A stretch of DNA of 64,000 nt from Clostridia bacterium. GTDB lineage: Bacteria > Bacillota > Clostridia > RUG12999. The position numbers and the translations under genes were made by a program. Below, in pieces: positions 1 through 64,000 of the stretch. Under the pieces are notes generated by a model, which was not told where the DNA came from, ran no database searches, and saw only the letters and a program-made list of their open reading frames with translations. Where the stretch lies: positions 24,017 to 88,016 of the forward strand of contig JAFTSG010000011.1 of NCBI GenBank assembly GCA_017467445.1, written 5' to 3'. Within the stretch, counting starts at the first letter, position 1; each line of letters begins with the position of its first letter.

Positions 1-963
1 TTATCACTCCGGCTACGGAAAAGAATTGGGCTTTTAATTGGATTTGCTGTATTTGTCCTTGCATCGTTCTGGCTTTTTTCACATATATGGTATATTGATG
101 TTGATACCTCCACTTCTATCCCGAGCGAAGAGCTTCTTTCCCAGCTTGAACTTGCGGGAGTTGAAAAAGGCACCCCCTTAAGGCAGATTGACCCGAATAA
201 AGTTCAGGCAAGGTTGCTTAATCTAAACCCTCGTCTAGTATGGGCGTGGCCGCACGTGCGGGGTAACAGTTTATATCTTGAAGTTCGCGAAAAGGTAAGC
301 GTGCCCGAAATTCTGCCAACAAACCCTTGTAATATAGTGGCAAGCCACAGCGGACTTATTACCTCTATGCTTGTTAAGGAGGGACGGCACGTTGTTACAG
401 AGGATATGTATGTTTCAGAAGGACAGCTTCTTGTGGGCGGTATTATGGACAGCGTTGCAATGGGTGTGCGCTATGTACATGCCGATGCGGAAATATGGGC
501 AACCACCGAAGAGAGTCTGTCGGAAACCTTTTCTCTTATAACAAGCGAAACAAATCGAACAGGCAACAACTCGGTCAGATATACCCTTAAATTCGGTAAT
601 CTCCCTATAAGTACACCTCTAATCGGCAAAAGCTTTGCCGCTTATGAAACCGAAGACACCGAAAGCACATTTCATATAGGAAGTGTGTATTTCCCCATAT
701 CGCTCATAAAAACCGAGTATATGGAAACCCTAACCGAAACAGTAGTGTGTCCTCAGGAACAGATTGAGCAGGAGGCACAGCAATATTTGGAAACCCTATT
801 GCAAAATTCGCTTAAAAATGGTATGATATTGGAAAAGAGATTTGATATACAAAAACTTGATGATAAAACAATAAGTGTTACGCTTAATGCCGTCTGCAGC
901 AGACAGATTGCGTTGGCAGAGCCTATTGAGGAGGAAATAAACATTGGCAGAGAAACTGATTGA
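1..963 (+). CDS. yqfD: sporulation protein YqfD (stage IV), 5' end cut by window edge
   Basis: Frame 1 is open from base 1 to the stop at 963. The visible N-terminal part has one hydrophobic span (LLIGFAVFVLASFWLF). It lies directly upstream of phoH-ybeY, as yqfD does in sporulating Firmicutes, and overlaps the phoH start by 20 nt. Confidence 0.7.
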   Translation, partial: LSLRLRKRIGLLIGFAVFVLASFWLFSHIWYIDVDTSTSIPSEELLSQLELAGVEKGTPLRQIDPNKVQARLLNLNPRLVWAWPHVRGNSLYLEVREKVSVPEILPTNPCNIVASHSGLITSMLVKEGRHVVTEDMYVSEGQLLVGGIMDSVAMGVRYVHADAEIWATTEESLSETFSLITSETNRTGNNSVRYTLKFGNLPISTPLIGKSFAAYETEDTESTFHIGSVYFPISLIKTEYMETLTETVVCPQEQIEQEAQQYLETLLQNSLKNGMILEKRFDIQKLDDKTISVTLNAVCSRQIALAEPIEEEINIGRETD

Positions 964-1945
964 AACCGGAAGCATTGGTGAAATAATAGGACTTTTTGGC
1001 GGATATGACGAAAATATCAAAATAATTGAAAAAGAACTTTCCGTTCGTATTATAAACCGCGAAACCGTTCTTAAAATTGAGGGCGAAGAAAAGTCTTGCG
1101 AAACTGCCGAAAAGGTTATCGGCATACTTCTTTCCCTTATCCGAAAAGGCGAAACCCTGAATGAGCAAAACATTCGTTATGTGCTGTCAATGGCGGAAAA
1201 CGGTCAAGAACAGCAGGTTATAAATATAGCCGAGGATACTATTTGTATAAGCTCGAAAGGCAAACCCGTAAAACCCAAAACGCTCGGTCAGGAAAAATAT
1301 ATTAAAGCTATTGCAAAAAACACAATCACACTCGGTATCGGTCCCGCCGGAACAGGTAAAACCTATCTTGCGGTGGCAATGGCGGTAAAAGCGTTCCGCA
1401 ACAAAGAGGTAAGCCGTATTATCCTTACCCGCCCTGCAGTTGAAGCAGGCGAAAAACTTGGATTTTTGCCGGGTGATTTACAGACTAAAATCGACCCGTA
1501 TCTTCGCCCATTATATGACGGACTTTACGATACAATGGGGTATGAAAACTATCAGCGCAACGTGGAGCGCGGACTTATTGAAATTGCTCCGCTTGCATAT
1601 ATGCGCGGACGTACACTTGACGATGCGTTTATAATCCTTGACGAAGCACAGAACACCACTCCCCAGCAGATGAAAATGTTTTTAACACGTATCGGATTTG
1701 GGTCAAAAGCCATTGTAACCGGTGATATTACGCAGATTGACCTGCCGGGACGTCAGACCTCCGGTCTTAAAGAAGCACTTAAGATATTAAAGGATATTGA
1801 AGGAATTGCCATCTGCAACTTCTCCGAAAAAGACGTTGTGCGTCATCCTCTTGTGCAGAAAATTATTAAAGCATATGAAAAATATGAATTTCGTAAAGAC
1901 GTAGTGAAAAACGAAGCTAAAAAAAGATATATTTTCAAAAAGTAG
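944..1945 (+). CDS. phoH: PhoH-family ATPase
   Basis: 333 aa. Walker A GPAGTGKT and the ILDEAQN box are present. The yqfD-phoH-ybeY order is conserved. Confidence 0.9.
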   Translation: MAEKLIETGSIGEIIGLFGGYDENIKIIEKELSVRIINRETVLKIEGEEKSCETAEKVIGILLSLIRKGETLNEQNIRYVLSMAENGQEQQVINIAEDTICISSKGKPVKPKTLGQEKYIKAIAKNTITLGIGPAGTGKTYLAVAMAVKAFRNKEVSRIILTRPAVEAGEKLGFLPGDLQTKIDPYLRPLYDGLYDTMGYENYQRNVERGLIEIAPLAYMRGRTLDDAFIILDEAQNTTPQQMKMFLTRIGFGSKAIVTGDITQIDLPGRQTSGLKEALKILKDIEGIAICNFSEKDVVRHPLVQKIIKAYEKYEFRKDVVKNEAKKRYIFKK

Positions 1946-1954
1946 GAGACATCT

Positions 1955-2419
1955 ATGGTTGATTTAATTATTGATTATACAGAGGCAACTGAAAACAAAG
2001 ATACCGAAAATATTATACGAAAAGCCGTTGAAAACACACTTATCCATCACGGACTGGATTTTGATGTTGAGGTGTCGGTTACTATTACAAATAACGATGA
2101 GATACAGAGTATCAACAACGAATTCCGTAATATCAACGCACCGACAGACGTGCTTTCGTTCCCGATGTATGAATTTGAAGAGCCTGCAATCTTTGATGAA
2201 AAAGCTCTTGCTCTTGAACCGGGCAGCGTAATTTTAGGTGATATTGTTGTATCTGTTGATAAAATAACCGAGCAGGCAGAAGAATTCGGGCATTCGTTTG
2301 AAACGGAGCTTTCGTATCTTGTAATACACTCAACTCTTCATCTTCTGGGATATGACCATATGGAAGAGGATGACAAACGCCTGATGCGCGAGCAGGAAGA
2401 AATAATACGAAAAATGTAA
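1955..2419 (+). CDS. ybeY: rRNA maturation endoribonuclease YbeY
   Basis: 154 aa with the zinc motif HSTLHLLGYDH (HxxxHxxGxxH). An RBS (AGGAGA) lies 6 nt upstream. Confidence 0.9.
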   Translation: MVDLIIDYTEATENKDTENIIRKAVENTLIHHGLDFDVEVSVTITNNDEIQSINNEFRNINAPTDVLSFPMYEFEEPAIFDEKALALEPGSVILGDIVVSVDKITEQAEEFGHSFETELSYLVIHSTLHLLGYDHMEEDDKRLMREQEEIIRKM

Positions 2420-2446
2420 AAAACGGTGCACTGCACCGTTTTTTTA
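2418..2446. terminator. bidirectional intrinsic terminator between ybeY and fprA
   Basis: Hairpin ACGGTGC-act-GCACCGT, flanked by an A-run on the left and T7 on the right. Confidence 0.7.
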
Positions 2447-3595
2447 TCTACATAATTCTTTTGCTAATGCTTTTATTTCATCAATATTTTCGTCCCGCAG
2501 TGCCGATTTTATATGCACTCCCGCTTCAGTATATGTTATATTTTTTGATTTTTCGAGCATTCCCTTTATGGTTTTTTCCGCCATAAGTGCCCATGAGCCG
2601 TTTTCTATAATTGCCACCGTTCTGCTTTGGAAATTGCGTTCTGTAAGGTGGTTTATAAATTCGTGCATAAACGGGAAAATTCCGCCGTTATATGTTGTGG
2701 TTGCAAGGACAATTCTGTCATATCGGAATGCATCTTCAACAGCCTCCGCCCAGTCCTCGCGCGCAAGGTCACATACAGAAACTTTTTCGCCGAGTGCTTC
2801 AATTTCCGATGCAAGCATTAATGCCGCCTGTTTTGTATTTCCGTAAACCGATGTATATGCAATAAACACACCTTTTGTTTCCGGCTCGTATGATGACCAT
2901 GTATTATAAAGATTTATATAGTGCGAAAGGTTGTCCGAAAGCACCGGTCCGTGAAGCGGGCAAATTCTTTCTATATCAAGACCTGCCGCTTTTTTGAGAA
3001 GAGCCTGTACCTGCGCACCGTATTTTCCTACAATACCAATATAGTATCTTCTTGCTTCGCAATCCCATTCTTCTTCGGCATCTTTTGCGCCGAATTTACC
3101 GAAAGCATCCGCCGAAAACAGCGTTTTTGACGTTTTTTCGTAGCTTAGCATAACCTCCGGCCAATGTACCATCGGCGCTGTTACAAATGTAAGTTCACTT
3201 TCACCAAGTGAAAGTGTATCCCCCTCGGCTACAACAATTTGTCTTTCAGCATAATCCGTACCGAAAAACTGCTGCATCATTACAAAAGCTTTTGCCGTTG
3301 CCACAATTACTGCAGATTTATATTTTTCCATAAACCTGTCAATGTTAGCGGAATGGTCGGGTTCCATATGATGTACTATAAGAAAATCAGGTTCTCTTCC
3401 CTGCAGTGTATTTTCAATATTTTCGAGCCACTTTTCACCAAAATTTTTATCCACCGTATCACAAACGGCAATCTTTTCGTCGCATATTACATAAGAATTA
3501 TATGACATTCCGTTAGGAACAACGTATTGCCCTTCAAAAAGGTCGATTTCCCTGTCATTTACGCCTATATAAACTATTTTATCCGTTACTTTCAT
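2444..3595 (-). CDS. FprA-type flavodiiron protein (A-type flavoprotein)
   Basis: 383 aa. The N-terminal metallo-beta-lactamase-like domain has the diiron motif HHMEPDHS. The C-terminal domain is flavodoxin-like (IAYTSVYGNTKQAA). Confidence 0.8.
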   Translation of the reverse strand: MKVTDKIVYIGVNDREIDLFEGQYVVPNGMSYNSYVICDEKIAVCDTVDKNFGEKWLENIENTLQGREPDFLIVHHMEPDHSANIDRFMEKYKSAVIVATAKAFVMMQQFFGTDYAERQIVVAEGDTLSLGESELTFVTAPMVHWPEVMLSYEKTSKTLFSADAFGKFGAKDAEEEWDCEARRYYIGIVGKYGAQVQALLKKAAGLDIERICPLHGPVLSDNLSHYINLYNTWSSYEPETKGVFIAYTSVYGNTKQAALMLASEIEALGEKVSVCDLAREDWAEAVEDAFRYDRIVLATTTYNGGIFPFMHEFINHLTERNFQSRTVAIIENGSWALMAEKTIKGMLEKSKNITYTEAGVHIKSALRDENIDEIKALAKELCR

Positions 3596-3630
3596 AAAAA
3601 CACCTCAAATTGAAATATACCTATAGTATA

Positions 3631-4191
3631 TCACATATTCAGGGATTTATCAAGCTGATTTACAAGGAAAATGGAAACAACCACTGTAATTACAATTTCA
3701 ATAGACATATATGAACCGTTATATATAAGTGAATACATAAATGCCGACTGTCCTTCCGGTGCATATACGCTCCAGATAAGCATTCCGGACAGCAAATGGC
3801 ATATGAATCTTGCAAAGGTTACTGCAAAGCTGCTTATTCCTGCGCCTATGTACTTATTTTTAAACTTTCGTTTTATGCTACCGGCAAATCCAAGTACCGT
3901 AAATGCAATAACATAGTCAAGCAAAATTACCGCTATATATGACAAAAAGGTTTCCGCCGGCGGTGCGATTCCGCCCAGCATCATTTGTATAAGTGAATAT
4001 ACAAATGATGTTATAAGCGCATATTTTAAATTCGCCGAAAACGAAAACAGTATTATGGGCGCCATTGATGCAAGGGTTACCGTGCCCTCCTGCGGCAGAC
4101 GGACAAGCGGAATCATTGAAAGTACCGTCGCTACCGCAACCATAAGCGCTCCCGTTGTTATTTTTCTTGTGTTCATATTACCACATCCCAT
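3631..4191 (-). CDS. thiT: thiamine ECF-transporter S component (ThiT-like)
   Basis: 186 aa and about 6 hydrophobic helices. It lies immediately downstream of a TPP riboswitch. The real start may be the second ATG at 4176 (MNTRK...). Confidence 0.7.
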   Translation of the reverse strand: MGCGNMNTRKITTGALMVAVATVLSMIPLVRLPQEGTVTLASMAPIILFSFSANLKYALITSFVYSLIQMMLGGIAPPAETFLSYIAVILLDYVIAFTVLGFAGSIKRKFKNKYIGAGISSFAVTFARFICHLLSGMLIWSVYAPEGQSAFMYSLIYNGSYMSIEIVITVVVSIFLVNQLDKSLNM

Positions 4192-4322
4192 AAAAAAATT
4201 GCAGGCGATAATGCCTGCAATTTAAATACTTAAATATTCTTCCTACGCCGGCATTATCCGTATCAGGTTTAAAGGGTTAGACCAAAAGTCCTCTCAGCCT
4301 GCTATGCAAGCACCCCTGATAA
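4192..4322 (-). promoter_or_regulatory. TPP (THI-box) riboswitch with terminator-type expression platform
   Basis: The minus strand reads GGGGUGC..GCUGAGAGG..ACCCUUUAAACCUGAUACGGAUAAUGCCGGCGUAGGAAG (4238-4320), which matches the conserved THI-box core. It is followed by the hairpin ATTGCAGGC-attat-GCCTGCAAT plus U7 (4221-4192), just before the thiT start. Confidence 0.85.
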
Positions 4323-4342
4323 ATATATTTAGTTTTTATTTA

Positions 4343-6430
4343 TTAGATTTCTTCTTTTTCAGGAAGAATTCTTGCAAGGTTGATTCTGCCCATTTTATCA
4401 ATTTCGAGAACCTTAACCTTAATTACATCACCGATGAGTACAACATCTTCAACTTTTTCAACACGTTTGCTGTCAAGCTTTGAAATGTGTACAAGACCGT
4501 CTTTACCCGGAAGAATTTCAACAAACGCCCCGAATGTTGTTGTTCTTACAACAGTACCTTCGTAAATTTCGCCCGGCTGCGGTTCTTTTACGATACCTTC
4601 GATAATCTGTTTAGCTTTATCTCCGGAAGCTGAATCAACAGCGGCGATGAATACTCTGCCATCATCTTCAATATCAATTTTAACGCCTGTATCAGCAATG
4701 ATTTTCTGGATTGTTTTTCCGCCTGAACCGATTACGTCACGGATTTTTTCAGGGTCAATTGTGAATGAAATCATTTTCGGTGCATACGGAGAAAGTTCTT
4801 CTCTTACTTCCGGAATTGCTTTAAGCATAATTTCATCAAGAATGTAGAATCTTGCTTTTCTTGTTTTATCAAATGCTTCTGCAATGATTTCAGGTGTAAG
4901 ACCGTCGATTTTGATATCAACCTGAATTGCTGTGATACCGTTTTTAGTACCTGCAACTTTAAAGTCCATATCGCCGAAGAAGTCTTCAACTCCCTGAATA
5001 TCAAGCATTGTCATCCATCTGTCTGCTTCTGTGATAAGACCAACGGAAATACCGGCAACAGGTTCTTTAATCGGAACACCGGCATCCATAAGAGCAAGTG
5101 TTGAGCCGCAGATAGCACCCTGTGATGTTGAACCGTTTGAACTTAAAACTTCGGATACAAGGCGGATTGCGTACGGGAATTCTTCTTCAGAAGGAATAAC
5201 CGGTTCAAGAGCTTTTTCTGCAAGAGCACCGTGGCCGATTTCACGTCTTCCCGGACCTCTTGACGGTTTTGTTTCGCCAACGCTGTATGACGGGAAGTTA
5301 TAGTGATGGATATATCTTTTTGATTCGTCAGTATCAATACCGTCGAGTTTCTGCGCATCGCCAATTGCACCAAGTGTTGCAATTGTAAGAACCTGTGTTT
5401 GTCCTCTTGTGAACATACCACTACCATGTGTTCTCGGGAGGAGCCCAACTTCTGCCGCAAGCGGCCTTATTTCGTTAATTCCTCTGCCGTCAACACGTTT
5501 GCCGTCATCAAGTAACCAACGGCGAACAACGTATTTCTGAAGTTTGTAAATTGCTTCTGCAATTTCGCCTTCTCTGCCTTCATATTTTTCGCCGAATTCG
5601 GCTGCAATTTCATCTTCAACAACCTGCATACGTGCGTCACGAACTGTTTTGTCGTTGGTATCCATAGCGGCACGTACTTTTTCGATTGCAAAATCTTTAA
5701 TATCGTTATAAAGCTCTGCATCAACCTCGCAGGAAGCATATTCAAATTTCGGTTTACCGATTTCGTTACCGATTTCGATAATGAATTTACAAAGCTCTTT
5801 AATAACTTCGTGAGCTTTAAGGATTGCTTCAAGCATTACAGCATCGGGAACTTCTTTAGCACCTGCTTCAATCATAACGATTTTTTCTTCGCTTGCAGCT
5901 ACCGTAAGTGTAAGTGCAGATTTTTCGCGCTGCTGCTGATTCGGGTTGATGATGATTTCGCCGTCTACAAGACCAACTGCTACGCTTGCAACAGGGCCGT
6001 TAAATGGAATATCGGAAATCTGGATTGCGATAGCCGCGCCGAGCATAGCCGCAATTTCAGGAGAGTTGTCCTGATCAACAGACATTACTGTTGTTACAAT
6101 AGAAACGTCGTTTCTTAAATCTTTCGGAAAAAGCGGACGAAGCGGGCGGTCAATACATCTTGATGCAAGAATTGCCTTTTCGCTGGGTTTACCTTCACGT
6201 TTCTGGAAGCTTCCCGGAATTTTACCTACGGAATAAAGTTTTTCTTCGTAGTCAACGCTAAGTGGGAAGAAATCAACCCCTTCACGAGGTTTAGCTGAAG
6301 CTGTTGCAGTTGCAAGAACAACTGTATCGCCAAATCTTACAAGGGCACTGCCGTTTGCAAGCCCTGCCATTTTACCTGTTTCAACAACAACTTTTCTGCC
6401 GGATAAAGTGGTTTCAAAAGTTTTAAACAT
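4343..6430 (-). CDS. pnp: polynucleotide phosphorylase
   Basis: 695 aa with two RNase PH-like domains, a KH domain ([10 protein letters not shown]) and a C-terminal S1 domain. It sits downstream of rpsO in the classical arrangement. Confidence 0.95.
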
Positions 6431-6464
6431 AGTTTTTCTCCTTTTCTAGGGCCGGCATTTAGCA

Positions 6465-6506
6465 CTTAGATATATCGCCAAATACACGCTTAGCGCCATA
6501 TCTAAG
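6465..6506 (-). promoter_or_regulatory. pnp 5' leader stem-loop (possible processing/autoregulation hairpin)
   Basis: A 9-bp stem CTTAGATAT / ATATCTAAG encloses about 24 nt, between the rpsO terminator and the pnp RBS. The function is inferred by analogy only. Confidence 0.3.
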
Positions 6507-6529
6507 CTGCTAATTTACCAGTACCCTGC

Positions 6530-6565
6530 TTAAAATTTTAAAGGGCGATGCTATGCACCGCCCCT
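6530..6565 (-). terminator. rpsO terminator
   Basis: The minus strand carries the GC hairpin GGGGCGGTGCatAGCATCGCCC followed by a T-rich tract. Confidence 0.55.
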
Positions 6566-6572
6566 TTTTGTA

Positions 6573-6839
6573 TTACTTTCTCAGACCGAGTTTTGCAACA
6601 ACGGCACGGTATCTTTCAATATCAACTTTTGCAAGGTAATTCAAAAGTCCGCGACGCTGACCAACCATTTTAAGAAGACCACGTCTGGAATGGTTATCCT
6701 TCTTATGAACCTTAAGGTGCTCGTTGAGCTCGTTGATTCTGGTTGTGAGTATAGCTACCTGAACTTCAGGGGATCCTGTATCAGTATCGTGAAGTTTGTA
6801 TTCAGCTATAACAGCCTGTTTTACGTCCTTACGTATCAT
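6573..6839 (-). CDS. rpsO: 30S ribosomal protein S15
   Basis: 88 aa, counted from the ATG at 6839. This ATG is preceded by GGAGGTG, and the longer ORF start at 6869 lacks an RBS. The signature [11 protein letters not shown] is present. Confidence 0.95.
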
Positions 6840-6921
6840 AGTAACACCTCCATATTTTAATACACTCATAAGCTAAGTATAGGACGGTGAACCCTTATAC
6901 TGAGCAAAGAGTAACATCGGT

Positions 6922-6950
6922 ATTATAACACAATATTTACCATTTGTAAA
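6922..6950 (-). promoter_or_regulatory. sigma-A-type promoter of rpsO
   Basis: The minus strand reads TTTACA, a 17-nt spacer, then TGtTATAAT (extended -10). The downstream leader contains an AGTATA..TATACT hairpin. Confidence 0.55.
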
Positions 6951-6989
6951 TAGTTTTTTGAAATTTTTTTAAATTTCTTTATTCTTAAA

Positions 6990-7026
6990 CAAAAAAGGAA
7001 TCCGTAAACAGAATTCCTTTTTTTGT
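6990..7026. terminator. terminator downstream of spoVT (bidirectional shape)
   Basis: Hairpin AAGGAAT..ATTCCTT, flanked by A6 and T7. Confidence 0.6.
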
Positions 7027-7036
7027 AAAAACTTTG

Positions 7037-7582
7037 TCAGGACTCCATATGTCTGCCGAGAAAGTTCGCCGCAGATTGAGTAAGCTTTGCTTCTACCTCA
7101 CCCATTTTACCTGTGCCGTCGGTATTTACCATAACAACCGTACCTATTATATCGCCCTCGGAAATAATAGGCGCAACAACGCCTGCCTGATATTTACTTA
7201 CACCCTCAACAAGAGCCGCTTTTTCGGATGAATCGGGTTTCATAACAAACATTGTTTTTTCGTCCATAATACGTTCAAGCTCGCCACTTATGCGTTTTTC
7301 GGAAAGCTCTTTTTTCGGCGCACCCGAAACGGCAATTATGGAATCTTTATCTGTAATGCACACTGGAAATCCGCTTGTTTTTGAAAGAGTTTCCGCATAA
7401 ACAGATGCAAATTCGGAAAGCTCGCCTATGGGAGAGTATTTTTTGAAAATGACCTCGCCCTCTCTGTCGGTAAATATTTCAAGCGGGTCTCCCTCACGGA
7501 TGCGGAGTGTGCGTCTTATTTCTTTAGGAATAACAACACGACCAAGGTCGTCAATTCTTCTTACAATTCCTGTAGCTTTCAT
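7037..7582 (-). CDS. spoVT: stage V sporulation protein T (AbrB-family regulator)
   Basis: 181 aa. The N-terminal SpoVT/AbrB domain reads GIVRRIDDLGRVVIPKEIRRTLRIREGDPLEIF, followed by a GAF-like C-terminal part. Confidence 0.85.
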   Translation of the reverse strand: MKATGIVRRIDDLGRVVIPKEIRRTLRIREGDPLEIFTDREGEVIFKKYSPIGELSEFASVYAETLSKTSGFPVCITDKDSIIAVSGAPKKELSEKRISGELERIMDEKTMFVMKPDSSEKAALVEGVSKYQAGVVAPIISEGDIIGTVVMVNTDGTGKMGEVEAKLTQSAANFLGRHMES

Positions 7583-7685
7583 ATATAAAATCTCCTTTTG
7601 GTTTAAATTGCAAAAATATTATTCTCCCCGCAAGGAATTTTTATGTAAGGAAAAAGGTGGGAAAGGTTATAATTGTTCATAAATG

Positions 7686-7716
7686 AAAAAGTCGCGGAAA
7701 ATCCGCGACTTTTTTT
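7686..7716. terminator. intrinsic terminator (bidirectional shape)
   Basis: Hairpin GTCGCGGA-aaa-TCCGCGAC, flanked by A5 and T7. It lies downstream of the small minus-strand ORF at 7787-7954. Confidence 0.65.
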
Positions 7717-7786
7717 CATTTTTCAAAAAATCAAGGTTCTCGGGACCCGACAGCAATCTTTGATTGCTTAAAGTCGGGTGAGGTTC

Positions 7787-7954
7787 TTATTTCATCATAC
7801 TATCGATTGCACAGCCGATTGTTTTAAAAACGCCGTCAGTTCCTCGTGCAAGTTTTTTCTTTTGTTTATCTTTAAGCGGGTCGGCAATCATTCCTGCTGC
7901 CGCACCGATTACCGCGCCTGTAACAAGGCCGGATATAAACATTTTTCCGCTCAT
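7787..7954 (-). CDS. small (55 aa) glycine-zipper/YtxH-like membrane protein
   Basis: This ORF is below the 60-aa cut-off of the ORF track. My translation is MSGKMFISGLVTGAVIGAAAGMIADPLKDKQKKKLARGTDGVFKTIGCAIDSMMK. It has a weak RBS (AGGCGGA) and a terminator downstream. Confidence 0.4.
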   Translation of the reverse strand: MSGKMFISGLVTGAVIGAAAGMIADPLKDKQKKKLARGTDGVFKTIGCAIDSMMK

Positions 7955-8042
7955 TTTTTCATCCGCCTTTCAAAATTCTTACTTGCGGTTGTATTATGTC
8001 CTTTTTTACATTAAAATATGTAAAAAATATTGCAATTTTATA

Positions 8043-8071
8043 TTGACTAAATATTAATTTTATTATAAAAT
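8043..8071 (+). promoter_or_regulatory. sigma-A-type promoter of cdaA operon
   Basis: TTGACT, a 17-nt spacer, then TAAAAT. Confidence 0.45.
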
Positions 8072-8120
8072 ATTTATATAAATATACATTATGTGAACTT
8101 ATAAATTTGGAGTGGTATTA

Positions 8121-8978
8121 ATGGCCGAAAGACTGACTCAATCTCTTTCGCGTATTGCAAGTATAGGCTGGATGGACATAATTGACATTCTTGTTGTGGC
8201 TTATGTCGTTTACAAGCTTATTCAGTTTGCACGCGAAACAAGGGCAGGACAGCTTCTCAAAGGTATTGTTCTGCTGATTATACTTACCCAGCTGAGCGGT
8301 TGGTTACAACTTAATACTGTTAACTATATTCTTCTGAATGCTATGCAGGTCGGTGTGCTTGCTCTTGTTATTGTTTTTCAGCCGGAGCTTCGCCGTGCGC
8401 TTGACAAAATGGGCAGAAGCAGCTTCAGTAACATTTTTAAACCCGATATGCCTGCCGATTACAACGTGTTTGATATGATTAACGCAATTAAGGAAGCTGC
8501 CGGAAGTCTTTCTCTTTCAAAAACCGGTGCACTTATTGTTATTGAACGCGAAACCAAGCTCGGTGAAATTATTCATACAGGCACATCCCTTGATGCCGAG
8601 GTTTCTCCGCAAATGCTTGAAAACATATTTTTCCCGAACTCCCCTCTTCACGACGGAGCGGTAATTCTTAAAAAAGGCCGAATTGCGGCGGCAAGCTGTT
8701 ATCTGCCGCTTACAAATGACGATTCGCTTAACAAACAGCTCGGCACAAGACACCGTGCAGCAATCGGTATAAGCGAAACTGCAGATTGTGTTGCAATTGT
8801 TGTTTCTGAAGAAACAGGTAAAATATCTCTTGCTCTTGGCGGAGATTTAACACGCAACTTAACTCCGGACAGCCTTGCAAAATGGCTTGAAAAGTTACTT
8901 CTTCCGTCTGACGAGGAAAATCCGGATGGCAAATCCATTATAAAGAAGGTGGCAAGAAAATGGTCAAAAAATGGTTAA
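8121..8978 (+). CDS. cdaA: diadenylate cyclase CdaA
   Basis: An N-terminal transmembrane region is followed by a DAC domain (DGAVIL, GTRHRAAIGISE). The ATG at 8121 has GGAG 8 nt upstream, so I prefer it to the GTG at 8112. Confidence 0.9.
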   Translation: MAERLTQSLSRIASIGWMDIIDILVVAYVVYKLIQFARETRAGQLLKGIVLLIILTQLSGWLQLNTVNYILLNAMQVGVLALVIVFQPELRRALDKMGRSSFSNIFKPDMPADYNVFDMINAIKEAAGSLSLSKTGALIVIERETKLGEIIHTGTSLDAEVSPQMLENIFFPNSPLHDGAVILKKGRIAAASCYLPLTNDDSLNKQLGTRHRAAIGISETADCVAIVVSEETGKISLALGGDLTRNLTPDSLAKWLEKLLLPSDEENPDGKSIIKKVARKWSKNG

Positions 8979-9892
8979 ATAATAAAACATTTTTGCGCAT
9001 ACTTTCTCTTGTTATTGCCTTTGCGCTGTGGTCTTACGTTATAATTACGCAGGACCCGGAACGAACTGCACGCATTGACAATGTTGAAGTAATTTGCGGC
9101 CTTTCGCAAATGCAGCTTAACGAAGGCCTTACAATAGTTTCAAAATCACACGAAACTGTTTCATTTACAGCAACAGGAAACCGCAGTCTTGTAACAGGTA
9201 CAGACGGCAAATTTTATGCAAAGCTTGACCTGGATAACATTATGACTCCGGGTAAATACAGCATAACACCGGTTATTTCAAAACCGGACAGTGTAACCAT
9301 TCAGGCACTTAACCCAACTGCTATAGAAGTTCATATTGACAGATATGTTTCTTCTCTTATTCCCGTTAAAGTTCATACAATCGGCACTCTTCCGGAGGGT
9401 GTTGCAATAAAAACTGCCACACCGGACATTTCCGTAACAACCGTTACTGTGCCGTCACTTATGCTTGAAGAAATTTCGTATGTAGGTGCAACAATTGACC
9501 TGTCGCAGGTAACTTCCTCCGGCAAAATTGACGTTTCACCTATTCTGTATAACGAAAACGGCGCTGTTCTCAACATTATCGGTGCATCAATTGAAGCTTC
9601 TGTTATAAATGTTGATATTGAAGCCGAACGCACAAAAACCGTTCCCGTATATCCGATTGTTTCTGATGACGGCGGTTTTGCAAAAGGGCTGAAACTGAAT
9701 GTTTCCCCGCAAACCATTGCAATTTACGGCAATGCTGATGCGGTAAATGCCGTAACATCGGTTACTACGGATTCACTCAGGCTGTTTTCCGTACCATCCG
9801 GCGATGACGAATTTCAGGTGAAACTGCAGCTGCCGGTAGGTGTACGACTTGCCGATGGCGCGAGCGATGTGGTGACATTAACATTTAAATAA
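8960..9892 (+). CDS. cdaR: CdaA regulatory protein CdaR (YbbR-domain protein)
   Basis: 310 aa with an N-terminal membrane anchor and repeated YbbR-like beta-rich modules. It overlaps the cdaA end and keeps the conserved cdaA-cdaR order. Confidence 0.8.
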   Translation: MVKKWLNNKTFLRILSLVIAFALWSYVIITQDPERTARIDNVEVICGLSQMQLNEGLTIVSKSHETVSFTATGNRSLVTGTDGKFYAKLDLDNIMTPGKYSITPVISKPDSVTIQALNPTAIEVHIDRYVSSLIPVKVHTIGTLPEGVAIKTATPDISVTTVTVPSLMLEEISYVGATIDLSQVTSSGKIDVSPILYNENGAVLNIIGASIEASVINVDIEAERTKTVPVYPIVSDDGGFAKGLKLNVSPQTIAIYGNADAVNAVTSVTTDSLRLFSVPSGDDEFQVKLQLPVGVRLADGASDVVTLTFK

Positions 9893-9939
9893 TATTGGGT
9901 GCTATAAAAAAGCGCTTAACCGCACAAAAACAAGTATAT

Positions 9940-9969
9940 AAAAAGCCTCCCGTGGGGAGGCTTTTTTTA
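9940..9969. terminator. bidirectional terminator (cdaR / MBL hydrolase)
   Basis: Hairpin GCCTCCC-gtg-GGGAGGC, flanked by A5 and T7. Confidence 0.75.
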
Positions 9970-10590
9970 ATTTGTATATGGATTTGACTGTTTTTCAGCA
10001 GCAATTGTGGTTGAAAGTCCATGTCCCGGATATACGTGTGTATCGTCCGGCAGGATATACAGTTTTGTTCTTATTGACAAAATAAGCTCATGCAGGTTTC
10101 CGCCCGGAAAATCGCTTCTGCCGATACTTTGTTTGAACAGCGTATCTCCTGAAAAGAGTATATTATTCACAAGCACGCAAATTCCGCCCACGCTGTGGCC
10201 CGGTGTGTGAATTATTTTTGCTTCAATGCTTCCGGCAAAAAGCTTGTCGCCGTCTTCAAGAAGAATATCGGCTTCGCCCTGCACCTCGCCATAGCCTGTA
10301 TATACGGCAAGACTGACGGTTTTATCCGTAAGTCCTGCGGCATCAAGACGGTGAATTGCCACCTTTGCACCTGTATATTTTCGTATATCCGCCACGGCAT
10401 TAAGATGGTCGTAATGCGCGTGTGTAAGAATGATATATTTCACATCAAGCCCTTCGCGGTCTATACATCTTATAATTTTTTCCTTATCATCGCCGGGGTC
10501 AATTATGATTGCGTTTTTATCAACATCGTCCCACAAAATATAGCAGTTTGCGGAAAGCGGACCCACCGACAATCGTTTTAAATTAAGCAT
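9967..10590 (-). CDS. MBL-fold metallo-hydrolase (glyoxalase II-like)
   Basis: 207 aa with the motif ILTHAHYDH and downstream His/Asp ligands. Confidence 0.8.
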   Translation of the reverse strand: MLNLKRLSVGPLSANCYILWDDVDKNAIIIDPGDDKEKIIRCIDREGLDVKYIILTHAHYDHLNAVADIRKYTGAKVAIHRLDAAGLTDKTVSLAVYTGYGEVQGEADILLEDGDKLFAGSIEAKIIHTPGHSVGGICVLVNNILFSGDTLFKQSIGRSDFPGGNLHELILSIRTKLYILPDDTHVYPGHGLSTTIAAEKQSNPYTN

Positions 10591-10696
10591 TTTATCACCT
10601 TTCTTCCGTATTATTATACCTCAAATTTTGCGTTTTGTCCATAAAATATTGCATAAATTGTATTTTTGGTGTAAAATGAATATGAGGTGAACTCAT

Positions 10697-11431
10697 ATGA
10701 AAAAAACTGTTTTTATTACGGGTGCATCAAGGGGAATCGGCAGAGCCGCTGCCCTTTGTTTTGCAAAAAATGATTTTGGCGTTGCAATATGTTATAATAA
10801 AAATTTGGCCGCAGCAAACGAAGTTCTGGCGGAGATTACTGCTTTGGGCGGAAATGCCGCCGTTTTTAAAGCCGACGTTTCCAATATGGCAGAGATTTCC
10901 GCCGCGGTGCAGGGTGCAAAAAAGACATTCGGCACAATAGATGTACTTATAAACAACGCAGGTATTGCGCAGCAAAAGGTGTTTTCCGATATAACGGAAG
11001 AAGACTGGGACAATATGTTTGACATAAACGTCAAGGGAATGTTTAACTGCTGCAAATGCACTCTTGATGATATGATAGATAAAAAATGTGGTAAAATAAT
11101 AAATATTTCTTCCATTTGGGGGATTGCGGGTGCTTCCTGTGAGGTGCATTATTCCGCGGCAAAAGCGGCGGTGATAGGATTTACAAAAGCCCTTGCAAAA
11201 GAGCTTGCCCCATCGGGAATTTGCGTAAACTGCGTTGCCCCCGGAGTTATAAAAACCGATATGTTGGCAAGCTTTGATGAGTGTGCCCTTGCCGCCCTTT
11301 CCGAAGAAACGCCGCTTGGCAGACTCGGCACTCCCGAGGATATTGCAAACGTGCTGCTGTTCCTTGCATCCGATAAAGCGGATTTTATAACCGGTCAGGT
11401 AATAAGCCCCAACGGCGGATTTGTAATATAG
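10697..11431 (+). CDS. SDR-family oxidoreductase (FabG-like 3-oxoacyl-ACP reductase)
   Basis: 244 aa with the cofactor motif TGASRGIG, NNAG and the catalytic YSAAK. Confidence 0.85.
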   Translation: MKKTVFITGASRGIGRAAALCFAKNDFGVAICYNKNLAAANEVLAEITALGGNAAVFKADVSNMAEISAAVQGAKKTFGTIDVLINNAGIAQQKVFSDITEEDWDNMFDINVKGMFNCCKCTLDDMIDKKCGKIINISSIWGIAGASCEVHYSAAKAAVIGFTKALAKELAPSGICVNCVAPGVIKTDMLASFDECALAALSEETPLGRLGTPEDIANVLLFLASDKADFITGQVISPNGGFVI

Positions 11432-11465
11432 AAAACGGCTGAAGCAATCGCTTCAGCCGTTTATT
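11432..11465. terminator. bidirectional terminator (SDR gene / spoIIIAH)
   Basis: An 11-bp stem ACGGCTGAAGC..GCTTCAGCCGT with flanking A and T runs. Confidence 0.75.
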
Positions 11466-11968
11466 TATTCTATTGAGCTAATTTTTATATTATCGGCGGT
11501 GATGCCGGTATTTCCTATAATTACGTCTTTAATTTTAACAATTTCCTCGCTTGTCAGTTCGTTGACGGATTTTACGGACACGCTTACTTTTCCGTCAGAG
11601 ATAAACACAACCGCATCGCTCATTCCTTTTGCTATAAGTGCGCCCTCACATATACCTTCTTTTTCAATTGACGATGCAATTTCATTGATTGCATTACCTG
11701 CGGCAACTTTGCCGTCATCGGGTGTTGCCGGATTATTGATTGCATCCTGCAGCATTTCGCGGCTCTTGTCCCTTGCGCTGTCACGCGCTTCGCGTGCTTT
11801 TTTAAGTATTTCATCTTCCGGCACAGAAACCTCTGTATCCGATGATACCGGTGCGCTTACGGGCGCTTCTTCTACCGGCCCTGTATACACCCAGTTTATA
11901 TATCCTGCCACAAGTACCATAATTGCAATAATACTAAGGACAATACGTTTTCTTTTAAGAATCATCAT
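11465..11968 (-). CDS. spoIIIAH: stage III sporulation protein AH
   Basis: It is the last gene of an 8-gene spoIIIA-ordered operon and has an N-terminal membrane anchor. The call rests on position, size and architecture. Confidence 0.7.
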   Translation of the reverse strand: MMILKRKRIVLSIIAIMVLVAGYINWVYTGPVEEAPVSAPVSSDTEVSVPEDEILKKAREARDSARDKSREMLQDAINNPATPDDGKVAAGNAINEIASSIEKEGICEGALIAKGMSDAVVFISDGKVSVSVKSVNELTSEEIVKIKDVIIGNTGITADNIKISSIE

Positions 11969-11986
11969 TTTTGTTCCTCCATAAAT

Positions 11987-12481
11987 TTATTTCATTTCTA
12001 CAACCTCTACCCGGTGTGACGGTACACCGAGAGATGTTTCCACCGCAGATTTAAGCCTTTGGCGGACCGTTTCGCTACCTGCGCCTTTTGCGCTTACTAT
12101 TACACCTTTTATTTTGGGTGCGCTCATTTTTACCGTAACAGGAGATAGGCCCCCTGTTTTTCCTGCCATTACGGTTTCCTGCTCGTTTTCGCTTGCGCCC
12201 TCGCGCAGGGTTTGTTTTGTATCTTTGGCATATTCGGATGCGCCGTAGTCCTCCAGACTTACAAAAACCGCCACCTTTCCCGCACCTTTTACAGTTGAAA
12301 GGATTTTTTCAAGCCGCGTTTCTATGTCATCCGCCTTGTCCGTTATACTTACTTCTCTTGCCTCTTCTTTTTCCTGACCTGAAAACATACCACCTCCTAT
12401 AACAAGAGCGCATATTCCTATTAAAAAAACTATGATTATATTTGCCGTCCGCTTGTTTTTAAGTAAGCTTTTTATGTCCAT
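11987..12481 (-). CDS. spoIIIAG: stage III sporulation protein AG
   Basis: 164 aa with an N-terminal transmembrane helix. The C-terminal IKGVIVSAKGAGS..V..AV...LGVPSHRVEV is typical of SpoIIIAG. The operon position also fits. Confidence 0.8.
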   Translation of the reverse strand: MDIKSLLKNKRTANIIIVFLIGICALVIGGGMFSGQEKEEAREVSITDKADDIETRLEKILSTVKGAGKVAVFVSLEDYGASEYAKDTKQTLREGASENEQETVMAGKTGGLSPVTVKMSAPKIKGVIVSAKGAGSETVRQRLKSAVETSLGVPSHRVEVVEMK

Positions 12482-12485
12482 ACCA

Positions 12486-12929
12486 TCACTCCATCATTTG
12501 TACTTTAGAAGGAAACACACCAAGTGCCGCCGCAATATCGGCGCGTCTTTCGGGAACATTTTTATGTATTATAATTTTTTCAATTTTTCCCTCTGAAAAT
12601 ATAATCTCCGTTTCCGTTTTCTCGCCGATTATTTTTTCCACCGTCTGCGATACAGAATTTTCATAAAGCTCCCTTGTTTGTTTTTCCGTAAGCTCCGTAA
12701 TTTCACGGGCGTTATCATCATAATTTATATATTCACCGCCGTCTTCAAATATGTCCGTAGACGCGAGATTAAAATTCATAAGCGGTCCTATTATGAGAAT
12801 TGACATAATTACCCCCAGCAACATACGAAGTGTCCTTTTTACCTGAACTTCGGGGACAAGCGCTTCAATTACAGCGCAGACAAAAACAAATCCCGTAAGT
12901 GACCGTATCCATATTTTTATTCCGTCCAT
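12486..12929 (-). CDS. spoIIIAF: stage III sporulation protein AF
   Basis: I place the start at the ATG at 12929, which is preceded by GGAGGGG. The longer ORF overlaps spoIIIAE and lacks an RBS. The protein has two N-terminal transmembrane helices, and the operon position fits. Confidence 0.75.
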   Translation of the reverse strand: MDGIKIWIRSLTGFVFVCAVIEALVPEVQVKRTLRMLLGVIMSILIIGPLMNFNLASTDIFEDGGEYINYDDNAREITELTEKQTRELYENSVSQTVEKIIGEKTETEIIFSEGKIEKIIIHKNVPERRADIAAALGVFPSKVQMME

Positions 12930-12985
12930 TTCCCCTCCGTTACAGTTCCTTCGTCGCCTACGGCTCCTCAGGATGATAAAAATTG

Positions 12986-14092
12986 TTACATAGCCGCTAT
13001 CATACCCGTACATACAATAAACATAAGTCCCGATGCAAGCACGAGCGCAATTATTATTGTAAGCGCAGACGACATTTCATCCACCACACCGCTTATACGC
13101 CTGTCGCACATGGGCGTTATTACAAGCGATGTTATTTTATATATTATGAGCACCGAAACAAGTTTTATTACCGGTGCAAGACATATGTACAAAACCGCAA
13201 TTATTCCAGCACTGCCCGCCGCAGTTTTTACAAGCTTTGTGCATGCAAGCACGCTTTCAAGCGTTTCCGATAAAACGCCGCCCACAATTGGAACAAAATT
13301 TGATGCCGCATATTTGATTGTACGTTTGAGAGCGGCATCTAAGTTTACCGCCGCAAATCCTTTGCCCGCAAGCACAGCGGCAAACACGGTCATTACAATC
13401 CCAAGCGACCACATTACCGCTTTTTTGATTGCCGCCGAAAGCCTGCCAAGACTGAATCGCCCCGAAAGATTATTAACCCCTCCAAGCATTGCCGCAAAAA
13501 CCGCTGCCGGAAGCACAATTCCCGAAAGTACCGACATTGCCGAGGATGCACCTATCACGCCCCAGCTGATTACCCCCGCCTTCGTTGCACCGCCCGATGC
13601 CATAACAAGACCTCCAAGTACCGGCACCGCTGCGCGCACAAATATATTCATGCTGAGCATTGCATCTTCTGCAATTGCAACCGCATTTGTAAAGCTACCG
13701 ATTATCATTATGAATATCACGCTGTAGCTTACATAAAATGCGGTGTTCATAATCCGCTCTTCTTCCGGCGCAAAATTTGAAAGCACCCCAAAGCATAGTG
13801 CAATAAGAATTATTTTTGCCGATGCGGAAATACCCGTTTTAAGTTCCGAAAACAGCATATTTACCACATTTTTCAGTATATCAATAAAATCACTTCCGCC
13901 GCCTGTGGCAATTTCTGCCGCTTCGGTTCCGAAATTAAATTCCGGTGCAATTTCATCGGTTTCGGTTTCTATTCCATATACACCCGAAGTTTCAAGTTGC
14001 TCTGTTATTATGCTTTTTTCGTCATACTCCTCCGCATATGCAACAACAGAAAACACGAGCAAAAAGCATAATACAATCAGGTATTTTTTCAT
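12986..14092 (-). CDS. spoIIIAE: stage III sporulation protein AE
   Basis: 368 aa with a signal peptide and a polytopic membrane domain. The operon position fits. Confidence 0.85.
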   Translation of the reverse strand: MKKYLIVLCFLLVFSVVAYAEEYDEKSIITEQLETSGVYGIETETDEIAPEFNFGTEAAEIATGGGSDFIDILKNVVNMLFSELKTGISASAKIILIALCFGVLSNFAPEEERIMNTAFYVSYSVIFIMIIGSFTNAVAIAEDAMLSMNIFVRAAVPVLGGLVMASGGATKAGVISWGVIGASSAMSVLSGIVLPAAVFAAMLGGVNNLSGRFSLGRLSAAIKKAVMWSLGIVMTVFAAVLAGKGFAAVNLDAALKRTIKYAASNFVPIVGGVLSETLESVLACTKLVKTAAGSAGIIAVLYICLAPVIKLVSVLIIYKITSLVITPMCDRRISGVVDEMSSALTIIIALVLASGLMFIVCTGMIAAM

Positions 14093-14102
14093 TTGTTACT
14101 CC

Positions 14103-14495
14103 TTACTTTATTACCCGCACAATTTCGGAAAAAAGTGCGTTTATTACAGGAAGTGCCACGCCTATTATTGCCGCACGTCCGGCTATTTCCACCACTCTGG
14201 CAATTGCCGTTTGTCCTGCATCTCTGCATATTGCACTGCATACCGTTACGGCAAGCGCAATTCCGCTTGCTTTAAGCACGGTTTTGATATATCCGCCCTC
14301 AATTCCAGCAAGTTCAGAAATACTGTTTACTGCATCAAAAATTTCCGATATTATCCCAAGCGATGAGCCGATAATGATGACCCCTGCCGCTATGGCTATA
14401 ACAACGCCTGTTTCGGGGCGGTCTTTCAACACAAGCACCAGCAAGGATGCCGCAACTCCTATGCAAACTACTGACAGTATATTCATATCACGCAC
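14103..14495 (-). CDS. spoIIIAD: stage III sporulation protein AD
   Basis: A 130-aa small polytopic membrane protein. Its size and order match SpoIIIAD. Confidence 0.8.
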   Translation of the reverse strand: MRDMNILSVVCIGVAASLLVLVLKDRPETGVVIAIAAGVIIIGSSLGIISEIFDAVNSISELAGIEGGYIKTVLKASGIALAVTVCSAICRDAGQTAIARVVEIAGRAAIIGVALPVINALFSEIVRVIK

Positions 14496-14690
14496 CTATA
14501 ATCCAAACAACGTTTTTATGGTGTCAAAGAGGTTTTTTACCTCGCTGAGCACCATAAGCAATACCACAACAAGTCCTGCAATTGTTGTCAGCATTGCCTG
14601 CTCCTCGCGTCCCGAATGTCTTAAAAGCTGGTTGATTGCCGAAACCGTAATTCCTATTGCCGCAATCTGAAATATAAGATTTACGTCCAT
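14496..14690 (-). CDS. spoIIIAC: stage III sporulation protein AC
   Basis: A 64-aa two-helix membrane protein. Its size and order match SpoIIIAC. Confidence 0.8.
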   Translation of the reverse strand: MDVNLIFQIAAIGITVSAINQLLRHSGREEQAMLTTIAGLVVVLLMVLSEVKNLFDTIKTLFGL

Positions 14691-14699
14691 ATTCTCTCC

Positions 14700-15197
14700 T
14701 TAAACAAGCAGAATTGCAACGGTTACACCTGCAAAAAAGCTTATGGAACGGTACATTTTTGCATCTCTTGAGGAAATTTCTTTTGCCTGATTTAATGCAG
14801 ATTTAATGCCGGCATTAGCAAACTCAATATCCTTAACCTGCGTGTCGGTATCACCTTTTCCAAGTCCTTTTGCCAAATTTATCAGTATTTCCACATCGGA
14901 TTTGGAAAGCCATTTCATTTCGCCCATATTCTTTTTCCAGCTTGTTAAGGTATTTTCGCCGCCGCATTTTAAAAGAGATGAAAAAAATGCCCCTACCTCA
15001 CCTTTTTCCAAAGCAAAAATTTCGTATATTTCATAAAGTGGGGTTTTTGTATATCGGACAAGTCCCGACATCCGCCAAAGCACCTGTTGCCACGTCTCAA
15101 GAATATGTACTCTTTTTATAAGATGAGAGGAAAGCTCAAACCCCAGCATAGTGCACGATGCTATAATTGCAACCATCCCCACTATTTTCACCGGCAT
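14700..15197 (-). CDS. spoIIIAB: stage III sporulation protein AB
   Basis: 165 aa with terminal transmembrane helices. It overlaps the spoIIIAA end by 10 nt. Confidence 0.75.
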   Translation of the reverse strand: MPVKIVGMVAIIASCTMLGFELSSHLIKRVHILETWQQVLWRMSGLVRYTKTPLYEIYEIFALEKGEVGAFFSSLLKCGGENTLTSWKKNMGEMKWLSKSDVEILINLAKGLGKGDTDTQVKDIEFANAGIKSALNQAKEISSRDAKMYRSISFFAGVTVAILLV

Positions 15198-16093
15198 TCG
15201 CTCACCTCCTCAATGGTGCCCGCGCCGTTCCGTTGGCTAAGTATAACCACTCGTTCAAATCCGACCGTCCCCATAAGCTCTTTTATAGCCGGACGGGCCA
15301 GAACATCTGCTTTTGAATATCCGTGCGCACTTGCAATGATTTTTACCCCCGCATTAAATGCATTTCTTATTGCCATGCTGTCGGGACCGCTACCAATTTC
15401 GTCGGTTATGATGATGTCAACACCCATTGTGCGAAGTATCATATTTATCCCGTATTCTTTCGGGCAGGCATCCATAACCACCGTGCGAAGTCCAACATCG
15501 TTTTGCGGTGTACCGCGGTATACGGCAGCAATTTCACTGCGTTCATCCGCAATACCAACCTTATATTTGTATCCGAGTATCCTTGCAAGGTCACGAAGAA
15601 CAGTTGTTTTTCCGCATCCGGGCGGAGATACGATAAGTGTGTTACGGACATATTTATCAAACACAGCAGGAAAAATATCTTTGGCACATCCTATTACCTG
15701 ACGCGCAATTCGTATATTAAGTGACGATATGTTTTTTATATATGTAACCTCGCCGTTTTTCATAACCGCACTTCCGCATATGCCAATACGGTGCCCGCCC
15801 TCAATTGTGATATATCCGTTTTTAATTTCATCTTCAAACGAATATACGCTATTATCGCACGCAAGGCGGAAAACCTCGCCAACGCCGGTTTTTGTCATTT
15901 CTATTCCACTGTCTTCGGAAGTGGTTATATCGCCCGACGAAGTAATAAAAAATCCGTCCGCACCCGTGTACAGCATTGCGGGCCGGCCTGCAAGAAGGCG
16001 GATTTCCGTAGCCTCGTATTTTGCGGCTGCCGCCGAAATACTTTTTGGCAGACACCGAAGCACCGGTTCTATGTTCATTTTGATTTTTGTCAT
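15188..16093 (-). CDS. spoIIIAA: stage III sporulation protein AA (secretion-type ATPase)
   Basis: 301 aa with Walker A SPPGCGKTT. It is the first gene of the operon. Confidence 0.85.
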   Translation of the reverse strand: MTKIKMNIEPVLRCLPKSISAAAAKYEATEIRLLAGRPAMLYTGADGFFITSSGDITTSEDSGIEMTKTGVGEVFRLACDNSVYSFEDEIKNGYITIEGGHRIGICGSAVMKNGEVTYIKNISSLNIRIARQVIGCAKDIFPAVFDKYVRNTLIVSPPGCGKTTVLRDLARILGYKYKVGIADERSEIAAVYRGTPQNDVGLRTVVMDACPKEYGINMILRTMGVDIIITDEIGSGPDSMAIRNAFNAGVKIIASAHGYSKADVLARPAIKELMGTVGFERVVILSQRNGAGTIEEVSECR

Positions 16094-16168
16094 ACTGGCC
16101 CCCCTCTTTTGTAATGGTTTGTCTCTAATATTTTATTAACACCTGTCCCAATATATTCCGCTTTCTTA

Positions 16169-16197
16169 TTGATTTTATGAAAATATTGTGATATAAT
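16169..16197 (+). promoter_or_regulatory. near-consensus sigma-A-type promoter (extended -10)
   Basis: TTGATT (16169-16174), a 17-nt spacer, then TGaTATAAT (16189-16197). It points toward the IGPD-like gene and implies a leader of about 215 nt. Confidence 0.65.
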
Positions 16198-16218
16198 GAA
16201 TTCATCTGAGATGAATTC

Positions 16219-16392
16219 AGCTAAATTCGCCTAATGGCGAGCTAAATGTGCTGGTGCACGCTAAATTACTTCGTATCTAAATTGACCTTGCGGTCAGCTA
16301 ATGGCGAATTTAATTTAGCTGTTTCAAAAAACAATTTAGCTATGAAGCAAAGCGGAATAATTTAGCTTTGCACAGCTGTGCAAAATTTAGCT
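16219..16392 (+). repeat. mirror-image array of a 9-mer: AGCTAAATT-type x5 then AATTTAGCT x4
   Basis: Left half-array: 16219, 16240, 16259, 16275 and 16296 (3 near-perfect copies and 2 degenerate ones). Right half-array: 16312, 16333, 16359 and 16384 (4 perfect copies). Small hairpins sit in the spacers. Confidence 0.9.
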
Positions 16393-16418
16393 ATTTAAAG
16401 TTTTTGGGAGGGTTACTT

Positions 16419-17039
16419 ATGATTAAAGTGACAAGAAAAACAACTGAATCTGAAATTGAAGTAATTTTAAGCGGCGGCCCCGTTGCCCCCGATTACAGAA
16501 AGAAAATTGATACTCCCCTGCCGTTCTTAAGCCATATGATTGAACATATCGTATGGAGAAGCGGTATCAATATTGAAACTAAAGTTAAACTTGATAAATT
16601 TGAGCTTTCTCACCTTGTATGTGAGGACCTTGGCATAACTCTTGGTAAAGCTATTTATGAATATAAACAGCAGTGTATAGCTGACGGTGCATACGGTTTT
16701 GGAGATGCAATAGGCATCATCGACGAAGCAAGAGCGTTTTGTGCGCTTTCATTTGAAGACCGTACATATTGGGATATTGATAGCAGCGTGGAAATTCCCG
16801 CTGCCACCGAAGGAATGCTGAGCGAAGATTTGCGCACTTTCCTTGAAGGACTTGCAACAGGTGCGAATATGACACTTCAGATTGATGTTCAGAAAGGTAT
16901 TAACGGTCACCACATATGGGAAGCTATTTATCGCGCACTCGGATTTGCACTCGGCAAAGCACTCTCTCCGGTTGAAAGCCGAAAAGGCATGACAGCAGGT
17001 GTTGCAGGCAAAATTGAATTTGAAATTAAAAAGGATTAA
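16419..17039 (+). CDS. imidazoleglycerol-phosphate dehydratase-like protein (divergent paralog)
   Basis: I place the start at the ATG at 16419, behind GGGAGGG. It is alignable by eye to IGPD: RKTTESEIEV, PFLSHMIEH, NGHHIWEAIYRALGFALGKA. The first DxHHxxED motif reads LSHLVCED. Confidence 0.7.
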   Translation: MIKVTRKTTESEIEVILSGGPVAPDYRKKIDTPLPFLSHMIEHIVWRSGINIETKVKLDKFELSHLVCEDLGITLGKAIYEYKQQCIADGAYGFGDAIGIIDEARAFCALSFEDRTYWDIDSSVEIPAATEGMLSEDLRTFLEGLATGANMTLQIDVQKGINGHHIWEAIYRALGFALGKALSPVESRKGMTAGVAGKIEFEIKKD

Positions 17040-17041
17040 TT

Positions 17042-18070
17042 ATGGGGCTAATTGACAAATACGAAAAAATAATTTTTGATATGGACGGCGTAATTACCAG
17101 CGAAAACGGCTATTGGAATTGCGCCGCTTTGGCCGTTTATGAGCTGCTTTACGATAAGCGCTATTATGGCACACGCGACCTTGATACAAAATGGATGTAT
17201 GAAAACGTTGCGGAAATAAGAAAAAATATTCTTTGCAATGATACCACAATTGCAATGTTCAAAAATTTCGGTGTTAACAGTAACTGGGACCTTGCATACC
17301 TGACACTTTCGGGTGCGGTAGGTCTTGATACGGAAGATTTTAAACTTGTGCAGGAGCATTACAGAAACTTAAATCTTAATGCGCCTGAAATTTATGACCA
17401 CGCGGCAGAGCTTTATTCCCGCCGCTTTGGTGATATGGACTGCACAAGACTTTCGCCGTTCTGGGTGAATTTGCAGACTGTTTTCAACGAATGGTATTAC
17501 GGAGATAAATATTTCAAGAAGTGTTACGGCAAAGCGCCTGCCAAAAAGGGCAAACACAGTTTTATGGCAAATGAAGTGCCTATGCACGGAATCAAAAAAA
17601 CAAAAGCATTTTTGAAAACACTTAAAAAGAAAGGTATTGCCGTATCTGTAGGTACGGGCAGACCTGATTTTGAGTTTTGGCTTCCTATGAAAAAATGCGG
17701 ACTTTTAAAATATTTTGATAAAAACTCTATTGTAACGCACGACCACGTAATGGCGGCGGCAGAAAAAACAGGACTTTTTCTTGCAAAACCTAATCCGTAT
17801 TCGTTTTTGAAAGCGGCATACGGACTTGATTATCCCGACGAAAAAATTGTATCTGGTGATTATGACGAAAAATATCTTCAAAAGGTACTTATCGTGGGCG
17901 ATGCAGGTGCAGATATTCTTGCCGCAAAGGCAATAAACACCGATTTTGCCGCTGTGCTGACAGGTGTTAACGGCAAAGGTTCAAAAAAATATTTTGAAGA
18001 GCTTAATTCGGAATATATATTTGACGACGTACTTGAACTTGTTAAGCCGAGTGCTGAAGAGTGCCCGTAG
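17042..18070 (+). CDS. HAD-superfamily phosphatase with large cap insertion
   Basis: 342 aa. HAD motif I is FDMDGVITSE, motif II is VGTGRP, the motif III lysine lies in AKPNPYSF, and motif IV is VGDAGADILAAKA. It starts 2 nt after the IGPD-like stop. Confidence 0.75.
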   Translation: MGLIDKYEKIIFDMDGVITSENGYWNCAALAVYELLYDKRYYGTRDLDTKWMYENVAEIRKNILCNDTTIAMFKNFGVNSNWDLAYLTLSGAVGLDTEDFKLVQEHYRNLNLNAPEIYDHAAELYSRRFGDMDCTRLSPFWVNLQTVFNEWYYGDKYFKKCYGKAPAKKGKHSFMANEVPMHGIKKTKAFLKTLKKKGIAVSVGTGRPDFEFWLPMKKCGLLKYFDKNSIVTHDHVMAAAEKTGLFLAKPNPYSFLKAAYGLDYPDEKIVSGDYDEKYLQKVLIVGDAGADILAAKAINTDFAAVLTGVNGKGSKKYFEELNSEYIFDDVLELVKPSAEECP

Positions 18071-18087
18071 CGCAAAAAGCAAACAAC

Positions 18088-18120
18088 AAAAAGGAATCCG
18101 CAAAAGCGGATTCCTACTTT
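18088..18120. terminator. bidirectional terminator
   Basis: Hairpin AGGAATCCGC-aaaa-GCGGATTCCT with an A-run upstream and a T-rich tract downstream. Confidence 0.65.
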
Positions 18121-18182
18121 ATTATAATACTAATCATCTTGTTTTATTAAACTTATTTAACAAACTTTTTAATCCAAACCGT

Positions 18183-18887
18183 TTATAAGCGTTTTGTTTT
18201 TCTGTAGCGGTCCTTCAGCATTTCTATATAACGTGCACGTTTTCTATCCATAACAGACATCATTACAAACAAAACACATTGTAAAATTGCCGCAACTATA
18301 TATAAGAATATACTCAGTGCATCAGCCGAATTTGTAGGAAGCACCGCATTAAACATAGAGTTTAAAATCCTACCTGTTATTCCGTAATAAGTGAATATTC
18401 CTACTATAAAGCATGTTATACTTGCAAACGCAAGCAGTTTAAGAATTGCTTCACCGGTTTTTTGTGCCCCGCCATCCATTGTTGTATATTTTGCATATGT
18501 CAGCACCCAAAGCAGTATTGACATAAGCACACCGTCTACGCACACAACAAACATAAGCGGGTCTGTTACCTTAATTATGTAACAATACCATACAAGAACA
18601 AGGGCAAGTATATAAACTATTGAATTTATAATACCTATTGCCGCAAGCTTTGTGTCGTGAAGTTTTGCATCAAGATACTGCAGAAAATATATTACTGCAA
18701 AAACTGTTCCTATTGTGTGTGTGCTGCTTATAAAGAAGTTTCTTGTTGAAACCGAGCTGATAAGAAACCCCGGCACATACTGCGGTCTTGTTCCTACCAA
18801 AAATATAAATAGCATATAAAGAAGTACTAACACAACATCGATAAATCCAAACCAGTTAATAATGTTACTTTTGAGTTTACCATTCAT
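18183..18887 (-). CDS. hypothetical polytopic membrane protein
   Basis: 234 aa with about 6-7 hydrophobic helices and a basic C-terminal tail. I recognise no motif. Confidence 0.55.
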   Translation of the reverse strand: MNGKLKSNIINWFGFIDVVLVLLYMLFIFLVGTRPQYVPGFLISSVSTRNFFISSTHTIGTVFAVIYFLQYLDAKLHDTKLAAIGIINSIVYILALVLVWYCYIIKVTDPLMFVVCVDGVLMSILLWVLTYAKYTTMDGGAQKTGEAILKLLAFASITCFIVGIFTYYGITGRILNSMFNAVLPTNSADALSIFLYIVAAILQCVLFVMMSVMDRKRARYIEMLKDRYRKTKRL

Positions 18888-18909
18888 TCATATTCCTCCT
18901 GCTTTATGA

Positions 18910-19431
18910 TTAATTTACACAAATTTTATCTTTTATTCTTTCAAACAATGTTTCGCCAATTCCGGAAACATTCATTATTTCTTCTTTTACCAAAAACCCT
19001 CCACGAATACTTCTGTATTCAATAATCTGCCGTGCAGTAATTTCCCCTATACCATCAAGCTCACACAGTTTTTCTATATCCGCTGTGTTTATATTTACTT
19101 TAAGGCTTTCATTATCGCTGTCAGCCTCGGAAGTAATTATAGGAATTATTATCTCTTCTCCGTCTTCAAGAAATCGGGCAAGATTTACTGCATTTATGTT
19201 TGCGCTGTCAAGTGCACCTCCCGCAATAACAATTGCATCATTGACGCGGGACGCTGCATCAAGCTCGTACATACCGGGGCTACGAACAGCCCCTTTTATA
19301 TGAACACAAATTTTCGGAAGATTAATGGTTTTGGTTTCTTTTATTACTGGAGTTCTTATAAAACTTAATGCTACGGCAACTACTGTAACAACCAAAACAG
19401 CTATCAGTAAATTCTTTGCTTTTATATCCAT
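18910..19431 (-). CDS. comEA: ComEA-family DNA-binding protein (SLBB + helix-hairpin-helix)
   Basis: 173 aa with an N-terminal anchor. The C-terminal part reads NINTADIEKLCELDGIGEITARQIIEYR. Confidence 0.8.
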   Translation of the reverse strand: MDIKAKNLLIAVLVVTVVAVALSFIRTPVIKETKTINLPKICVHIKGAVRSPGMYELDAASRVNDAIVIAGGALDSANINAVNLARFLEDGEEIIIPIITSEADSDNESLKVNINTADIEKLCELDGIGEITARQIIEYRSIRGGFLVKEEIMNVSGIGETLFERIKDKICVN

Positions 19432-19432
19432 T

Positions 19433-21847
19433 TTATCCTTTTATAACAAGGTTAACCAGTTTACCCGGAACGCAGATTATTTTCACAATTTCTTTGCCCT
19501 CTGCAATTTCTTCGAGTTTGCCGGATGCTTTAACGAATTCTTCCATTGCTACCCTGTCAAGACCCGCAGGAATCGTCATTTTATCTTTAACTCTGCCGCC
19601 AATCTGAAGAACAATTTCAATTTCGTCGGAAGCAGTTTTTGACTCGTCATATTCAGGCCACGGTCTGTATGCAATTTCGCCGCCGAAATCGTGCATTGCC
19701 CAAAGCTCTTCAGTAATATGAGGAGCTGTAGGATTAAGAAGTTGGAGGAATGTTTTGAACTCACCTTTTGTGATTCTTCCAATGCGGTTAAAATCATTAA
19801 CAAGTGCCATAAGTGTTGCAATGGCTGTATTGAATTTCATACGTTCAATGTCTTCGCCGACTTTTTTGATTGCTTTATGCATTGCACTTTCAAGCTCTTT
19901 TGAATATCCTTCTTCGTCTACAAGGAGGTGCTGAAGTGCCCATACACGTTCGAGGAATCTGTAGCATCCTTTTACTCCCTGTGTTGACCACGGTGTCGCC
20001 TGGTCAAACGCACCGATAAACATTTCGTATGTTCTGAAAGTATCTGCACCAAATTCGTTCACTATATCATCGGGGTTTACAACGTTGCCTCTTGATTTAG
20101 ACATTTTTTCGCCGTTTTCACCCAGAATCATACCGTGTGATGTACGTTTTTTATACGGTTCAGCTGTAGGAACAACGCCAATATCAAACAGGAATTTGTG
20201 CCAGAAACGTGAATACAGAAGATGGAGTGTAGTATGTTCCATACCGCCGTTGTACCAGTCAACCGGAGCCCAGTATTCTACGTTTTCTTTTGATACAAAC
20301 TCTTTGTCGTTATGCGGGTCCATATATCTGAGGAAATACCATGATGAGCCTGCCCACTGCGGCATTGTATCGGTTTCACGTTTTGCGTCGGCACCGCATT
20401 TCGGACAGGTTGTGTTAACCCATTCGTCTATTTTAGCAAGCGGAGATTCGCCGTTATCTGTAGGCTCGTAATTTTCAACTTCAGGAAGTGTAAGCGGAAG
20501 TTCACTTTCATTTACCGGCACCCAACCGCAATGTTCGCACCATACAAGCGGAATAGGTTCGCCCCAGTATCTCTGTCTTGAGAATACCCAGTCACGAAGC
20601 TTGTAGTTGACTTTTCTTTTGCCGATACCTTCTTTTTCAAGGAAGTCTATCATTGAGGAAATTGCTTCATCAACACTTTTTCCTGTAATAAATCCGGAAT
20701 TCACCATTGTACCTGTATAGGTATCTGTGTAAGCCTCTTTCTGAACGTCTTCCCCGCCTGCAACAACTTCAATAATCGGAAGACCGAATTTGCTCGCAAA
20801 CTCGTGGTCACGTGTGTCGTGTGCGGGAACCGCCATAATTGCACCTGTTCCGTATGTAGTGAGTACATAATCGGAAATGAATACCGGAATTTTTGTATTA
20901 TTAACAGGGTTTACTGCCATAATTCCGGCAAGCTTTACACCCGTTTTTTCTTTTGCAAGCTCTGTACGTTCAAACTCTGTCTTTTTAGCAGCTTCAGCCA
21001 TATATGCTTTTACTTCGTCATAGTTTTCGATTTTATCTTTAATCTTGCCGATTAAATCATGTTCAGGAGAAAGAACAACATATGTTGCACCGAAAAGCGT
21101 ATCGCATCTTGTTGTGTATACTGTGATTATATTGTCATCGCCGTCGATTTTGAAATCAACCTCAGCACCTTCGGATCTGCCAATCCAGTTTTTCTGCTGT
21201 GCTTTAACTTTATCGATATAATCTGTCTGGTCAAGGTCGTCAATAAGCTTCTGTGCATACTCAGTGATTTTCAGCATCCACTGGCTTTTATTTTTCTGAA
21301 TAACTTCTCCGCCGCAACGTTCACAAACGCCGCCGACAACCTCTTCGTTTGCAAGACCTACTTTGCAGCTTGTACACCAGTTGATAGGCATTTCCTGTTT
21401 ATATGCAAGTCCTTTTTCAAACAGTTTAAGGAAAATCCACTGCGTCCATTTATAGTAGTTCGGGTCGGTTGTGTTTATTTCTCTTGTCCAGTCAAATGAA
21501 AAGCCGAGACTTTTGAGCTGACGTTTGAAGTTTGCAATGTTGTTTTCTGTTACAACCTTCGGATGAATTTTGTTCTTTATTGCAAAGTTTTCTGTAGGCA
21601 GACCGAATGCGTCCCATCCCATAGGATAAAGAACGTTATATCCGTCCATTCTTTTTTTACGTGCAACTATATCAAGTGCTGTATAGCTTCTGGGGTGACC
21701 TACGTGAAGTCCCTGTCCTGACGGATACGGAAACTCAACAAGAAGATAATACTTGGGTTTTGACTTATCGTCAGACGCCGCGAACGTATTTTTCTCGTCC
21801 CATTTCTTTTGCCATTTTTGTTCAATGTCGGTATAATTATAGCTCAT
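19433..21847 (-). CDS. leuS: leucyl-tRNA synthetase
   Basis: 804 aa with the HIGH-type motif HVGHPRSY and KMSKS. Confidence 0.95.
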
Positions 21848-21869
21848 TTTTTATTCCTCCAGCTTTATT

Positions 21870-22217
21870 TTAGAATTGTATATCGAGTTTCGGTGCATCC
21901 GCCCAGAGTCTTTCAAGATTGTAGAACGAAGCCGATTCGTGATCAAATATATGAACAACAACGTCGCCGTAATCCATAAGCAGCCACGCCGCGCTATTGT
22001 ATCCTTCATTGTGCACGGGCAAAATCCCCTGCTGTTTCATTTGCTCTTCAACATTATCGCAAAGGGCTTTTATGTGAAGGCTTGACCCACCTGTGCAGAT
22101 TATGAAATAATCGCACATTGGAGTTAAATCCTTTATTTCAAGAACCTCGATGTCCTCGCCCTTTTTACTGTCAAGTATTTTCGCAATTTCTATTGCTTTT
22201 TCTTTTGATGTCAGCAT
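21870..22217 (-). CDS. rsfS: ribosome silencing factor RsfS
   Basis: A 115-aa iojap-like sequence (DYFIICTG...HIKAL..). It keeps the conserved position after nadD-yqeK. Confidence 0.85.
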   Translation of the reverse strand: MLTSKEKAIEIAKILDSKKGEDIEVLEIKDLTPMCDYFIICTGGSSLHIKALCDNVEEQMKQQGILPVHNEGYNSAAWLLMDYGDVVVHIFDHESASFYNLERLWADAPKLDIQF

Positions 22218-22232
22218 TTATATACCTCACTT

Positions 22233-23618
22233 TTATCTTGGAAGTGGTGTGTGTTTTGGTGCCTGGGTAGGTTTCGGCGTTGCCGTAGGTTTAGATGTCG
22301 GTTTTGCTGTTGGTTTAGCCGTCGGCTTTGGGGTTGCCGTAGGCTTTGTTGTTTTTGTAGGCTTTTTGGTCGGCGCCGGTGTGTTTTCCGGTTCTTCCTC
22401 TATTACGGGGTCCGGAACATATGCCGGAACATTATCAGCTGCAAGATACAGGTTTTCGGCTGCGCCGAAATACTGTTTTGCCACGTTTACTGCTTCTTGT
22501 TTATCTACAAAGAAATAATATCCTGCGGAAATAAGCCTTGACCCGCCCGGTGCATCCATAAACGATACATTTCCTTCCGGAAGTTCAAGAACCGCCGAGG
22601 CGTATCCGAGAATCTGAGAGAATGTTAAATCTGTTTTTATATATTCACTTGCAATTTCAAGCATTTCCGGAGCTTTTGCAATTCCTTCCGGAGTTGCAAC
22701 CTTTTTAAACATTGCAGTTAAAAACGCTTTCTGGGATTTTTCTCTTGGGTAATCCACGCCGTCGTTGCTTTTGCGGTATCTTACAAAGCCCTCCGCCTGT
22801 TTTCCGTTAAGCACCTGTGTTCCCGCTTTTATGTGAATGTGCAGGTTCTGTTCGGGGTCATCATAATCCATATATATCGGAACATAAACCTCAACCCCGC
22901 CAAGAAGGTCAACAATTTGTCTGAATCCTTCAAGGTCAACAGTTACATATTTATGAATGTCTATTCCGTATGCAAGTTTTATTTCTTTTTTAAGCTGGTC
23001 AATACCGGCAAAATATGCTGAGTTTATTTTCTTGTCGTTTCTGCCGTTACCGCCAACATATGTGTCACGCGGGATTTGCATTACAGTTACTGTTTTTGCC
23101 TCATCGTCATAATGCGCAATCATAATTGTATCGGTTCTGTATCCGTCCTTATCCACACCGAGCAGCAGTACGTTTGCATCATCAGGCGGCAGGTTTACAC
23201 CAATAATAGGTGATACAATTTTTGCCATTCCGCTTACAAATCCGTTTTGGTAGAAAACCGGAATTACATATGTGGTAATAAGCGAAATGCACATAACTAT
23301 CATTGCCACGCAGCTTATAAGCACCGGCACCCACATTCTGGGACCTGTTTTTTCGTCGTCAGGAAAATCCTCTTCAAAAACAGGTTCCGCTTTGGGTTTT
23401 TTCTGTTTGACAGGTTCCGGTCTTTTAACTGACCATTCGGGAATTTCAAAGTCGTTTGGTTCCCGCTTAGGCAGTTCTTCTTTTTCCTCTTTCGGAAAAG
23501 AAGTTTCCTTAAACTCCGATTTAGACATCGGCACCAGTGTTTTATCAAGCGTTATATCGTCATCGGCGGGTTTTACCGCCGGAGTTTCCATTGTTTTATC
23601 AAACTCGTTTGAATCCAT
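22233..23618 (-). CDS. LytR-CpsA-Psr (LCP) family protein with Pro/Thr/Lys-rich C-terminal tail
   Basis: 461 aa with a cytoplasmic N-terminus and one transmembrane helix. The LCP core reads LLLGVDKDGYRTDTIMIAHYD...IPRDTYV. The tail reads PTKKPTKTTKPTATPKPTAKPTAKPTSKPTATPKPT. Confidence 0.8.
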   Translation of the reverse strand: MDSNEFDKTMETPAVKPADDDITLDKTLVPMSKSEFKETSFPKEEKEELPKREPNDFEIPEWSVKRPEPVKQKKPKAEPVFEEDFPDDEKTGPRMWVPVLISCVAMIVMCISLITTYVIPVFYQNGFVSGMAKIVSPIIGVNLPPDDANVLLLGVDKDGYRTDTIMIAHYDDEAKTVTVMQIPRDTYVGGNGRNDKKINSAYFAGIDQLKKEIKLAYGIDIHKYVTVDLEGFRQIVDLLGGVEVYVPIYMDYDDPEQNLHIHIKAGTQVLNGKQAEGFVRYRKSNDGVDYPREKSQKAFLTAMFKKVATPEGIAKAPEMLEIASEYIKTDLTFSQILGYASAVLELPEGNVSFMDAPGGSRLISAGYYFFVDKQEAVNVAKQYFGAAENLYLAADNVPAYVPDPVIEEEPENTPAPTKKPTKTTKPTATPKPTAKPTAKPTSKPTATPKPTQAPKHTPLPR

Positions 23619-23619
23619 C

Positions 23620-24189
23620 TTATTTTCTCCTGTTTAACAAGATACGGTTACGAAGCTTTATCGATTCCGTATGCATAACCATATTTCGTTCAATAACGTG
23701 TGCTATTGTGTTATTAAGTGCTACAAGAGTTGCCCCGTCAATATCGTGGCAGGAAATCACCCTTGCATTTTTTGCCCAGTCAAACTCGGCATCTCTGTTT
23801 GGTTCTATTACATCTGCAAGGTAAATTATCTGGGTAAAAAGGCTCATATTCTCTTTACCGATTGTATGGTAAAAAATTGCATCATAAATTTCATCGTCTA
23901 TGCCGAAATGCTCTTTTGCATATTCAGCACCGGCAGGTCCGTGCCAGAGTCCCCTTGAGGACATTACAGTTGCATCAGCACCGCCGAATCTTGACATAAG
24001 CTCAAGGCACTCTTCGTCAGGAAGTGATTTTGCACAGTCGTGAATAAGTCCCGCAAAACGCATTTTTGTTGCATCCAGTCCGTAAATTTCGGCAAGCTCA
24101 CCCGCAAATTCCATTACGCCGAGAGAGTGAACGTATCTTTCGGGAGTAACTAGTTTTTGCATTTTAATTTTTGCCTGCTCAAAATCCAT
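23620..24189 (-). CDS. yqeK: HD-domain protein YqeK (bis(5'-nucleosyl)-tetraphosphatase)
   Basis: 189 aa with HSLGV...HD motifs, adjacent to nadD. Confidence 0.8.
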   Translation of the reverse strand: MDFEQAKIKMQKLVTPERYVHSLGVMEFAGELAEIYGLDATKMRFAGLIHDCAKSLPDEECLELMSRFGGADATVMSSRGLWHGPAGAEYAKEHFGIDDEIYDAIFYHTIGKENMSLFTQIIYLADVIEPNRDAEFDWAKNARVISCHDIDGATLVALNNTIAHVIERNMVMHTESIKLRNRILLNRRK

Positions 24190-24193
24190 TTTA

Positions 24194-24769
24194 TCACCTG
24201 TACAAATTATTTTCGGTAATGTAGTTTAAAATTTCAGGCTCTATGCCTTTAGCATCTCCATCACCGTTTATGATATTCCTGATTTGGGTGGATGAAACAT
24301 CAATATTTTCATTTTCAAGAAGGTAAATTTTTGTATTGTATTCTTTTTCTGCTTCTCTTGCCGCTTCCGTCGTCCCGTCATCACGGGATGCCACAACAAG
24401 ACTGCAAAGCTCAAGAATCCTTTTCGGATTTTTCCATTTGCTGAAATTTTTCATACTGTCGCCGCCGATGATAAAATAAATATCGTCTTCGGGATAGATG
24501 GTTTTGAAATATTCCAGCGTTTCAAAGCTGTAGCAATAGGTTTTTTTGTTTATTTCATAATCGGAAATTTCAAATCCATACTTATCGGCGAGCATTTTAC
24601 ACATATTATACCTGTGATGAAGTGCGCCTGCCGTTTCTTTATGCGGAGGCTGTCCCGTAGGAATCATAATGATTCTGTCAAGGCAGAATTTTTCTTTTGC
24701 CATAAGTGCAATCTGTATATGCGCCGTATGCGGAGGGTCAAAACTGCCGCCAAAAATACCTGTTTTCAT
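24194..24769 (-). CDS. nadD: nicotinate-nucleotide adenylyltransferase
   Basis: 191 aa with the motif GGSFDPPHTAH. Confidence 0.9.
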   Translation of the reverse strand: MKTGIFGGSFDPPHTAHIQIALMAKEKFCLDRIIMIPTGQPPHKETAGALHHRYNMCKMLADKYGFEISDYEINKKTYCYSFETLEYFKTIYPEDDIYFIIGGDSMKNFSKWKNPKRILELCSLVVASRDDGTTEAAREAEKEYNTKIYLLENENIDVSSTQIRNIINGDGDAKGIEPEILNYITENNLYR

Positions 24770-24780
24770 AAAATCACCGA

Positions 24781-25074
24781 TTATATAACAATTTTACGTT
24801 TTTTCTTTTCCTTTGCAGGTCTGTAAATTACAAATTTAAACCCGATACACTGCACCGGCTCTGCACCAAGCTCTTCGGCACAAATACCGCAAGCTTCCCT
24901 GGTTGTCATAAGCGCGGTTTCAAGCACGGTTACTTTAACAAGCTCCCGCGCTTCAAGTGCATCATCAAGCTGTTTTATAAGATTTTCATTAATAGAGTTT
25001 TTACCAATCTGCGCCACCGGTTCAATGGTATTTGCCATTGAACGAAGCTTTGCTCGCTGTTTACTTGTAAGCAA
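24781..25074 (-). CDS. yhbY: ribosome-assembly RNA-binding protein YhbY (CRM domain)
   Basis: 97 aa reading LTSKQRAKLRSMANTIEPVAQIGKN...ELVKV. Confidence 0.85.
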   Translation of the reverse strand: MLTSKQRAKLRSMANTIEPVAQIGKNSINENLIKQLDDALEARELVKVTVLETALMTTREACGICAEELGAEPVQCIGFKFVIYRPAKEKKKRKIVI

Positions 25075-25086
25075 AAGGACATCCTC

Positions 25087-26364
<1,278 letters not shown>

Positions 26365-26533
26365 TCAAAATCGGACAGAAATCCCATTTTAATATGTTAT
26401 ATACATATAATTTTATCACTTTTTGCAAAATATTAATATAGATATTTTGCACATATTTTTACCGTGGTTTTGTGCATAATTTATATATTTTTAAAACTAT
26501 CGTTTTTTGCATTATTATCACACGTTCTAATGT

Positions 26534-26562
26534 TTGACATTCGGGCGCGTAAGTGGTAAAAT
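26534..26562 (+). promoter_or_regulatory. sigma-A-type promoter of hflX
   Basis: TTGACA, a 17-nt spacer, then TAAAAT. Confidence 0.55.
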
Positions 26563-26591
26563 AAACTAAATATACTTTAAGGAGATTCGCC

Positions 26592-27830
26592 TTGGACGAA
26601 ATAAAAGAAATTGCAGTTTTGGCAGGTATTGTTTCAGATAGAAGAGACGTCACATATAGCGACGATTCTACAATTGAAGAGCTTGCCGAGCTTGCCAAAT
26701 CAGCAGGCGCCGAGGTTGCGGCAAAAGTGCTTCAGCCTAAAGACGCACCTGATGTAGCAACATATCTCGGCAAAGGTAAAATTGAAGAATTAACCGAGCT
26801 TTGCAAAAACCTAGAAGCAAACCTGATTATATTTGATGACGAGCTTTCCGCATCGCAAAGAAATAATATTGAGGATTTGACAGGCGTAAGGGTTACCGAC
26901 CGCACCACGCTTATTCTTGATATTTTTGCCGCACGCGCACAGTCGGCAGAAGGCAAACTTCAGGTTGAACTTGCCCAGCTTAAATATATTCTTCCCCGCC
27001 TTATGGGGATTGGTAAAAGTCTGTCCCGACTTGGTGCCGGAATCGGCACAAGAGGTCCGGGGGAAACCAAGCTTGAAACCGACAGACGTCATATAAGAAG
27101 CCATATTTCAAAAATTCAAGGCCAGCTGAAAGAGGTTGAAAAAAGGCGCAGCTATATGCGCGAGCGCCGCAAAAAAGACGGATTTCAGACAGTGGCACTT
27201 GTGGGATATACCAACGCGGGAAAATCCACTCTTCTCAACTATTTAACCAACGCAGGCGTGCTTGCAGAGGATAAGCTTTTTGCAACACTTGACCCGACGG
27301 CACGCGCACTTACCCTACCCGACGGACGTGAGGTTATCCTTATTGATACGGTTGGATTTATCCGCAAACTTCCCCATCATCTTGTAAATGCGTTTAAATC
27401 AACACTTGAAGAAACGCGGTATGCATCACTTATCCTCAACGTGGTGGATTATTCAAACGAAGAATATCTTGAACATCTTAAAGTAAGCGAAAACCTGCTT
27501 ACCGAGCTTGGATGCAGCGATATTCCCGTTTTAAACGTATTTAATAAATGCGACCGCGTGGATGCAGATACTAAAACCTGCGGTAACAACGTGTATATTT
27601 CCGCCAAAAACGGCACAAATATGGACGAGCTGTTGCGTATGATTTGTACGCATCTGCCCGTAACGAAACGCCGTATGAACCTGCTTATTCCATATACGCA
27701 GGCGGGACTTAGTGCACAGCTTCGCGAGGACGGCATTATCATAAACGAAGAATATGCCGAAAACGGCGTTAAAATTACTGCAGATGTAGAGCAAAAAGCG
27801 GTGTATAAATATGAACAATATGAAATCTGA
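26592..27830 (+). CDS. hflX: GTPase HflX
   Basis: 412 aa with a TTG start 7 nt after AAGGAG. G1 is GYTNAGKST, and the N-terminal domain is HflX-type. Confidence 0.9.
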   Translation: MDEIKEIAVLAGIVSDRRDVTYSDDSTIEELAELAKSAGAEVAAKVLQPKDAPDVATYLGKGKIEELTELCKNLEANLIIFDDELSASQRNNIEDLTGVRVTDRTTLILDIFAARAQSAEGKLQVELAQLKYILPRLMGIGKSLSRLGAGIGTRGPGETKLETDRRHIRSHISKIQGQLKEVEKRRSYMRERRKKDGFQTVALVGYTNAGKSTLLNYLTNAGVLAEDKLFATLDPTARALTLPDGREVILIDTVGFIRKLPHHLVNAFKSTLEETRYASLILNVVDYSNEEYLEHLKVSENLLTELGCSDIPVLNVFNKCDRVDADTKTCGNNVYISAKNGTNMDELLRMICTHLPVTKRRMNLLIPYTQAGLSAQLREDGIIINEEYAENGVKITADVEQKAVYKYEQYEI

Positions 27831-28455
27831 ATATAAAACAGTGGAAAAAGAGGTCCGCACAAAATTTACGGAGAAAAAATCCGTTTTTATTGCAACTGTA
27901 CGACCTGTCACCACCGAAGCGGAAGCACTTGAGTTTGTTGCCGAAATAAAAAAGGAGTTTTCCGATGCAACACATAACGTATATGCATATGTACTGCAGG
28001 AAAACAACCTGCAACGCTTTACGGACGATGGCGAGCCGTCGGGTACGGCAGGAATGCCCGTGCTGGACGCTATCCGCAAACGTGGGCTTACCGATGTTGC
28101 GGTTGTTGTTACAAGATATTTTGGCGGTACGCTTCTCGGCACGGGCGGGCTTGTGCACGCATATGGCAAATCGGCATCCGAGGGGATTACCCTTGCCGTG
28201 CCCGTAACACGAAAGCTTTGCAATATTTACGAAATTACAGCCGATTATACTCTTTCGGGTAAAATCCGCCATTTTCTTGAAACGGAAAATATAATTATTG
28301 ATAAAACCGATTATTTTGAAAATGTTATTTTTACCGTATGTATCCCGCAGGGCGGCGATGATAAATTCATAAAGTCACTGACGGAAATAACCTGCGGCGA
28401 CGGAAATTTTGTTAAAACCGATTGCCGATATATCGACGTTAAGGAGGAAGAATAA
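27811..28455 (+). CDS. yigZ: YigZ/IMPACT-family protein
   Basis: 214 aa with the motif DDGEPSGTAGMP and RYFGGTLLGTGGL. Confidence 0.85.
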   Translation: MNNMKSEYKTVEKEVRTKFTEKKSVFIATVRPVTTEAEALEFVAEIKKEFSDATHNVYAYVLQENNLQRFTDDGEPSGTAGMPVLDAIRKRGLTDVAVVVTRYFGGTLLGTGGLVHAYGKSASEGITLAVPVTRKLCNIYEITADYTLSGKIRHFLETENIIIDKTDYFENVIFTVCIPQGGDDKFIKSLTEITCGDGNFVKTDCRYIDVKEEE

Positions 28456-28973
28456 TGGAAGAAAAAGATATGAATTTAACTGAAGAAGAAAAAAATCCAA
28501 AACTTTTGAAAACCGCAATAATTGCGGCCTCGGTGCTTGCGGCATTTGCAATATTTTATTTTGTAATGCAGTATTTTGCAAATAACAGCCCAGCAGAAAT
28601 ACCGCCCGCACCCACACCTGCATCTACCGCACCGGCACAGTCGCAGGAACCGACTCCCACACCTGAAACCTCACCGAAATCAACTTTTGTTCCGGCAGTA
28701 CCCGAACAAAAAATTTCGTTTCAAGAAGCAATGGATATTTGTCAGAGAGCAGCAACAAAACATCTTGGTGCCGGCACAATGATACTTCCCGATTTCGAAG
28801 GACACCTTATTGAAGTTACATATGACGGAAAGGTGCGTCCCTGCTATGTTTTTATCGGTGGCGATGCAATGAGCATGCTGTCTTCCTCAAACAAGGACCC
28901 GCAGGCAAGATATGTTGTTGATACCACAAACGGCGATGTTTTTGATTCAATAAGCCTGAAATATATCAGATAA
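28455..28973 (+). CDS. hypothetical membrane-anchored protein (Pro/Thr-rich linker, PepSY-like C-terminus?)
   Basis: 172 aa with one transmembrane helix (AIIAASVLAAFAIFYFV), a PAPTPAST linker and a small globular C-terminal domain. Confidence 0.5.
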   Translation: MEEKDMNLTEEEKNPKLLKTAIIAASVLAAFAIFYFVMQYFANNSPAEIPPAPTPASTAPAQSQEPTPTPETSPKSTFVPAVPEQKISFQEAMDICQRAATKHLGAGTMILPDFEGHLIEVTYDGKVRPCYVFIGGDAMSMLSSSNKDPQARYVVDTTNGDVFDSISLKYIR

Positions 28974-28985
28974 CGAGGTGGCACA

Positions 28986-29435
28986 ATGAACAAGGTAAGT
29001 ATGTCGGAAATTGTGCCTCTTATAAAAGAGGTTATATCGGGCGGCGGCAAGTTTTCGTTTAAAGTTACGGGTGGCAGTATGTTTCCGCTTCTTATAGAAG
29101 GGCGCGACAGCGTAATTCTTGAAAAAGTTCACACACTTAAAACTGGCGATATAATTTTGTATCAGCGTGATGACGAAAATTATGTGCTCCACAGAATAGT
29201 GAAAATTAAGAACGGCGAGCTTTATCTTTGCGGCGATGCCCAGTTTGTGATTGAATATCCTATAAGATATAACCAGGTAATTGCCGTTGTAACCTCTATT
29301 GTACGTAAAGGCGAAACAATTAAAGTAAGCGACCCTAAATATAAGTTTTATACTAAAGTATGGTGTCATTCGTTCAAGGCAAGACCGTATATTTTGAAAG
29401 CGTATGCAAAACTAAAAAAAACATTCAAAAAATAA
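28986..29435 (+). CDS. S24/S26-family (signal-peptidase/LexA-like) serine peptidase
   Basis: 149 aa with the catalytic-Ser context TGGSMFPLL and a later HRIVK. Confidence 0.6.
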   Translation: MNKVSMSEIVPLIKEVISGGGKFSFKVTGGSMFPLLIEGRDSVILEKVHTLKTGDIILYQRDDENYVLHRIVKIKNGELYLCGDAQFVIEYPIRYNQVIAVVTSIVRKGETIKVSDPKYKFYTKVWCHSFKARPYILKAYAKLKKTFKK

Positions 29436-29451
29436 TATTTACAGATTAAAA

Positions 29452-29502
29452 AAGCACCCTGCGGGCAATAATAGTTTTAAATTATATTGCCGGAGGGTGC
29501 TT
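29452..29502 (+). promoter_or_regulatory. hairpin sequestering the sigG RBS (also terminator-shaped)
   Basis: AAGCACCCT (29452-29460) pairs with AGGGTGCTT (29494-29502). GGCAATA (29464-29470) pairs with TATTGCC (29485-29491). The 3' arm contains the RBS GGAGGG, then TTTT and the ATG at 29505. Confidence 0.55.
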
Positions 29503-29504
29503 TT

Positions 29505-30275
29505 ATGATAAATAAGGTGGAAATTTGCGGTGTAAATACCTCCAAGCTACCAATCCTTACAAGGCAGGAAAAGGCGGAGCTTTTTGAAAAGATAAAACAG
29601 GGTGATGAGCTTGCCCGAGAAAAATTTGTAGAGGGCAATTTAAGACTTGTCCTCAGCGTTATGAAACGGTTTGCCGGCAGGGGCGAAAATGCCGATGATT
29701 TGTTTCAGGTAGGGTGTGTGGGGCTTATTAAAGCCATTGATAATTTTGATATTACGCAAAATGTTCAGTTTTCCACCTATGCCGTGCCAATGATTATTGG
29801 CGAAATACGAAGATACTTGCGAGATAATAATCCTATAAGGGTAAGCAGGTCAATAAGGGATACGGCATACAAGGTGCTGCAGGCAAAAGAAGCGCTTACA
29901 ACCGAACACGGGCGCGAGCCTACCATTGAAGAAATCTCAAAAAAAATGGGGATTCCCGGCACAGAAATTGTGTTTGCACTTGATGCCATTGCCGACCCGA
30001 TTTCGTTGTACGAACCGGTATATCACGAGGGCGGCGACGGCGGATATGTTATGGACCAGGTTAAAGATACAAAAAATACAGACGAAGCATGGATTGAAGA
30101 AATTGCCCTGCGCCACGCAATGGACAAGCTGTCCGCACGCGAAAAGCATATTCTGACCCTGCGATTTTTTAACGGACGCACGCAAACCGAGGTTGCAAAC
30201 GAAATAGGAATTTCTCAGGCTCAGGTATCACGTCTTGAAAAAGCGGCACTTGGGCATATAAAAAAGTATATATGA
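29505..30275 (+). CDS. sigG: sporulation sigma factor SigG
   Basis: It is colinear by eye with B. subtilis SigG: NKVEICGV.TSKLP, GNLRLVLSV, DDLFQVGC.GL.K..DNFD, FSTYAVPMIIGEIRRYLRDNNPIRVSRS, GISQAQVSRLEKAA. The ATG at 29505 has a GGAGGG RBS. Confidence 0.85.
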   Translation: MINKVEICGVNTSKLPILTRQEKAELFEKIKQGDELAREKFVEGNLRLVLSVMKRFAGRGENADDLFQVGCVGLIKAIDNFDITQNVQFSTYAVPMIIGEIRRYLRDNNPIRVSRSIRDTAYKVLQAKEALTTEHGREPTIEEISKKMGIPGTEIVFALDAIADPISLYEPVYHEGGDGGYVMDQVKDTKNTDEAWIEEIALRHAMDKLSAREKHILTLRFFNGRTQTEVANEIGISQAQVSRLEKAALGHIKKYI

Positions 30276-30282
30276 TTAAAAA

Positions 30283-30728
30283 AGGGCTCCCTTGTGCAAA
30301 GGGAGCTGTCGAACGCAGTGAGACTGAGGGATTGTTTTTACAAAATTTATTTTTACCCATTACCCTAATCTTAACACTTACAATCCCACCGGGTTTGCTA
30401 CGCAACCCCACCTCCCTTTACACAGGGGAGGCTTTTTGCGGAACGGATAAATCCGTTCCCTACAATAAATTTTGTGATACATCTTCTGTAGGGAATGCAT
30501 TTATGCATTCCGCCTTGCCGGAGCGTATAAATCCGTTCCCTACGATGATAATATTAAAATTTCCGTCTGTCATTCTGAGCGTTAGCGAAGAATCTCACAA
30601 AAGAGATCCTTCGTCGCATTCGCTCCTCAGGATGACAGAAAGGAATTTGCAACACCGCAGGATGTAGGGAATGCCGCAATGCAAACATTCCTCATTCGGA
30701 CCGTTCGCGTTGTGGCGGTCCCTACGGT
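30283..30728 (+). repeat. REP-like mosaic repeat block, locus 1
   Basis: Five hairpin-CTAC units lie at 30440-30463, 30488-30511 (inverted), 30520-30544, 30664-30691 (inverted) and 30698-30727. A long imperfect hairpin GTCATTCTGAGCG..GCTCCTCAGGATGAC spans 30569-30636, and a CCTCCCTTTACACAGGGGAGG hairpin spans 30411-30431. Confidence 0.85.
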
Positions 30729-30737
30729 AATGGGCAT

Positions 30738-30770
30738 AAAAAAAGGACGCGAAATTCGCGTCCTTTTATT
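30738..30770. terminator. bidirectional terminator (S-layer gene / sigG side)
   Basis: Hairpin GGACGCG-aaatt-CGCGTCC, flanked by A7 and TTTTATTT. Confidence 0.75.
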
Positions 30771-30789
30771 TATAGCGTTAGGCTAATTA

Positions 30790-33732
30790 TTAGTCTCTGC
30801 CTTTGAATACAACTGCTTCAACTACTACTACGCCGTTAACTGTTTTGATGAGAGCGATGTCACCATCTTTTGCAACGCCTTCTTCAGCTGTGATAGCACT
30901 GTCAGCTGTGAAGCTTCCGAGGTCACCAGCAAGAACTTTAACGCCTGTAGCATGAGCAAGGTCAACTTCTGTTACGATAGAATCAGCTTTGAGTGTAAGA
31001 ACTTTAGAATCTTCTGCTGTTGCTGCAATTCTATCCTGAATTGTAAGTCTTGTACCTTTGAGTGTAGCAACATAACCAAGGTAGTATGTGTATGTTGTAC
31101 CAGCTACATCTTTTTCACCAACTTTAACAGCTGCTGCATCGAATGCCGGATCCTGTAATGTCGCCGGATCACCTGCCATCGGGTAGAGAGCAGATTTCAT
31201 TGCGGAAGCAGCCTGAACTCTAACGATTTTAGCAGCTTCGCCAGCACCGTTTACGCTATAGAGGATTACATCACCTTTAGCGAGTACGCTTGCATAACCC
31301 TGGTCAGAACCTTCAAGGATTTTGCCAGCATAATCACCTGAAGCAGGTACTGTTGTGTTGTAAACTTTTGCTCCGCCTGATTCTGTAGAAGAGAAGAGTG
31401 TTACTTCTTCGCCATTTACAAGACCTGTAAGCTGAACACCAACAACACCGTCAGCATTTGTTCTTGTAGCTTTGCCTGTGATTACCATGAAGTTAGCAGC
31501 CCAGTCAATTCTACCTGTGATGCCGTATCCAAGGAGGATAGTAGCTTCGCCGTCGTCTGTTGAGTTGAATGCTGTCATTTTGTAGTTAGCTCTGTCAACG
31601 AGAACGTCTTTTGTAGCGATTGCAACAAGATCTTCATCAACAGCTACTGTTGTAGAAACAGTTTCAGGTACTGTAAAGATTACTGTAGCATCTGTAAGAA
31701 CGTTACCATTGTACATTTCTGTTGCAGCATTGTAATCTAAGTTTGATGTGTTACCGTCAGATACGAAATCTGATTCAGCAGCAGGTGTTACATAAAGGTT
31801 GTCGATTTCGCCGTCTGCGTTGAGTTCGTAAGCAACGAGTGTGTTGTAAACGTATTTAGCACTGTTTACAGAGTTGTCACCAAGATCTTTGAAAACATCA
31901 ACTGTGCCTGCAACACCGTCGAGGTCGAAGTCTTTATCAAGAACGTATGTGTTCCATGTTCCTTCTGTATCCATCATTCTGAGTTCCATTGTGTCAGCTG
32001 TGAGACCTGTAGATTCCATAGCTACTGTAACGAAACCGTATTTGAGGTTACCAACTTTAGATGTTTCATCAAGTCCGCAGATGATTCCACGAGCGTTGAT
32101 GTAGAAGTCAGCTTCGTCACCGAGTGTGAGAGAAACTTCGTCGTTGTACGGATATGCAACGCCATCGATATAAACGATTTTGTTTTCTGTGTCAAGACCG
32201 TCGATTTTACCTGATACAGACTGTGTATTGATGATAACAGTACCGTATTTAAGTTCATTTGTGTTTGTTAAACCACCAGCTATGCTGAGAACGTCGTTTT
32301 CAGCAATTGCTGTAAAGTCAACTACTTCACCGTCTTTAACGATTTCGAATGAATATGCATCATTTTCTTCGTCAAGAACGAGTGTTGAAGGCCAAGTACC
32401 CATTAATGCACTTTCCATAGCGCCTTCAGTGATTACTCTGTATTTACGAGCGTTGAGAGATTCAACAACGTAGTCAACATATGCTGTTACATAAGCAATG
32501 TCATAAACGCCGTCGCCTTGCTGGTCAAGAAGTCTGATGTCAGCTTCTGCATCATCAGCAAAGATTGCTGCTGCTGTAAGGCTGTGACCTTCTGAGTTAC
32601 CATTGAGGTAAATTTTAGTAATGTTTACTTCGTATTTTTCAGAAGCATCTTTTGCTTCATCTGTGAAGATAGAAACAAATTTTCTTGCAGATACGAGATC
32701 TGTTTTTGTTTCATCGATTTCTTCTGTTGCGAAAGCGATTTCATTGTAACCAAGATCCTGTTTTTCGATAGCTACGATTACTGCATTTCTTGTTGTAGCA
32801 TCTTTAACGTATACTTCAACTTCGTAATCGATAAGAGCTTCAGCTTTTGCAACTGCATCTGCTGTAGCTTTAAGTTTTGTAGCACTCATTAAGTTTGTAA
32901 GATCAGGTTTTGTTCCAGGGTAATTAAATGCAACCCAAGCACCTTCGTTGTTAGATTTGAGAGCTGCATATTTGTATGTCGCGCCTGTAAGATCATCAGT
33001 AAAATCAAGTTTGATTTCATCATCTTTTACATCAGCTGTTTTAGCTGTGCCTTCGATTGTAGCTTTAACTTTAACAACACCGATTCTGTTGAGGAGAAGA
33101 GTATTGTCGTAGTCGTATTTAACTTCGTCACCGAAGCCTGTCTGAGACATCATAGGAACTTCAAGAGCGTTGTAAGCGAGCTGAGCTACAACACCACGAG
33201 ATGCTGCAACGCCTGCTTTACCGTCTGTAATTCCATCAAGAATACCAGCCTGAGCTGCTACGATCTGGAATCCACCCGGGTATCCGCCGTTAGCTTCAGC
33301 AACTATTGTCTGTCCAAGAGCTGCTACAACCATTTTGATTGCCTGTTCGTAAGTTACGTTGTCTTCCGGACCGAAGTTTCCGTCGCCGTAACCGTTAACG
33401 ATACCCTGCTGTGCAGCAAGTGCGATTGCACCGGATGCCCAGTGATCAGCCGGTACGTCGTTAAACGGAGCATAGCTAGCAGGAACTTCTGCTGTAGCAC
33501 CGTATCCGAGGAGACGGCAAACTACCATTGCAAATTCTGCTCTGGTGATGTCACCTTCCGGTTTGAATGTTCCGTCTTCATAACCTTTGAGCATGTCAAG
33601 GCTGCTAAGAACGGAAACAGCTTCTGCGTAGTTAGCATCGTCAGCTACATCTGTGTAAGCAGCAAAGCTTACCATTGATAAAGCCATAACTAATGCGAGA
33701 ACTACTGCTAAAACTTTTGATAAGTTCTTCAT
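30790..33732 (-). CDS. S-layer protein with three N-terminal SLH domains
   Basis: 980 aa with a signal peptide (MKNLSKVLAVVLALVMALSMVSFA). SLH repeats include FTDVADDANYAEAV..L..L.GYEDGTFKP and FNDVPADHWASGAI. The remainder is long, acidic and Thr/Val-rich. The RBS GGAGGAG and promoter are strong. Confidence 0.85.
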   Translation of the reverse strand: MKNLSKVLAVVLALVMALSMVSFAAYTDVADDANYAEAVSVLSSLDMLKGYEDGTFKPEGDITRAEFAMVVCRLLGYGATAEVPASYAPFNDVPADHWASGAIALAAQQGIVNGYGDGNFGPEDNVTYEQAIKMVVAALGQTIVAEANGGYPGGFQIVAAQAGILDGITDGKAGVAASRGVVAQLAYNALEVPMMSQTGFGDEVKYDYDNTLLLNRIGVVKVKATIEGTAKTADVKDDEIKLDFTDDLTGATYKYAALKSNNEGAWVAFNYPGTKPDLTNLMSATKLKATADAVAKAEALIDYEVEVYVKDATTRNAVIVAIEKQDLGYNEIAFATEEIDETKTDLVSARKFVSIFTDEAKDASEKYEVNITKIYLNGNSEGHSLTAAAIFADDAEADIRLLDQQGDGVYDIAYVTAYVDYVVESLNARKYRVITEGAMESALMGTWPSTLVLDEENDAYSFEIVKDGEVVDFTAIAENDVLSIAGGLTNTNELKYGTVIINTQSVSGKIDGLDTENKIVYIDGVAYPYNDEVSLTLGDEADFYINARGIICGLDETSKVGNLKYGFVTVAMESTGLTADTMELRMMDTEGTWNTYVLDKDFDLDGVAGTVDVFKDLGDNSVNSAKYVYNTLVAYELNADGEIDNLYVTPAAESDFVSDGNTSNLDYNAATEMYNGNVLTDATVIFTVPETVSTTVAVDEDLVAIATKDVLVDRANYKMTAFNSTDDGEATILLGYGITGRIDWAANFMVITGKATRTNADGVVGVQLTGLVNGEEVTLFSSTESGGAKVYNTTVPASGDYAGKILEGSDQGYASVLAKGDVILYSVNGAGEAAKIVRVQAASAMKSALYPMAGDPATLQDPAFDAAAVKVGEKDVAGTTYTYYLGYVATLKGTRLTIQDRIAATAEDSKVLTLKADSIVTEVDLAHATGVKVLAGDLGSFTADSAITAEEGVAKDGDIALIKTVNGVVVVEAVVFKGRD

Positions 33733-33813
33733 TAGAACTCCTCCTTATAAAAAATTTATTTTTTTATCACCTTTAATAGGCGTGGTACACACTTTTACTG
33801 TACCCTTGCGTTG

Positions 33814-33843
33814 ATTATAACACTACAAAAGCACCAATGTCAA
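33814..33843 (-). promoter_or_regulatory. near-consensus sigma-A-type promoter of the S-layer gene
   Basis: The minus strand reads TTGACA (33843-33838), an 18-nt spacer, then TGtTATAAT (-10 hexamer at 33819-33814). This implies a 5' UTR of about 75 nt. Confidence 0.6.
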
Positions 33844-34047
33844 GCGTTTATGCAATATGTAACGAAAATGTAACTTATTTCGTAACAATGTTACAAAAAC
33901 ACCCGAGTCCGTACCTTATATAATAATATAATCAACATAAGAGTACAACAGGATTATTTGCCGTTAAACAAACATTTCCCGATAGTATACCCATATCATT
34001 ATACCAAACCAAAATTTGGTTGTCAATGAAAATTTTTCTTTTTTCGA

Positions 34048-35226
34048 TTATTTTTTTACACCTTTTGACCCAAATCCCAGTTCAAGGATGTTTGTGTCAT
34101 ATGAGAATGTAAGATTTTTGCGTTTGCGGTCGCGTTTTAATGCAAGGCGGACAAGTTCATCAATTATTTCATTAAACTCTACACCTGCTTCTTTCCACAG
34201 ATAGAACGAAAGCGAGCCCGGAATTGTGTTTATTTCGTTTACAAAAATTTCGCCGCTGTCTTTATCTATCATACAGTCAACTCTTGATACGCCGCAGCAG
34301 CCAAGTGCTTTGAATGTATCGGCAACATATGAACGAATTTTTGTTTCGGTTTCTTTATCAAGGTCGGCAGGAACTTTTCGGTCAAGACTTGCCATTCCGC
34401 CGCTTTCGCTGGTTTTTCCTTTGCCGCCTTTCATATATTTATCTTTATATGAAAGAATTTCGTCGCCGGAGAAGGGTTCTTCGCAAACGGAAGTTTTTAC
34501 CTCGTCTACATCTCCCATTGCGGAGCAGTTTATTTCGCGGAGGGCAGTTATTGCCTTTTCTACCAGAATTTTTTCTGAATATGACGCTGCTTCATCAACA
34601 GCTTCTTTAAGCTCATCCTGATTTTTTGCTATTTTTATGCCTACGCTTGAGCCAAGGGACGCAGGTTTTACGATTACCGGATATCCGATTTTTTCAATTT
34701 TAGAAATTATTTCTTCCGGAGTTTCAACCCAAGCCCTTGTATAGAAATATTCACACGGCAGTACAGGAACACCGTTTGCCTGCAGAATTTGTTTCATAAG
34801 CACCTTGTCCATACCGAGTGCGGACGAAGCTGTATCGCAACCTGCGTACGGTACCATAAGTGTTTCAAGATAGCCCTGCAGGTTGCCGTCTTCTCCCCAG
34901 GTGCCGTGCATTACGGGAATTACAACATCCACCGTGCCGATTACTCCGCCAAAAAGGGCCCTTGGATATTTTTCTATTTTTACCGACTGTCCGTCATTTA
35001 CAAGAATGACTCTGCTTGCTTTTCCCAAAAGTTCTTTTACATTTTTGAACGCATCAACGCTTGTCATTTCAGGATGCGTATACATCATTCCGTCTTTTGC
35101 TATGTAAATCGGAATTATGTCGTATTTGGTTTTGTCCGCCGCCGCCATTGCCTGCTGGGCAGATATTACGGAGATTTCATGTTCAACGGAGCGTCCGCCA
35201 AACATAAATGCAAGTTGTGTTTTCAT
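34048..35226 (-). CDS. ddl: D-alanine--D-alanine ligase (long form)
   Basis: 392 aa with the N-terminal FGGRSVEHEISVISA and an ATP-grasp core (GYPVIVKPASLGSSVGI, EINTIPG). Confidence 0.85.
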   Translation of the reverse strand: MKTQLAFMFGGRSVEHEISVISAQQAMAAADKTKYDIIPIYIAKDGMMYTHPEMTSVDAFKNVKELLGKASRVILVNDGQSVKIEKYPRALFGGVIGTVDVVIPVMHGTWGEDGNLQGYLETLMVPYAGCDTASSALGMDKVLMKQILQANGVPVLPCEYFYTRAWVETPEEIISKIEKIGYPVIVKPASLGSSVGIKIAKNQDELKEAVDEAASYSEKILVEKAITALREINCSAMGDVDEVKTSVCEEPFSGDEILSYKDKYMKGGKGKTSESGGMASLDRKVPADLDKETETKIRSYVADTFKALGCCGVSRVDCMIDKDSGEIFVNEINTIPGSLSFYLWKEAGVEFNEIIDELVRLALKRDRKRKNLTFSYDTNILELGFGSKGVKK

Positions 35227-35273
35227 AAAAAATTCCTCTCCTTATATATAATAGGTAATAAATACAACTAAAT

Positions 35274-35469
35274 TCGGAACGACACACAGGTCGTTCCCTA
35301 CGATGTCGGTCATCCTGAGGAGCCTCTGCGACGAAGGATCTATGAGATTCTTCGCTAACGCTCAGAATGACATTCCGGAACGTTCGCATTGTGTCGTTCC
35401 CTACGGGGGTTGTTTTTTACAATCCCTCCACCGCTACGCGGTCCCCCTCCCTTTACACAAGGGAGGCGG
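35274..35469 (-). repeat. REP-like mosaic repeat block, locus 2 (between murF-like and ddl)
   Basis: Hairpin-CTAC units lie at 35276-35302 and 35377-35406. The long hairpin at 35309-35371 is the inverted copy of 30569-30636. GGGGTTGTTTTTTACAATCCCTCC and CCCTCCCTTTACACAAGGGAGG modules fill 35405-35466. Confidence 0.85.
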
Positions 35470-37047
35470 TTACAGGTATAAATCGGGCAGGTCGTTTTCA
35501 AGAAGTACAGTCCACTTTCCGCCCGCTGTGATTTCACGCATTTTTGCAAGAGCATCGTTTAAATCTTTTGCAACATAAAGTTTATTTTCATCAAACTTTT
35601 TATCTTCAAGTCCTTTTTTAATAGGAAGCGTTTGTTTTTCGCCTACGAGTATAATATAATCACACGAAGAAGATGCCTGACGGCCGAACTCAAAATTATA
35701 TTCATATTCTTTATCGCCAAGCTCTACCATACCGGGTGTTATGAGCATTCTGCCGTCCGGGAATGAAGACAGCACTTCAAGTGCAGACGCAGCGCCTGCG
35801 GTGTTTGAATTGAACGCATCATCAATTATTGTAAGATTTCCGTTCTTTTTCATTTCAAGGCGGTGCTCTACGGGTTTTAATTTTTTTATTGCAAAGGCAA
35901 TATCCTTTTCGGAAACACCTAAGCGTATTGCCATAGCCGCAGCACCAACAATATTTTCTATGTTATGCTTACCAAGAAGCTTGGTTTCAAGTTTTACCGG
36001 CGAAATATCTTTGCCGCAAAGAGTGAATTTTGCGCCGTCCGGACCGTAGGAAACATCCTGTGCCCAAAAGACAGATTTATCTGTTTTGTCGCAGGAATAA
36101 TACAGTGCGCCATCTACCGCATTTTCGGCTATAATCTGTGAGCCGCCGTTTAAAATAAGGTTTTCTTTATTTTCCACTGCGTCCGCAAGCTCAAGCTTTG
36201 TTTTAATTATATTATCGATTCCTCCGAAAGTTTCCAGATGCTGCGGTCCGATTGACGTAATTATTCCGTACTCGGGATGTACAATATCGCAGATTTCCTT
36301 GATATCACCAACATATTTGGCACCCATTTCGCACACAAAAATTTCGTATGCAGGAGTAAGCTTTTCACGGATTGTACGTACAACACCCATTGTTGTATTA
36401 TAGCTTTCAGGGGTACATAGGGTATGATATTTTTCCGATAAAATAGATGTAAGTATGAATTTTGAGCTTGTTTTTCCGTAGCTGCCGGTAATGCCGATTA
36501 CTTTAAGGTTTGGCATGCCCGCAATCTTTTTCTTTGCATCGTTTACAAACCAATGATTTATGTATAGTTCCATCGGGCGGTTTATTATGTTTACAAGTGC
36601 AACATAAAGGAATGAAAGCAGGTTCAGAAGCGCGAAAGTAACAAGTAGCGGGTATATGTTTTCTTTATATACTAAAACCAATATAGCTATTAATGCCAAC
36701 ACAAGTACGCTTGCCGTTACGATAAGGCGTTTTACCCTTGCCGTTACAACAAGCGGTTTTTTTGCGGCAGGTTTTTGACTTATGCAAAACCACGCCGAGA
36801 AAAGGTTAATTACCGAATATATTATTGCAGAAACAAAGCTGCTACCTGTAAGTGCAAGTGCGCACAAGAATACGATAACGGGCATAAGGTCGCACACGGA
36901 CACGTTTTTGGAAAGGTTTTTTACCGTCCATTCAAGGTAGTGCGAATTGAAATATGATTCCTGCTGCAGCATATGAAATCCTGTTTTCAGTTTTGCCGCA
37001 AAATATATCAAAAATGTTATGACACAAATTACTGTCATTATAATCAT
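35470..37047 (-). CDS. MurF-like Mur ligase with N-terminal polytopic membrane domain
   Basis: 525 aa. Residues 1 to ~165 form about 5 hydrophobic helices. The Mur-ligase central domain (GITGSYGKTSS) and a C-terminal domain with IDDAFNSN (MurF-type DDxYNANP) follow. Confidence 0.7.
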   Translation of the reverse strand: MIIMTVICVITFLIYFAAKLKTGFHMLQQESYFNSHYLEWTVKNLSKNVSVCDLMPVIVFLCALALTGSSFVSAIIYSVINLFSAWFCISQKPAAKKPLVVTARVKRLIVTASVLVLALIAILVLVYKENIYPLLVTFALLNLLSFLYVALVNIINRPMELYINHWFVNDAKKKIAGMPNLKVIGITGSYGKTSSKFILTSILSEKYHTLCTPESYNTTMGVVRTIREKLTPAYEIFVCEMGAKYVGDIKEICDIVHPEYGIITSIGPQHLETFGGIDNIIKTKLELADAVENKENLILNGGSQIIAENAVDGALYYSCDKTDKSVFWAQDVSYGPDGAKFTLCGKDISPVKLETKLLGKHNIENIVGAAAMAIRLGVSEKDIAFAIKKLKPVEHRLEMKKNGNLTIIDDAFNSNTAGAASALEVLSSFPDGRMLITPGMVELGDKEYEYNFEFGRQASSSCDYIILVGEKQTLPIKKGLEDKKFDENKLYVAKDLNDALAKMREITAGGKWTVLLENDLPDLYL

Positions 37048-37811
37048 TTTTCCACATCCTTTTCAAGGAATTTATTGGCGATTACCCCAAAATCGCCCGG
37101 GCGGTCAAGATAGGAAAAATGGCCTGCACCCGAAAGTACGCAAAGTCCTGCATCGGGGATAAGCTTTTCCATAAGCTCGGCATCCGACAGGGGAGTTGCG
37201 TCATCCTTATCGCCCCAGATAAGCAGGGTCGGTACGGCAATATCTTTAAGATATCCGCTCAAATCCTCGTTTACAACACGCACCATAATGGTGCGCATTG
37301 TGGGGTTTGCATTTTTATAATCAGCTGAGCCGAATTTTGATTTAAGCTTTTCCGCTGCTTCCGCTGAAAATCTGCCGACAAGTCGGGCAAGGCGTTTTGC
37401 CAGTTTATATGAATAAACTTTTATGTAATATCCCGCACCGCGTTTGGGTTTTATTCCCGCGCTGTCAACAAGAATGATTTTGTTTATATCTATCATCTTT
37501 TTTCCGGCAAGAATTATTGCAAGTCTGCCGCCGAAAGAATGGCCGATGAGTATGGGGTTTTTGATTGCCGTTTCGCCTATAAATTTTTTCATAAAATCCG
37601 CATAGGAATATACATCCCACTGTGCAGGCGGAATGTCGCTTTTTCCAAATCCCGGCAGGTCAAGCGTCCATACACGGAAATTCTTTTCTAAGCTTGCGGC
37701 TATCGGACGGACAGCGTCCGCACACGCACCCCATCCATGCATTACAAGAACGTCTTTTCCTTCACCTGATACGTTATAATTGATTTTCAGATTATCAATA
37801 CAGATTTCCAA
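37044..37811 (-). CDS. alpha/beta-fold hydrolase
   Basis: 255 aa with the HGWG oxyanion region and the nucleophile elbow GHSFGG. It overlaps the murF-like start by ATGA. Confidence 0.75.
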   Translation of the reverse strand: MEICIDNLKINYNVSGEGKDVLVMHGWGACADAVRPIAASLEKNFRVWTLDLPGFGKSDIPPAQWDVYSYADFMKKFIGETAIKNPILIGHSFGGRLAIILAGKKMIDINKIILVDSAGIKPKRGAGYYIKVYSYKLAKRLARLVGRFSAEAAEKLKSKFGSADYKNANPTMRTIMVRVVNEDLSGYLKDIAVPTLLIWGDKDDATPLSDAELMEKLIPDAGLCVLSGAGHFSYLDRPGDFGVIANKFLEKDVEK

Positions 37812-37824
37812 AATTAAAACCCCT

Positions 37825-38202
37825 CTATTTCAAAATAAGACCTACAAGCTCGTCAATTCGGGCGGTGTTGCCCGTTAAGTACAGGTAGCCGACAAGCGTT
37901 TCAAGACCAGTGGCACGTTTATACACGTTTATATCCGTATTTTTCGGTACGGTATGCGGTTTTGCGTTGCGCCCGCGTTTATAAACCGCCGTTTCCTCTT
38001 CCGTAAGATGCGGTTCGATTATATCCATAATTTTGCACTGCGCATTTGCCGACACATAATCTTTCGCAAGTTTATGAAGCTTGTTTACCGGCATATTAGC
38101 CTTTTCAAGCAGATGCCGTCTTATTATTGTTTCATAAACGGCATCACCCATATATGCAAGCGCAAGTGCGCCGTACATTTTAAAGTCCTGCACTTGTATC
38201 AC
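37825..38202 (-). CDS. mrnC: mini-ribonuclease 3
   Basis: 125 aa with ALAYMGDAVYE. It keeps the conserved position after cysS. Confidence 0.85.
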   Translation of the reverse strand: MIQVQDFKMYGALALAYMGDAVYETIIRRHLLEKANMPVNKLHKLAKDYVSANAQCKIMDIIEPHLTEEETAVYKRGRNAKPHTVPKNTDINVYKRATGLETLVGYLYLTGNTARIDELVGLILK

Positions 38203-38205
38203 CCT

Positions 38206-39603
38206 TTATTTATTGTAAATTATCTGAACACCCTGTCTTGTATCTTTAAGGGTTATTCCCATTTCAAGAAGCTTATCCCTTATTTCGTCAGCTTTGGCAA
38301 AATCTTTATCAGCACGTGCCTTTTGACGTGCATCAATAAGGTCCTGCACTTCTTTCGGAATGGGTTTTGTAACTTCTTTCTGCAAAAGTCCGAGCACACC
38401 GCCAAGTTCGCGGATAAGAGCTATGATTTTTTCTGCATATTCTTTTGAAACAGTGCCGTTTACTGTCATATTAACTTCTTTTACAAGATTGAAAATTGCG
38501 CTTATTGCAGATGCGGTGTTTACGTCGTCATCCATTGCATCTGTAAATTCCTGTTTAAATTTGAGAAGATTTTCAAATGCTTTTGTTTCGTCTGCCGTAA
38601 TTGTGCCGTCTGCGGAATCAAGCATAAATGTAAGCTTTTCAAGACATGTATATATACGTTCAAGACCGTTTTTCGACTGTTCCATAAGATCTTTTGAGAA
38701 GTTAATCGGACTTCTGTAATGAGCGGAAAGCATAAAGAAACGGATTACTTCGTAATCGAATTCTTTTGCAACATCACGTACTGTAAAGAAGTTACCGAGT
38801 GATTTTGACATTTTACGGTTATCAACATTGATATATCCGTTGTGGAGCCAGTAATTTGCAAAAGGTTTGCCGTTGGCACATTCACTCTGTGCAATTTCGT
38901 TTTCGTGGTGCGGGAAAATAAGGTCTTTACCGCCGCTGTGGATATCGATTGTAGGTGCAAGGAATTTGTTTGCCATTACAGAACATTCGATATGCCAGCC
39001 GGGTCTGCCCATTCCCCACGGGCTTTCCCATGCGGGTTCGCCCTCTTTTTGTTTTTTCCAGAGTGCAAAGTCCATTGCATCCTGTTTACGGCTGTCAACC
39101 TCAATTCTTGCGCCGGCTTCCAAATCTTCAAGTGGCTGATGCGAAAGCTTGCCATATTCGGCAAATTTTTTGGTTGAAAAATAAACATCGCCGTCAACTG
39201 CATATGCAAAGCCTTTATCTTCAAGGTCTTTTACCATTTTGATGATTTCGGCAATATTGTCGGTTGCACACGGATGTACGCTTGCTTCCTTAATTCCAAG
39301 CCCTTTTGCGTCAATAAAATATTCGTCAATATACTGCTGTGCAAGTTCTTTTACTGTGATACCGAGTTCGTTTGCTTTATTTATCATTTTATCGTCAATA
39401 TCGGTAAAGTTCTGTACAAACTTTACTTTATATCCGGTATATTCAAAATATCTGCGCAGTGTATCAAAAATGATGAACGGACGCGCGTTTCCTATATGAA
39501 AATAATTGTATACCGTAGGTCCGCAGGAGTACATAAGCACCTTTCCCGGATTTATCGGCTTAAATTCTTCTTTTTTACCCGTAAGGCTGTTAAACAGTTT
39601 CAT
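38206..39603 (-). CDS. cysS: cysteinyl-tRNA synthetase
   Basis: 465 aa with the HIGH-type motif HIGNARPF and KMSKSLGN. Confidence 0.95.
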   Translation of the reverse strand: MKLFNSLTGKKEEFKPINPGKVLMYSCGPTVYNYFHIGNARPFIIFDTLRRYFEYTGYKVKFVQNFTDIDDKMINKANELGITVKELAQQYIDEYFIDAKGLGIKEASVHPCATDNIAEIIKMVKDLEDKGFAYAVDGDVYFSTKKFAEYGKLSHQPLEDLEAGARIEVDSRKQDAMDFALWKKQKEGEPAWESPWGMGRPGWHIECSVMANKFLAPTIDIHSGGKDLIFPHHENEIAQSECANGKPFANYWLHNGYINVDNRKMSKSLGNFFTVRDVAKEFDYEVIRFFMLSAHYRSPINFSKDLMEQSKNGLERIYTCLEKLTFMLDSADGTITADETKAFENLLKFKQEFTDAMDDDVNTASAISAIFNLVKEVNMTVNGTVSKEYAEKIIALIRELGGVLGLLQKEVTKPIPKEVQDLIDARQKARADKDFAKADEIRDKLLEMGITLKDTRQGVQIIYNK

Positions 39604-40235
39604 TATTGTTCCCCTTTTCCTTCTGCTAATTGTTTTTTAATTTTTTCAAGTTCCACATTAAGTCTGCAAAGTTCCATAGATACCGGGTCGGGAATGTGTA
39701 CCTGGTCAAGTTCAGAAACACGAAGCCCGTTGATTTTAACCGGTTTTGCCGGAACGCCAACGCAAGTGGTGTTGGGCGGCACTTCGCTGAGTACAACTGC
39801 ATTTGCCGCAATTTTTGAATTATCTCCAACGGTGAACGGACCAAGTATTTTTGCGCCCGCACCAATCATAACATTCCTGCCGATGGTAGGATGACGTTTT
39901 CCAACATCTTTACCCGTACCGCCAAGCGTTGCGTTCTGGTATATTGTACAGTTATCTCCAACCTCGGCAGTTTCGCCGATTACAACACCGCTGCCGTGGT
40001 CAATAAACACGCCTTTCCCAATTTTTGCACCGGGGTGAATTTCAATTCCTGTCCAGAACTTTGTGCACTGTGAAATCATTCTGGCAAGGAAATATCGTTT
40101 ATGTTTGTAAAGCCAGTGCGCAGGGCGGTGCCACATTACTGCGTGAAGCCCCGGATAGAGCATAAATATCTCAAACGCGTTTCTTGCCGCCGGGTCACGG
40201 TCTTTAATTGCCTGTATATCATATCTTAATCCCAA
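39603..40235 (-). CDS. cysE: serine O-acetyltransferase
   Basis: 210 aa with an N-terminal SATase helix region and left-handed beta-helix hexapeptide repeats (IHPGAKIGKGVFIDHGSGVVIGETA). Confidence 0.9.
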   Translation of the reverse strand: MGLRYDIQAIKDRDPAARNAFEIFMLYPGLHAVMWHRPAHWLYKHKRYFLARMISQCTKFWTGIEIHPGAKIGKGVFIDHGSGVVIGETAEVGDNCTIYQNATLGGTGKDVGKRHPTIGRNVMIGAGAKILGPFTVGDNSKIAANAVVLSEVPPNTTCVGVPAKPVKINGLRVSELDQVHIPDPVSMELCRLNVELEKIKKQLAEGKGEQ

Positions 40236-40249
40236 GATTTGTCACCTCT

Positions 40250-41068
40250 TTAAATTTCCGTTATTATACCTGCCATAAGCGCGGAAAACTTTTCTCCTGA
40301 TTTGTTTGCGGTTTCAATTACCTCTTCTTCGGTAAGTTTATTTTTGGAAATTCCTGCCGCATAGTTTGTTATACACGAGATGCCAAGCACTTTAAGTCCG
40401 CAGTGCGCCGCCGTAATTACCTCCGGCACGCTTGACATACCAACCGCATCCGCGCCAAGAATTCCAAGTGCTCTTATTTCTGCAGGTGTTTCGTAAGACG
40501 GTCCCGGCATAAAAGCGTATACACCCTCTTTTATGTCTATGCCCTGTTTTTCCGCTACCGATTTTGCTTTTGCAATAAGTTCTTTATTGTAAGCTTCCGA
40601 CATATCGTTAAATCTCGGTCCAAGCTCGCTCACGTTTTCACCGCGAAGCGGTGAGTCGTCAAAAAACTTTATATGGTCTGTTATAATCATCAAATCGCCG
40701 GGGTTAAAACACCCCGTTATCCCTCCGGTTGCATTTGTTATTATCAAATTTTTGATGCCAAGCACTTTAAACGCGCGCACATAAAACGACACGTCTTTCA
40801 TACTGTAGCCTTCGTAAAAATGAAACCTGCCCGACATACAAAGCACGCACTTTTCGCCAATTTTGCCGTATATCAGTTTTCCTGCGTGGCCGGGCGCTGT
40901 TGATACCGGAAATCCCGGTATTTCCTGATACGGAATTTCACATTTGTCCTGAAGAAGTCCTGCAAAAAGCCCCAGTCCCGAGCCAAGCACAACTGCCGTA
41001 TCCGGAACCTTTTCAATTTTTGATGTTATATATCCTGCGGCCTTGCGCACTAAATCCATATATTCCAT
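40250..41068 (-). CDS. punA: purine nucleoside phosphorylase (PunA/trimeric PNP family)
   Basis: 272 aa with the motifs SGRFHFYEG and GPSYETPAE. Confidence 0.85.
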   Translation of the reverse strand: MEYMDLVRKAAGYITSKIEKVPDTAVVLGSGLGLFAGLLQDKCEIPYQEIPGFPVSTAPGHAGKLIYGKIGEKCVLCMSGRFHFYEGYSMKDVSFYVRAFKVLGIKNLIITNATGGITGCFNPGDLMIITDHIKFFDDSPLRGENVSELGPRFNDMSEAYNKELIAKAKSVAEKQGIDIKEGVYAFMPGPSYETPAEIRALGILGADAVGMSSVPEVITAAHCGLKVLGISCITNYAAGISKNKLTEEEVIETANKSGEKFSALMAGIITEI

Positions 41069-41077
41069 ATTTACTCC

Positions 41078-41632
41078 CTATTTACTGCTTTTTAAAACAC
41101 TTACGTTTTTAACAAGATAGTCTATTCCCGAAAACACGGTTACCAAGCATACCGCATAAATAAGTATATCCGCTATGCTAAGTGTTCCAATTAATTCTGC
41201 ATATATCCCCGTATCAACCGGAAGAAGCATCAGGCTTATTACCACCAGCTGAAGAACGGTTTTTATTTTTCCCCACATGCTTGCGGCAATAACTGTTCCG
41301 TCTGCCGCTGCAACAAGACGTATTCCCGTAACAACAAATTCGCGTACTGTTATTATGAAGAGCACCCATACGGAAACAAGCCCATTTCCTACAAATACGC
41401 AAAGTGCCGCCGTTACAAGGAGTTTATCTGCAAGAGGGTCAAGAAATTTGCCGAATGCGGAAATCATATTATATTTTCGTGCAATTCGTCCGTCAACATA
41501 ATCTGTAATCGATGCAATTACAAACACAGCAAATGCCACCCATGCTGCCGCCACTCCGTTTGTAAGAGCTGCCGTAATAAACACAGGGATAAGACATATT
41601 CTGCTTATAGTAAGTTTATTTGCAATATTCAT
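41078..41632 (-). CDS. pgsA: CDP-diacylglycerol--glycerol-3-phosphate 3-phosphatidyltransferase
   Basis: 184 aa with the CDP-alcohol phosphatidyltransferase motif DYVDGRIARKYNMISAFGKFLDPLADK. Confidence 0.85.
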   Translation of the reverse strand: MNIANKLTISRICLIPVFITAALTNGVAAAWVAFAVFVIASITDYVDGRIARKYNMISAFGKFLDPLADKLLVTAALCVFVGNGLVSVWVLFIITVREFVVTGIRLVAAADGTVIAASMWGKIKTVLQLVVISLMLLPVDTGIYAELIGTLSIADILIYAVCLVTVFSGIDYLVKNVSVLKSSK

Positions 41633-42968
41633 CCGCTGTCCCCTCCAAATCGTATTCGCTTGCCTTTGTTATTGTAACGAAAGCAAACTCACCGATTTTT
41701 GCATTTTTTGATTTGAATATTACCATACCGTCAACATCGGGAGAATCTCCCTCACTTCTGCCGGCAAAGATATTTCTTTTTATCTCTTCTTCCGCAAGAA
41801 CTTTTATTGTTTTTCCAATTTTGGATTTATTTTTTTCGAGCGAAATTTCCTGACCGAGTGCCATAAGCGCATCACGGCGTGTTTCTTTTACTTCTTCATC
41901 TATCTGGTCTTCCATTTCAGCAGCAGGTGTGCCCTCTTCCCTTGAATATGCAAATACGCCGATTTTATCAAGCTCGGTATCGTTTACAAATTTCATAAGG
42001 GTTTCAAAATCTTCTGCACTTTCGCCGGGAAACCCTGTAATAAACGTACTTCTTATTGTTATATCGGGCATAGCCATGCGGAGTTTTTCAATAAGATTTC
42101 TGTAATCTTCCTCACGTCCGCGACGTCCCATCCTGCGGAGCACATCATCTGATGCGTGTTGGAACGGAATATCTATGTATTTACAAACCTTTTTGCTGTT
42201 TGCCATCACAGAAATAAGTTCGTCCGTAACGGATTCGGGATAGCAATAGTGCAGTCTTATCCATTCAACACCGTCTATTTTGTCAAGTTCACTAACAAGC
42301 TCGGCAAGTTTTTTCTTCCCATAGATGTCAATGCCATACATTGTTGTATCCTGCGCAATAACAATAAGCTCTTTATATCCTTTTTCTGCAAGGCTACGCG
42401 CTTCCGCAAGGATATCCTCCATTTTTCTGCTGCGGTATTTTCCGCGAAGTGACGGAATTACACAATAGCTGCAGTGGTTGTTACAACCGTCGGCAATTGC
42501 AAGATATGCACTTGCGCTGCCTGTTGAAATAACTCTTGGCAGATTTTCGGGTGCCACTATATTAATATCATTCTTGTGGGTTACTCTTTCGCCGAGTACT
42601 GTATCGTCAATAATTTTCTTTATTTCAAAATAGCTTCCCGTACCGACAACGGCGTCCACCTCGGGCAGCTCATTCAAAATATCTTCTGTATATCTTTCGG
42701 CAAGGCAGCCTGTTACAATAAGCTTTTTAAGACCGCCGCCGTCTTTATACTGACCCATTTCAATTATTGTTTCAATGGATTCCTGTTTTGCGCTTTCAAT
42801 AAAACCGCAGGTGTTTACTATTATTATATCCGCATCCGCCGGGTTTGTTACTATTTCATACTCCGGCACGAGCAGTCCAATCATTGTTTCGGTTACGGTA
42901 AGGTTTTTGGGACATCCCAAAGACACAAATCCAATTTTATTCTTCACTTTCTTTCCCTCCGGCGTCAT
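41616..42968 (-). CDS. rimO: ribosomal protein S12 methylthiotransferase RimO
   Basis: 450 aa with the N-terminal VSLGCPKN, the radical-SAM CNNHCSYC and a C-terminal TRAM domain. Confidence 0.9.
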   Translation of the reverse strand: MTPEGKKVKNKIGFVSLGCPKNLTVTETMIGLLVPEYEIVTNPADADIIIVNTCGFIESAKQESIETIIEMGQYKDGGGLKKLIVTGCLAERYTEDILNELPEVDAVVGTGSYFEIKKIIDDTVLGERVTHKNDINIVAPENLPRVISTGSASAYLAIADGCNNHCSYCVIPSLRGKYRSRKMEDILAEARSLAEKGYKELIVIAQDTTMYGIDIYGKKKLAELVSELDKIDGVEWIRLHYCYPESVTDELISVMANSKKVCKYIDIPFQHASDDVLRRMGRRGREEDYRNLIEKLRMAMPDITIRSTFITGFPGESAEDFETLMKFVNDTELDKIGVFAYSREEGTPAAEMEDQIDEEVKETRRDALMALGQEISLEKNKSKIGKTIKVLAEEEIKRNIFAGRSEGDSPDVDGMVIFKSKNAKIGEFAFVTITKASEYDLEGTADEYCK

Positions 42969-43560
42969 TTATGGCACTTATTATATCGCCTATTGTATAG
43001 CCTTTTGAATAAAGTTTTCGTTTTAGTTTATCTATATGTTTTTTATCGCGCACGGGCATTTTTGCAAATTCTTTTTCTACAAGGGCTTTTAAATTTTCTT
43101 CTTCGGATTCATCCGTATCTGCAAGAAGAGCGTCAATAATATCGGCAGATATTCCTTTTGATTTAAGTGTCATCCGTATTTTTGCCGCACCCTGTTTTCT
43201 AAGGGAAAGCGCGTCCGCCACATAAGCTTTCGCATACGCCGCATCGTTTAAAAAGCCTTTTTCTTCAAAAAAGTCCGCCGCCTTAAGTACTGCTGTTCTT
43301 TCAAACCCTTTTTGAACAAGCTTCATTTCAAAATCATATCTTGATTTCATAGATGCGCTCAGCATTCTTGCGCCCGCACGTTTTGCACCCTGCAGCTGTG
43401 AAAGGTGTTTTATTTCGGACAAAAACTCATCCGAAACCTCATCACCTTTTCGGATTGACATTTTATATACGGTTTCATCATCAATATCGCATATGTACTC
43501 ACCATCAACCCACACATCAAAGGTGCCTTTTTTATTAAACTTAAGCTCTGTGATTATCAT
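42937..43560 (-). CDS. recX: recombination regulator RecX
   Basis: A 207-aa helical-repeat protein directly downstream of recA, overlapping its stop. Confidence 0.8.
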
Positions 43561-44600
43561 TCTTCTGTTTCGGCTTCTTTGATAAGACCGAGATTTGTTC
43601 TTACCATTGTTTCGATTTCGTCCATAATTTCGGCATTGTCAATAAGGAACTGTTTTGCATTGTCACGTCCCTGACCGATTTTTGCACCCTGATATGCAAA
43701 CCATGCGCCACTCTTTTCAATTATTCCGCAATTAACCGCATAGTCAAGAATTTCGCCGGCTTTTGAAATACCGCCGCCGTACATAATATCAAATTCGGTA
43801 TCTTTGAACGGAGGTGCCATTTTGTTTTTAACAACCTTAACCTTTGTTCTGTTACCGATAATTCCTGCCTGACTTTTGATTGCTTCGCCTTTTCTTATTT
43901 CCATACGAACGGATGCATAGAATTTAAGTGCACGTCCGCCTGTTGTTGTTTCGGGATTTCCGAACATTACGCCAACTTTTTCACGAAGCTGATTGATGAA
44001 AATAACTATTGTATTTGATTTATTAATTACGCCTGTAAGTTTACGGAGTGCCTGTGACATCAGTCGTGCCTGCAGGCCTATGTAAGAATCACCCATTTCG
44101 CCTTCGATTTCACTTTTCGGAACAAGTGCCGCAACAGAGTCGATTACAATTACGTCAATTGCACCGCTTCGTGTAAGCATTTCGGCAATTTCAAGCGCCT
44201 GTTCACCTGTATCCGGCTGTGAAAGAATAAGATTATCAACATCAACACCGAGTTTTCTTGCATATTCGGGGTCAAGTGCGTGTTCAGCATCAATAAATGC
44301 TGCTTCTCCGCCAAGCTTTTGCGCTTCCGCAATAACGTGAAGTGCAACTGTTGTTTTACCGGAGGATTCCGGTCCGTATATTTCAATAATTCTTCCTCTC
44401 GGTACGCCGCCAATTCCGAGCGCTGCGTCGATACCGATAGAACCTGTTGATACAACCTCAATATCAGGAATTCCTTTTTCGCCAAGACGCATAACCGCAC
44501 CTTTACCAAACTGTTTTTCCATTTGCGCAAACATTGCGTCAAGAGCTTCTTTCTTCTGTTTATCGTCTGTTACATAATTAAGTCTTTTTACGTCTTTCAT
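43557..44600 (-). CDS. recA: recombinase RecA
   Basis: 347 aa with Walker [10 protein letters not shown] and the RecA signature ALKFYASVR. Confidence 0.97.
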
Positions 44601-45841
44601 TTGTTTTCACCTTTCTTATCTATTCTTTGAATTACCATTTTTAACACATTTTTTACAGTTCTTCCCCGTACCTTATCCCTGCTTCCGTCGAGTTTAAGTT
44701 TTTCGCATATTGTGCCGCCGTTATCGGCAAGTGCAATATACACAAGACCCACCGGTTTTTCGGCACTTCCGCCGCCGGGTCCCGCAATTCCCGTTACCGA
44801 AACGGCTATGTCGGCGCCGGATGCCGCTCTTGCACCCTCTGCCATTTCTTTTGCCGTCTCACTGCTTACGGCACCGTAGTCCGCAAGCGTTTTATCTTTA
44901 ACACCAAGCATTTTCATCTTGGCACAGTTTGCATATGTCACATATCCGCTGCCGAATATTTCCGAGCTTCCAGCTACGGATGTTATTTCCGATGCTATAA
45001 GTCCGCCCGTACAGGATTCCGCAGTTGATATTGTAAGTTTTTTCTGTATAAGCTTTTTCACAAGCGCCTCTACAAGAGTTGTGTCGTCCTCGCCGTATAT
45101 ATACTCGCCAAGTCTTGCATAAATTTCTTTTGCAACCGGCTCAATAAGCTTATCTGCCTCATCTTCGGATTCTGCCATTGCAGTTATACGAAGCTCGGAT
45201 TCTCCCTCTTTTGCATATGGTGCAACAGTCGGGTTTTCACCTTCCATAAGGTCTGTTACTTCCGCCGCCATATTCGATTCGCCTATATCAACCATTTTAA
45301 GTGTTCTTGATTTTATAATGCTGCCTGTTTTTTCTTTCAGCCACGGTTTTACTTCATTCTCAAACATTGGGTTCATTTCTTTCGGCGGTCCCGGAAGAAG
45401 AATTGCCGTTTTTTCGCCATTTTCTATAATAAGTCCCGGTGCAGTACCGCAGTTGTTTTCAAGAATTATGCAGCCCTCCGGCATATATGCCTGCTTTTCG
45501 TTGGTTTCGTTCATTTCCCTGCCCATACGGTCAAAATATCCTTTTATTCTGTCAAGCGAGGGCTGATGGAGTACCAGTTTTTTGCCGAAATATTCTGCTA
45601 TTATCTCTTTTGTAAGGTCATCCTTTGTAGGTCCGAGTCCGCCCGTTAAAATAACAAGGTCCACTCTTTTATACGCATCTTTAATTGCATCTTTAAGACG
45701 GCCGGGATTGTCGCCCACCACCGTCTGATAATACACAATTACGCCGCAATCCGAAAGTCCTGCCGCCAAATCGCGTGCGTTTGTATTAACTATCTGACCA
45801 AGCAAAAGTTCTGTTCCAACAGCTATTATTTCAGCTTTCAT
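44597..45841 (-). CDS. cinA: competence/damage-inducible protein CinA (PncC-type)
   Basis: 414 aa with an N-terminal MoCF-biosynthesis-like domain and a C-terminal CinA domain. The cinA-recA order is conserved. Confidence 0.9.
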
Positions 45842-45862
45842 TTATTGTATCAATCCTTTAAG

Positions 45863-46076
45863 AGCCGAGGGGAATCAAACCCCATAAGCCTTTATTTTGT
45901 TATTTTTTATTCTTGACTTTTCCCTATGTTTAAAGGTCGAAGAGTTTTAAACCTTTAAATTTTGATGGAAGACAAAGAAAACCCAAAAATAATACTCGCG
46001 TATATTTGCAGGGTTTTCTGCAGTATTACGCAAAATTTATGGTTTAAAACCTTGTGGGGTTGGGTTCCACTCGGCT
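45863..46076 (+). repeat. 214-bp MITE-like element, copy 1
   Basis: Terminal inverted repeats are AGCCGAGGGGAATCAAACCCCATAAGC and CCTTGTGGGGTTGGGTTCCACTCGGCT. It is homologous to 54481-54694 and, in part, to 63701-63778. It has no ORF. Confidence 0.85.
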
Positions 46077-46507
46077 CAGAACATTATAAATCCTATTGCA
46101 AGTCCGAGTGCCGCACCCGCAAACACTTCAAGCGGTGTATGTCCAACAAGTTCTTTCAGCTCTCTGCCAAAATCCGTACCGTCATCAATCCAGTTTTCAA
46201 CCATTTGATTGATTATCTTTGCCTGCTCACCTGTTTCTCTTCGGACACCAGCCGCATCGTACATTACTATTGCTGCAAGTACAAAGCACATTGCAAAAAG
46301 CACGCTTGCCGCGCCCTCGGTTCTTCCAACAGCTACCGCAAGTGCGGTTACCATTGCAGAATGTGAACTGGGCATTCCGCCCGCACCTATCATTCTGCTT
46401 ATATTAAGTTTACGTTTAAGCAAAAGGTCAATTGCTACTTTGAGAAGTTGCGCAACAAACCAAGCAAGAAGCGCACATCCAAGTATTTTATTACTGAATA
46501 TCCCCAT
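46076..46507 (-). CDS. divergent PAP2-family membrane protein (DUF212-like)
   Basis: 143 aa with GGMPSSHSA and a later GHTP motif. The stop codon abuts the MITE-like end. Confidence 0.7.
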   Translation of the reverse strand: MGIFSNKILGCALLAWFVAQLLKVAIDLLLKRKLNISRMIGAGGMPSSHSAMVTALAVAVGRTEGAASVLFAMCFVLAAIVMYDAAGVRRETGEQAKIINQMVENWIDDGTDFGRELKELVGHTPLEVFAGAALGLAIGFIMF

Positions 46508-46523
46508 AAGCTCCCCCTATGTA

Positions 46524-47402
46524 TTAGTGATTTCTTTCAGCAAGCCAGAGTGCCAGCCACGCAAGAAAATCGCCGTATTCATTTATTCCCAAAACGGCAG
46601 CAGCCGCTTCTTCGGAAAGAGTCTTTACCATTTCTTTTGATTTTTTAATACCGCAAGCGGTAACAAATGTTGACTTGCCGCTTTCTGCATCGCTGCCGAT
46701 GGGTTTACCAAGCACATCCCCGTCGCCCTCAACATCAAGAATATCATCTTTTATCTGAAATGCAAGTCCGATGTTTTTTGCATAAAGCTCAAGTTTATTC
46801 TTAAGCTCTTCGTCTGCACCGCCGATGACGGCACCCATAAGACAAGATGCTTTTATAAGCGCGCCTGTTTTATGCTGCTGAAGATACACAAGCTCGTCAT
46901 ATCCTATTTCTTTGTTTTCGGCTTCCATATCAACAACCTGTCCGCCAAGCATTCCATCGGGACCCGCGCATATCGACATAAGCTTAAGCGCATCCCATGT
47001 TTTATCGCCTGCCACGGCATTTTTAAGCACTGTTTCAAAAGCAAGGCCGAGCAGTCCGTCGCCTGCAAGAATTGCCATGGCCTCGCCGTATTTTTTATGG
47101 TTTGTCGGTTTGCCGCGCCTGAAATCGTCGTTATCCATTGCAGGCAAATCGTCATGAATGAGTGAATATGCGTGTATCATTTCAATAGCTGCCGCAAACG
47201 GATATGCGTCTTCCGCCTTGCCTCCTGCCATCATGCACGACATAAGCGTAAGCACGCCGCGTATTCTTTTGCCGCCGCCGAGTGCACTGTAGCGCATTGC
47301 TTCGTAAATGGTTTTTTCGTAAGTGTCACGAAGCGGCAGATATTTATCAAGGCACTTTTCAACCACCGCGGCAGTTTCTTTTAGCCTTTGCAAATTATCC
47401 AA
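46524..47402 (-). CDS. ispA: (2E,6E)-farnesyl/geranyl diphosphate synthase
   Basis: 292 aa with the Asp-rich motifs IHDDLPAMDNDDFRRG and KDDILD. It follows xseA-xseB as in Bacillus. Confidence 0.9.
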   Translation of the reverse strand: MDNLQRLKETAAVVEKCLDKYLPLRDTYEKTIYEAMRYSALGGGKRIRGVLTLMSCMMAGGKAEDAYPFAAAIEMIHAYSLIHDDLPAMDNDDFRRGKPTNHKKYGEAMAILAGDGLLGLAFETVLKNAVAGDKTWDALKLMSICAGPDGMLGGQVVDMEAENKEIGYDELVYLQQHKTGALIKASCLMGAVIGGADEELKNKLELYAKNIGLAFQIKDDILDVEGDGDVLGKPIGSDAESGKSTFVTACGIKKSKEMVKTLSEEAAAAVLGINEYGDFLAWLALWLAERNH

Positions 47403-47404
47403 AG

Positions 47405-47629
47405 TTATTCCTCCATTTTTGTTTCAGTAATTTCCCCTTCGCTAGTTTTAAGAAGCAGGCTTACTTTTTTCTCTGCTGTATCAAGAATTTTGTTACATTC
47501 TTTTGTAAGCTTTACTCCTTTTTCAAAAAGCTCCATTGCTTCATCAAGGGGAGTTTGTCCGTTATCAAGTTTTCTTACTGTATCGCCAAGCTCCTGCAGT
47601 AATTCTTCAAATGTTTTCTTTTCAGCCAT
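47405..47629 (-). CDS. xseB: exodeoxyribonuclease VII small subunit
   Basis: 74 aa, helical, with FEELLQEL..V..L. It lies immediately after xseA. Confidence 0.85.
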   Translation of the reverse strand: MAEKKTFEELLQELGDTVRKLDNGQTPLDEAMELFEKGVKLTKECNKILDTAEKKVSLLLKTSEGEITETKMEE

Positions 47630-48844
47630 TTATTTTTCCGCCTTTCTGATGTTTTCAACCTTTGCGCCAAACTCTCCGTCGGAAAGTTTAACTGTTACCG
47701 TATCGCCTTTTTCTACATCTGCCGTTTTAACAAGCGGTTTTCCTTCTTTGCCGAATGTGATGGAATATCCTCTTGACAAAACTGCCAGCGGACTTAATGC
47801 TTCAAGTCCCGCCGCCTGCATTTTATGCTGCTGCTGTTTTCTTTCAAGAAGTATGTTCATACTTTTTGAAATGTTTTCCATATATTCGTCTATTTTAATT
47901 TTCTTATCTTCAATTCCTGTTTTAAACCCGTCAAAAATGCGGTCTAAGCTAAGTGCTTCAAGCTGCAGTTTTTTCTGTTGTTTGTTATTCTTAAGCCCTG
48001 CCGCCAGCTTTTCCGCCGCAGTTTCAAGACGTTTTTTAAGTTCAGCTGAATCGGTTGCTACGCGTTCCGCCGCTTCCGACGGTGTTGCCGCGCGAAGGTC
48101 GGCTACAAAATCTGCAATTGTAAAATCAATTTCGTGACCGACCGCCGATATAACAGGAAGCTCGGATGCCGCAATACATCTTGCCACACCCTCGTCATTA
48201 AACGCCCACAAATCTTCAATAGAGCCGCCACCCCTGCCGGTGATTATAACATCAACACTTTTTGTTTTGTTGAAATATTCTATACCTTCAATAATCTGCG
48301 GGGGTGCATCCTCTCCCTGAACAAGCGCGGGATAAATATACACCTGTGCATATTTACATCTTCTGCCGATTATGTTAAGCATATCACGGATTGCCGCGCC
48401 GGTAGGCGATGTTACAATACCAATTCTTTCAGGAAAATGCGGAATCGGTTTTTTCCTTGCCGCATCAAACAGACCCTCGGCGGCAAGCTTCTTTTTAAGC
48501 TCTTCAAACGCAAGATGCAAGTCGCCAAGCCCGTCTTTTTCCATTTCGGTTATGTACGCCTGATATCCACCCATCGGTTCATACACTCTGATACTGCATT
48601 TTACGGTAACCTTCATTCCATTTTCGGGCTTAAACAAAAGTCCCGCCGCACTGCCTTTAAACATTACTGCGTTTATTACCGAATTTTCATCTTTAAGCGT
48701 AAGATACAGATGACCCGACGTATGTGCTTTAAAGTTTGATATTTCACCTTTAAGCCATATGTTTTTAAGAGCAAAATCCGATTCGATTATGTTTTTAATA
48801 TAGCTATTAAGTTGTGTTATGGTAAAAATATTTTTTTCTTCCAT
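47630..48844 (-). CDS. xseA: exodeoxyribonuclease VII large subunit
   Basis: 404 aa with an N-terminal OB fold (WLKGEISNFK.H.SGH.YL.LKD) and a catalytic core with GRGGGS.EDLW.FN. Confidence 0.9.
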   Translation of the reverse strand: MEEKNIFTITQLNSYIKNIIESDFALKNIWLKGEISNFKAHTSGHLYLTLKDENSVINAVMFKGSAAGLLFKPENGMKVTVKCSIRVYEPMGGYQAYITEMEKDGLGDLHLAFEELKKKLAAEGLFDAARKKPIPHFPERIGIVTSPTGAAIRDMLNIIGRRCKYAQVYIYPALVQGEDAPPQIIEGIEYFNKTKSVDVIITGRGGGSIEDLWAFNDEGVARCIAASELPVISAVGHEIDFTIADFVADLRAATPSEAAERVATDSAELKKRLETAAEKLAAGLKNNKQQKKLQLEALSLDRIFDGFKTGIEDKKIKIDEYMENISKSMNILLERKQQQHKMQAAGLEALSPLAVLSRGYSITFGKEGKPLVKTADVEKGDTVTVKLSDGEFGAKVENIRKAEK

Positions 48845-48853
48845 AAGTATCCT

Positions 48854-49309
48854 TTATTCCTTGTCGCCATCCTCTGCCTCGCCGATTTTGCCAAGCACAC
48901 CGTTTGTAAAGGATGCGGCAGGTGCCATATCATAAGTTTTTACAATTTCAACCGCTTCGTTTATTGATACGCGGCGCGGAATGTCTTCCATATACAGAAT
49001 TTCATAAACTGCAAGACGCATTGCGCTTATACACACATTTGAAATTCTGCTTTTTTTCCAGCCTTTTGAATTTTCTTCAATAACGGCATCAATATCCGGT
49101 ATATTTTCAATAACGCCGGATACCGCCTTGCGGATATATTCTACATCCACCGGCTTAAATTCTGTTTCGCCAAGCTCGGTGTCCATTTCGGCAAAAGCTT
49201 CCTCGCCTACGAAAATCCATCTGAACACGTATTTGAATGCAAGGTCCCTTGCTGTTCTTCTGTTAAAATTCAGTATTTCACCAAATTCGCCAATCTGCGC
49301 TGTTTTCAT
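48854..49309 (-). CDS. nusB: transcription antitermination factor NusB
   Basis: 151 aa with the RRTARDLAFKYVF N-terminus. The asp23-nusB...xseA order is conserved. Confidence 0.85.
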   Translation of the reverse strand: MKTAQIGEFGEILNFNRRTARDLAFKYVFRWIFVGEEAFAEMDTELGETEFKPVDVEYIRKAVSGVIENIPDIDAVIEENSKGWKKSRISNVCISAMRLAVYEILYMEDIPRRVSINEAVEIVKTYDMAPAASFTNGVLGKIGEAEDGDKE

Positions 49310-49327
49310 GCGCTTCCCTCCGTTTAT

Positions 49328-49374
49328 AAAAAAAGCGACCTACCCGGATATTCAGTTATCTTAGGTATGTCGCC
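49328..49374 (-). terminator. terminator/attenuator between asp23 and nusB
   Basis: On the minus strand, the hairpin GGCGACATACC..GGGTAGGTCGC is followed by T7. Confidence 0.55.
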
Positions 49375-49402
49375 TTTAATGCTTTAAGTTTACAAAGTAC
49401 AA

Positions 49403-49810
49403 TTATTCGGCTTCTTCCGCCGCAGTTTCTTCCACCACAGGCTGCTGCTCCTCGGGGAACTGAACGCCGTCAACACACACGTTTACCTTATCAACCGTAA
49501 GTCCCGTCATACTTTCAACAACGGTTTTAACGTTTTCCTGAATCTGCCATGCGATTTCCGGAATTCTTACGCCGAAACGGATTACAGTGTGCAGTGTAAT
49601 GCTGACGTTTTCGTTTTTAATGTCGGCATTTACACCTTTAACACCCGTTTTTCTGCTTACCATAGCAACAAGTGATTCTACCACGTTACTTGTAAGCCCT
49701 ATAACACCGTCAATATTTTTTATTGCTTTTTCTGCCAGAAGTCCGATTACTTCTTCCGATATTTTTACGTTACCTAATTCATTTAAATTTTTTTCTTCGT
49801 TCATCTTCAT
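49403..49810 (-). CDS. Asp23/Gls24-family envelope stress protein
   Basis: 135 aa reading ISEEVIGLLAEKAIKNIDGV...V.V.V, which is typical of Asp23. Confidence 0.85.
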   Translation of the reverse strand: MKMNEEKNLNELGNVKISEEVIGLLAEKAIKNIDGVIGLTSNVVESLVAMVSRKTGVKGVNADIKNENVSITLHTVIRFGVRIPEIAWQIQENVKTVVESMTGLTVDKVNVCVDGVQFPEEQQPVVEETAAEEAE

Positions 49811-49818
49811 TACCTCCG

Positions 49819-50607
49819 TTATTTCAAGTATTTTTTGATTGTATTTCCTTCAGGGTCGGAATAAATGTTTATTTTATATTGTTCTTTTGTAACCGCTGTT
49901 TTTATAACAACAGGTTTATTATAGAAAATTTTTTCGGCATCGTGAGCCTCGCCTGATATTCTTTCGTATCCGAACGCTTCAAGATACGTCTCGTATTTTA
50001 TTACGTTTTCCATCCCTGCAGCTTTTATGTCATATGTTATTACTGCGCCTGACGAATCCCTGACGTATTCTGTAAGAACAAAGCTGTCCGACGCACTCAT
50101 TGGTGACGGAATTTCCACAAATTCGCCAAACGGCACAAACTTACAGTCAAGATATGGCGGCGTTATTGTAACCGTATAAGTATCGCCATCCCAGTCAACT
50201 CCGGCGCCGCTGCCTTCGGATACAAACCGAAGCGGCACAAACGTTCTTGAATCTTTTATAAACGGCGCTGTTTCCAGTATTTTCGCCTCGCCGTTTTTAT
50301 ATGCAACCGGATTATCAATATAAAGCAGAATGTGTGTGCCATCATCAAATACGGCTTCTACCCTGCGGGCATCGCCGTCCCATCCTACTGTTGCGCCAAG
50401 CTCTTCAAAAATTTTACGCATCGGCACCATTGTTCTGCCATTTATTATAACCGGATCCGAATCAAACACAAGTTTTTCGCCGTCAAAAATAACGGTTATT
50501 TCTTTTTCCGTTTTCGGTGCCGGTGCTATAAGAAGTCCTTCTGCCGCAAATACAACGGATGAAAAGCAAAAAAATGCCATAAGCACAAGCGATATTATCT
50601 TTTTCAT
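49819..50607 (-). CDS. secreted protein with copper-amine-oxidase N-terminal-like (stalk) domain
   Basis: 262 aa with a signal peptide. The domain reads INGRTMVPMRKIFEELGATVGWDGDARRV and FVPLRFVSEGSGAGVDWDGDT. Confidence 0.7.
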   Translation of the reverse strand: MKKIISLVLMAFFCFSSVVFAAEGLLIAPAPKTEKEITVIFDGEKLVFDSDPVIINGRTMVPMRKIFEELGATVGWDGDARRVEAVFDDGTHILLYIDNPVAYKNGEAKILETAPFIKDSRTFVPLRFVSEGSGAGVDWDGDTYTVTITPPYLDCKFVPFGEFVEIPSPMSASDSFVLTEYVRDSSGAVITYDIKAAGMENVIKYETYLEAFGYERISGEAHDAEKIFYNKPVVIKTAVTKEQYKINIYSDPEGNTIKKYLK

Positions 50608-50641
50608 AGACTTTCCTCCGTATAATTTAGCTACTTATTAT

Positions 50642-50670
50642 ATTATAACAGCAAACTTATATTTTGTCTA
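50642..50670 (-). promoter_or_regulatory. sigma-A-type promoter of the 49819-50607 gene
   Basis: The minus strand reads TAGACA, a 17-nt spacer, then TGtTATAAT. The short 5' UTR contains AGCTAAATT (50632-50624) just before the GGAGG RBS. Confidence 0.55.
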
Positions 50671-50678
50671 TAGTTTTT

Positions 50679-51350
50679 TTAATTTGTCTTTTCAAATCCA
50701 AGCATCTTTGCAAGCGCATCAATATGCTTGTTGTAGTACACTGTTTTTTTCTCGGTATCAAGCACCGCATTTACTCTCGGACGTATTGTAAAAAACAGTT
50801 TATCAGCATCTTTTTCGGGAATTTGGGCAGCAAGTACAGGAATTTCGCTAAGCGGTATTTTTACAAACTCTTCCGGGTCGTGCCCTGTTTCATAGCCTTC
50901 AAACTCCGCATATGTTCCCACCGCAGTATAATGAAAAAACAACTGATATGCTTCTTCATCAAGAATATGATAAAGCTGACTTCTGTCGGCCACCGATGTC
51001 ATAAGTTTTGTCTGGAGTGTAACATAGGATTCGGGAGCTTCAACCTTCAGTCTTTCGTCAAGGTAGTTATAGTTTATCTGCATCATAACCCTGCCGTCTT
51101 CATTGAAATCCATCCCCTGTTCATTAAACGCATCTTCAAGCCCGAAAATTACCTCTTCAGGAACAAAATTTTCATAGCTTGCCATAAGCACTTTTGCATC
51201 CGGGCGGGGCTGATTAAGTGCATATATAAGATACCATATACAAAGGATTCCGCAGATTATAAGCACCGTATGAAGCCAAAAATAATCTATAAAAAACTGA
51301 AGTTTCTGTCCTTTCGGAACTTCTGATATTTTCCTTACGCTTTCTGCCAT
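50679..51350 (-). CDS. hypothetical membrane-anchored protein
   Basis: 223 aa with one transmembrane helix (LHTVLIICGILCIWYLIYAL) and an acidic extracytoplasmic domain. I recognise no motif. Confidence 0.5.
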   Translation of the reverse strand: MAESVRKISEVPKGQKLQFFIDYFWLHTVLIICGILCIWYLIYALNQPRPDAKVLMASYENFVPEEVIFGLEDAFNEQGMDFNEDGRVMMQINYNYLDERLKVEAPESYVTLQTKLMTSVADRSQLYHILDEEAYQLFFHYTAVGTYAEFEGYETGHDPEEFVKIPLSEIPVLAAQIPEKDADKLFFTIRPRVNAVLDTEKKTVYYNKHIDALAKMLGFEKTN

Positions 51351-51449
51351 TTTAAAGCCGACCTTTCAATACAAATATATATGTATTATTATATAGAACT
51401 CCGCCTTTAATGTCAACAATAATATTTACATAAAACAGCAGAACATCTA

Positions 51450-51478
51450 TTGACAAAAAGCGCATTATATAGTAAAAT
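51450..51478 (+). promoter_or_regulatory. sigma-A-type promoter of the second pgsA-like gene
   Basis: TTGACA, a 17-nt spacer, then TAAAAT, followed by a leader of about 135 nt. Confidence 0.5.
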
Positions 51479-51615
51479 TTAAACATCTGTTACAGTAAGG
51501 GTTATTTTTAAAACTGGAACAGGGCCCTGAAATATGTATCAAAAAGAAACTGCTGCAGCTGAAACAGGGATTTGCACAGCACTGTAATGCAAAAAAGAGG
51601 GGAATTATTTTTACC

Positions 51616-52134
51616 ATGAAAAAAGTACCTAATATCCTTACTTTTTTAAGGATTTTACTTGTTCCGGTGTTTATATATTACTACTGGATAAACAATTTTA
51701 TAGCCGCAGGAATTTTTGTTCTTGCCTGCGTAACCGACCTTGTAGACGGATATCTTGCAAGAAAATATAATGCAATAAGCAAATTCGGTACGCTTTGCGA
51801 CCCGCTTGCAGACAAGCTACTTCAAATTTCGGCAGTTGTGTGTCTGTGGCTCGGGGGAATTCTGCCGCCGTGGGTTGTTCTTATCGTAGCGCTTAAAGAG
51901 CTTATGATGATTGTGGGCGCACTTTTCCTGCTGATTAAGAAAATTGTTGTTCCGGCAAATAAAGTAGGAAAACTCGGTTCGTTTGTAATATTCTTTACCG
52001 TTACCTACCTTATCGCAATGCCGAGTGTCAATATTTCAACGGTTGCAATTTCCTGCCTTATAGGGCTTGTTTCCATTGTATCGCTGGTAAATTACGCAAG
52101 ACTATTTATCGAAATAATTCATTCTAAAAAATAA
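51616..52134 (+). CDS. CDP-alcohol phosphatidyltransferase (second PgsA-like paralog)
   Basis: 172 aa with the motif DLVDGYLARKYNAISKFGTLCDPLADK. Confidence 0.8.
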   Translation: MKKVPNILTFLRILLVPVFIYYYWINNFIAAGIFVLACVTDLVDGYLARKYNAISKFGTLCDPLADKLLQISAVVCLWLGGILPPWVVLIVALKELMMIVGALFLLIKKIVVPANKVGKLGSFVIFFTVTYLIAMPSVNISTVAISCLIGLVSIVSLVNYARLFIEIIHSKK

Positions 52135-52169
52135 CTAAAACCCCGCTTGCTGATGCAAGCGGGGTTTTT
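52120..52169 (+). repeat. direct repeat L (gene 3' end + terminator) bracketing the SLOG-XRE cassette
   Basis: CATTCTAAA..TAA..CCCCGCTTGCTGATGCAAGCGGGG+T5 is repeated at 53270-53321. The hairpin itself (52141-52164) is an intrinsic terminator for the pgsA-like gene. Confidence 0.8.
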
Positions 52170-52178
52170 GCGGAATTA

Positions 52179-52337
52179 AGCCTCCCTTGTGTAAATGGAG
52201 GTGGCGAGGAACGAGCCGGAGGGATTGTTGCAACCCCCGTCATTCTGAGCAAAGTGAAGAATCTCACGAGATCCTTCGGTCACCTTTCGTTCCCTCAGTA
52301 TGACAACCGTAGGGACCTGCCTCCCGGACGGTCCGCA
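52179..52337 (+). repeat. REP-like mosaic repeat block, locus 3
   Basis: It contains GCCTCCCTTGTGTAAATGGAGG, GGAGGGATTGTTGCAACCCC, GTCATTCTGAGCAAAGTGAAGAATCTCACGAGATCCTTCGG.. and an inverted hairpin-CTAC unit (CCGTAGGGACC..GGTCC). Confidence 0.8.
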
Positions 52338-52805
52338 TTATTCTTTTTCAATAGCAATATTTATTATTTTCTTACCAGCCTTTTCGGCATAACACATCGC
52401 CTTATATGCCCCGCCACTGCCATTTTTAACGAAGCATATTACCAAATCCGCCCTGTCCACCATACTGCAGTTTCTTTCGTACATAGCAGATTTATAATGC
52501 GAGGCATTAAAAATTTCAATTTCGTCATAATACTTTTCAAAATACTCCTCATTTTTTGAAAACTCTGCCGTTTCATATGGCAAAACAAGAACAAGCGCGC
52601 TATTATCATCACGAAAATTTTTCTTTGCGCGGCGCACGCACGATGCGGCAAAACGGTCAAATTCACCGTTTCTTCCAACAAGGAACTCCACGTATTCATT
52701 ATTATTCAGTAACCCGCGCAATATATATTCCATTCTCTGTTCATATTTATTATTCATACAAAAATCTCTATGTCCGAAAAAAGCACAACTAAATGTATTC
52801 AGCAT
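52338..52805 (-). CDS. DUF1273 / YpsA-like SLOG-family protein
   Basis: 155 aa, counted from the ATG at 52805 (RBS GAGGTG). The N-terminal CAFFGHRDF is typical of the family, and the layout is Rossmann-like. Confidence 0.65.
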   Translation of the reverse strand: MLNTFSCAFFGHRDFCMNNKYEQRMEYILRGLLNNNEYVEFLVGRNGEFDRFAASCVRRAKKNFRDDNSALVLVLPYETAEFSKNEEYFEKYYDEIEIFNASHYKSAMYERNCSMVDRADLVICFVKNGSGGAYKAMCYAEKAGKKIINIAIEKE

Positions 52806-52957
52806 AATACACCTCAATAATCTTTTATGCTATTATACATTATTTTTGCTCATAAATCAACACTATCAGTTATACTATCTTCCTTTTAGTTTGTTCATAG
52901 TTTTGTGTTTTTAATCTATACTATTAGTAATACATATAGACTAATAGGAGGGGCAAA

Positions 52958-53281
52958 ATGGATTTATCCGCTATAGGTCGCAATATAAGAAAATACAGAA
53001 CTCAAAAGAAACTTCGTCAGGAAGAATTAGCCGAAAAAACCTCTTTAAGCACCAACTACGTTGGAATGGTTGAACGCGGCGAAAAGATTCCTGCACTTGA
53101 AACATTTTTAAAATTTGCAGATGCCCTTGAAGTTTCTGCCGATATGCTTCTTGTTGACGTAACATATCACGGTTATACAATAAAAGACTCTCTTCTTGCT
53201 GAAAAGCTGGAAAAGTTAAGTCCTGCTGACAGAGAAAAAATTTATGATGTTATTGATACAATGATAAAACATTCTAAATAA
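52958..53281 (+). CDS. XRE-family helix-turn-helix transcriptional regulator
   Basis: 107 aa with the HTH KKLRQEELAEKTSLSTNYVGMVERGEK. It is divergent from the SLOG gene. Confidence 0.85.
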   Translation: MDLSAIGRNIRKYRTQKKLRQEELAEKTSLSTNYVGMVERGEKIPALETFLKFADALEVSADMLLVDVTYHGYTIKDSLLAEKLEKLSPADREKIYDVIDTMIKHSK

Positions 53282-53321
53282 AACAACCCCCCGCTTGCTG
53301 ATGCAAGCGGGGGGTTTTAAT
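53270..53321 (+). repeat. direct repeat R (gene 3' end + terminator)
   Basis: CATTCTAAATAA..CCCCCCGCTTGCTGATGCAAGCGGGGGG plus a T-run. The core is identical to 52141-52164. It also acts as the terminator of the XRE gene. Confidence 0.8.
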
Positions 53322-53371
53322 TTTTTTGCCACAGGCAAAAATTATCTTACCTCTTCACTATTCACTGAATT

Positions 53372-54469
53372 TTATTTCATCGCCGCACTGTTATTAAGGA
53401 GTGATGTGCTGTAGATAAACAGGGTGTCGGCGTTTTCAAATTCTGCAAAATTTCCTATAAATGCACTTTGCATATAACGTATATCTATTACCGTTGTCTT
53501 TTTATACCCTTGAGCAAGGAGTGGTGCTATGCTTGAGCCGAATGAATCGCGGAAAATTACAAGCTCTTTTTCGTTTCCCGCATTCGGATTTTCTATTGTA
53601 AGAAGCGGCATTGAACCCGACAAAAACATTTCGTACGGGTCTTTCCCAAATGCTTTTTCCATATCGTACATTTCACCGGGTTCGGGACTTCCGCTGCCGT
53701 AGTAGGTAACCTTAAATTCCGACATAACATCATTTGTAAGATATTTTATCTCATCCGGCTTTACCGGCAGGGCACTTTGACCTGCATACACGCCGTAAAA
53801 TGGATTTTCGAGGGTGTTTATTGTATATTCCCCCAAAATATCGCTGCCCATTTCCTTTGCAATATGCCCTGCAATATCCACTATATTTTCCTGACGCCAG
53901 TGGCTGTCGGTTTTATAATAATCGTCAAGTGAGAGCATGGGCGCAACATCAATATATTTCATATACTGCGTGCGGGATTTCATACCCTCTGTAAACGCAT
54001 CGTAATCAAGACCGGGGTATCCGCCCTGCGGTGCAAGAATAAAGTTTTTATCCGGCACTATGGCAAAATAAATATTGTCATTTTTCAAAAACTTATTTTT
54101 TATTTCAAGGAATTTATTTGCGGCATAGTCCATCATATCTTCATTTTGCGGAGTGTCAAGTTTTGAAAGATGCCCCTGTGATGCAAAAAGCCCGTTATTA
54201 TCAAGCTTTCCGAGAGCGCCTGTGGCAAAAAGCGCTTTAACCGTTCTTAATTTTTCACGCATTGGGAACTGGTCGGTACTGTAGGCTTCAAACCCGTCCG
54301 CAAACTCGCCCGAGAAGAGCGTTTCGCTTGACAGTTCCGGCATTTTTGCAAGCGCACGGCGCTCGCCCGGGGAATATTCGCCCTGCGGTTTTAATATGCA
54401 TACGGCAGAAACCGAAAAAATCAAAACCGCAAACAAAACTGTTGTTATAATGTTTTTAATTTTATTCAT
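53372..54469 (-). CDS. DHHW-family protein (partner of MBOAT acyltransferase)
   Basis: 365 aa, counted from the ATG at 54469 (RBS GGAGGA). It has an N-terminal anchor and the motif YKTDSHWRQEN. It lies downstream of an MBOAT gene, which is the usual pairing. Confidence 0.7.
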   Translation of the reverse strand: MNKIKNIITTVLFAVLIFSVSAVCILKPQGEYSPGERRALAKMPELSSETLFSGEFADGFEAYSTDQFPMREKLRTVKALFATGALGKLDNNGLFASQGHLSKLDTPQNEDMMDYAANKFLEIKNKFLKNDNIYFAIVPDKNFILAPQGGYPGLDYDAFTEGMKSRTQYMKYIDVAPMLSLDDYYKTDSHWRQENIVDIAGHIAKEMGSDILGEYTINTLENPFYGVYAGQSALPVKPDEIKYLTNDVMSEFKVTYYGSGSPEPGEMYDMEKAFGKDPYEMFLSGSMPLLTIENPNAGNEKELVIFRDSFGSSIAPLLAQGYKKTTVIDIRYMQSAFIGNFAEFENADTLFIYSTSLLNNSAAMK

Positions 54470-54480
54470 TATTTCCTCCA

Positions 54481-54694
54481 AGCCGAGGGGAATAGAACCC
54501 CATAAGCCTTAAACTTTTTAAGTTTTCATTCTTGTAATTTGTCATCCTTTAAGGTCGAAGAGTTTAAAACCCTTAAATTTTGATGGAAGACAAAGAAAAT
54601 TCAAAAATAATACTCGCGTATATTTGCAGAATTTTCTGCAGTATAACGCAAAATTTATGGTTTTAAACCTTGTGGGGCTCAATTCCACTCGGCT
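54481..54694 (+). repeat. 214-bp MITE-like element, copy 2
   Basis: It has the same length, orientation and ends as 45863-46076. It fills the whole MBOAT-DHHW intergenic space. Confidence 0.85.
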
Positions 54695-54695
54695 T

Positions 54696-56081
54696 TTAAA
54701 ATCTAAAGTACAAAAACGGATTGAACGATCCGTCGGCAAGATATGCCGTTGCAATGATAAGAAGTACAAAAAGTACGGGAATTTCAAGGATGTCTGTAAG
54801 TTTTGACGGAAGTTTGTTTTTTACCATTGTAACAAGCGGTGTTGCACCGACTGCCGCAATAACAAGCAGCGGTCCAAAGCTGCGGAGATTATATACAAAC
54901 TCCGCAGAAATAAACGGCAGTTCTCCTGCGCCGAACATTCCGCCGAGGGCGGAAAGCGCCTGTCCCATTCCCGATGCAGAAAAGATGCCAAAGCTTATTG
55001 CCACAAAGAACAGTACATAAATGTGATTTAGTCCTTTTGCACGTTCAAGATATTTTGCAAGAACAAATTTTTCAAGCATTAAAAAGACCGCAAAATAGAG
55101 TCCCCATACAATGAAATTCCATTCCGCTCCGTGCCAGAAGCCCGTTAAAAACCATACTGTAAGAATATTGAAAACAAGGCGGATTTTACCCACACGGTTG
55201 CCGCCCATCGGGATATATACATAATCCCTGAACCAGCTGCCGAGCGAGATATGCCATCTGCGCCAGAATTCGCTTATGCTGCGGGAAATGAACGGATAGC
55301 AGAAGTTTTCCATAAAGTCAAATCCAAAGATTTTTCCAAGTCCGATTGCCATATCGCTGTAGCCGGAAAAATCGAAATAAATCTGCAACATATAAGCTAT
55401 TACAAACAGCCAGTAGAACAGCACCGATTTGTCGCCCGAAGCGTGAAATGCCTCGCAAAGCTCGCCGAGAGTGTTTGCAATTATAACTTTTTTGGCAAGT
55501 CCAAGGATAAACCTGCGTATACCGAGTGCGGCTTTTTCAAAGCTGTGTGTGCGGGTTTGCAGTTGCAACTCAACATCGCTGTAGCGCACAATAGGCCCTG
55601 CAATAAGCTGTGGGAAAAGAGCCACATATGCGCCGAGGGTTATGGGGTTTTTCTGCGCCGCCACGTTCCCTCTGTATACGTCAATTGTATAGCTTAAAAT
55701 CTGGAATGTGTAAAAGCTTATTCCGATAGGAAGTGCAATTTTCAGCATACCTACCGAAAGACCTGTTATTTTATTGAAGTTTGCAATGAAAAAATCGGCA
55801 TATTTAAAATATCCGAGCATCCCAAGAGAAAAGAGCGCTGATATGCCGAGGAAAACTTTTGAAAGCGGTTTCCCACGGAATTTTTCAATTGCAATACCAA
55901 GCACATAGTTTACGAGTATGCTTGCAATCATTAAAAATACGTATTTCGGCTCGCCCCACGCATAAAACGCAAGACTCGACACAAGAAGTACCGCATTTTT
56001 AATGGGTTTCGGCACGGCAAAATATAAGAGTATTACCGCCGGCAGAAAATAGTATAAAAATGATATACTTGAAAAAAGCAT
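54696..56081 (-). CDS. MBOAT-family O-acyltransferase (AlgI/DltB-like)
   Basis: 461 aa and polytopic, with the conserved His region SISEFWRRWHISLGSWFRDYVYIPMGGNR. Confidence 0.85.
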   Translation of the reverse strand: MLFSSISFLYYFLPAVILLYFAVPKPIKNAVLLVSSLAFYAWGEPKYVFLMIASILVNYVLGIAIEKFRGKPLSKVFLGISALFSLGMLGYFKYADFFIANFNKITGLSVGMLKIALPIGISFYTFQILSYTIDVYRGNVAAQKNPITLGAYVALFPQLIAGPIVRYSDVELQLQTRTHSFEKAALGIRRFILGLAKKVIIANTLGELCEAFHASGDKSVLFYWLFVIAYMLQIYFDFSGYSDMAIGLGKIFGFDFMENFCYPFISRSISEFWRRWHISLGSWFRDYVYIPMGGNRVGKIRLVFNILTVWFLTGFWHGAEWNFIVWGLYFAVFLMLEKFVLAKYLERAKGLNHIYVLFFVAISFGIFSASGMGQALSALGGMFGAGELPFISAEFVYNLRSFGPLLVIAAVGATPLVTMVKNKLPSKLTDILEIPVLFVLLIIATAYLADGSFNPFLYFRF

Positions 56082-56100
56082 AATCTTCTCCTTATATTAA

Positions 56101-56131
56101 AAGGCTGACATAGTCAGCCTTTTTTGTTTTT
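56101..56131. terminator. hairpin just upstream of the MBOAT RBS (terminator/attenuator shape)
   Basis: AAGGCTGAC-ata-GTCAGCCTT with T6GT5 on the plus side and A-runs on the other side. On the minus strand it is followed only by TTTTAATAT. Confidence 0.45.
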
Positions 56132-56190
56132 ATTGGTTTGCATATGTTCCAACACTGCACGATTTGCGGCGCGGAAAAGCAGACCGGATT

Positions 56191-56265
56191 GGACAAACTT
56201 CAGTCCCGAAGCTGTACGATGGTACTGCGAGAGGTGAAGTTTGTTCAAAGCGCAAAGCATTCAAT
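56191..56265 (-). repeat. structured element A (paralog of 61941-62027)
   Basis: The minus strand reads AATGCTTTGCGCTTTGAACAAACTTCACCTCTCGCAGTACCATCGTACAGCTTCGGGACTGAAGTTTGTCC. It shares about 70% identity and the same hairpin layout with element B. Confidence 0.6.
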
Positions 56266-56376
56266 TAAGAAATTCGCAAAGCGAATTTCAACCAACAGGT
56301 TTTATCTTTCAATATTGACTTTACCCAATATTATAACTTTGCTTTGCGCGGTGCGGGCGCTTTAACGCGGCGCAAA

Positions 56377-57036
56377 TTATTCTTCAAAGCTTGTCGGGCA
56401 CATTACAAAGAATACTTTGTTTCCTGCGCTGCCCGCAACCATTTCGTCTGCAGATGTGCAGATGTTCCAGCGGAGGTTTGCTGCAGATTTAAGGTTTGCA
56501 ATAAATGCCGGTGCATCCGCTGCGTTTTCAAGTGTAAATACGTATCCTACAAACGGGATTGTACCAATCATCGGCATAAATACTGCGCCTTCTTTAAATC
56601 CTTTGATTTCTGTGTTGTCAAAACCTGTAAGGTATCCCGGTTCAATAGCCATTGCGCCTACAGGAACTTTAATTGCGGGGTTTGCTGAAAGGCTTTCTGC
56701 AACGGAAAGTGCGCTTCCGCCAGAATTAGCTTTAAATGCCGCAAGAAGTGTGTTACCAACTGTTTTCGTTTCTTCCGGAGTCGGTTCGGGAGTAGGGGTA
56801 GTAACCGGAGCTTCAGATGCTTCAGGTGCCTTTTCCTGCTGTTTTGTTTCTTCGGGGTTTTTTGTTTCTTCCGGTGATTTTTCCGGAACTTCCGGCGACT
56901 CTTCCGGAGCAGGAGTTTCGGTAATCGCGCCTGCTGCAACTGATTCATCCGGCTGGATTTCTGCCGGTTTATTACTGCACGCCGCCATTGATAAAACAAG
57001 CGCCGCTGCAATCATTATTGTAAGTATTTTTTTCAT
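56377..57036 (-). CDS. lipoprotein with Pro/Glu/Thr-rich linker
   Basis: 219 aa with the lipobox LSMAAC, the linker PEESPEVPEKSPEETKNPEETKQQEKAPE and a C-terminal globular domain of unknown function. Confidence 0.65.
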   Translation of the reverse strand: MKKILTIMIAAALVLSMAACSNKPAEIQPDESVAAGAITETPAPEESPEVPEKSPEETKNPEETKQQEKAPEASEAPVTTPTPEPTPEETKTVGNTLLAAFKANSGGSALSVAESLSANPAIKVPVGAMAIEPGYLTGFDNTEIKGFKEGAVFMPMIGTIPFVGYVFTLENAADAPAFIANLKSAANLRWNICTSADEMVAGSAGNKVFFVMCPTSFEE

Positions 57037-57144
57037 TTTTTCTGTCTCCTTCTTGTTAATTTAACATAGCATTTGTATTATACTAAAAAAGAACCTTTAT
57101 GTCAATGACCAATTCATTTCATAAATATTAAAGTTTTATTACAT

Positions 57145-57183
57145 AAAAAAGCCTCCGCTTTCTGCGGAGGCATTTATTTTTTT
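57145..57183. terminator. terminator downstream of the VanW-family gene (bidirectional shape)
   Basis: Hairpin GCCTCCGC-tttc-TGCGGAGGC, flanked by A6 and a T-run. Confidence 0.7.
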
Positions 57184-57212
57184 GAGATTCTTCGCTCCCG
57201 CTCAGAATGACA
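57184..57212 (-). repeat. REP-like repeat, locus 4 (half-unit)
   Basis: GAGATTCTTCGCTCCCGCTCAGAATGACA is the inverted 5' arm of the long hairpin module seen at 30569-30600. Confidence 0.7.
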
Positions 57213-57226
57213 AGGATACACCACTA

Positions 57227-58957
57227 TTATATAAGTTCGGGTTCCTGCTGTGGCACGCTTGGTACGGGGATTTCCTCTTCCGGAGAGGGCATTTCCGGAA
57301 CCGGTGTTGTACAGCCCGGTTCGGGAGCCGGTGTAATTTCCGGGTTTGGAACGTTTCCTTCGCCCGATACGGGTTCATCTTCCGCCGGAGGGCCTACCTT
57401 TACTTTTTTATGAAGCACTTTATATACGCTTCTTGAAATATATTCACGGCCTACATACTGACCGTCCTGATATATTTTTTTATAAGTATCTATAACATAC
57501 CCTGTTTTGGGGTTTGTTTCTACAACCTTTTCGCCCGGTGCAAGAGTTTCGTCCACTTCCTCAATTGTCTGGGCGTGCATTGTTTCAATGGTTATATTTT
57601 CAATTTCAACGGTTCTTCCTTTATTAACTTTCTGACCGAGGATTTTAACCGTAACACCGCTTGGATTAAATGCAGTAACTATTTTAATAGGTGCATTTGT
57701 ATTATTGATAAATCTTAAATCAATTTCGCCGCTGGCAACCGTTGCGTCCTGTCCGAGAGGTACATATGCAACCGTAAGGCTGTGCGCATAACGTTTTACA
57801 ATATCAAGCTCGGCATTTAGCGCTGCACTGTAAAGTGCTGAAGATACCTGACAAACACCGCCACCGATATCCTGCTCAATTTTGCCGTTGCTGTATACGT
57901 TTGCCACTTTGTATCCGCCTGCTACTGTAATCGGTTCAACGTGGCGAAGATAATAAAAAGTTTCGCCGGGGTTTAAAACAACTCCGTTTATTTTTTCCGC
58001 TGCAAGTCTTACATTTGTAAGTCTGTTGGCGTTACTGTCCGTAATTCTTGAGGTGTAGTTTGCAAGAGTATCAACAAAAATATTACTTGTATCAACCTCT
58101 GTGTTTTCGGCTTTTACAATTTCCACATCAAGATAAAATGGCTCTTTTTTTCCTTTGTTTTCTTCAATAACCTTTTTTAAATTTGCTTTATCAAATTTAT
58201 ATCCGTCCTGTGCAGAAAGAAGATATCCTTTTCCGTCAACTATTTCATATTTTGCATCCACCGGGTCTTTACACATTTCGGCATATATTTTATCAATGTC
58301 AAACTCGCCGGGATCAGAGTATGTTTTATTTATTACAACCTCGCCGCCGCCCGACATAAGCGCATTTTTTATATCCGATATTGCTTTTTCCCTGTCCATT
58401 ACGTAACCGGGTGTGCCATGGACCATTTTAAGTCTGCCGCCCTCTATTTCATATGTGTTTGGTGCCATAGGCTCTTTTGTTGCAAGGTCAAAATTATCAA
58501 ACATCTGCGAAACATATGCCTCATCAATAAGCGGCTGGGTTACTACATTTTCTCCCGCAAAGGCAAGGCCTACACTTTTGAAAAAGTCAGCTATCGCGCC
58601 ACCGTTTCTGCCAAGAGCGTATGCTTTTTCCACTGCGCCCTCCAGATCATAATCCAGCATAATTTCGCCAACAGTGGTTTCCTTTTCTTCTCCCTCGTAA
58701 CTGATTAAAATAACAGGATTCGGGTCAAATGTGGCAGTCTGCGCGGAAAGAAGCTCCATTGCCGCCTGCCGGCTCATATTTCCCACGTCAAGCCCGTTTA
58801 TTTTAACACCCTTTCGGATATTGTCACCGGTGTTTACGGCAAATGCCATAATTGCAAGCGCAATTACTAGCACAAGCGCAATTACACCAGGCACAATTAA
58901 CTTGGGAGTAAGTAGGTTTTTAAAGTTTTTTGTTTCTGGTTTCTTTTCTTCGGACAT
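57227..58957 (-). CDS. VanW-family protein (membrane-anchored, G5-like and Pro-rich C-terminus)
   Basis: 576 aa with an N-terminal transmembrane helix. The VanW core includes GGGVCQVSSALY. The C-terminal tail reads PPAEDEPVSGEGNVPNPEITPAPEPG. Confidence 0.75.
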   Translation of the reverse strand: MSEEKKPETKNFKNLLTPKLIVPGVIALVLVIALAIMAFAVNTGDNIRKGVKINGLDVGNMSRQAAMELLSAQTATFDPNPVILISYEGEEKETTVGEIMLDYDLEGAVEKAYALGRNGGAIADFFKSVGLAFAGENVVTQPLIDEAYVSQMFDNFDLATKEPMAPNTYEIEGGRLKMVHGTPGYVMDREKAISDIKNALMSGGGEVVINKTYSDPGEFDIDKIYAEMCKDPVDAKYEIVDGKGYLLSAQDGYKFDKANLKKVIEENKGKKEPFYLDVEIVKAENTEVDTSNIFVDTLANYTSRITDSNANRLTNVRLAAEKINGVVLNPGETFYYLRHVEPITVAGGYKVANVYSNGKIEQDIGGGVCQVSSALYSAALNAELDIVKRYAHSLTVAYVPLGQDATVASGEIDLRFINNTNAPIKIVTAFNPSGVTVKILGQKVNKGRTVEIENITIETMHAQTIEEVDETLAPGEKVVETNPKTGYVIDTYKKIYQDGQYVGREYISRSVYKVLHKKVKVGPPAEDEPVSGEGNVPNPEITPAPEPGCTTPVPEMPSPEEEIPVPSVPQQEPELI

Positions 58958-59212
58958 TTTGCTCTCTCCACTTATAAATTATCAAAATATTGCTATGATA
59001 CATATTATATTATAATAAACAACCCGAAATGTCAATAGATTTTGCCTGAAATTCAACAGATATGAAACAAAGTCTATAATAAAATTGCAAATCGAGCATA
59101 AAATATAGGTATATTTGACGAAAAATAAAGTTTTTTAACTTTTATCTTGCATTTTTGCAGGATTTGGTATAAAATATTAAGCAAGTTATTTTTTATATGG
59201 AGGAAATTTCAT

Positions 59213-60409
59213 ATGTTTATTTCAAAAAAAGCAGCAAGGGTAAACCCTTCCACAACATTATATATAGATTCAAAGTTCAAAGCGCTCAAAACTTCGGGCG
59301 TTGACGCTGTTGGTTTCGGTACGGGTGAACCTGATTTTGATACACCGCAGCACATTAAAGATGCGGCTATAAAAGCCCTTGCAGACGGCAACACAAAATA
59401 TACTCCGGCGTCCGGTCTTCCGGCAGTTAAACAGGCGGTTTGCAACAAATTAAAACGCGACAATGGTCTTGATTATGAAATATCAAACATCGTTGTTTCA
59501 AACGGCGCAAAACATTCTCTTATGAATATTTTCACCGCTATCTGCGACCCGGGCGACGAAATTATCATCCCCACACCGTTCTGGGTAAGCTATCCCGAAA
59601 TGGTAAGCATGGCTGACGGCGTGCCTGTATTTGTGGAAACTACGGCTGCCGACGATTTCAAAGTAACGCCCGACAAACTTGATAAAGTGCTTACTTCTCG
59701 CACAAGAGCAATCATCATCAACAGTCCGTCAAACCCGACAGGTATGGTTTATGATAAAGATGAGCTTCTTGCCATTGCAAACTGGGCAGTTAAAAATGAT
59801 TTATATATCATTTCCGACGAGGTTTATGAACACCTTGTATATGACGGAGCAGAGCATGTAAGCCTTGCAACATTCAGCAAAGAAATAAAAGAACATACAA
59901 TTATTGTTAATGCAGTTTCAAAAACCTATGCAATGACAGGCTGGCGTATAGGGTATACAGCATCAAATGCCGAGCTTGCAAAGGTTATGTCAAATATCCA
60001 GAGCCACGGCACATCAAACCCGAACACAATTGCGCAGTATGCGGCAATTACCGCACTTGACGGAAGTCTTGATGCTGTTTACGAAATGCGCACCGAATTT
60101 ATCAAACGCCGTAACTATATGGTTGAAAAAATTAATGAAATTGATGGTGTTTCATGCCTTATGCCGAAAGGTGCATTCTATGTAATGATGAATATGGAAG
60201 AGCTTGTTGGCAAAAAGCTTTACGGAAAGGAAATCAAAAACAGCGACGATTTTGCAGAGCTTTTCCTTGAAAAAGCGCTTGTTGCCGTTGTTCCGTGCAC
60301 AGGTTTCGGTGCACCAAACTATGTAAGATGGTCCTACGCAACATCAATGGAATCTATTGAAAAAGGTCTTGACAGACTTAAAAAATTCCTTGCGGAAGGT
60401 CTTGAATAA
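59213..60409 (+). CDS. class I PLP-dependent aminotransferase (aspartate aminotransferase-like)
   Basis: 398 aa, counted from the ATG at 59213 (RBS GGAGGA). The PLP-lysine context is SKTYAMTGWRIGY. Confidence 0.85.
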   Translation: MFISKKAARVNPSTTLYIDSKFKALKTSGVDAVGFGTGEPDFDTPQHIKDAAIKALADGNTKYTPASGLPAVKQAVCNKLKRDNGLDYEISNIVVSNGAKHSLMNIFTAICDPGDEIIIPTPFWVSYPEMVSMADGVPVFVETTAADDFKVTPDKLDKVLTSRTRAIIINSPSNPTGMVYDKDELLAIANWAVKNDLYIISDEVYEHLVYDGAEHVSLATFSKEIKEHTIIVNAVSKTYAMTGWRIGYTASNAELAKVMSNIQSHGTSNPNTIAQYAAITALDGSLDAVYEMRTEFIKRRNYMVEKINEIDGVSCLMPKGAFYVMMNMEELVGKKLYGKEIKNSDDFAELFLEKALVAVVPCTGFGAPNYVRWSYATSMESIEKGLDRLKKFLAEGLE

Positions 60410-60462
60410 TAACGATATTTAATGTATAATAAATATTAATTACTTTACAGGAGGGATTACCC

Positions 60463-61815
60463 ATGTTTAAAAATGAGTATTTGGCACAGCTTATGGAAAA
60501 AGTTGTGAAAAGAAATCCCGGCGAACCGGAATTTCATCAGGCAGTTGAAGAGGTTTTAGTATCTCTTGAAAAAGTTGTTGAACAGAGACCGGATTACATT
60601 ACATCAGGTGTTCTTGAAAGACTTGTTGAACCTGAAAGAATTATCAAATTCCGCGTTCCGTGGATTGATGATAATGGTCAGGTACAGGTTAACAGAGGTT
60701 TCCGTGTACAGTTCAGCAGTGCAATCGGACCTTACAAAGGCGGACTTCGTTTCCATCCGTCAGTATACGAAGGAATTATCAAATTCCTCGGTTTTGAACA
60801 GATTTTCAAAAACTCTCTTACAGGTCTTCCGATCGGCGGCGGTAAAGGCGGCAGCGATTTTGACCCGAGAGGCAAGAGTGATGCTGAAGTTATGAGATTC
60901 TGTCAGTCATTTATGACAGAACTTTACAGATATATCGGACCTGACGTTGACGTTCCTGCAGGTGATATCGGTGTTGGCGGAAGAGAAATCGGTTACCTCT
61001 ACGGTCAGTACAAGAGAATCAAAGCTTGCTGGGAAAACGGCGTTCTCACAGGTAAAGGTCTTGAATACGGCGGATCACTCATCAGACCTGAAGCTACAGG
61101 TTTTGGTGCTACATACTATGCTACAGAAGTTCTTTCACACTGCGGAGATTCAATCAAAGGTAAAACAGTTGCAGTTTCCGGTTTCGGTAACGTTGCATGG
61201 GGTGTTTGCCAGAAGGTTGCTGAACTTGGCGGTAAGGTTGTTACAATTTCGGGTCCTGACGGATATGTTTACGATCCGGACGGCGTAACAACAAAAGAAA
61301 AATTCGATTATATGCTTGAAATGCGTGCTTCAGGACGTGACCGTGCTCAGGATTATGCTGAAAAATTCGGATGCGAATTTTTCGCAGGCGAAAAACCGTG
61401 GGGCGTTAAGGTTGACATTTGTATGCCTTCCGCTACACAGAACGAAATTACACCTGCTGAAGCAGAAAAAATTGTTGCTAACGGCACAAAATACTACATT
61501 GAAGTTGCTAACATGCCTACAACAAAAGAAGCTATGGAAATCCTTTCCAAAGCAGGTCTTATCATTGGACCGGCAAAAGCTGTTAACGCCGGCGGTGTTG
61601 CAGTTTCTGCCCTTGAAATGGCACAGAACTCCATGAGATACAGCTGGAGCAAAGAAGAAGTTGACGAAAAACTCAAAGGCATTATGGCTAACATCCATAA
61701 AGTATCTGTTGAAGCAGCCGAAGAATACGGCCTCGGTTACGACCTTGTTGCAGGTGCTAACATTGCAGGTTTCAAAAAAGTTGCTGATGCTATGAAAGCT
61801 CAGGGCGTTGTGTAA
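60463..61815 (+). CDS. gdhA: NADP-specific glutamate dehydrogenase
   Basis: 450 aa with the signature PIGGGKGGSDFDPRGKS and the dinucleotide fold VSGFGNVA. Confidence 0.95.
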   Translation: MFKNEYLAQLMEKVVKRNPGEPEFHQAVEEVLVSLEKVVEQRPDYITSGVLERLVEPERIIKFRVPWIDDNGQVQVNRGFRVQFSSAIGPYKGGLRFHPSVYEGIIKFLGFEQIFKNSLTGLPIGGGKGGSDFDPRGKSDAEVMRFCQSFMTELYRYIGPDVDVPAGDIGVGGREIGYLYGQYKRIKACWENGVLTGKGLEYGGSLIRPEATGFGATYYATEVLSHCGDSIKGKTVAVSGFGNVAWGVCQKVAELGGKVVTISGPDGYVYDPDGVTTKEKFDYMLEMRASGRDRAQDYAEKFGCEFFAGEKPWGVKVDICMPSATQNEITPAEAEKIVANGTKYYIEVANMPTTKEAMEILSKAGLIIGPAKAVNAGGVAVSALEMAQNSMRYSWSKEEVDEKLKGIMANIHKVSVEAAEEYGLGYDLVAGANIAGFKKVADAMKAQGVV

Positions 61816-61901
61816 TATTTACAGGCATGATAAATGCGCTTAAACGTGCAAATGCAATTTAATATATAAGTTGTGTTTGGTTATATTTAAAGTTAAATTA
61901 T

Positions 61902-61940
61902 AAAAAGAAATCCGTGAGAATTCTCACGGATTTCTTTTTT
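61902..61940. terminator. gdhA terminator (bidirectional shape)
   Basis: Hairpin GAAATCCGTGAGAATTCTCACGGATTTC, flanked by A5 and T6. Confidence 0.8.
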
Positions 61941-62027
61941 ATTAAAGCATTTGCACTATGGACACTCTTCACCTCTCGGCGTACCGATGTACGCCTTCGG
62001 GCAAGTCCTTCGGATTCAGATTGTCCA
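61941..62027 (+). repeat. structured element B (paralog of 56191-56265)
   Basis: ATTAAAGCATTTGCACTATGGACACTCTTCACCTCTCGGCGTACCGATGTACGCCTTCGGGCAAGTCCTTCGGATTCAGATTGTCC. It lies in a 157-nt gap between two convergent terminators. Confidence 0.6.
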
Positions 62028-62092
62028 TTTAAAGCATCATTTCTCACGCCCTTACCTTAAGCAATACTTGTATGGGACGAATCCTTAAAAAT

Positions 62093-62122
62093 TATAAAAA
62101 ATCCGCAGGATTTCCTGCGGAC
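62093..62122 (-). terminator. acpP terminator
   Basis: On the minus strand, the hairpin TCCGCAGGA-aa-TCCTGCGGA is followed by T6. Confidence 0.75.
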
Positions 62123-62136
62123 TTTATGTACATTTC

Positions 62137-62370
62137 TTATTCAGTAATACTCTTAAGGTAATCAACAAGGTCGCCTACAGTTTTAATTGATTCAATTGCC
62201 TCGTCAGTGATTTCAACTTCAAACTCGTCTTCAATTGTCATTGCGAGGTCAACAAGATCAAGTGAATCTGCACCAAGTGATTCGCGGATATCCGTATCCG
62301 GTGTTACCATACTTTCATCAACATCAAGCTGGTCCATAATTATATCTCTTACTTTATCAAACATTTTCAT
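62137..62370 (-). CDS. acpP: acyl carrier protein
   Basis: 77 aa and acidic, with the phosphopantetheine site LGADSLDLVDL. It is monocistronic here, with no adjacent fab or pls genes. Confidence 0.85.
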   Translation of the reverse strand: MKMFDKVRDIIMDQLDVDESMVTPDTDIRESLGADSLDLVDLAMTIEDEFEVEITDEAIESIKTVGDLVDYLKSITE

Positions 62371-62554
62371 ATCTCCTTCATATAAAATTCAATATATATT
62401 ATAAAGTCATATACGCCTCTTGTCAATAAGCCCGCACAAAAATTTTTGCTTACTTACCCGGTTATTCGGCATTTTTACTGCAAAAAATGCTTTGACATTA
62501 TCGGTTTTTAATGGTATAATTAGTATGTAAACTAATCGTTTTGGGGGTCTTTTT

Positions 62555-63049
62555 ATGTATAACATAGGAGACAGAATAGTTTATCCCATGCATGGTGCCG
62601 GGATAATTGAAGCAATTGAAGAAAGAGAAGTTCTTGACGAGATTAATCAGTACTATATTTTGCGCATGCCTTACGACGATATGACGGTTATGTTACCTAT
62701 TACCGGAATTGCGGCAGACAGTATAAGAGATGTTATTACTCCGGATGAAGCAGATAAGGTTATCAGCCATTTTGACGGCTTTTTTGAAGAGGTTAATTCC
62801 AACTGGAACAAACGTTACCGCGAAAACATTGCAAAAATAAAAAGCGGTAATATTTACGAGGTTGCAGGCGTTGTTAAAATGCTCCTTTTCAGGGATAAAA
62901 CACGCGGGCTTTCCTCCGGCGAACGCAAAATGCTGACAAACGCCAAACAGATTCTTATAAGCGAACTTGTTATTGCTAAAAGCACCACACAGGAAAAGGT
63001 TGAAAATATGCTTTCCGATATGGTTGACAAGTTTGTTGAGGTGAAATAA
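62555..63049 (+). CDS. carD: CarD/CdnL-family transcriptional regulator
   Basis: 164 aa with the N-terminal GDRIVYPMHGAGIIEAIEEREV (a CarD_CdnL_TRCF-type domain). The carD-ispD-ispF order is conserved. Confidence 0.85.
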   Translation: MYNIGDRIVYPMHGAGIIEAIEEREVLDEINQYYILRMPYDDMTVMLPITGIAADSIRDVITPDEADKVISHFDGFFEEVNSNWNKRYRENIAKIKSGNIYEVAGVVKMLLFRDKTRGLSSGERKMLTNAKQILISELVIAKSTTQEKVENMLSDMVDKFVEVK

Positions 63050-63715
63050 ATGAAAGTTTATGCCGGAATTGTTGCAGGCGGATGTGGCAGCCGAATGGGC
63101 GCCGATATGCCAAAACAGTACATCCCACTCGCAGGAACACCTATTCTTTTACATACCGTACGTGCATTTTTAAAATTTTCCGATGCGGTTTTTGTTGCTT
63201 GTCCCGAAAGTTTTGTAGAGTATACAAGGCAGCTTGTGGGTGAATACGCCACGGTAATCCCCGGCGGGAAAACAAGAATGGAAAGTGTCAAAAAAATTCT
63301 TGAGCGCATTTCCCCCAAAGATGATGATATTATCTTAACGCACGACGGTGTTCGTCCGTTTATTTCAGAAAGAATAATCAAAGAAAATATTGAAGAAGCA
63401 AAAAAACATCTTGCCTGCGGAACTTTTATTCCCACGGTTGATACCATATGCTTGTCGGAAGATGGTGCGGTTTTATCCGCAGTACCCGACAGAACACATA
63501 TGTACAACGTGCAGACACCGCAGACATTTAATATAAATTTACTTAAAGAATTACTTTCGTCCTGCGAAGAAAAGGAAAAATTTACCGACCTTTGCGGACT
63601 TGCCGTTTTTATGGGCAAAAAAGTCCATATGGTTATGGGTGATAGCACCAACATAAAAATTACAACGCCGGCGGATATAACACTGGCGGAAGCAATTTTA
63701 AGCCGAGTGGAGTAG
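63050..63715 (+). CDS. ispD: 2-C-methyl-D-erythritol 4-phosphate cytidylyltransferase
   Basis: 221 aa with the N-terminal GIVAGGCGSRMG. The last 4 codons and the stop lie inside the truncated MITE-like copy. Confidence 0.85.
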   Translation: MKVYAGIVAGGCGSRMGADMPKQYIPLAGTPILLHTVRAFLKFSDAVFVACPESFVEYTRQLVGEYATVIPGGKTRMESVKKILERISPKDDDIILTHDGVRPFISERIIKENIEEAKKHLACGTFIPTVDTICLSEDGAVLSAVPDRTHMYNVQTPQTFNINLLKELLSSCEEKEKFTDLCGLAVFMGKKVHMVMGDSTNIKITTPADITLAEAILSRVE

Positions 63716-63778
63716 AACACCACAAGGTTTAAAACCATAAATTTTGCGTAATACTGCAGAAACTGACGCAAATATACT
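63701..63778 (-). repeat. MITE-like element, copy 3 (78-bp truncated, inverted)
   Basis: AGCCGAGTGGAGTAGAACACCACAAGGTTTAAAACCATAAATTTTGCGTAATACTGCAGAAAC.. matches the reverse complement of the right ~80 bp of copies 1 and 2. Confidence 0.8.
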
Positions 63779-63799
63779 CTTAAAAGGAGGAATGTAGCC

Positions 63800-64000
63800 T
63801 TGCGTATAGGTAACGGATATGACGTTCACGCATTATGTGAAAACCGCAAGCTTATTTTAGGCGGCGTAGACATTCCTTATGAAAAAGGACTACTCGGTCA
63901 TTCAGATGCCGATGTGCTTGTTCATGCGGTTATGGACGCTCTCCTCGGAGCTGCCGCTCTTGGCGATATAGGGCAGCATTTCCCCGACAGTGATGATAAA
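63800..64000 (+). CDS. ispF: 2-C-methyl-D-erythritol 2,4-cyclodiphosphate synthase, 3' end cut by window edge
   Basis: TTG start 9 nt after GGAGG. My translation is [12 protein letters not shown]...[33 protein letters not shown], which carries the IspF hallmark motifs. Confidence 0.85.

What the first reader, a model, noticed from the sequence alone, without database searches (positions are those of the whole stretch)
16169..16418. Long leader built from mirror-image arrays of one 9-mer (AGCTAAATT x5, then AATTTAGCT x4) behind a near-consensus promoter
A promoter (TTGATT, 17 nt, TGaTATAAT at 16169-16197) fires toward an RBS-supported ATG at 16419, so the leader is about 215 nt. That leader is almost entirely one 9-mer and its reverse complement. 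In one orientation: AGCTAAATT at 16219, AGCTAAATg at 16240, cGCTAAATT at 16259, atCTAAATT at 16275 and AGCTAAtgg at 16296. In the other orientation there are four perfect AATTTAGCT copies at 16312, 16333, 16359 and 16384. Spacing is 16-26 nt and the array is symmetric around ~16305. The spacers hold mini-hairpins: TTCATCtgaGATGAA (16201-16215), TCGCCtaatGGCGA (16227-16240), GTGCtggtGCAC (16248-16259), TGACCttgcGGTCA (16283-16296) and the palindrome TTGCACAGCTGTGCAA (16368-16383). By rough expectation, a given 9-mer should occur about once or less in 2 x 64 kb, and I found only one other copy (50624-50632). As RNA, the half-arrays could zip into four nested 7-9 bp helices. Because every helix would have the same sequence, a sequence-specific binder is at least as plausible. 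That could be an operator or roadblock array, centromere-like iterons, or an RNA sponge. It matches no riboswitch, T-box, attenuator or regulator box that I know.
Basis: seen in the sequence. Interest (0 to 1): 0.72.

Follow-up and report, generated by a model that had tools for sequence, protein, structure and literature searches.

The report
Gut-1-like mirrored hairpin-linker repeat element
The odd "leader" is real, but it is not a regulator made for this gene: it is one 195-bp copy of a structured repeat scattered through the genomes of uncultured gut Clostridia, related in architecture to the function-unknown Gut-1 RNA motif.

Summary
Window 16198-16392 holds a 5' hairpin, then 4 (+1 partial) AGCTAAATT linkers, then 4 perfect AATTTAGCT linkers. 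Seven small hairpins sit between them, behind a good sigma-A promoter and 26 nt ahead of an RBS-supported ATG.

It is not specific to the IGPD-like gene. One close relative (L001) has the same promoter and RBS but lacks exactly this block, and more distant orthologues lack it too. A pattern scan of species genomes found more than 80 hairpin-spaced arrays with the same linker. Of these, 48 are mirrored. All the labelled ones come from Clostridia/Oscillospirales MAGs and lie beside unrelated genes. They often follow tRNA, tmRNA or rRNA operons or precede a PF05635 four-helix-bundle gene.

A profile built from 31 foreign copies hits the window at E=2.5e-42, on the + strand only. The hairpins covary strongly (94% paired, 28 of 33 pairs with compensatory changes). 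A long-range helix (16222-16231 with 16303-16312) also covaries.

Sister classes with other linkers keep the same plan. The GTGAAAT class is the Rfam Gut-1 motif, which models only the left half.

Most likely this is a dispersed, self-folding single-stranded (probably RNA) module carried here as a passenger in the leader. Its function is unknown. I rate it a new variant of a known, uncharacterised kind.

The parts
16198..16392 (+). The whole repeat element (hp0 through R4), 195 bp
   Evidence: Exactly this block is missing in close relative L001. An nhmmer profile built from 31 foreign copies hits 16218-16392 on the + strand at E=2.5e-42 (139.8 bits), against 33 bits on the - strand.
16169..16197 (+). 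Sigma-A promoter: TTGATT, 17-nt spacer, TGaTATAAT. It is host sequence, not part of the indel.
   Evidence: 10 of 12 positions, with TG. It is conserved in L001, L323, L325 and L328.
16198..16218 (+). hp0: GAATTCATC-tga-GATGAATTC. Its 5' arm abuts the -10 box.
   Evidence: I7. Relatives carry GAATTCAA/TTGAATTC, which is a compensatory swap. A hairpin directly before L1 is seen in 28 of the 55 copies classified: 17 with a T-run and 11 abutting a promoter. About a dozen of the rest also have a strong hairpin there, by my reading of the listed folds.
16219..16227 (+). L1 linker, AGCTAAATT
16227..16240 (+). hp1: TCGCC-taat-GGCGA
   Evidence: helix 1 (94.9% paired, 4 pairs with compensatory change)
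16240..16248 (+). L2 linker, AGCTAAATG
16248..16259 (+). hp2: GTGC-tggt-GCAC
   Evidence: helix 2 (all 4 pairs covary)
16259..16267 (+). L3 linker, cGCTAAATT
16267..16275 (+). hp3: TAC-ttc-GTA
   Evidence: helix 3
16275..16283 (+). L4 linker, aTCTAAATT. It is mutated; close relatives have GCTAAAT.
16283..16296 (+). hp4: TGACC-ttgc-GGTCA
   Evidence: helix 4 (98.4% paired, all 4 pairs covary)
16296..16302 (+). Truncated fifth linker, AGCTAAT
   Evidence: GCT is invariant here in all 32 aligned copies.
16303..16312 (+). Centre GGCGAATTTA. It is complementary to 16222-16231 (the L1 tail plus the 5' arm of hp1).
   Evidence: I9: 10 of 10 bp. helix 1 (95.9% paired, 4 pairs with compensatory change). 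The same rule holds in the other linker classes.
16312..16320 (+). R1 linker, AATTTAGCT
16320..16333 (+). hp5: TGTTT-caaa-AAACA
   Evidence: helix 5
16333..16341 (+). R2 linker, AATTTAGCT
16341..16359 (+). hp6: TAT-GAA-GC-aaa-GC-GGA-ATA, a hairpin with a purine (tandem G.A type) internal loop
   Evidence: helices 6 and 7. The motif looks RNA-like only on this strand.
16359..16367 (+). R3 linker, AATTTAGCT
16367..16384 (+). hp7: TTTGCAC-agct-GTGCAAA
   Evidence: helices 8 and 9. Relatives have TTTGAAC/GTTCAAA, a compensatory swap.
16384..16392 (+). R4 linker, AATTTAGCT, the 3' end of the element
16406..16421 (+). SD GGGAGGG and the ATG of the IGPD-like gene. This is host sequence and is left unpaired in the predicted fold.
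16419..18070 (+). Downstream operon: IGPD-like gene (PF00475) and HAD hydrolase gene

Best explanation
Window 16198-16392 is one full-length, oriented copy of a dispersed structured repeat found in uncultured Clostridia/Oscillospirales.

Plan of the element:
- a 5' hairpin (hp0);
- four 'GCUAAAU linker + small hairpin' units;
- a centre that is complementary to the start of the element;
- four reverse-complement linkers (AUUUAGC) separated by three hairpins, one of which carries a purine internal loop.

In this genome it lies between a pre-existing sigma-A promoter and the RBS of a hisB-like/HAD operon. It is therefore transcribed as about 190 nt of the 5' leader.

It works, if it works at all, as a self-contained single-stranded fold, most likely RNA. 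The seven hairpins form. The left linkers can then zip onto the right linkers to give a rod of stacked four-way junctions. Alternatively the centre invades hp1. The SD stays free.

It is a passenger module, not a sensor for this operon. Any effect on the operon (for example a change in mRNA stability or a protein-binding platform) is generic to the family.

Shown: family membership, indel status, the hairpins, the long-range centre helix, the strand asymmetry, and the lack of gene specificity.

Inferred: transcription, the zipper, and any function.
For: Indel status:
- L001 lacks exactly hp0 through R4 while keeping the promoter and RBS.
- L323, L325 and L328 carry the block at the same site, with compensatory stem swaps in hp0 and hp7.

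Family:
81 of the 120 stretches have hairpin spacers and 48 are mirrored. The 19 non-Clostridia stretches among the 80 labelled ones have no hairpin spacers.
- An nhmmer profile built without the window hits 16218-16392 (+) at E=2.5e-42 and nothing else in 64 kb.

Structure:
- 96% Watson-Crick pairing over 104 distinct left-half spacers.
- 94.2% of cells paired, 28 of 33 pairs with double-sided change, 0 of 500 shuffles as good, and slid controls at 28-46%.
- The centre helix is 95.9% paired with 4 covarying pairs.

Strand:
- The profile scores 139.8 bits on + and 33 bits on -.
- The tandem G.A hairpin with GNRA-type loops reads as an RNA motif only on +.
- 11 of 55 copies, including the window, have a full TTGnnn-N14-TGnTAnAAT promoter abutting hp0.
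- Flanking genes are co-oriented 69 to 19.

No gene specificity:
- Downstream genes are diverse.
- The only recurrent neighbour is PF05635.

Same plan with other linkers:
- CGATAT/ATATCG, GTGATAT/ATATCAC and GTGAAAT/ATTTCAC classes keep left/right complementarity and the centre rule.
- The GTGAAAT class is Rfam Gut-1, hit at 58-85 bits.

Thermodynamics: L1:R4 pairing probability averages 0.85 over 32 copies.
Against: - 17 of 55 copies have hp0 plus a T-run, a terminator-like signal, directly in front of the array. Transcription from upstream should stop before those copies.
- Unidirectional arrays show no gene-strand preference (21 to 13).
- The 69:19 orientation bias could simply reflect leading-strand gene bias, if the element is oriented relative to replication.
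- Wobble counts do not pick a strand overall. GT versus AC mismatches are 5 to 10 in the left half and 16 to 6 in the right half.
- Left-half loops are GNA-type on the opposite strand.
- The zipper cannot be tested by covariation because the linkers are invariant. The one common linker variant (R3 = ATTTCGC, in about a third of the 32 aligned copies by my reading of A2) is never compensated in L2. The window's own L4 mutation is also uncompensated.
- No expression data were available.
- Only one copy lies in the 64-kb window.
Confidence: 0.6

Rival explanations
1. It is a non-autonomous mobile DNA element, like a REP/BIME/REPIN or a MITE. The hairpins and the constant flanking linker would be recognised as single-stranded DNA by an enzyme encoded elsewhere, such as an HUH/RAYT-type enzyme. 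The RNA-like features and the position in the leader would be incidental.
For: - Dispersed copies lie at non-orthologous sites, with several copies per MAG (L053, L071, L087, L093, L119; at least 10 arrays in about 24 kb of the RGIG8738 contig).
- There is a presence/absence polymorphism whose ends coincide with the element's ends.
- Units amplify in tandem, up to 13 units.
- The two halves look 'sense' on opposite strands.
- Insertion sites recur at hairpin/T-run sites and right after -10 boxes.
Against: - There is no target-site duplication and no terminal inverted repeat beyond the internal mirror.
- No transposase or integrase recurs within 2.5 kb of 86 loci.
- Only 3 of 79 viral pattern matches have hairpin spacers, and blastn with the window element finds nothing in phages or plasmids.
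- Hairpin stems are highly variable, unlike REPs, whose stems are conserved within a genome.
- The copy at this locus has been inherited vertically across about 10-15% DNA divergence.
- The L001 allele is at least as well explained by deletion.
Confidence: 0.2
2. It is an RNA scaffold or sponge. The repeated single-stranded linkers, presented between hairpins, would be binding sites for a sequence-specific RNA-binding protein. One candidate is the oligomeric PF05635 four-helix-bundle (Avd-like) protein whose gene often follows the array. The element would titrate or recruit that protein.
For: - The linkers are invariant although structure alone does not require this.
- The motif is presented 4+4 times between hairpins, as in CsrB-type or Gut-1-type architectures.
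- A PF05635 gene starts a median 28 nt after the array in 9 of 86 loci.
Against: - As RNA, the left and right linkers are different sequences (GCUAAAU and AUUUAGC). One RNA-binding specificity cannot explain both.
- Every linker class keeps left and right complementary. That points to pairing, or to a double-stranded DNA site.
- No PF05635 gene lies in the window.
- Most copies have no such neighbour.
Confidence: 0.12
3. It is a double-stranded DNA protein-binding array: an operator or roadblock, iterons, or a centromere-like site made of 9-bp boxes in two orientations.
For: - On double-stranded DNA the left and right linkers are the same site in opposite orientation. That would explain why they stay complementary in every linker class.
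- The array lies between a promoter and its gene.
Against: - Box spacing is not conserved. It is 16-26 bp here and varies with hairpin length among copies, while stem complementarity is conserved at 94-96% with abundant compensatory change.
- The covarying long-range helix, the purine internal loop and the GNRA-type loops have no meaning in duplex DNA.
- No regulator, partition or replication gene recurs nearby.
- The array is dispensable at this promoter in L001.
Confidence: 0.05
4. It is a gene-specific cis-regulatory leader (attenuator, riboswitch or protein-dependent antiterminator) of the IGPD-like/HAD operon.
For: It lies in the 5' UTR behind a strong promoter. It has mutually exclusive pairings, hp1 versus the centre helix.
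Against: - It is absent from L001, and no such leader is seen at the orthologous loci L002 and L003.
- It is found beside many unrelated genes and after tRNA and tmRNA genes.
- There is no terminator, and the SD is not sequestered.
- Rfam gives no hit.
Confidence: 0.03

Closest known systems
Gut-1 RNA motif (Rfam RF01706; Weinberg et al. 2010, PMC2864571)
   Same: - Start: 'CA', then a 7-nt AU-rich linker, then the hairpin UCGCC..GGCGA, then linker, hairpin, linker, hairpin, linker.
- Habitat: gut metagenome Clostridia.
- Position: often right after tRNA genes and a terminator-like hairpin.
- Gut-1 loci fetched here turn out to have the same mirrored right half, the same centre rule and the same tandem-G.A hairpin.
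   Different: - The linker is GUGAAAU, not GCUAAAU.
- The window scores 14.1 bits against a gathering score of 50.
- The GCTAAAT profile does not hit Gut-1 loci. The kinship is architectural and cannot be detected by sequence.
- The Rfam model covers only 77 nt, the left half.
- The source paper gives no function. It says only that the motif was detected in human-gut sequences.
REP / BIME / REPIN elements of Proteobacteria (mobilised by RAYT)
   Same: - Short extragenic hairpins with a conserved flanking oligonucleotide.
- Pairs and clusters in inverted orientation.
- Many copies per genome, located at gene ends.
- They can affect mRNA stability.
   Different: - REP stems are conserved in sequence within a genome. 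Here the stems vary and the linkers are constant.
- No RAYT-type gene was seen near arrays.
- The taxon is different.
- There is a defined 4+4 architecture in which each hairpin keeps its positional identity.
BOX elements of Streptococcus pneumoniae (boxA-boxB(n)-boxC)
   Same: A modular, transcribed, highly structured intergenic repeat in a Firmicute, with a middle module that varies in copy number.
   Different: The modules are 45-59 nt long and conserved in sequence. They are not 7-nt linkers with covarying mini-hairpins, and there is no mirror of complementary linkers.
Transposon ends with subterminal repeat arrays (Tn7, Mu, plant En/Spm, Drosophila foldback elements)
   Same: One short motif is repeated several times in one orientation and then in the other.
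   Different: No target duplication, no transposase and no conserved terminal nucleotides are seen. The spacers are selected to be hairpins. Unidirectional arrays also exist.
Multi-site sponge RNAs (CsrB/RsmZ) and type III antitoxin repeat RNAs (ToxI)
   Same: A short motif is repeated and presented by a series of hairpins.
   Different: In CsrB the motif sits in the loops. In ToxI the whole units are identical and lie next to a toxin gene. Neither has a complementary second half.

Membership tests
   nhmmer hits profile positions 2-177 of 178 at E=2.5e-42 (139.8 bits) on 16218-16392 (+).
   L4 carries one mismatch. All seven spacers form hairpins.
   16222-16231 pairs with 16303-16312 at 10 of 10 positions (I9). 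The family-wide figure is 95.9%.
   16198-16218
Rfam Gut-1 (RF01706) | Covariance-model score at or above the gathering score (50 bits) | tested here: not met
   14.1 bits, E=7.6. True Gut-1 loci score 58-85 bits.
Rfam Gut-1 (RF01706) | Conserved (G)UGAAAU linkers between the hairpins | tested here: not met
   The linker here is GCUAAAU.
Rfam Gut-1 (RF01706) | Architecture: CA, then linker and hairpin repeated three times, then a final linker; first hairpin UCGCC/GGCGA | tested here: met
   The alignment, compared with the Gut-1 loci.
MITE or transposon-end array | Target-site duplication flanking the insertion | tested here: not met
   Comparison of the empty and filled sites shows none. L001 has 6 unrelated nt (AAGTGT) in its place.
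MITE or transposon-end array | A cognate transposase encoded in full-length relatives or nearby | tested here: not met
   No recurrent transposase or integrase lies within 2.5 kb of 86 array loci. Whole genomes were not searchable.
MITE or transposon-end array | Many near-identical copies in the same genome | not testable with these tools
   Only 64 kb of this genome is available, and it holds one copy. Other MAGs have several copies.
Riboswitch, T-box or attenuator | Conserved upstream of orthologous genes, with an expression platform (terminator or SD sequestration) | tested here: not met
   It is absent in L001, and no such leader is seen in L002 or L003. There is no terminator and the SD is free. 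Rfam gives no hit.
Double-stranded DNA iteron, operator or centromere array | Conserved spacing or helical phasing of the boxes, and an adjacent cognate protein gene | tested here: not met
   Spacing is 16-26 bp and varies among copies, while the stems covary. There is no recurrent DNA-binding neighbour.
REP/BIME (RAYT) | Hairpin sequence conserved within a genome, plus a RAYT gene | tested here: inconclusive
   Stems are variable (104 distinct left-half spacers). No RAYT-like neighbour was found, but whole genomes could not be searched.

The most novel reading that the evidence does not exclude
These arrays could be a distinct class of modular 'zipper' nucleic-acid elements. A 7-nt linker code (GCUAAAU, GUGAAAU, CGAUAU, GUGAUAU and possibly more) would define mutually exclusive classes. 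Each class would fold into a ladder of perfect four-way junctions, or pair between molecules. The elements would propagate specifically into sites where RNA polymerase starts or stops: right after -10 boxes, and fused to terminator hairpins behind tRNA, tmRNA and rRNA operons. They might act together with PF05635 (Avd-like) four-helix-bundle proteins. That would be a new kind of RNA-linked selfish or regulatory system in gut Clostridia.
Probability: 0.13. Interest if true: 0.85.

Novelty: new variant of a known kind. Interest (0 to 1): 0.58.

Why it matters
**For annotation.** This 5' leader should not be read as a histidine-pathway regulator. It is a repeat element, and its presence or absence is a strain-level polymorphism.

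**For RNA biology.** The Rfam Gut-1 motif has had no known function since 2010. It now appears to be only the left half of a larger mirrored element. That element exists in several linker classes and is widespread in rumen and gut Oscillospirales. It is often placed behind stable-RNA operons and in front of PF05635 genes.

**Testable handles for an uncharacterised family.**
- Natural alleles with and without the element exist at one promoter.
- Hairpin 1 and the centre helix are mutually exclusive, and both covary.
- The linker classes can be swapped.

**If ordinary.** If the family turns out to be only a REP-like selfish repeat, it is still a major unannotated repeat class in these genomes. 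It creates strong secondary structure inside transcripts.

Tried and rejected
- **Rfam.** At gathering thresholds on the window and on 20 array loci there is no family on the element. With E-value thresholds there are only weak rliG, Gut-1 and MIR2630 matches.
- **blastn of the element.** No match in the phage or plasmid collections.
- **Viral-contig pattern scan.** 79 matches, of which only 3 have hairpin spacers. The rest are unrelated repeats.
- **Other arrays in the window.** A k-mer plus hairpin scan found none. The 9-mer at 50624 is isolated.
- **PF05635 gene in the window.** tblastn found none.
- **Neighbour census for a mobilising enzyme.** Nothing recurrent.
- **Unidirectional arrays as a strand test.** No preference.
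- **G.U versus A.C wobble as a strand test.** Inconclusive.
- **Cross-hits between linker classes.** nhmmer found none to Gut-1 loci.
- **Literature.** Searches for the 9-mer, for Gut-1 follow-ups, for extragenic repeats in Oscillospiraceae and for PF05635 gave nothing beyond Weinberg 2010. One supplement query was uninformative.
- **More population alleles.** P0124 and P0127 contigs end before the site, and P0121 is not on record.
- **Considered and dropped, from my own knowledge of these systems.** CRISPR or TIGR arrays, type III antitoxin arrays, retron ncRNA, integron attC and lambda-type arm sites. None fits a 7-nt constant linker with covarying mini-hairpins and no associated gene.
Full report
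**1.

Reading 15800-16800 and pattern searches confirm every coordinate.
- AGCTAAATT lies at 16219.
- One-mismatch copies lie at 16240, 16259 and 16275. A partial copy lies at 16296.
- Four perfect AATTTAGCT copies lie at 16312, 16333, 16359 and 16384.
- The only other exact copy, at 50624, is isolated.

There are six exact matches against 1.47 expected, and 0 of 100 shuffles reach six.

The promoter TTGATT-17-TGaTATAAT at 16169-16197 is the best + strand sigma-70 match in the region. The ATG at 16419 follows GGGAGGG and opens a PF00475 IGPD-like gene, which a HAD hydrolase gene follows. spoIIIAA diverges on the other strand.

Three more were missed, at 16267-16275, 16320-16333 and 16341-16359. 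The first hairpin is longer than stated (16198-16218).

**2. It is not a leader that belongs to this gene**

A contig whose IGPD-like protein is 95% identical (L001) has the same gene order, promoter and RBS. Its intergenic region is 136 bp instead of 325 bp. The alignment shows that exactly 16198-16392 is missing, with 6 unrelated bases in its place and no target duplication.

Three other close relatives (L323, L325, L328; LeuRS 97% identical) carry the block at the same site.

DNA identities of the flanking genes give a near-trichotomy, with window and L001 marginally closest. One indel event is needed, and loss in L001 is slightly favoured.

Orthologous genes at 68-69% protein identity (L002, L003) sit next to hisD and show no such array or leader.

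**3. It is one member of a large dispersed family**

- 81 stretches have spacers that are hairpins.
- 48 show the same arrangement of left linkers followed by right linkers.
- The 19 non-Clostridia stretches among the 80 with printed titles have non-hairpin spacers.

Carriers are labelled Ruminococcaceae, Oscillospiraceae, Acutalibacteraceae, Faecousia, Ructibacterium or 'Clostridia bacterium'. Most are from ruminant guts.

The window itself matches a 'MAG: Clostridia bacterium'. Its LeuRS relatives at about 75% identity are Oscillospiraceae.

A profile HMM built from 31 foreign copies finds the window at 16218-16392 (+), E=2.5e-42, full length. It scores 33 bits on the minus strand and finds nothing else in 64 kb.

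Some MAGs have several copies, tandem copies, half copies, and unidirectional arrays of up to 13 units.

**4. Anatomy and structure**

When all copies are oriented by the asymmetric centre, they share one plan:
- hp0, then CA;
- GCTAAAT plus a hairpin, four times;
- AGCT, a few variable bases, then a centre;
- ATTTAGC plus a hairpin, three times, then a final ATTTAGC.

Left-half spacers are 96% Watson-Crick over 104 distinct sequences.

On a 32-sequence alignment:
- the seven hairpins are 94.2% paired;
- 28 of 33 pairs show changes on both sides;
- 0 of 500 shuffles do as well;
- slid controls reach 28-46%.

The sixth hairpin carries a conserved purine internal loop (tandem G.A type) and often a GNRA loop. 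These are RNA-like only on the strand that is + in the window.

The centre (GGCGAATTTA, 16303-16312) is complementary to the L1 tail plus the 5' arm of hp1 (16222-16231). This long-range helix is 95.9% paired with four covarying pairs. It competes with hp1 for the same arm.

Even among the closest relatives, hp0 and hp7 differ by compensatory swaps.

**5. Do the two halves zip?**

Thermodynamic modelling gives L1:R4 a mean pairing probability of 0.85. The inner helices reach about 0.4 because of register ambiguity. The centre helix is near 0 at equilibrium.

Covariation cannot test the zipper inside this class, because the linkers are invariant. The one frequent variant (R3 = ATTTCGC, in about a third of the 32 aligned copies by my reading of A2) is not compensated. 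Neither is the window's L4 mutation.

Elements with other linkers exist with the same plan:
- CGATAT / ATATCG (L066);
- GTTATAT or GTGATAT / ATATCAC (L091);
- GTGAAAT / ATTTCAC (many metagenome loci).

In each class the left and right linkers are complementary and the centre rule holds. This is class-level covariation. It favours pairing, or a duplex-DNA site, over one single-stranded RNA-binding specificity. An inverted-duplication origin with concerted evolution is not excluded.

**6. Link to a known family**

The weak Gut-1 match in the window (14.1 bits) prompted a test. The GTGAAAT-class loci are hit by Rfam Gut-1 (RF01706) at 58-85 bits. The hit is always on the left half and in the same orientation, typically after tRNA genes and a terminator-like hairpin.

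Gut-1 is thus the left half of a sister class.

The source paper says only that Gut-1 occurs in human-gut sequences and is probably a non-coding RNA. I found no follow-up.

The GCTAAAT profile does not cross-hit Gut-1 loci, so the kinship is architectural.

**7. Context and strand**

Downstream genes are diverse. The only recurrent neighbour is a PF05635 four-helix-bundle (23S rRNA IVS / Avd-like) gene that starts about 28 nt after the array, in 9 of 86 loci. No transposase recurs.

At least a dozen copies directly follow tRNA genes, tmRNA genes or rRNA-operon ends.

With elements oriented like the window's + strand, flanking genes are co-oriented 69 to 19.

Upstream of L1 in 55 copies:
- 17 have a hairpin plus a T-run;
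- 11, including the window, have a complete TTGnnn-N14-TGnTAnAAT promoter whose -10 box abuts hp0.

These points favour an RNA on the + strand. Four caveats apply:
- Terminator-type copies should not be transcribed from upstream.
- Unidirectional arrays have no strand preference.
- Wobble counts are indecisive.
- Left-half loops look 'sense' on the other strand.

**8. Conclusion**

The finding is real and unusual in form. Its meaning changes, however. It is a passenger copy of a dispersed, self-folding hairpin-linker repeat, a new linker variant of the Gut-1 kind. It lies between a pre-existing promoter and RBS and leaves the SD free.

What the family does, and how it spreads, remains unknown. 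I rate RNA-level self-folding as most likely. A DNA-level mobile element, a protein scaffold and a duplex-DNA binding array are the ranked alternatives.

Noticed in passing
window 4223-4327 (-): A TPP riboswitch (RF00059) scores 79.6 bits against a gathering score of 54.3.
   Followed up: no
window 12986-16093 (-): A spoIIIAA-AE sporulation operon is transcribed divergently from the promoter region next to the array. Its own promoter must lie in 16094-16170.
   Followed up: no
window 18092-18115: A perfect 10-bp GC-rich palindrome looks like a terminator on both strands. It lies between the HAD gene and a convergent 234-aa gene with no Pfam match.
   Followed up: no
L066 about 2600-2900 and L091 about 1750-2000 (minus strand of each locus): A second mirrored element with a different linker (CGATAT/ATATCG; GTTATAT-GTGATAT/ATATCAC) directly follows a GCTAAAT element. 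Several linker classes therefore coexist in one genome.
   Followed up: partly
L019, L061, L072, L087, L091, L099, L100, L103, beside the arrays: A conserved box recurs before or after arrays: 'TTGCATCTAAAyyATTCGGCTCTTCCA', followed by an A-run, a hairpin and a T-run. Its role is unexplained. It could be a promoter, an RNA 3' end or a recombination joint.
   Followed up: partly
L011, L022, L031, L057, L120, 60-100 nt after the array: Another conserved long hairpin, 'ataacccactatgac...gtcatagtgggtt', recurs downstream of arrays. It may be a second repeat family or a shared terminator.
   Followed up: no
L020, L032, L039 (contig JAGASR010000034, MAG RGIG8738): At least ten hairpin-linker arrays lie in about 24 kb, between most genes, including unidirectional arrays of 10 units. 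This genome is saturated with the repeat.
   Followed up: partly
L037, L044, L053, L068, L079, L085, L087, L094 and others: A PF05635 (23S rRNA intervening-sequence / Avd-like four-helix-bundle) gene starts 24-28 nt after the array. The order is often tRNA or tmRNA, then hairpin, then array, then this gene. In L053 a second array copy sits inside a duplicated 5' part of the gene.
   Followed up: partly
L323 9753-10274, L325 and L328: Close relatives carry an extra Fumerase_C-domain gene after the HAD gene. The window and L001 lack it. In L002 and L003 the IGPD-like gene sits with hisD, which suggests a his-pathway role.
   Followed up: no
window 16192-16218 and the equivalent positions in L036, L037, L058, L067, L068, L071, L082, L083: The 5' arm of hp0 overlaps or abuts the -10 hexamer (TAGAAT-AGATTTAAC... 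or TATAAT-GAATTCA...). The -35 regions of these loci are unrelated in sequence. This suggests a preference for insertion right after -10 boxes, or an element-borne extended -10 box.
   Followed up: partly

Follow-up and report, generated by a model that had tools for sequence, protein, structure and literature searches.

A probable MITE family of uncultured gut Clostridia that lies next to ribosome-binding sites and may be used within host mRNAs

Introduction

MITEs are usually seen as junk with an occasional effect on a neighbouring gene. Correia elements (NEMIS, Neisseria) have terminal inverted repeats of approximately 26 nt and a TA target that is duplicated. The ends of IS200/IS605 elements do not pair mutually as inverted repeats, and the palindromes derived from them (REP/BIME) have no terminal inverted repeats, carry subterminal hairpins in the same orientation and do not duplicate their target. 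Integron attC sites are distinguished by core sites (RYYYAAC ... GTTRRRY) at their ends, by cassette arrays and by an adjacent integrase. Transcribed Correia repeats form a duplex that is cut by RNase III (PMC10969869), and the effects of ERIC elements on mRNA are orientation-dependent (PMC3049150; PMC10969869). RUP is believed to owe its mobility to a transposase of the IS630 type that duplicates TA (PMC3049150), and pneumococcal repeats are enriched between convergent genes (PMC3049150).

The sequences described here were found in a 64-kb stretch of Clostridia DNA, referred to below as the window, and were compared with these systems. Like ERIC/IRU (enterobacteria, Yersinia), they are imperfect palindromes of 100-plus nt, located at TA in transcribed intergenic regions and presumably co-transcribed with their neighbours. 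They share no sequence similarity with ERIC/IRU, are approximately twice as long, and fold into a Y rather than a single hairpin. A strong sense bias, a position at the Shine-Dalgarno sequence, constraint on orthologous copies and Clostridia hosts also set them apart. Correia elements likewise lie mostly directly upstream of genes, but they carry promoters and an IHF site, whereas no promoter was found here by scanning, and there is no sequence similarity. Correia duplexes are cleaved by RNase III, and helix P1, the equivalent duplex here, is a putative substrate of this enzyme.

RUP, BOX and SPRITE (Streptococcus pneumoniae) are also small interspersed repeats of a Gram-positive (Bacillota) host, with extensive RNA secondary structure and co-transcription with genes, the latter being a prediction in our case. 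They differ in sequence and architecture, and our element lies in 5' UTRs and between co-directional genes. With MITEs derived from IS630/Tc1-mariner elements the family has in common a TA target with T-TA-A preference, terminal inverted repeats of approximately 27 nt, a non-coding interior and many deletion derivatives. In contrast to those MITEs, a cognate transposase was not found among 41 fetched loci, and the conserved, covarying interior, apparently under selection, is unexpected for a simple IS deletion derivative. The size of the element (83-379 nt, within the limit of approximately 500 bp for the class), its non-coding interior, its terminal inverted repeats, its several copies per genome and its insertion polymorphism with target-site duplication are those of a MITE. 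Its ends pair and covary, and TA is repeated at both junctions, unlike in IS200/IS605-derived palindromes and REP/BIME.

Results

Copy 1 (45863..46076, minus strand, 214 nt) lies between the stop codon of a DUF212 gene and the Shine-Dalgarno sequence and start codon of cinA. Its 5' terminal inverted repeat (46050..46076, minus strand; AGCCGAGTGGAACCCAACCCCACAAGG) begins with an A that is also the final base of the DUF212 stop codon TGA (46076-46078). The 3' terminal inverted repeat (45863..45889, minus strand; GCTTATGGGGTTTGATTCCCCTCGGCT) pairs with the 5' repeat to form helix P1, and bears a likeness to a tRNA T-arm and acceptor strand with a variable loop. Of the 27 positions in the arms, 22 are paired (counted by eye, in agreement with the fold). 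The host spacer 3' of the copy (45839..45862, minus strand) comprises CTTAAAGGATTGATACAATAA and the cinA ATG (45839-45841); the cinA Shine-Dalgarno sequence AAAGGA begins 3 nt past the end of the element. Copy 2 (54481..54694, minus strand, 214 nt) is preceded by the stop codon of a 461-aa gene (TAA, 54696-54698, minus strand) and followed by GGAGG and the ATG (54467-54469, minus strand) of a gene for a 365-aa membrane or secreted protein.

Copy 3 (63701..63778, plus strand) is a 78-nt 5' remnant, consisting of the 5' repeat and approximately 50 nt, with TTAA on both sides. It aligns to the first 77-79 positions and is on the opposite strand to copies 1 and 2. This copy sits in the 3' end of ispD, directly 5' of the ispF Shine-Dalgarno sequence AAGGAGG and TTG start (63800-63802). 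The ispD frame enters it for four codons and terminates at an internal TAG (63713..63715, plus strand), so that the ancestral C-terminus ...AILKGDEGACV, retained in locus L018, was replaced by ...AILSRVE through the insertion.

The window copies are spaced 8.6-9 kb apart amid housekeeping genes (recA, ispD, ispF). The terminus pattern gave five matches in the window and none in shuffled windows, and no further copies were found in the 64 kb with an nhmmer profile. All three copies had been described in an initial annotation made from the DNA letters, whose coordinates, lengths and orientations were exact on re-checking; the 27-nt terminal inverted repeats that it reported are present, and its contacts of the element ends with TGA, TAA and the last codons of ispD were confirmed. 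The family unit of 214 nt that it proposed had to be revised, the canonical element being approximately 273 nt long. Copies 1 and 2 (86% identity, same strand) are internal-deletion derivatives of this longer form. The deletion in copy 1 is of the type seen in L020, and that in copy 2 is common to L014 and L001. As these are different deletions, each of approximately 60 nt, the equal length of the two copies is coincidental.

The canonical element is bounded by terminal inverted repeats of 27 nt (AGCCGAGKGGA...CCAYAAGG), the arms of which are conserved across the family and paired in 95% of cells. The terminus pattern was matched at 39 loci, many of them at contig ends, in 17 genome bins; one of these bins is represented by a solo end, giving approximately 16 species-level Clostridia genome bins, from animal guts, as hosts. 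Approximately 25 full copies were collected, in forms of 83, 114, 155, 214, 247, 273 and 379 nt. Copies are dispersed within genomes, with three in the 64-kb window and ten loci in bin JAZRHB.

No conserved ORF was found on either strand, in line with the initial reading of the element as non-coding, and a small protein or toxin gene inside it was ruled out on this basis. A protein search for its spurious ORFs gave one match. Neither a transposase nor an autonomous element bounded by these ends was present among the 41 loci from pattern scans, in which paired ends were never more than 379 nt apart; mobilization in trans is assumed.

In Rfam, whose families include tRNA, tmRNA, group I/II introns and small ribozymes, the window gave no match at the gathering threshold. 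When six canonical copies were searched at E <= 1, the terminal repeats matched only a 15-nt fragment of the tmRNA T-arm (13 bits versus 47). The extra insert of L008, a 379-nt copy, gave weak matches to microRNA models (25-28 bits, gathering score 86). Plasmid and phage searches gave no match to the family, viral contigs gave none, and JGI metagenomes gave two, one of which (L041) was a chance match. Literature searches with the element sequences returned unrelated papers only. An already catalogued IS, MITE or ncRNA family, considered at the outset, was thus not encountered in Rfam, plasmids, phages or the literature.

The 3' end of the element often reads GGGGTTCGATTCCCC-TCGGCT and has the look of a T-arm and acceptor. 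A tRNA or tmRNA mimic was rejected, as ARAGORN detected no tRNA and no tmRNA, and the Rfam match was confined to the 15-nt fragment. The 'T-loop' varies and covaries with the opposite end, and therefore belongs to helix P1. An integron attC site was also rejected: the ends are AGCCGAG...CTCGGCT, and the copies are widely spaced among housekeeping genes.

Five orthologous pairs of filled and empty sites were found. At the copy 1 site, the element is present in the window and in L049/L050 but missing from L051-L053, where the sequence reads TTTTAAAGGATGGTATAAATG. The copy 3 site is occupied in the window, whereas its L018 orthologue is empty (gcaatcTTAAAAGGAGA); TTAA occurs once in the latter and on both sides of the copy in the former. 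Conversely, L015, L018 and L026 are occupied where the window site is empty. The first such target (TTTAAGGAGATTCGCC; 26576..26591, plus strand) lies in a short 5' UTR with a TTG start at 26592, following a TTGACA-17-TAAAAT promoter (by eye); its orthologue in bin JAZRHB holds a 273-nt copy on the plus strand in sense orientation (L015:925-1197). The second (GTGTTTTAGGAGG on the minus strand; 25083..25095) lies between the stop codon of a 421-aa gene and the Shine-Dalgarno sequence of the next gene, and its JAZRHB orthologue holds a 114-nt copy on the minus strand, also sense (L026:6297-6410). The third (GTTGAGGTGAAATAAATG; 63035..63052, plus strand) lies between a 164-aa gene and ispD, and in JAFVVU contains a 275-nt sense copy (L018:1443-1717) that provides a new stop codon for the upstream gene. 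These filled and empty orthologous sites show that the element was inserted, and support the MITE-like nature that had been suggested for it.

The target is TA, usually within TTAA, located 0-2 nt 5' of the Shine-Dalgarno sequence, in the short gap that separates the latter from a stop codon or transcription start; in many cases this TA belongs to the stop codon of the preceding gene. When a TAA stop is hit at its TA, the stop codon is rebuilt because the element begins with A. TA is present on both sides in 13 of 24 copies, and is kept in five copies with non-TTAA flanks; with the usual TTAA target, a TA duplication looks like a 4-bp duplication or an insertion 3' of TTAA. The flanks are asymmetric. 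TTA precedes the element in 19/24 cases and TAA follows it in approximately 20/33, while G is found at +4 in 12/33 and the mirror C at -4 in 4/28. Copies 1 and 2 have degenerate junctions, at which no clean TA duplication is seen. An earlier statement that there is no target-site duplication is therefore correct for these two copies, but not for copy 3, which has a perfect TTAA on both sides, nor for most family members, which are flanked by TA or TTAA.

At approximately 30 of 34 independent sites the element is sense to the downstream or host gene. The remaining four are antisense (L006, L009, L034 and L040); three of these reach or exceed the canonical length, L034 and L040 with 273 nt and L006 as a member of the 379-nt subfamily that is cut by a contig end. 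At approximately 24 sites a Shine-Dalgarno sequence comes after the 3' end, with a start codon on the same strand 10-28 nt away; at one site the distance is approximately 35 nt. The polarity, described initially as strict, is thus a strong bias with exceptions, and neither orientation nor position is random, the 3' end being near a start codon. The L015 and L026 copies of JAZRHB map to positions separated by 1.5 kb and face opposite ways, and both are sense to their respective genes. The orientation of the element follows the gene and not replication, and a replication-strand bias was excluded by this pair.

The downstream genes have no common function (cinA, ispF, ispD, mutS, tyrS, ileS, pyrE, alr and ftsW are among them), as judged by N-terminal sequences rather than a Pfam scan. 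An ORF from the ATG in the 3' repeat was rejected as an upstream ORF for translational coupling: its stop position varies from -22 to +44 nt around the start of the gene, and at four sites it continues into that gene in the same frame.

A consensus scan found no sigma-70-type promoter and no intrinsic terminator inside the element, and both were rejected as explanations; matches to TATAAT and a sigma-54-like sequence were not conserved. A perfect TTGACA-16-TATAAT is located 5' of the L035 copy. Similar promoters lie 5' of the L010, L011, L015 and L036 copies, and a -10-type hexamer lies 5' of L004 (by eye).

The predicted RNA folds of copies 1 and 2 had energies of -71.3 kcal/mol (z = -8.1) and -71.9 kcal/mol (z = -7.2), respectively. 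The fold is a very stable, self-contained Y in which the two terminal repeats form helix P1 and two long arms extend from it, with an invariant CUCUUCGACC linker at the three-way junction and invariant purine-rich internal loops. The RNAalifold structure comprised 89 pairs, with compensatory changes in 29. Overall, 95.9% of cells were paired, compared with 34-54% when the partners were slid, and 0/500 shuffles equalled the observed values in four of five measures, including percentage paired and covariation score.

Two internal hairpins had been reported as kept between copies. The first, TTTAAAGG/CCTTTAAA, did not hold for the family, in which it is 73% paired and 8-14 of 16 sequences have disrupted G-C pairs; the second, GCGTA..CTGCAG, did, with 90-92% pairing and weak covariation. 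The loop CUUUGUCUUCC is complementary to GGAGGACGAAG at 11/11 positions with two G-U pairs, and to GGACGACAAA at 9/10 (both by eye). A loop-loop pseudoknot between CUUUGUCUUCC and the purine loops was considered and set aside as unproven: the purine loops are invariant, and changes in the pyrimidine loop were mixed in a hand tally.

Folding energy did not differ between strands (sense favoured in 14/25 copies, p = 0.77), and no G-U-based strand asymmetry of folding was seen across 25 copies. As both strands fold equally, the structure alone is no proof that sense RNA is the functional form, and would equally fit single-stranded or cruciform DNA. Shine-Dalgarno accessibility, predicted in silico, was unchanged whether the element was native, inverted or removed; thermodynamics therefore points to no simple translational mechanism. 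An anti-Shine-Dalgarno sequence (CCUCC on the antisense strand) was rejected as the cause of polarity for the same reason.

Constraint was estimated from three orthologous pairs. Copy 1 is 97.7% identical to L049, with third codon positions at 75-84%; copy 2 is 96.7% identical to L014:2497-2710, with flanking third codon positions at 70-74%; and L001 is 99% identical to L027/L002, with flanks at 92-94%. Each pair has 5-7 or fewer differences in 214 nt, where approximately 45-60 would be expected at the third-codon-position rate. At these three loci, evolution after insertion was approximately 10-fold slower than at flanking synonymous sites. The conserved block coincides with the element, and other intergenic DNA of the same syntenic region is unalignable. 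In the copy 1/L049 pair the block stops at the element borders; in the copy 2/L014 pair it runs approximately 100 nt into the downstream gene, which could be a recombination tract.

Paralogues are less similar (86%) than orthologues, and orthologues have locus-specific variants in common, so concerted evolution or assembly collapse does not explain the identity. The excess of orthologue identity over third codon positions indicates purifying selection. The initial annotation had offered an insertion preference or a selected RNA element, and both received support, from the TA-in-TTAA target beside the Shine-Dalgarno sequence and from the conservation of orthologues. Because orthologous copies are far more conserved than neutral sites, the selected RNA element is favoured.

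Discussion

The reading that we prefer is that the element is a MITE and also an RNA module used by its host, to which jointly we assign a probability of approximately 0.6 as a compromise. Its two parts are held with different confidence. That the three window sequences belong to a non-autonomous, non-coding MITE family of uncultured gut Clostridia is very probable; that the host uses the element as an RNA module falls a little short of an even chance. The location at the ribosome-binding site, the orientation that follows the gene and the slow evolution together suggest a working part of host mRNAs, and the host appears to use the element in this way.

Under the preferred reading, the element would be transcribed in the sense orientation within host mRNA and retained as an RNA module. 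Helix P1 would draw the stop codon of the gene before it close to the start region of the gene after it, and its 26-bp duplex would resemble typical RNase III substrates and protective end structures. The invariant single-stranded purine-rich loops GGAGGACGAAG and GAGGACGACAA, which occur on the sense strand only, are putative recognition sites of a trans-acting factor, as is the pyrimidine loop. Such a factor may determine how the flanking cistrons are processed, how stable they are or how they are translated. The 214-nt window copies would have lost the distal part of one arm with the same constraint still acting.

A more ambitious version, which we consider improbable, is a transposable post-transcriptional control module. 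Here, a mobile self-insulating RNA domain would land in sense orientation 5' of the ribosome-binding site, after a stop codon or a transcription start, and would present invariant AGGA-containing purine loops to a global RNA-binding factor, candidates for which are a CsrA-like protein, the 30S subunit or a ribonuclease. If this were true, dozens of unrelated housekeeping genes would form one regulon, with the copies held by purifying selection.

A purely selfish MITE, whose position and orientation result from machinery that reads an asymmetric target such as TTAAG(G/A), is rather unlikely. In its favour, the flank preferences are those of a sequence-specific target, insertion polymorphism among close species implies recent activity, both strands fold equally well, and inversion of the element has no predicted effect on the ribosome-binding site. 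Orthologue similarity would then reflect recent spread or recombination tracts between related species, with which the overrun of the conserved block in the copy 2/L014 pair agrees. However, that block is confined to the element in the copy 1/L049 pair, and a fixed dead copy should decay at the neutral rate, whereas all three independent pairs fall far below the expected number of differences, with locus-specific variants common within pairs. Cut-and-paste insertion at a palindromic TA/TTAA target by an element with near-symmetrical repeats should also be unoriented.

Much less probable is a single-strand DNA element of the IS200/IS605, REP or RAYT kind that inserts 3' of TTAA without duplication. 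The right-hand TTAA would be owned by the element, and the orientation would be set by the lagging-strand template or by the transcribed non-template strand. The left flank is mostly NTAA and the right end TTAA, which looks the same as duplication at a TTAA target; either terminal repeat can fold on itself as a hairpin (GGGG-7 nt-CCCC); a covarying structure suits folded single-stranded DNA as well as RNA; and the orientation bias is strong. The ends are nevertheless true inverted repeats that pair over 26 bp with covariation, and the five copies with differing outer flanks that keep TA on both sides are better fitted by TA duplication. The opposed L015 and L026 copies argue against a replication-strand rule, and purifying selection is left unexplained.

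It is about as improbable that the element is primarily a structured cis-regulatory RNA (riboswitch-like, ribozyme-like or a protein platform), with the repeats as its closing helix and mobility secondary. Conserved loops, covarying stems, the three-way junction with its invariant linker, sense polarity directly 5' of the ribosome-binding site and strong constraint would all suit such an RNA, and the complementarity of CUUUGUCUUCC to GGAGGACGAAG and GGACGACAAA suggests a tertiary contact or an alternative fold. Yet the downstream genes have no common function, derivatives from which an entire module is missing (214, 155, 114 and 83 nt) have survived and show conservation of their own, Rfam contains no relative, the covariation of the loop-loop pairing is mixed, and insertion polymorphism with target duplication is transposon behaviour. 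A portable outward-facing promoter that drives the downstream gene would explain polarity and a position always just 5' of the start codon, and has a TATAAT hexamer in the right arm of some subfamilies and a precedent in Correia elements (PMC10969869) in its favour, but it is highly improbable, as the consensus scan found none inside, the TATAAT hexamer is not shared by all subfamilies and lacks a suitably spaced -35, the GG-N10-GC sigma-54-like match is lost in most copies, and host promoters lie 5' of several copies (by eye).

In practical terms, these repeats break short-read assemblies, since many copies are at contig ends, and they can alter annotated C-termini (for example, that of ispD). 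If the preferred reading is true, the family would be a clean natural system for mobile DNA that spreads a ready-made RNA domain across operons, and would demonstrate that such insertion is tolerated between tightly coupled genes (ispD-ispF, DUF212-cinA-recA).

The repeat and its copies in the window

The repeat at 45863-46076 (copy 1, minus strand), 54481-54694 (copy 2, minus strand) and 63701-63778 (copy 3, plus strand) is very probably a MITE (we put this at about 85%): it is small and non-coding, has terminal inverted repeats, occurs in many copies and shows insertion polymorphism with duplication. The coordinates in the initial annotation were borne out, with the sequence there as described. 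Read on the host-gene strand, copies 1 and 2 have the 5' ends AGCCGAGTGGA..CCACAAGG and the 3' ends GGCTTATGGGGTT..ATTCCCCTCGGCT; each is 214 nt long and they are 86% identical. Copy 3 matches positions 1 to 77-79 of the element. A terminus pattern allowing up to 3 mismatches matched only these five ends in the window and nothing in 100 shuffles, and a profile search of the window, built from the family, found no further copies.

Genes around the copies were called with heuristics of our own for ORFs and Shine-Dalgarno sequences. A DUF212 gene precedes copy 1 and cinA-recA follows it; the A of the DUF212 TGA stop is the first base of the copy, and cinA starts 21 nt past the 3' end of the copy. 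Upstream of copy 2, 1 nt away, is the TAA that ends a 461-aa gene; downstream, 11 nt away, a 365-aa gene starts with ATG. Copy 3 falls within the last codons of ispD, whose frame now stops at a TAG (63713-63715) internal to the copy; the Shine-Dalgarno sequence and TTG start of ispF are within ~20 nt after it.

Several other features of the window were recorded. A TPP riboswitch (RF00059; 4223-4327, minus strand; 79.6 bits, E = 4e-14) lies upstream of a minus-strand gene at 3631-4191 and is unrelated to the element. A second short interspersed repeat family, also unrelated, occurs at 30568-30639, 35306-35372 and 57178-57212. Its units TGTCATTCTGAGCGTTAGCGAAGAATCTCA and AGATCCTTCGTCGCATTCGCTCCTCAGGATGACAGA, inverted relative to each other and separated by 4.7 kb, flank the genes at 30790-35226, and the third copy (57178-57212) is partial and follows a terminator. 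The hairpin-like unit CCCCCTCCCTTTACACAAGGGAGGC, at 35443-35467 and 52180-52204 (92% complementary to each other), may be a terminator-type repeat.

Family membership and length forms

One genome per bacterial species was scanned with the pattern AGCCGAGKGGA-N8-CCAYAAGSYTT. Matches came to 39 loci, spread over 17 genome bins of gut Clostridia whose animal sources include goats and sheep; one of these bins has a solo terminal remnant only, one carries the label Monoglobaceae and one the label Ructibacterium. The genomes with the element are all metagenome bins and fragmented, and many matches lie no more than 100 nt from a contig end, as expected because the repeat breaks assemblies. Loci and contigs from these other genomes are numbered L001-L053.

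No copies were found on plasmids or phages and viral contigs gave zero matches; JGI metagenomes gave two, one of them by chance. Rfam returned no window match to the element at gathering thresholds. For six canonical copies at E <= 1, a 15-nt T-arm fragment was the sole match in the terminal repeats; microRNA models gave weak matches, located inside the additional insert of L008, a 379-nt copy. ARAGORN reported no tRNA or tmRNA, and literature word searches with the conserved sequences returned unrelated papers only. As judged from Rfam, plasmids, phages and these word searches, the family is undescribed.

Among all copies collected, the commonest form is 271-275 nt. Copy 2, L014 and L001 have lost one ~60-nt stretch of the right arm of the fold; copy 1 and L020 have lost a different stretch that overlaps it, so the equal 214-nt length of copies 1 and 2 is a coincidence. 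Further forms of 83, 114, 155-157 and 247 nt occur. A 379-nt subfamily (L006:1808-2131; L008:4170-4548; L032:4189-4493) carries ~103 extra nt with two additional hairpins, and this insert falls precisely on the three-way junction. Copies of this subfamily tend to occupy 3' UTRs or the space between convergent genes, not a ribosome-binding site. Three independent 5' remnants were found at different loci (window 63701-63778, L030:760-850 and L023:2287-2318). The first two break off at nearly one internal point, after AAATATAC, which suggests a deletion hotspot or a shared origin.

Insertion sites

A search for empty sites, proposed in the initial annotation, was run by flank-to-flank comparison of loci and window, and orthologous filled and empty pairs were found. 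The filled copy 3 site reads gcaattTTA|AGCC...ATATACTC|TTAAAAGGAGG and its empty counterpart in L018 (bin JAFVVU) reads gcaatcTTAAAAGGAGA; TTAA flanks copy 3 cleanly on both sides and is present once in the empty site. Conversely, the window is empty at 26576-26591, about 25087 and about 63037, where L015, L026 and L018, respectively, are filled. The copy 1 site was compared via cinA relatives and their contigs. It is occupied in L049/L050, a relative with 93% identical CinA, and empty in three relatives (L051-L053), as atgTTTTAAAGGATGGtataaATG; the DUF212 stop and the cinA Shine-Dalgarno sequence were therefore adjacent before insertion.

The flanks are TTA|AGCC...GGCT|TAA in the majority of copies. 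Of 24 copies, 13 have a TA on each side, and five copies with differing outer bases still have it on each side. These flanks fit a TA duplication with T-TA-A preferred, like that of IS630 / Tc1-mariner; a 4-bp duplication would also be compatible. Because the first base of the element is A, insertion into the TA of a TAA stop restores a stop, which explains the frequent contact of the 5' end with a stop codon, as had been noticed for the window copies. The upstream stop is at offset -2 in copy 1, L003, L013, L018 and L024 and no more than 20 nt away in most other copies.

Orientation and position relative to genes

At ~24 independent sites, a long ORF preceded by a Shine-Dalgarno sequence starts on the same strand 10-28 nt past the 3' end of the element. 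Remnants and further copies add sense cases (L010, L021, L023, L026, L030 and copy 3), and L008 and L032 are sense and 3' of an upstream gene. Only L006, L009, L034 and L040 are antisense to their neighbours. The strict polarity first proposed is thus a sense bias of about 30 to 4, with four antisense copies as exceptions. A replication effect as its cause was ruled out by L015 and L026, which come from one genome bin (JAZRHB; contigs overlapping inside one gene) and map to the window 1.5 kb apart; they point opposite ways, and each is sense to the gene that follows it.

Even in long upstream intergenic regions the element lies next to the Shine-Dalgarno sequence and 3' of the promoter. The L035 copy has a perfect TTGACA-16-TATAAT upstream (promoter scan), similar promoters were read by us in the flanks of L010, L011, L015 and L036, and L004 has a -10-type hexamer only. 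From this placement we infer that the element sits in the 5' UTR or intercistronic spacer and is probably transcribed together with the gene. No promoter or intrinsic terminator was predicted inside the element. The downstream genes, including cinA, ispF, ispD, mutS, tyrS, ileS, pyrE, alr, ftsW and fhs, have no common theme in our own reading of N-terminal sequences, which was not a Pfam scan.

Conservation of orthologous copies

Three orthologous filled sites, only three pairs, were compared between species. Copy 2 and L014 are identical at 207/214 positions (96.7%), against 70-74% at third and 92-96% at first and second codon positions in both flanking genes. Copy 1 and L049 agree at 209/214 (97.7%), with third positions at 75-84% in four flanking genes, and L001 agrees with L027 and L002 at 99%, with flanks at 92-94%. 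No other stretch of the 7-kb region common to the window and L014 is as well conserved as the element, and several of the other intergenic stretches are unalignable. The conserved block stops at the element borders in the copy 1/L049 pair and overruns by ~100 nt into the downstream gene in the copy 2/L014 pair. The first ~30 codons of that gene (window 54381-54469, minus strand) are 98-100% identical to L014 and the remainder 73-92%; the overrun could be a constrained translation-initiation/signal-peptide region or a recombination tract.

Concerted evolution or assembly collapse of repeats might also make copies alike. Both were ruled out: orthologues have locus-specific features in common (the deletion type; a compensatory ACCC/GGGT pair that both copy 1 and L049 carry) and are more alike than paralogues of the same genome (86%). 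The neutral drift expected of a dead selfish copy is absent, and these alignments indicate purifying selection on orthologous copies.

RNA fold and conserved loops

Sixteen canonical copies (mean identity 86%) were aligned and folded with RNAalifold, giving a Y shape. The two terminal repeats pair as P1 (columns 1-26 with 254-279); the left arm (columns 27-137) is followed by a 7-nt linker, invariant UCUUCGA, and the right arm (columns 145-253). Both-side changes preserve pairing at 29 of 89 pairs. By an independent count 95.9% of cells are paired, against 34-54% with partners slid by 1-3 columns, and none of 500 shuffles equalled the alignment in percentage paired, in the number of double changes or in covariation score. 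Copies 1 and 2 fold at -71.3 kcal/mol (z = -8.1) and -71.9 kcal/mol (z = -7.2) against shuffled controls. Folding is equally good for both strands. In their variable middle the two terminal repeats covary with each other, and the tRNA-like appearance of the 3' end is therefore a by-product of P1. Of two hairpins in the initial annotation, TTTAAAGG/CCTTTAAA is not retained across the family and GCGTA..CTGCAG could plausibly form in place of part of the left arm.

The unpaired nucleotides are the most conserved: the junction sequence CUCUUCGACC, the left-arm loop CUUUGUCUUCC and, in the right arm, GGAGGACGAAG and GAGGACGACAA on opposite sides of a large internal loop. There are three occurrences of the 8-mer AGGWCGAA, one of them inverted and at the junction. 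In our own reading the invariant pyrimidine loop CUUUGUCUUCC is complementary to the purine loop GGAGGACGAAG at 11/11 positions, counting two G-U pairs, and to the purine loop GGACGACAAA at 9/10; our tally of variants gave mixed covariation for this contact. The loop columns (103-113, 182-192 and 208-218) are missing in copy 1, and copy 2 keeps columns 208-218, as GGATGACAAA. These motifs could serve as a set of protein sites, or they could form a tertiary contact or an alternative fold.

Comparison with known elements and proposed role

ERIC and Correia are the closest in working: both are TA-inserted and co-transcribed, with orientation- or RNase-dependent effects on mRNA. Their sequences are unrelated to that of the present element, which is set apart by its Y-shaped covarying interior, fixed ribosome-binding-site position and measured constraint.

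A short ORF from the 3' repeat was rejected as a mechanism, its relation to the gene start being inconsistent. In L014, L020, L028 and L038 the 3'-repeat ATG (CTTATGGGG) is in frame with the downstream gene and, if used, would give an N-terminal extension MG(F/L)xSPRL...; such extended proteins may appear in gene-caller annotations. A mechanism through ribosome-binding-site accessibility was also rejected, since in silico inversion or deletion of the element leaves predicted accessibility unchanged.

The element inserts at TA/TTAA beside a Shine-Dalgarno sequence, with a sense bias and a self-contained covarying fold. Its use by the host as an RNA module is a tentative proposal, to which we give slightly less than even odds. 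The element would act as RNA inside the host transcript. P1 may bring the stop codon upstream and the start region downstream close to each other, and coupled genes could then tolerate 273 nt inserted between them. P1 would also form a 26-bp duplex of the type that RNase III cuts in Correia elements once these are transcribed (PMC10969869). The invariant, sense-specific purine loops are candidate recognition sites for a trans-acting factor, and such recognition would account for both the polarity and the sequence constraint of the family.
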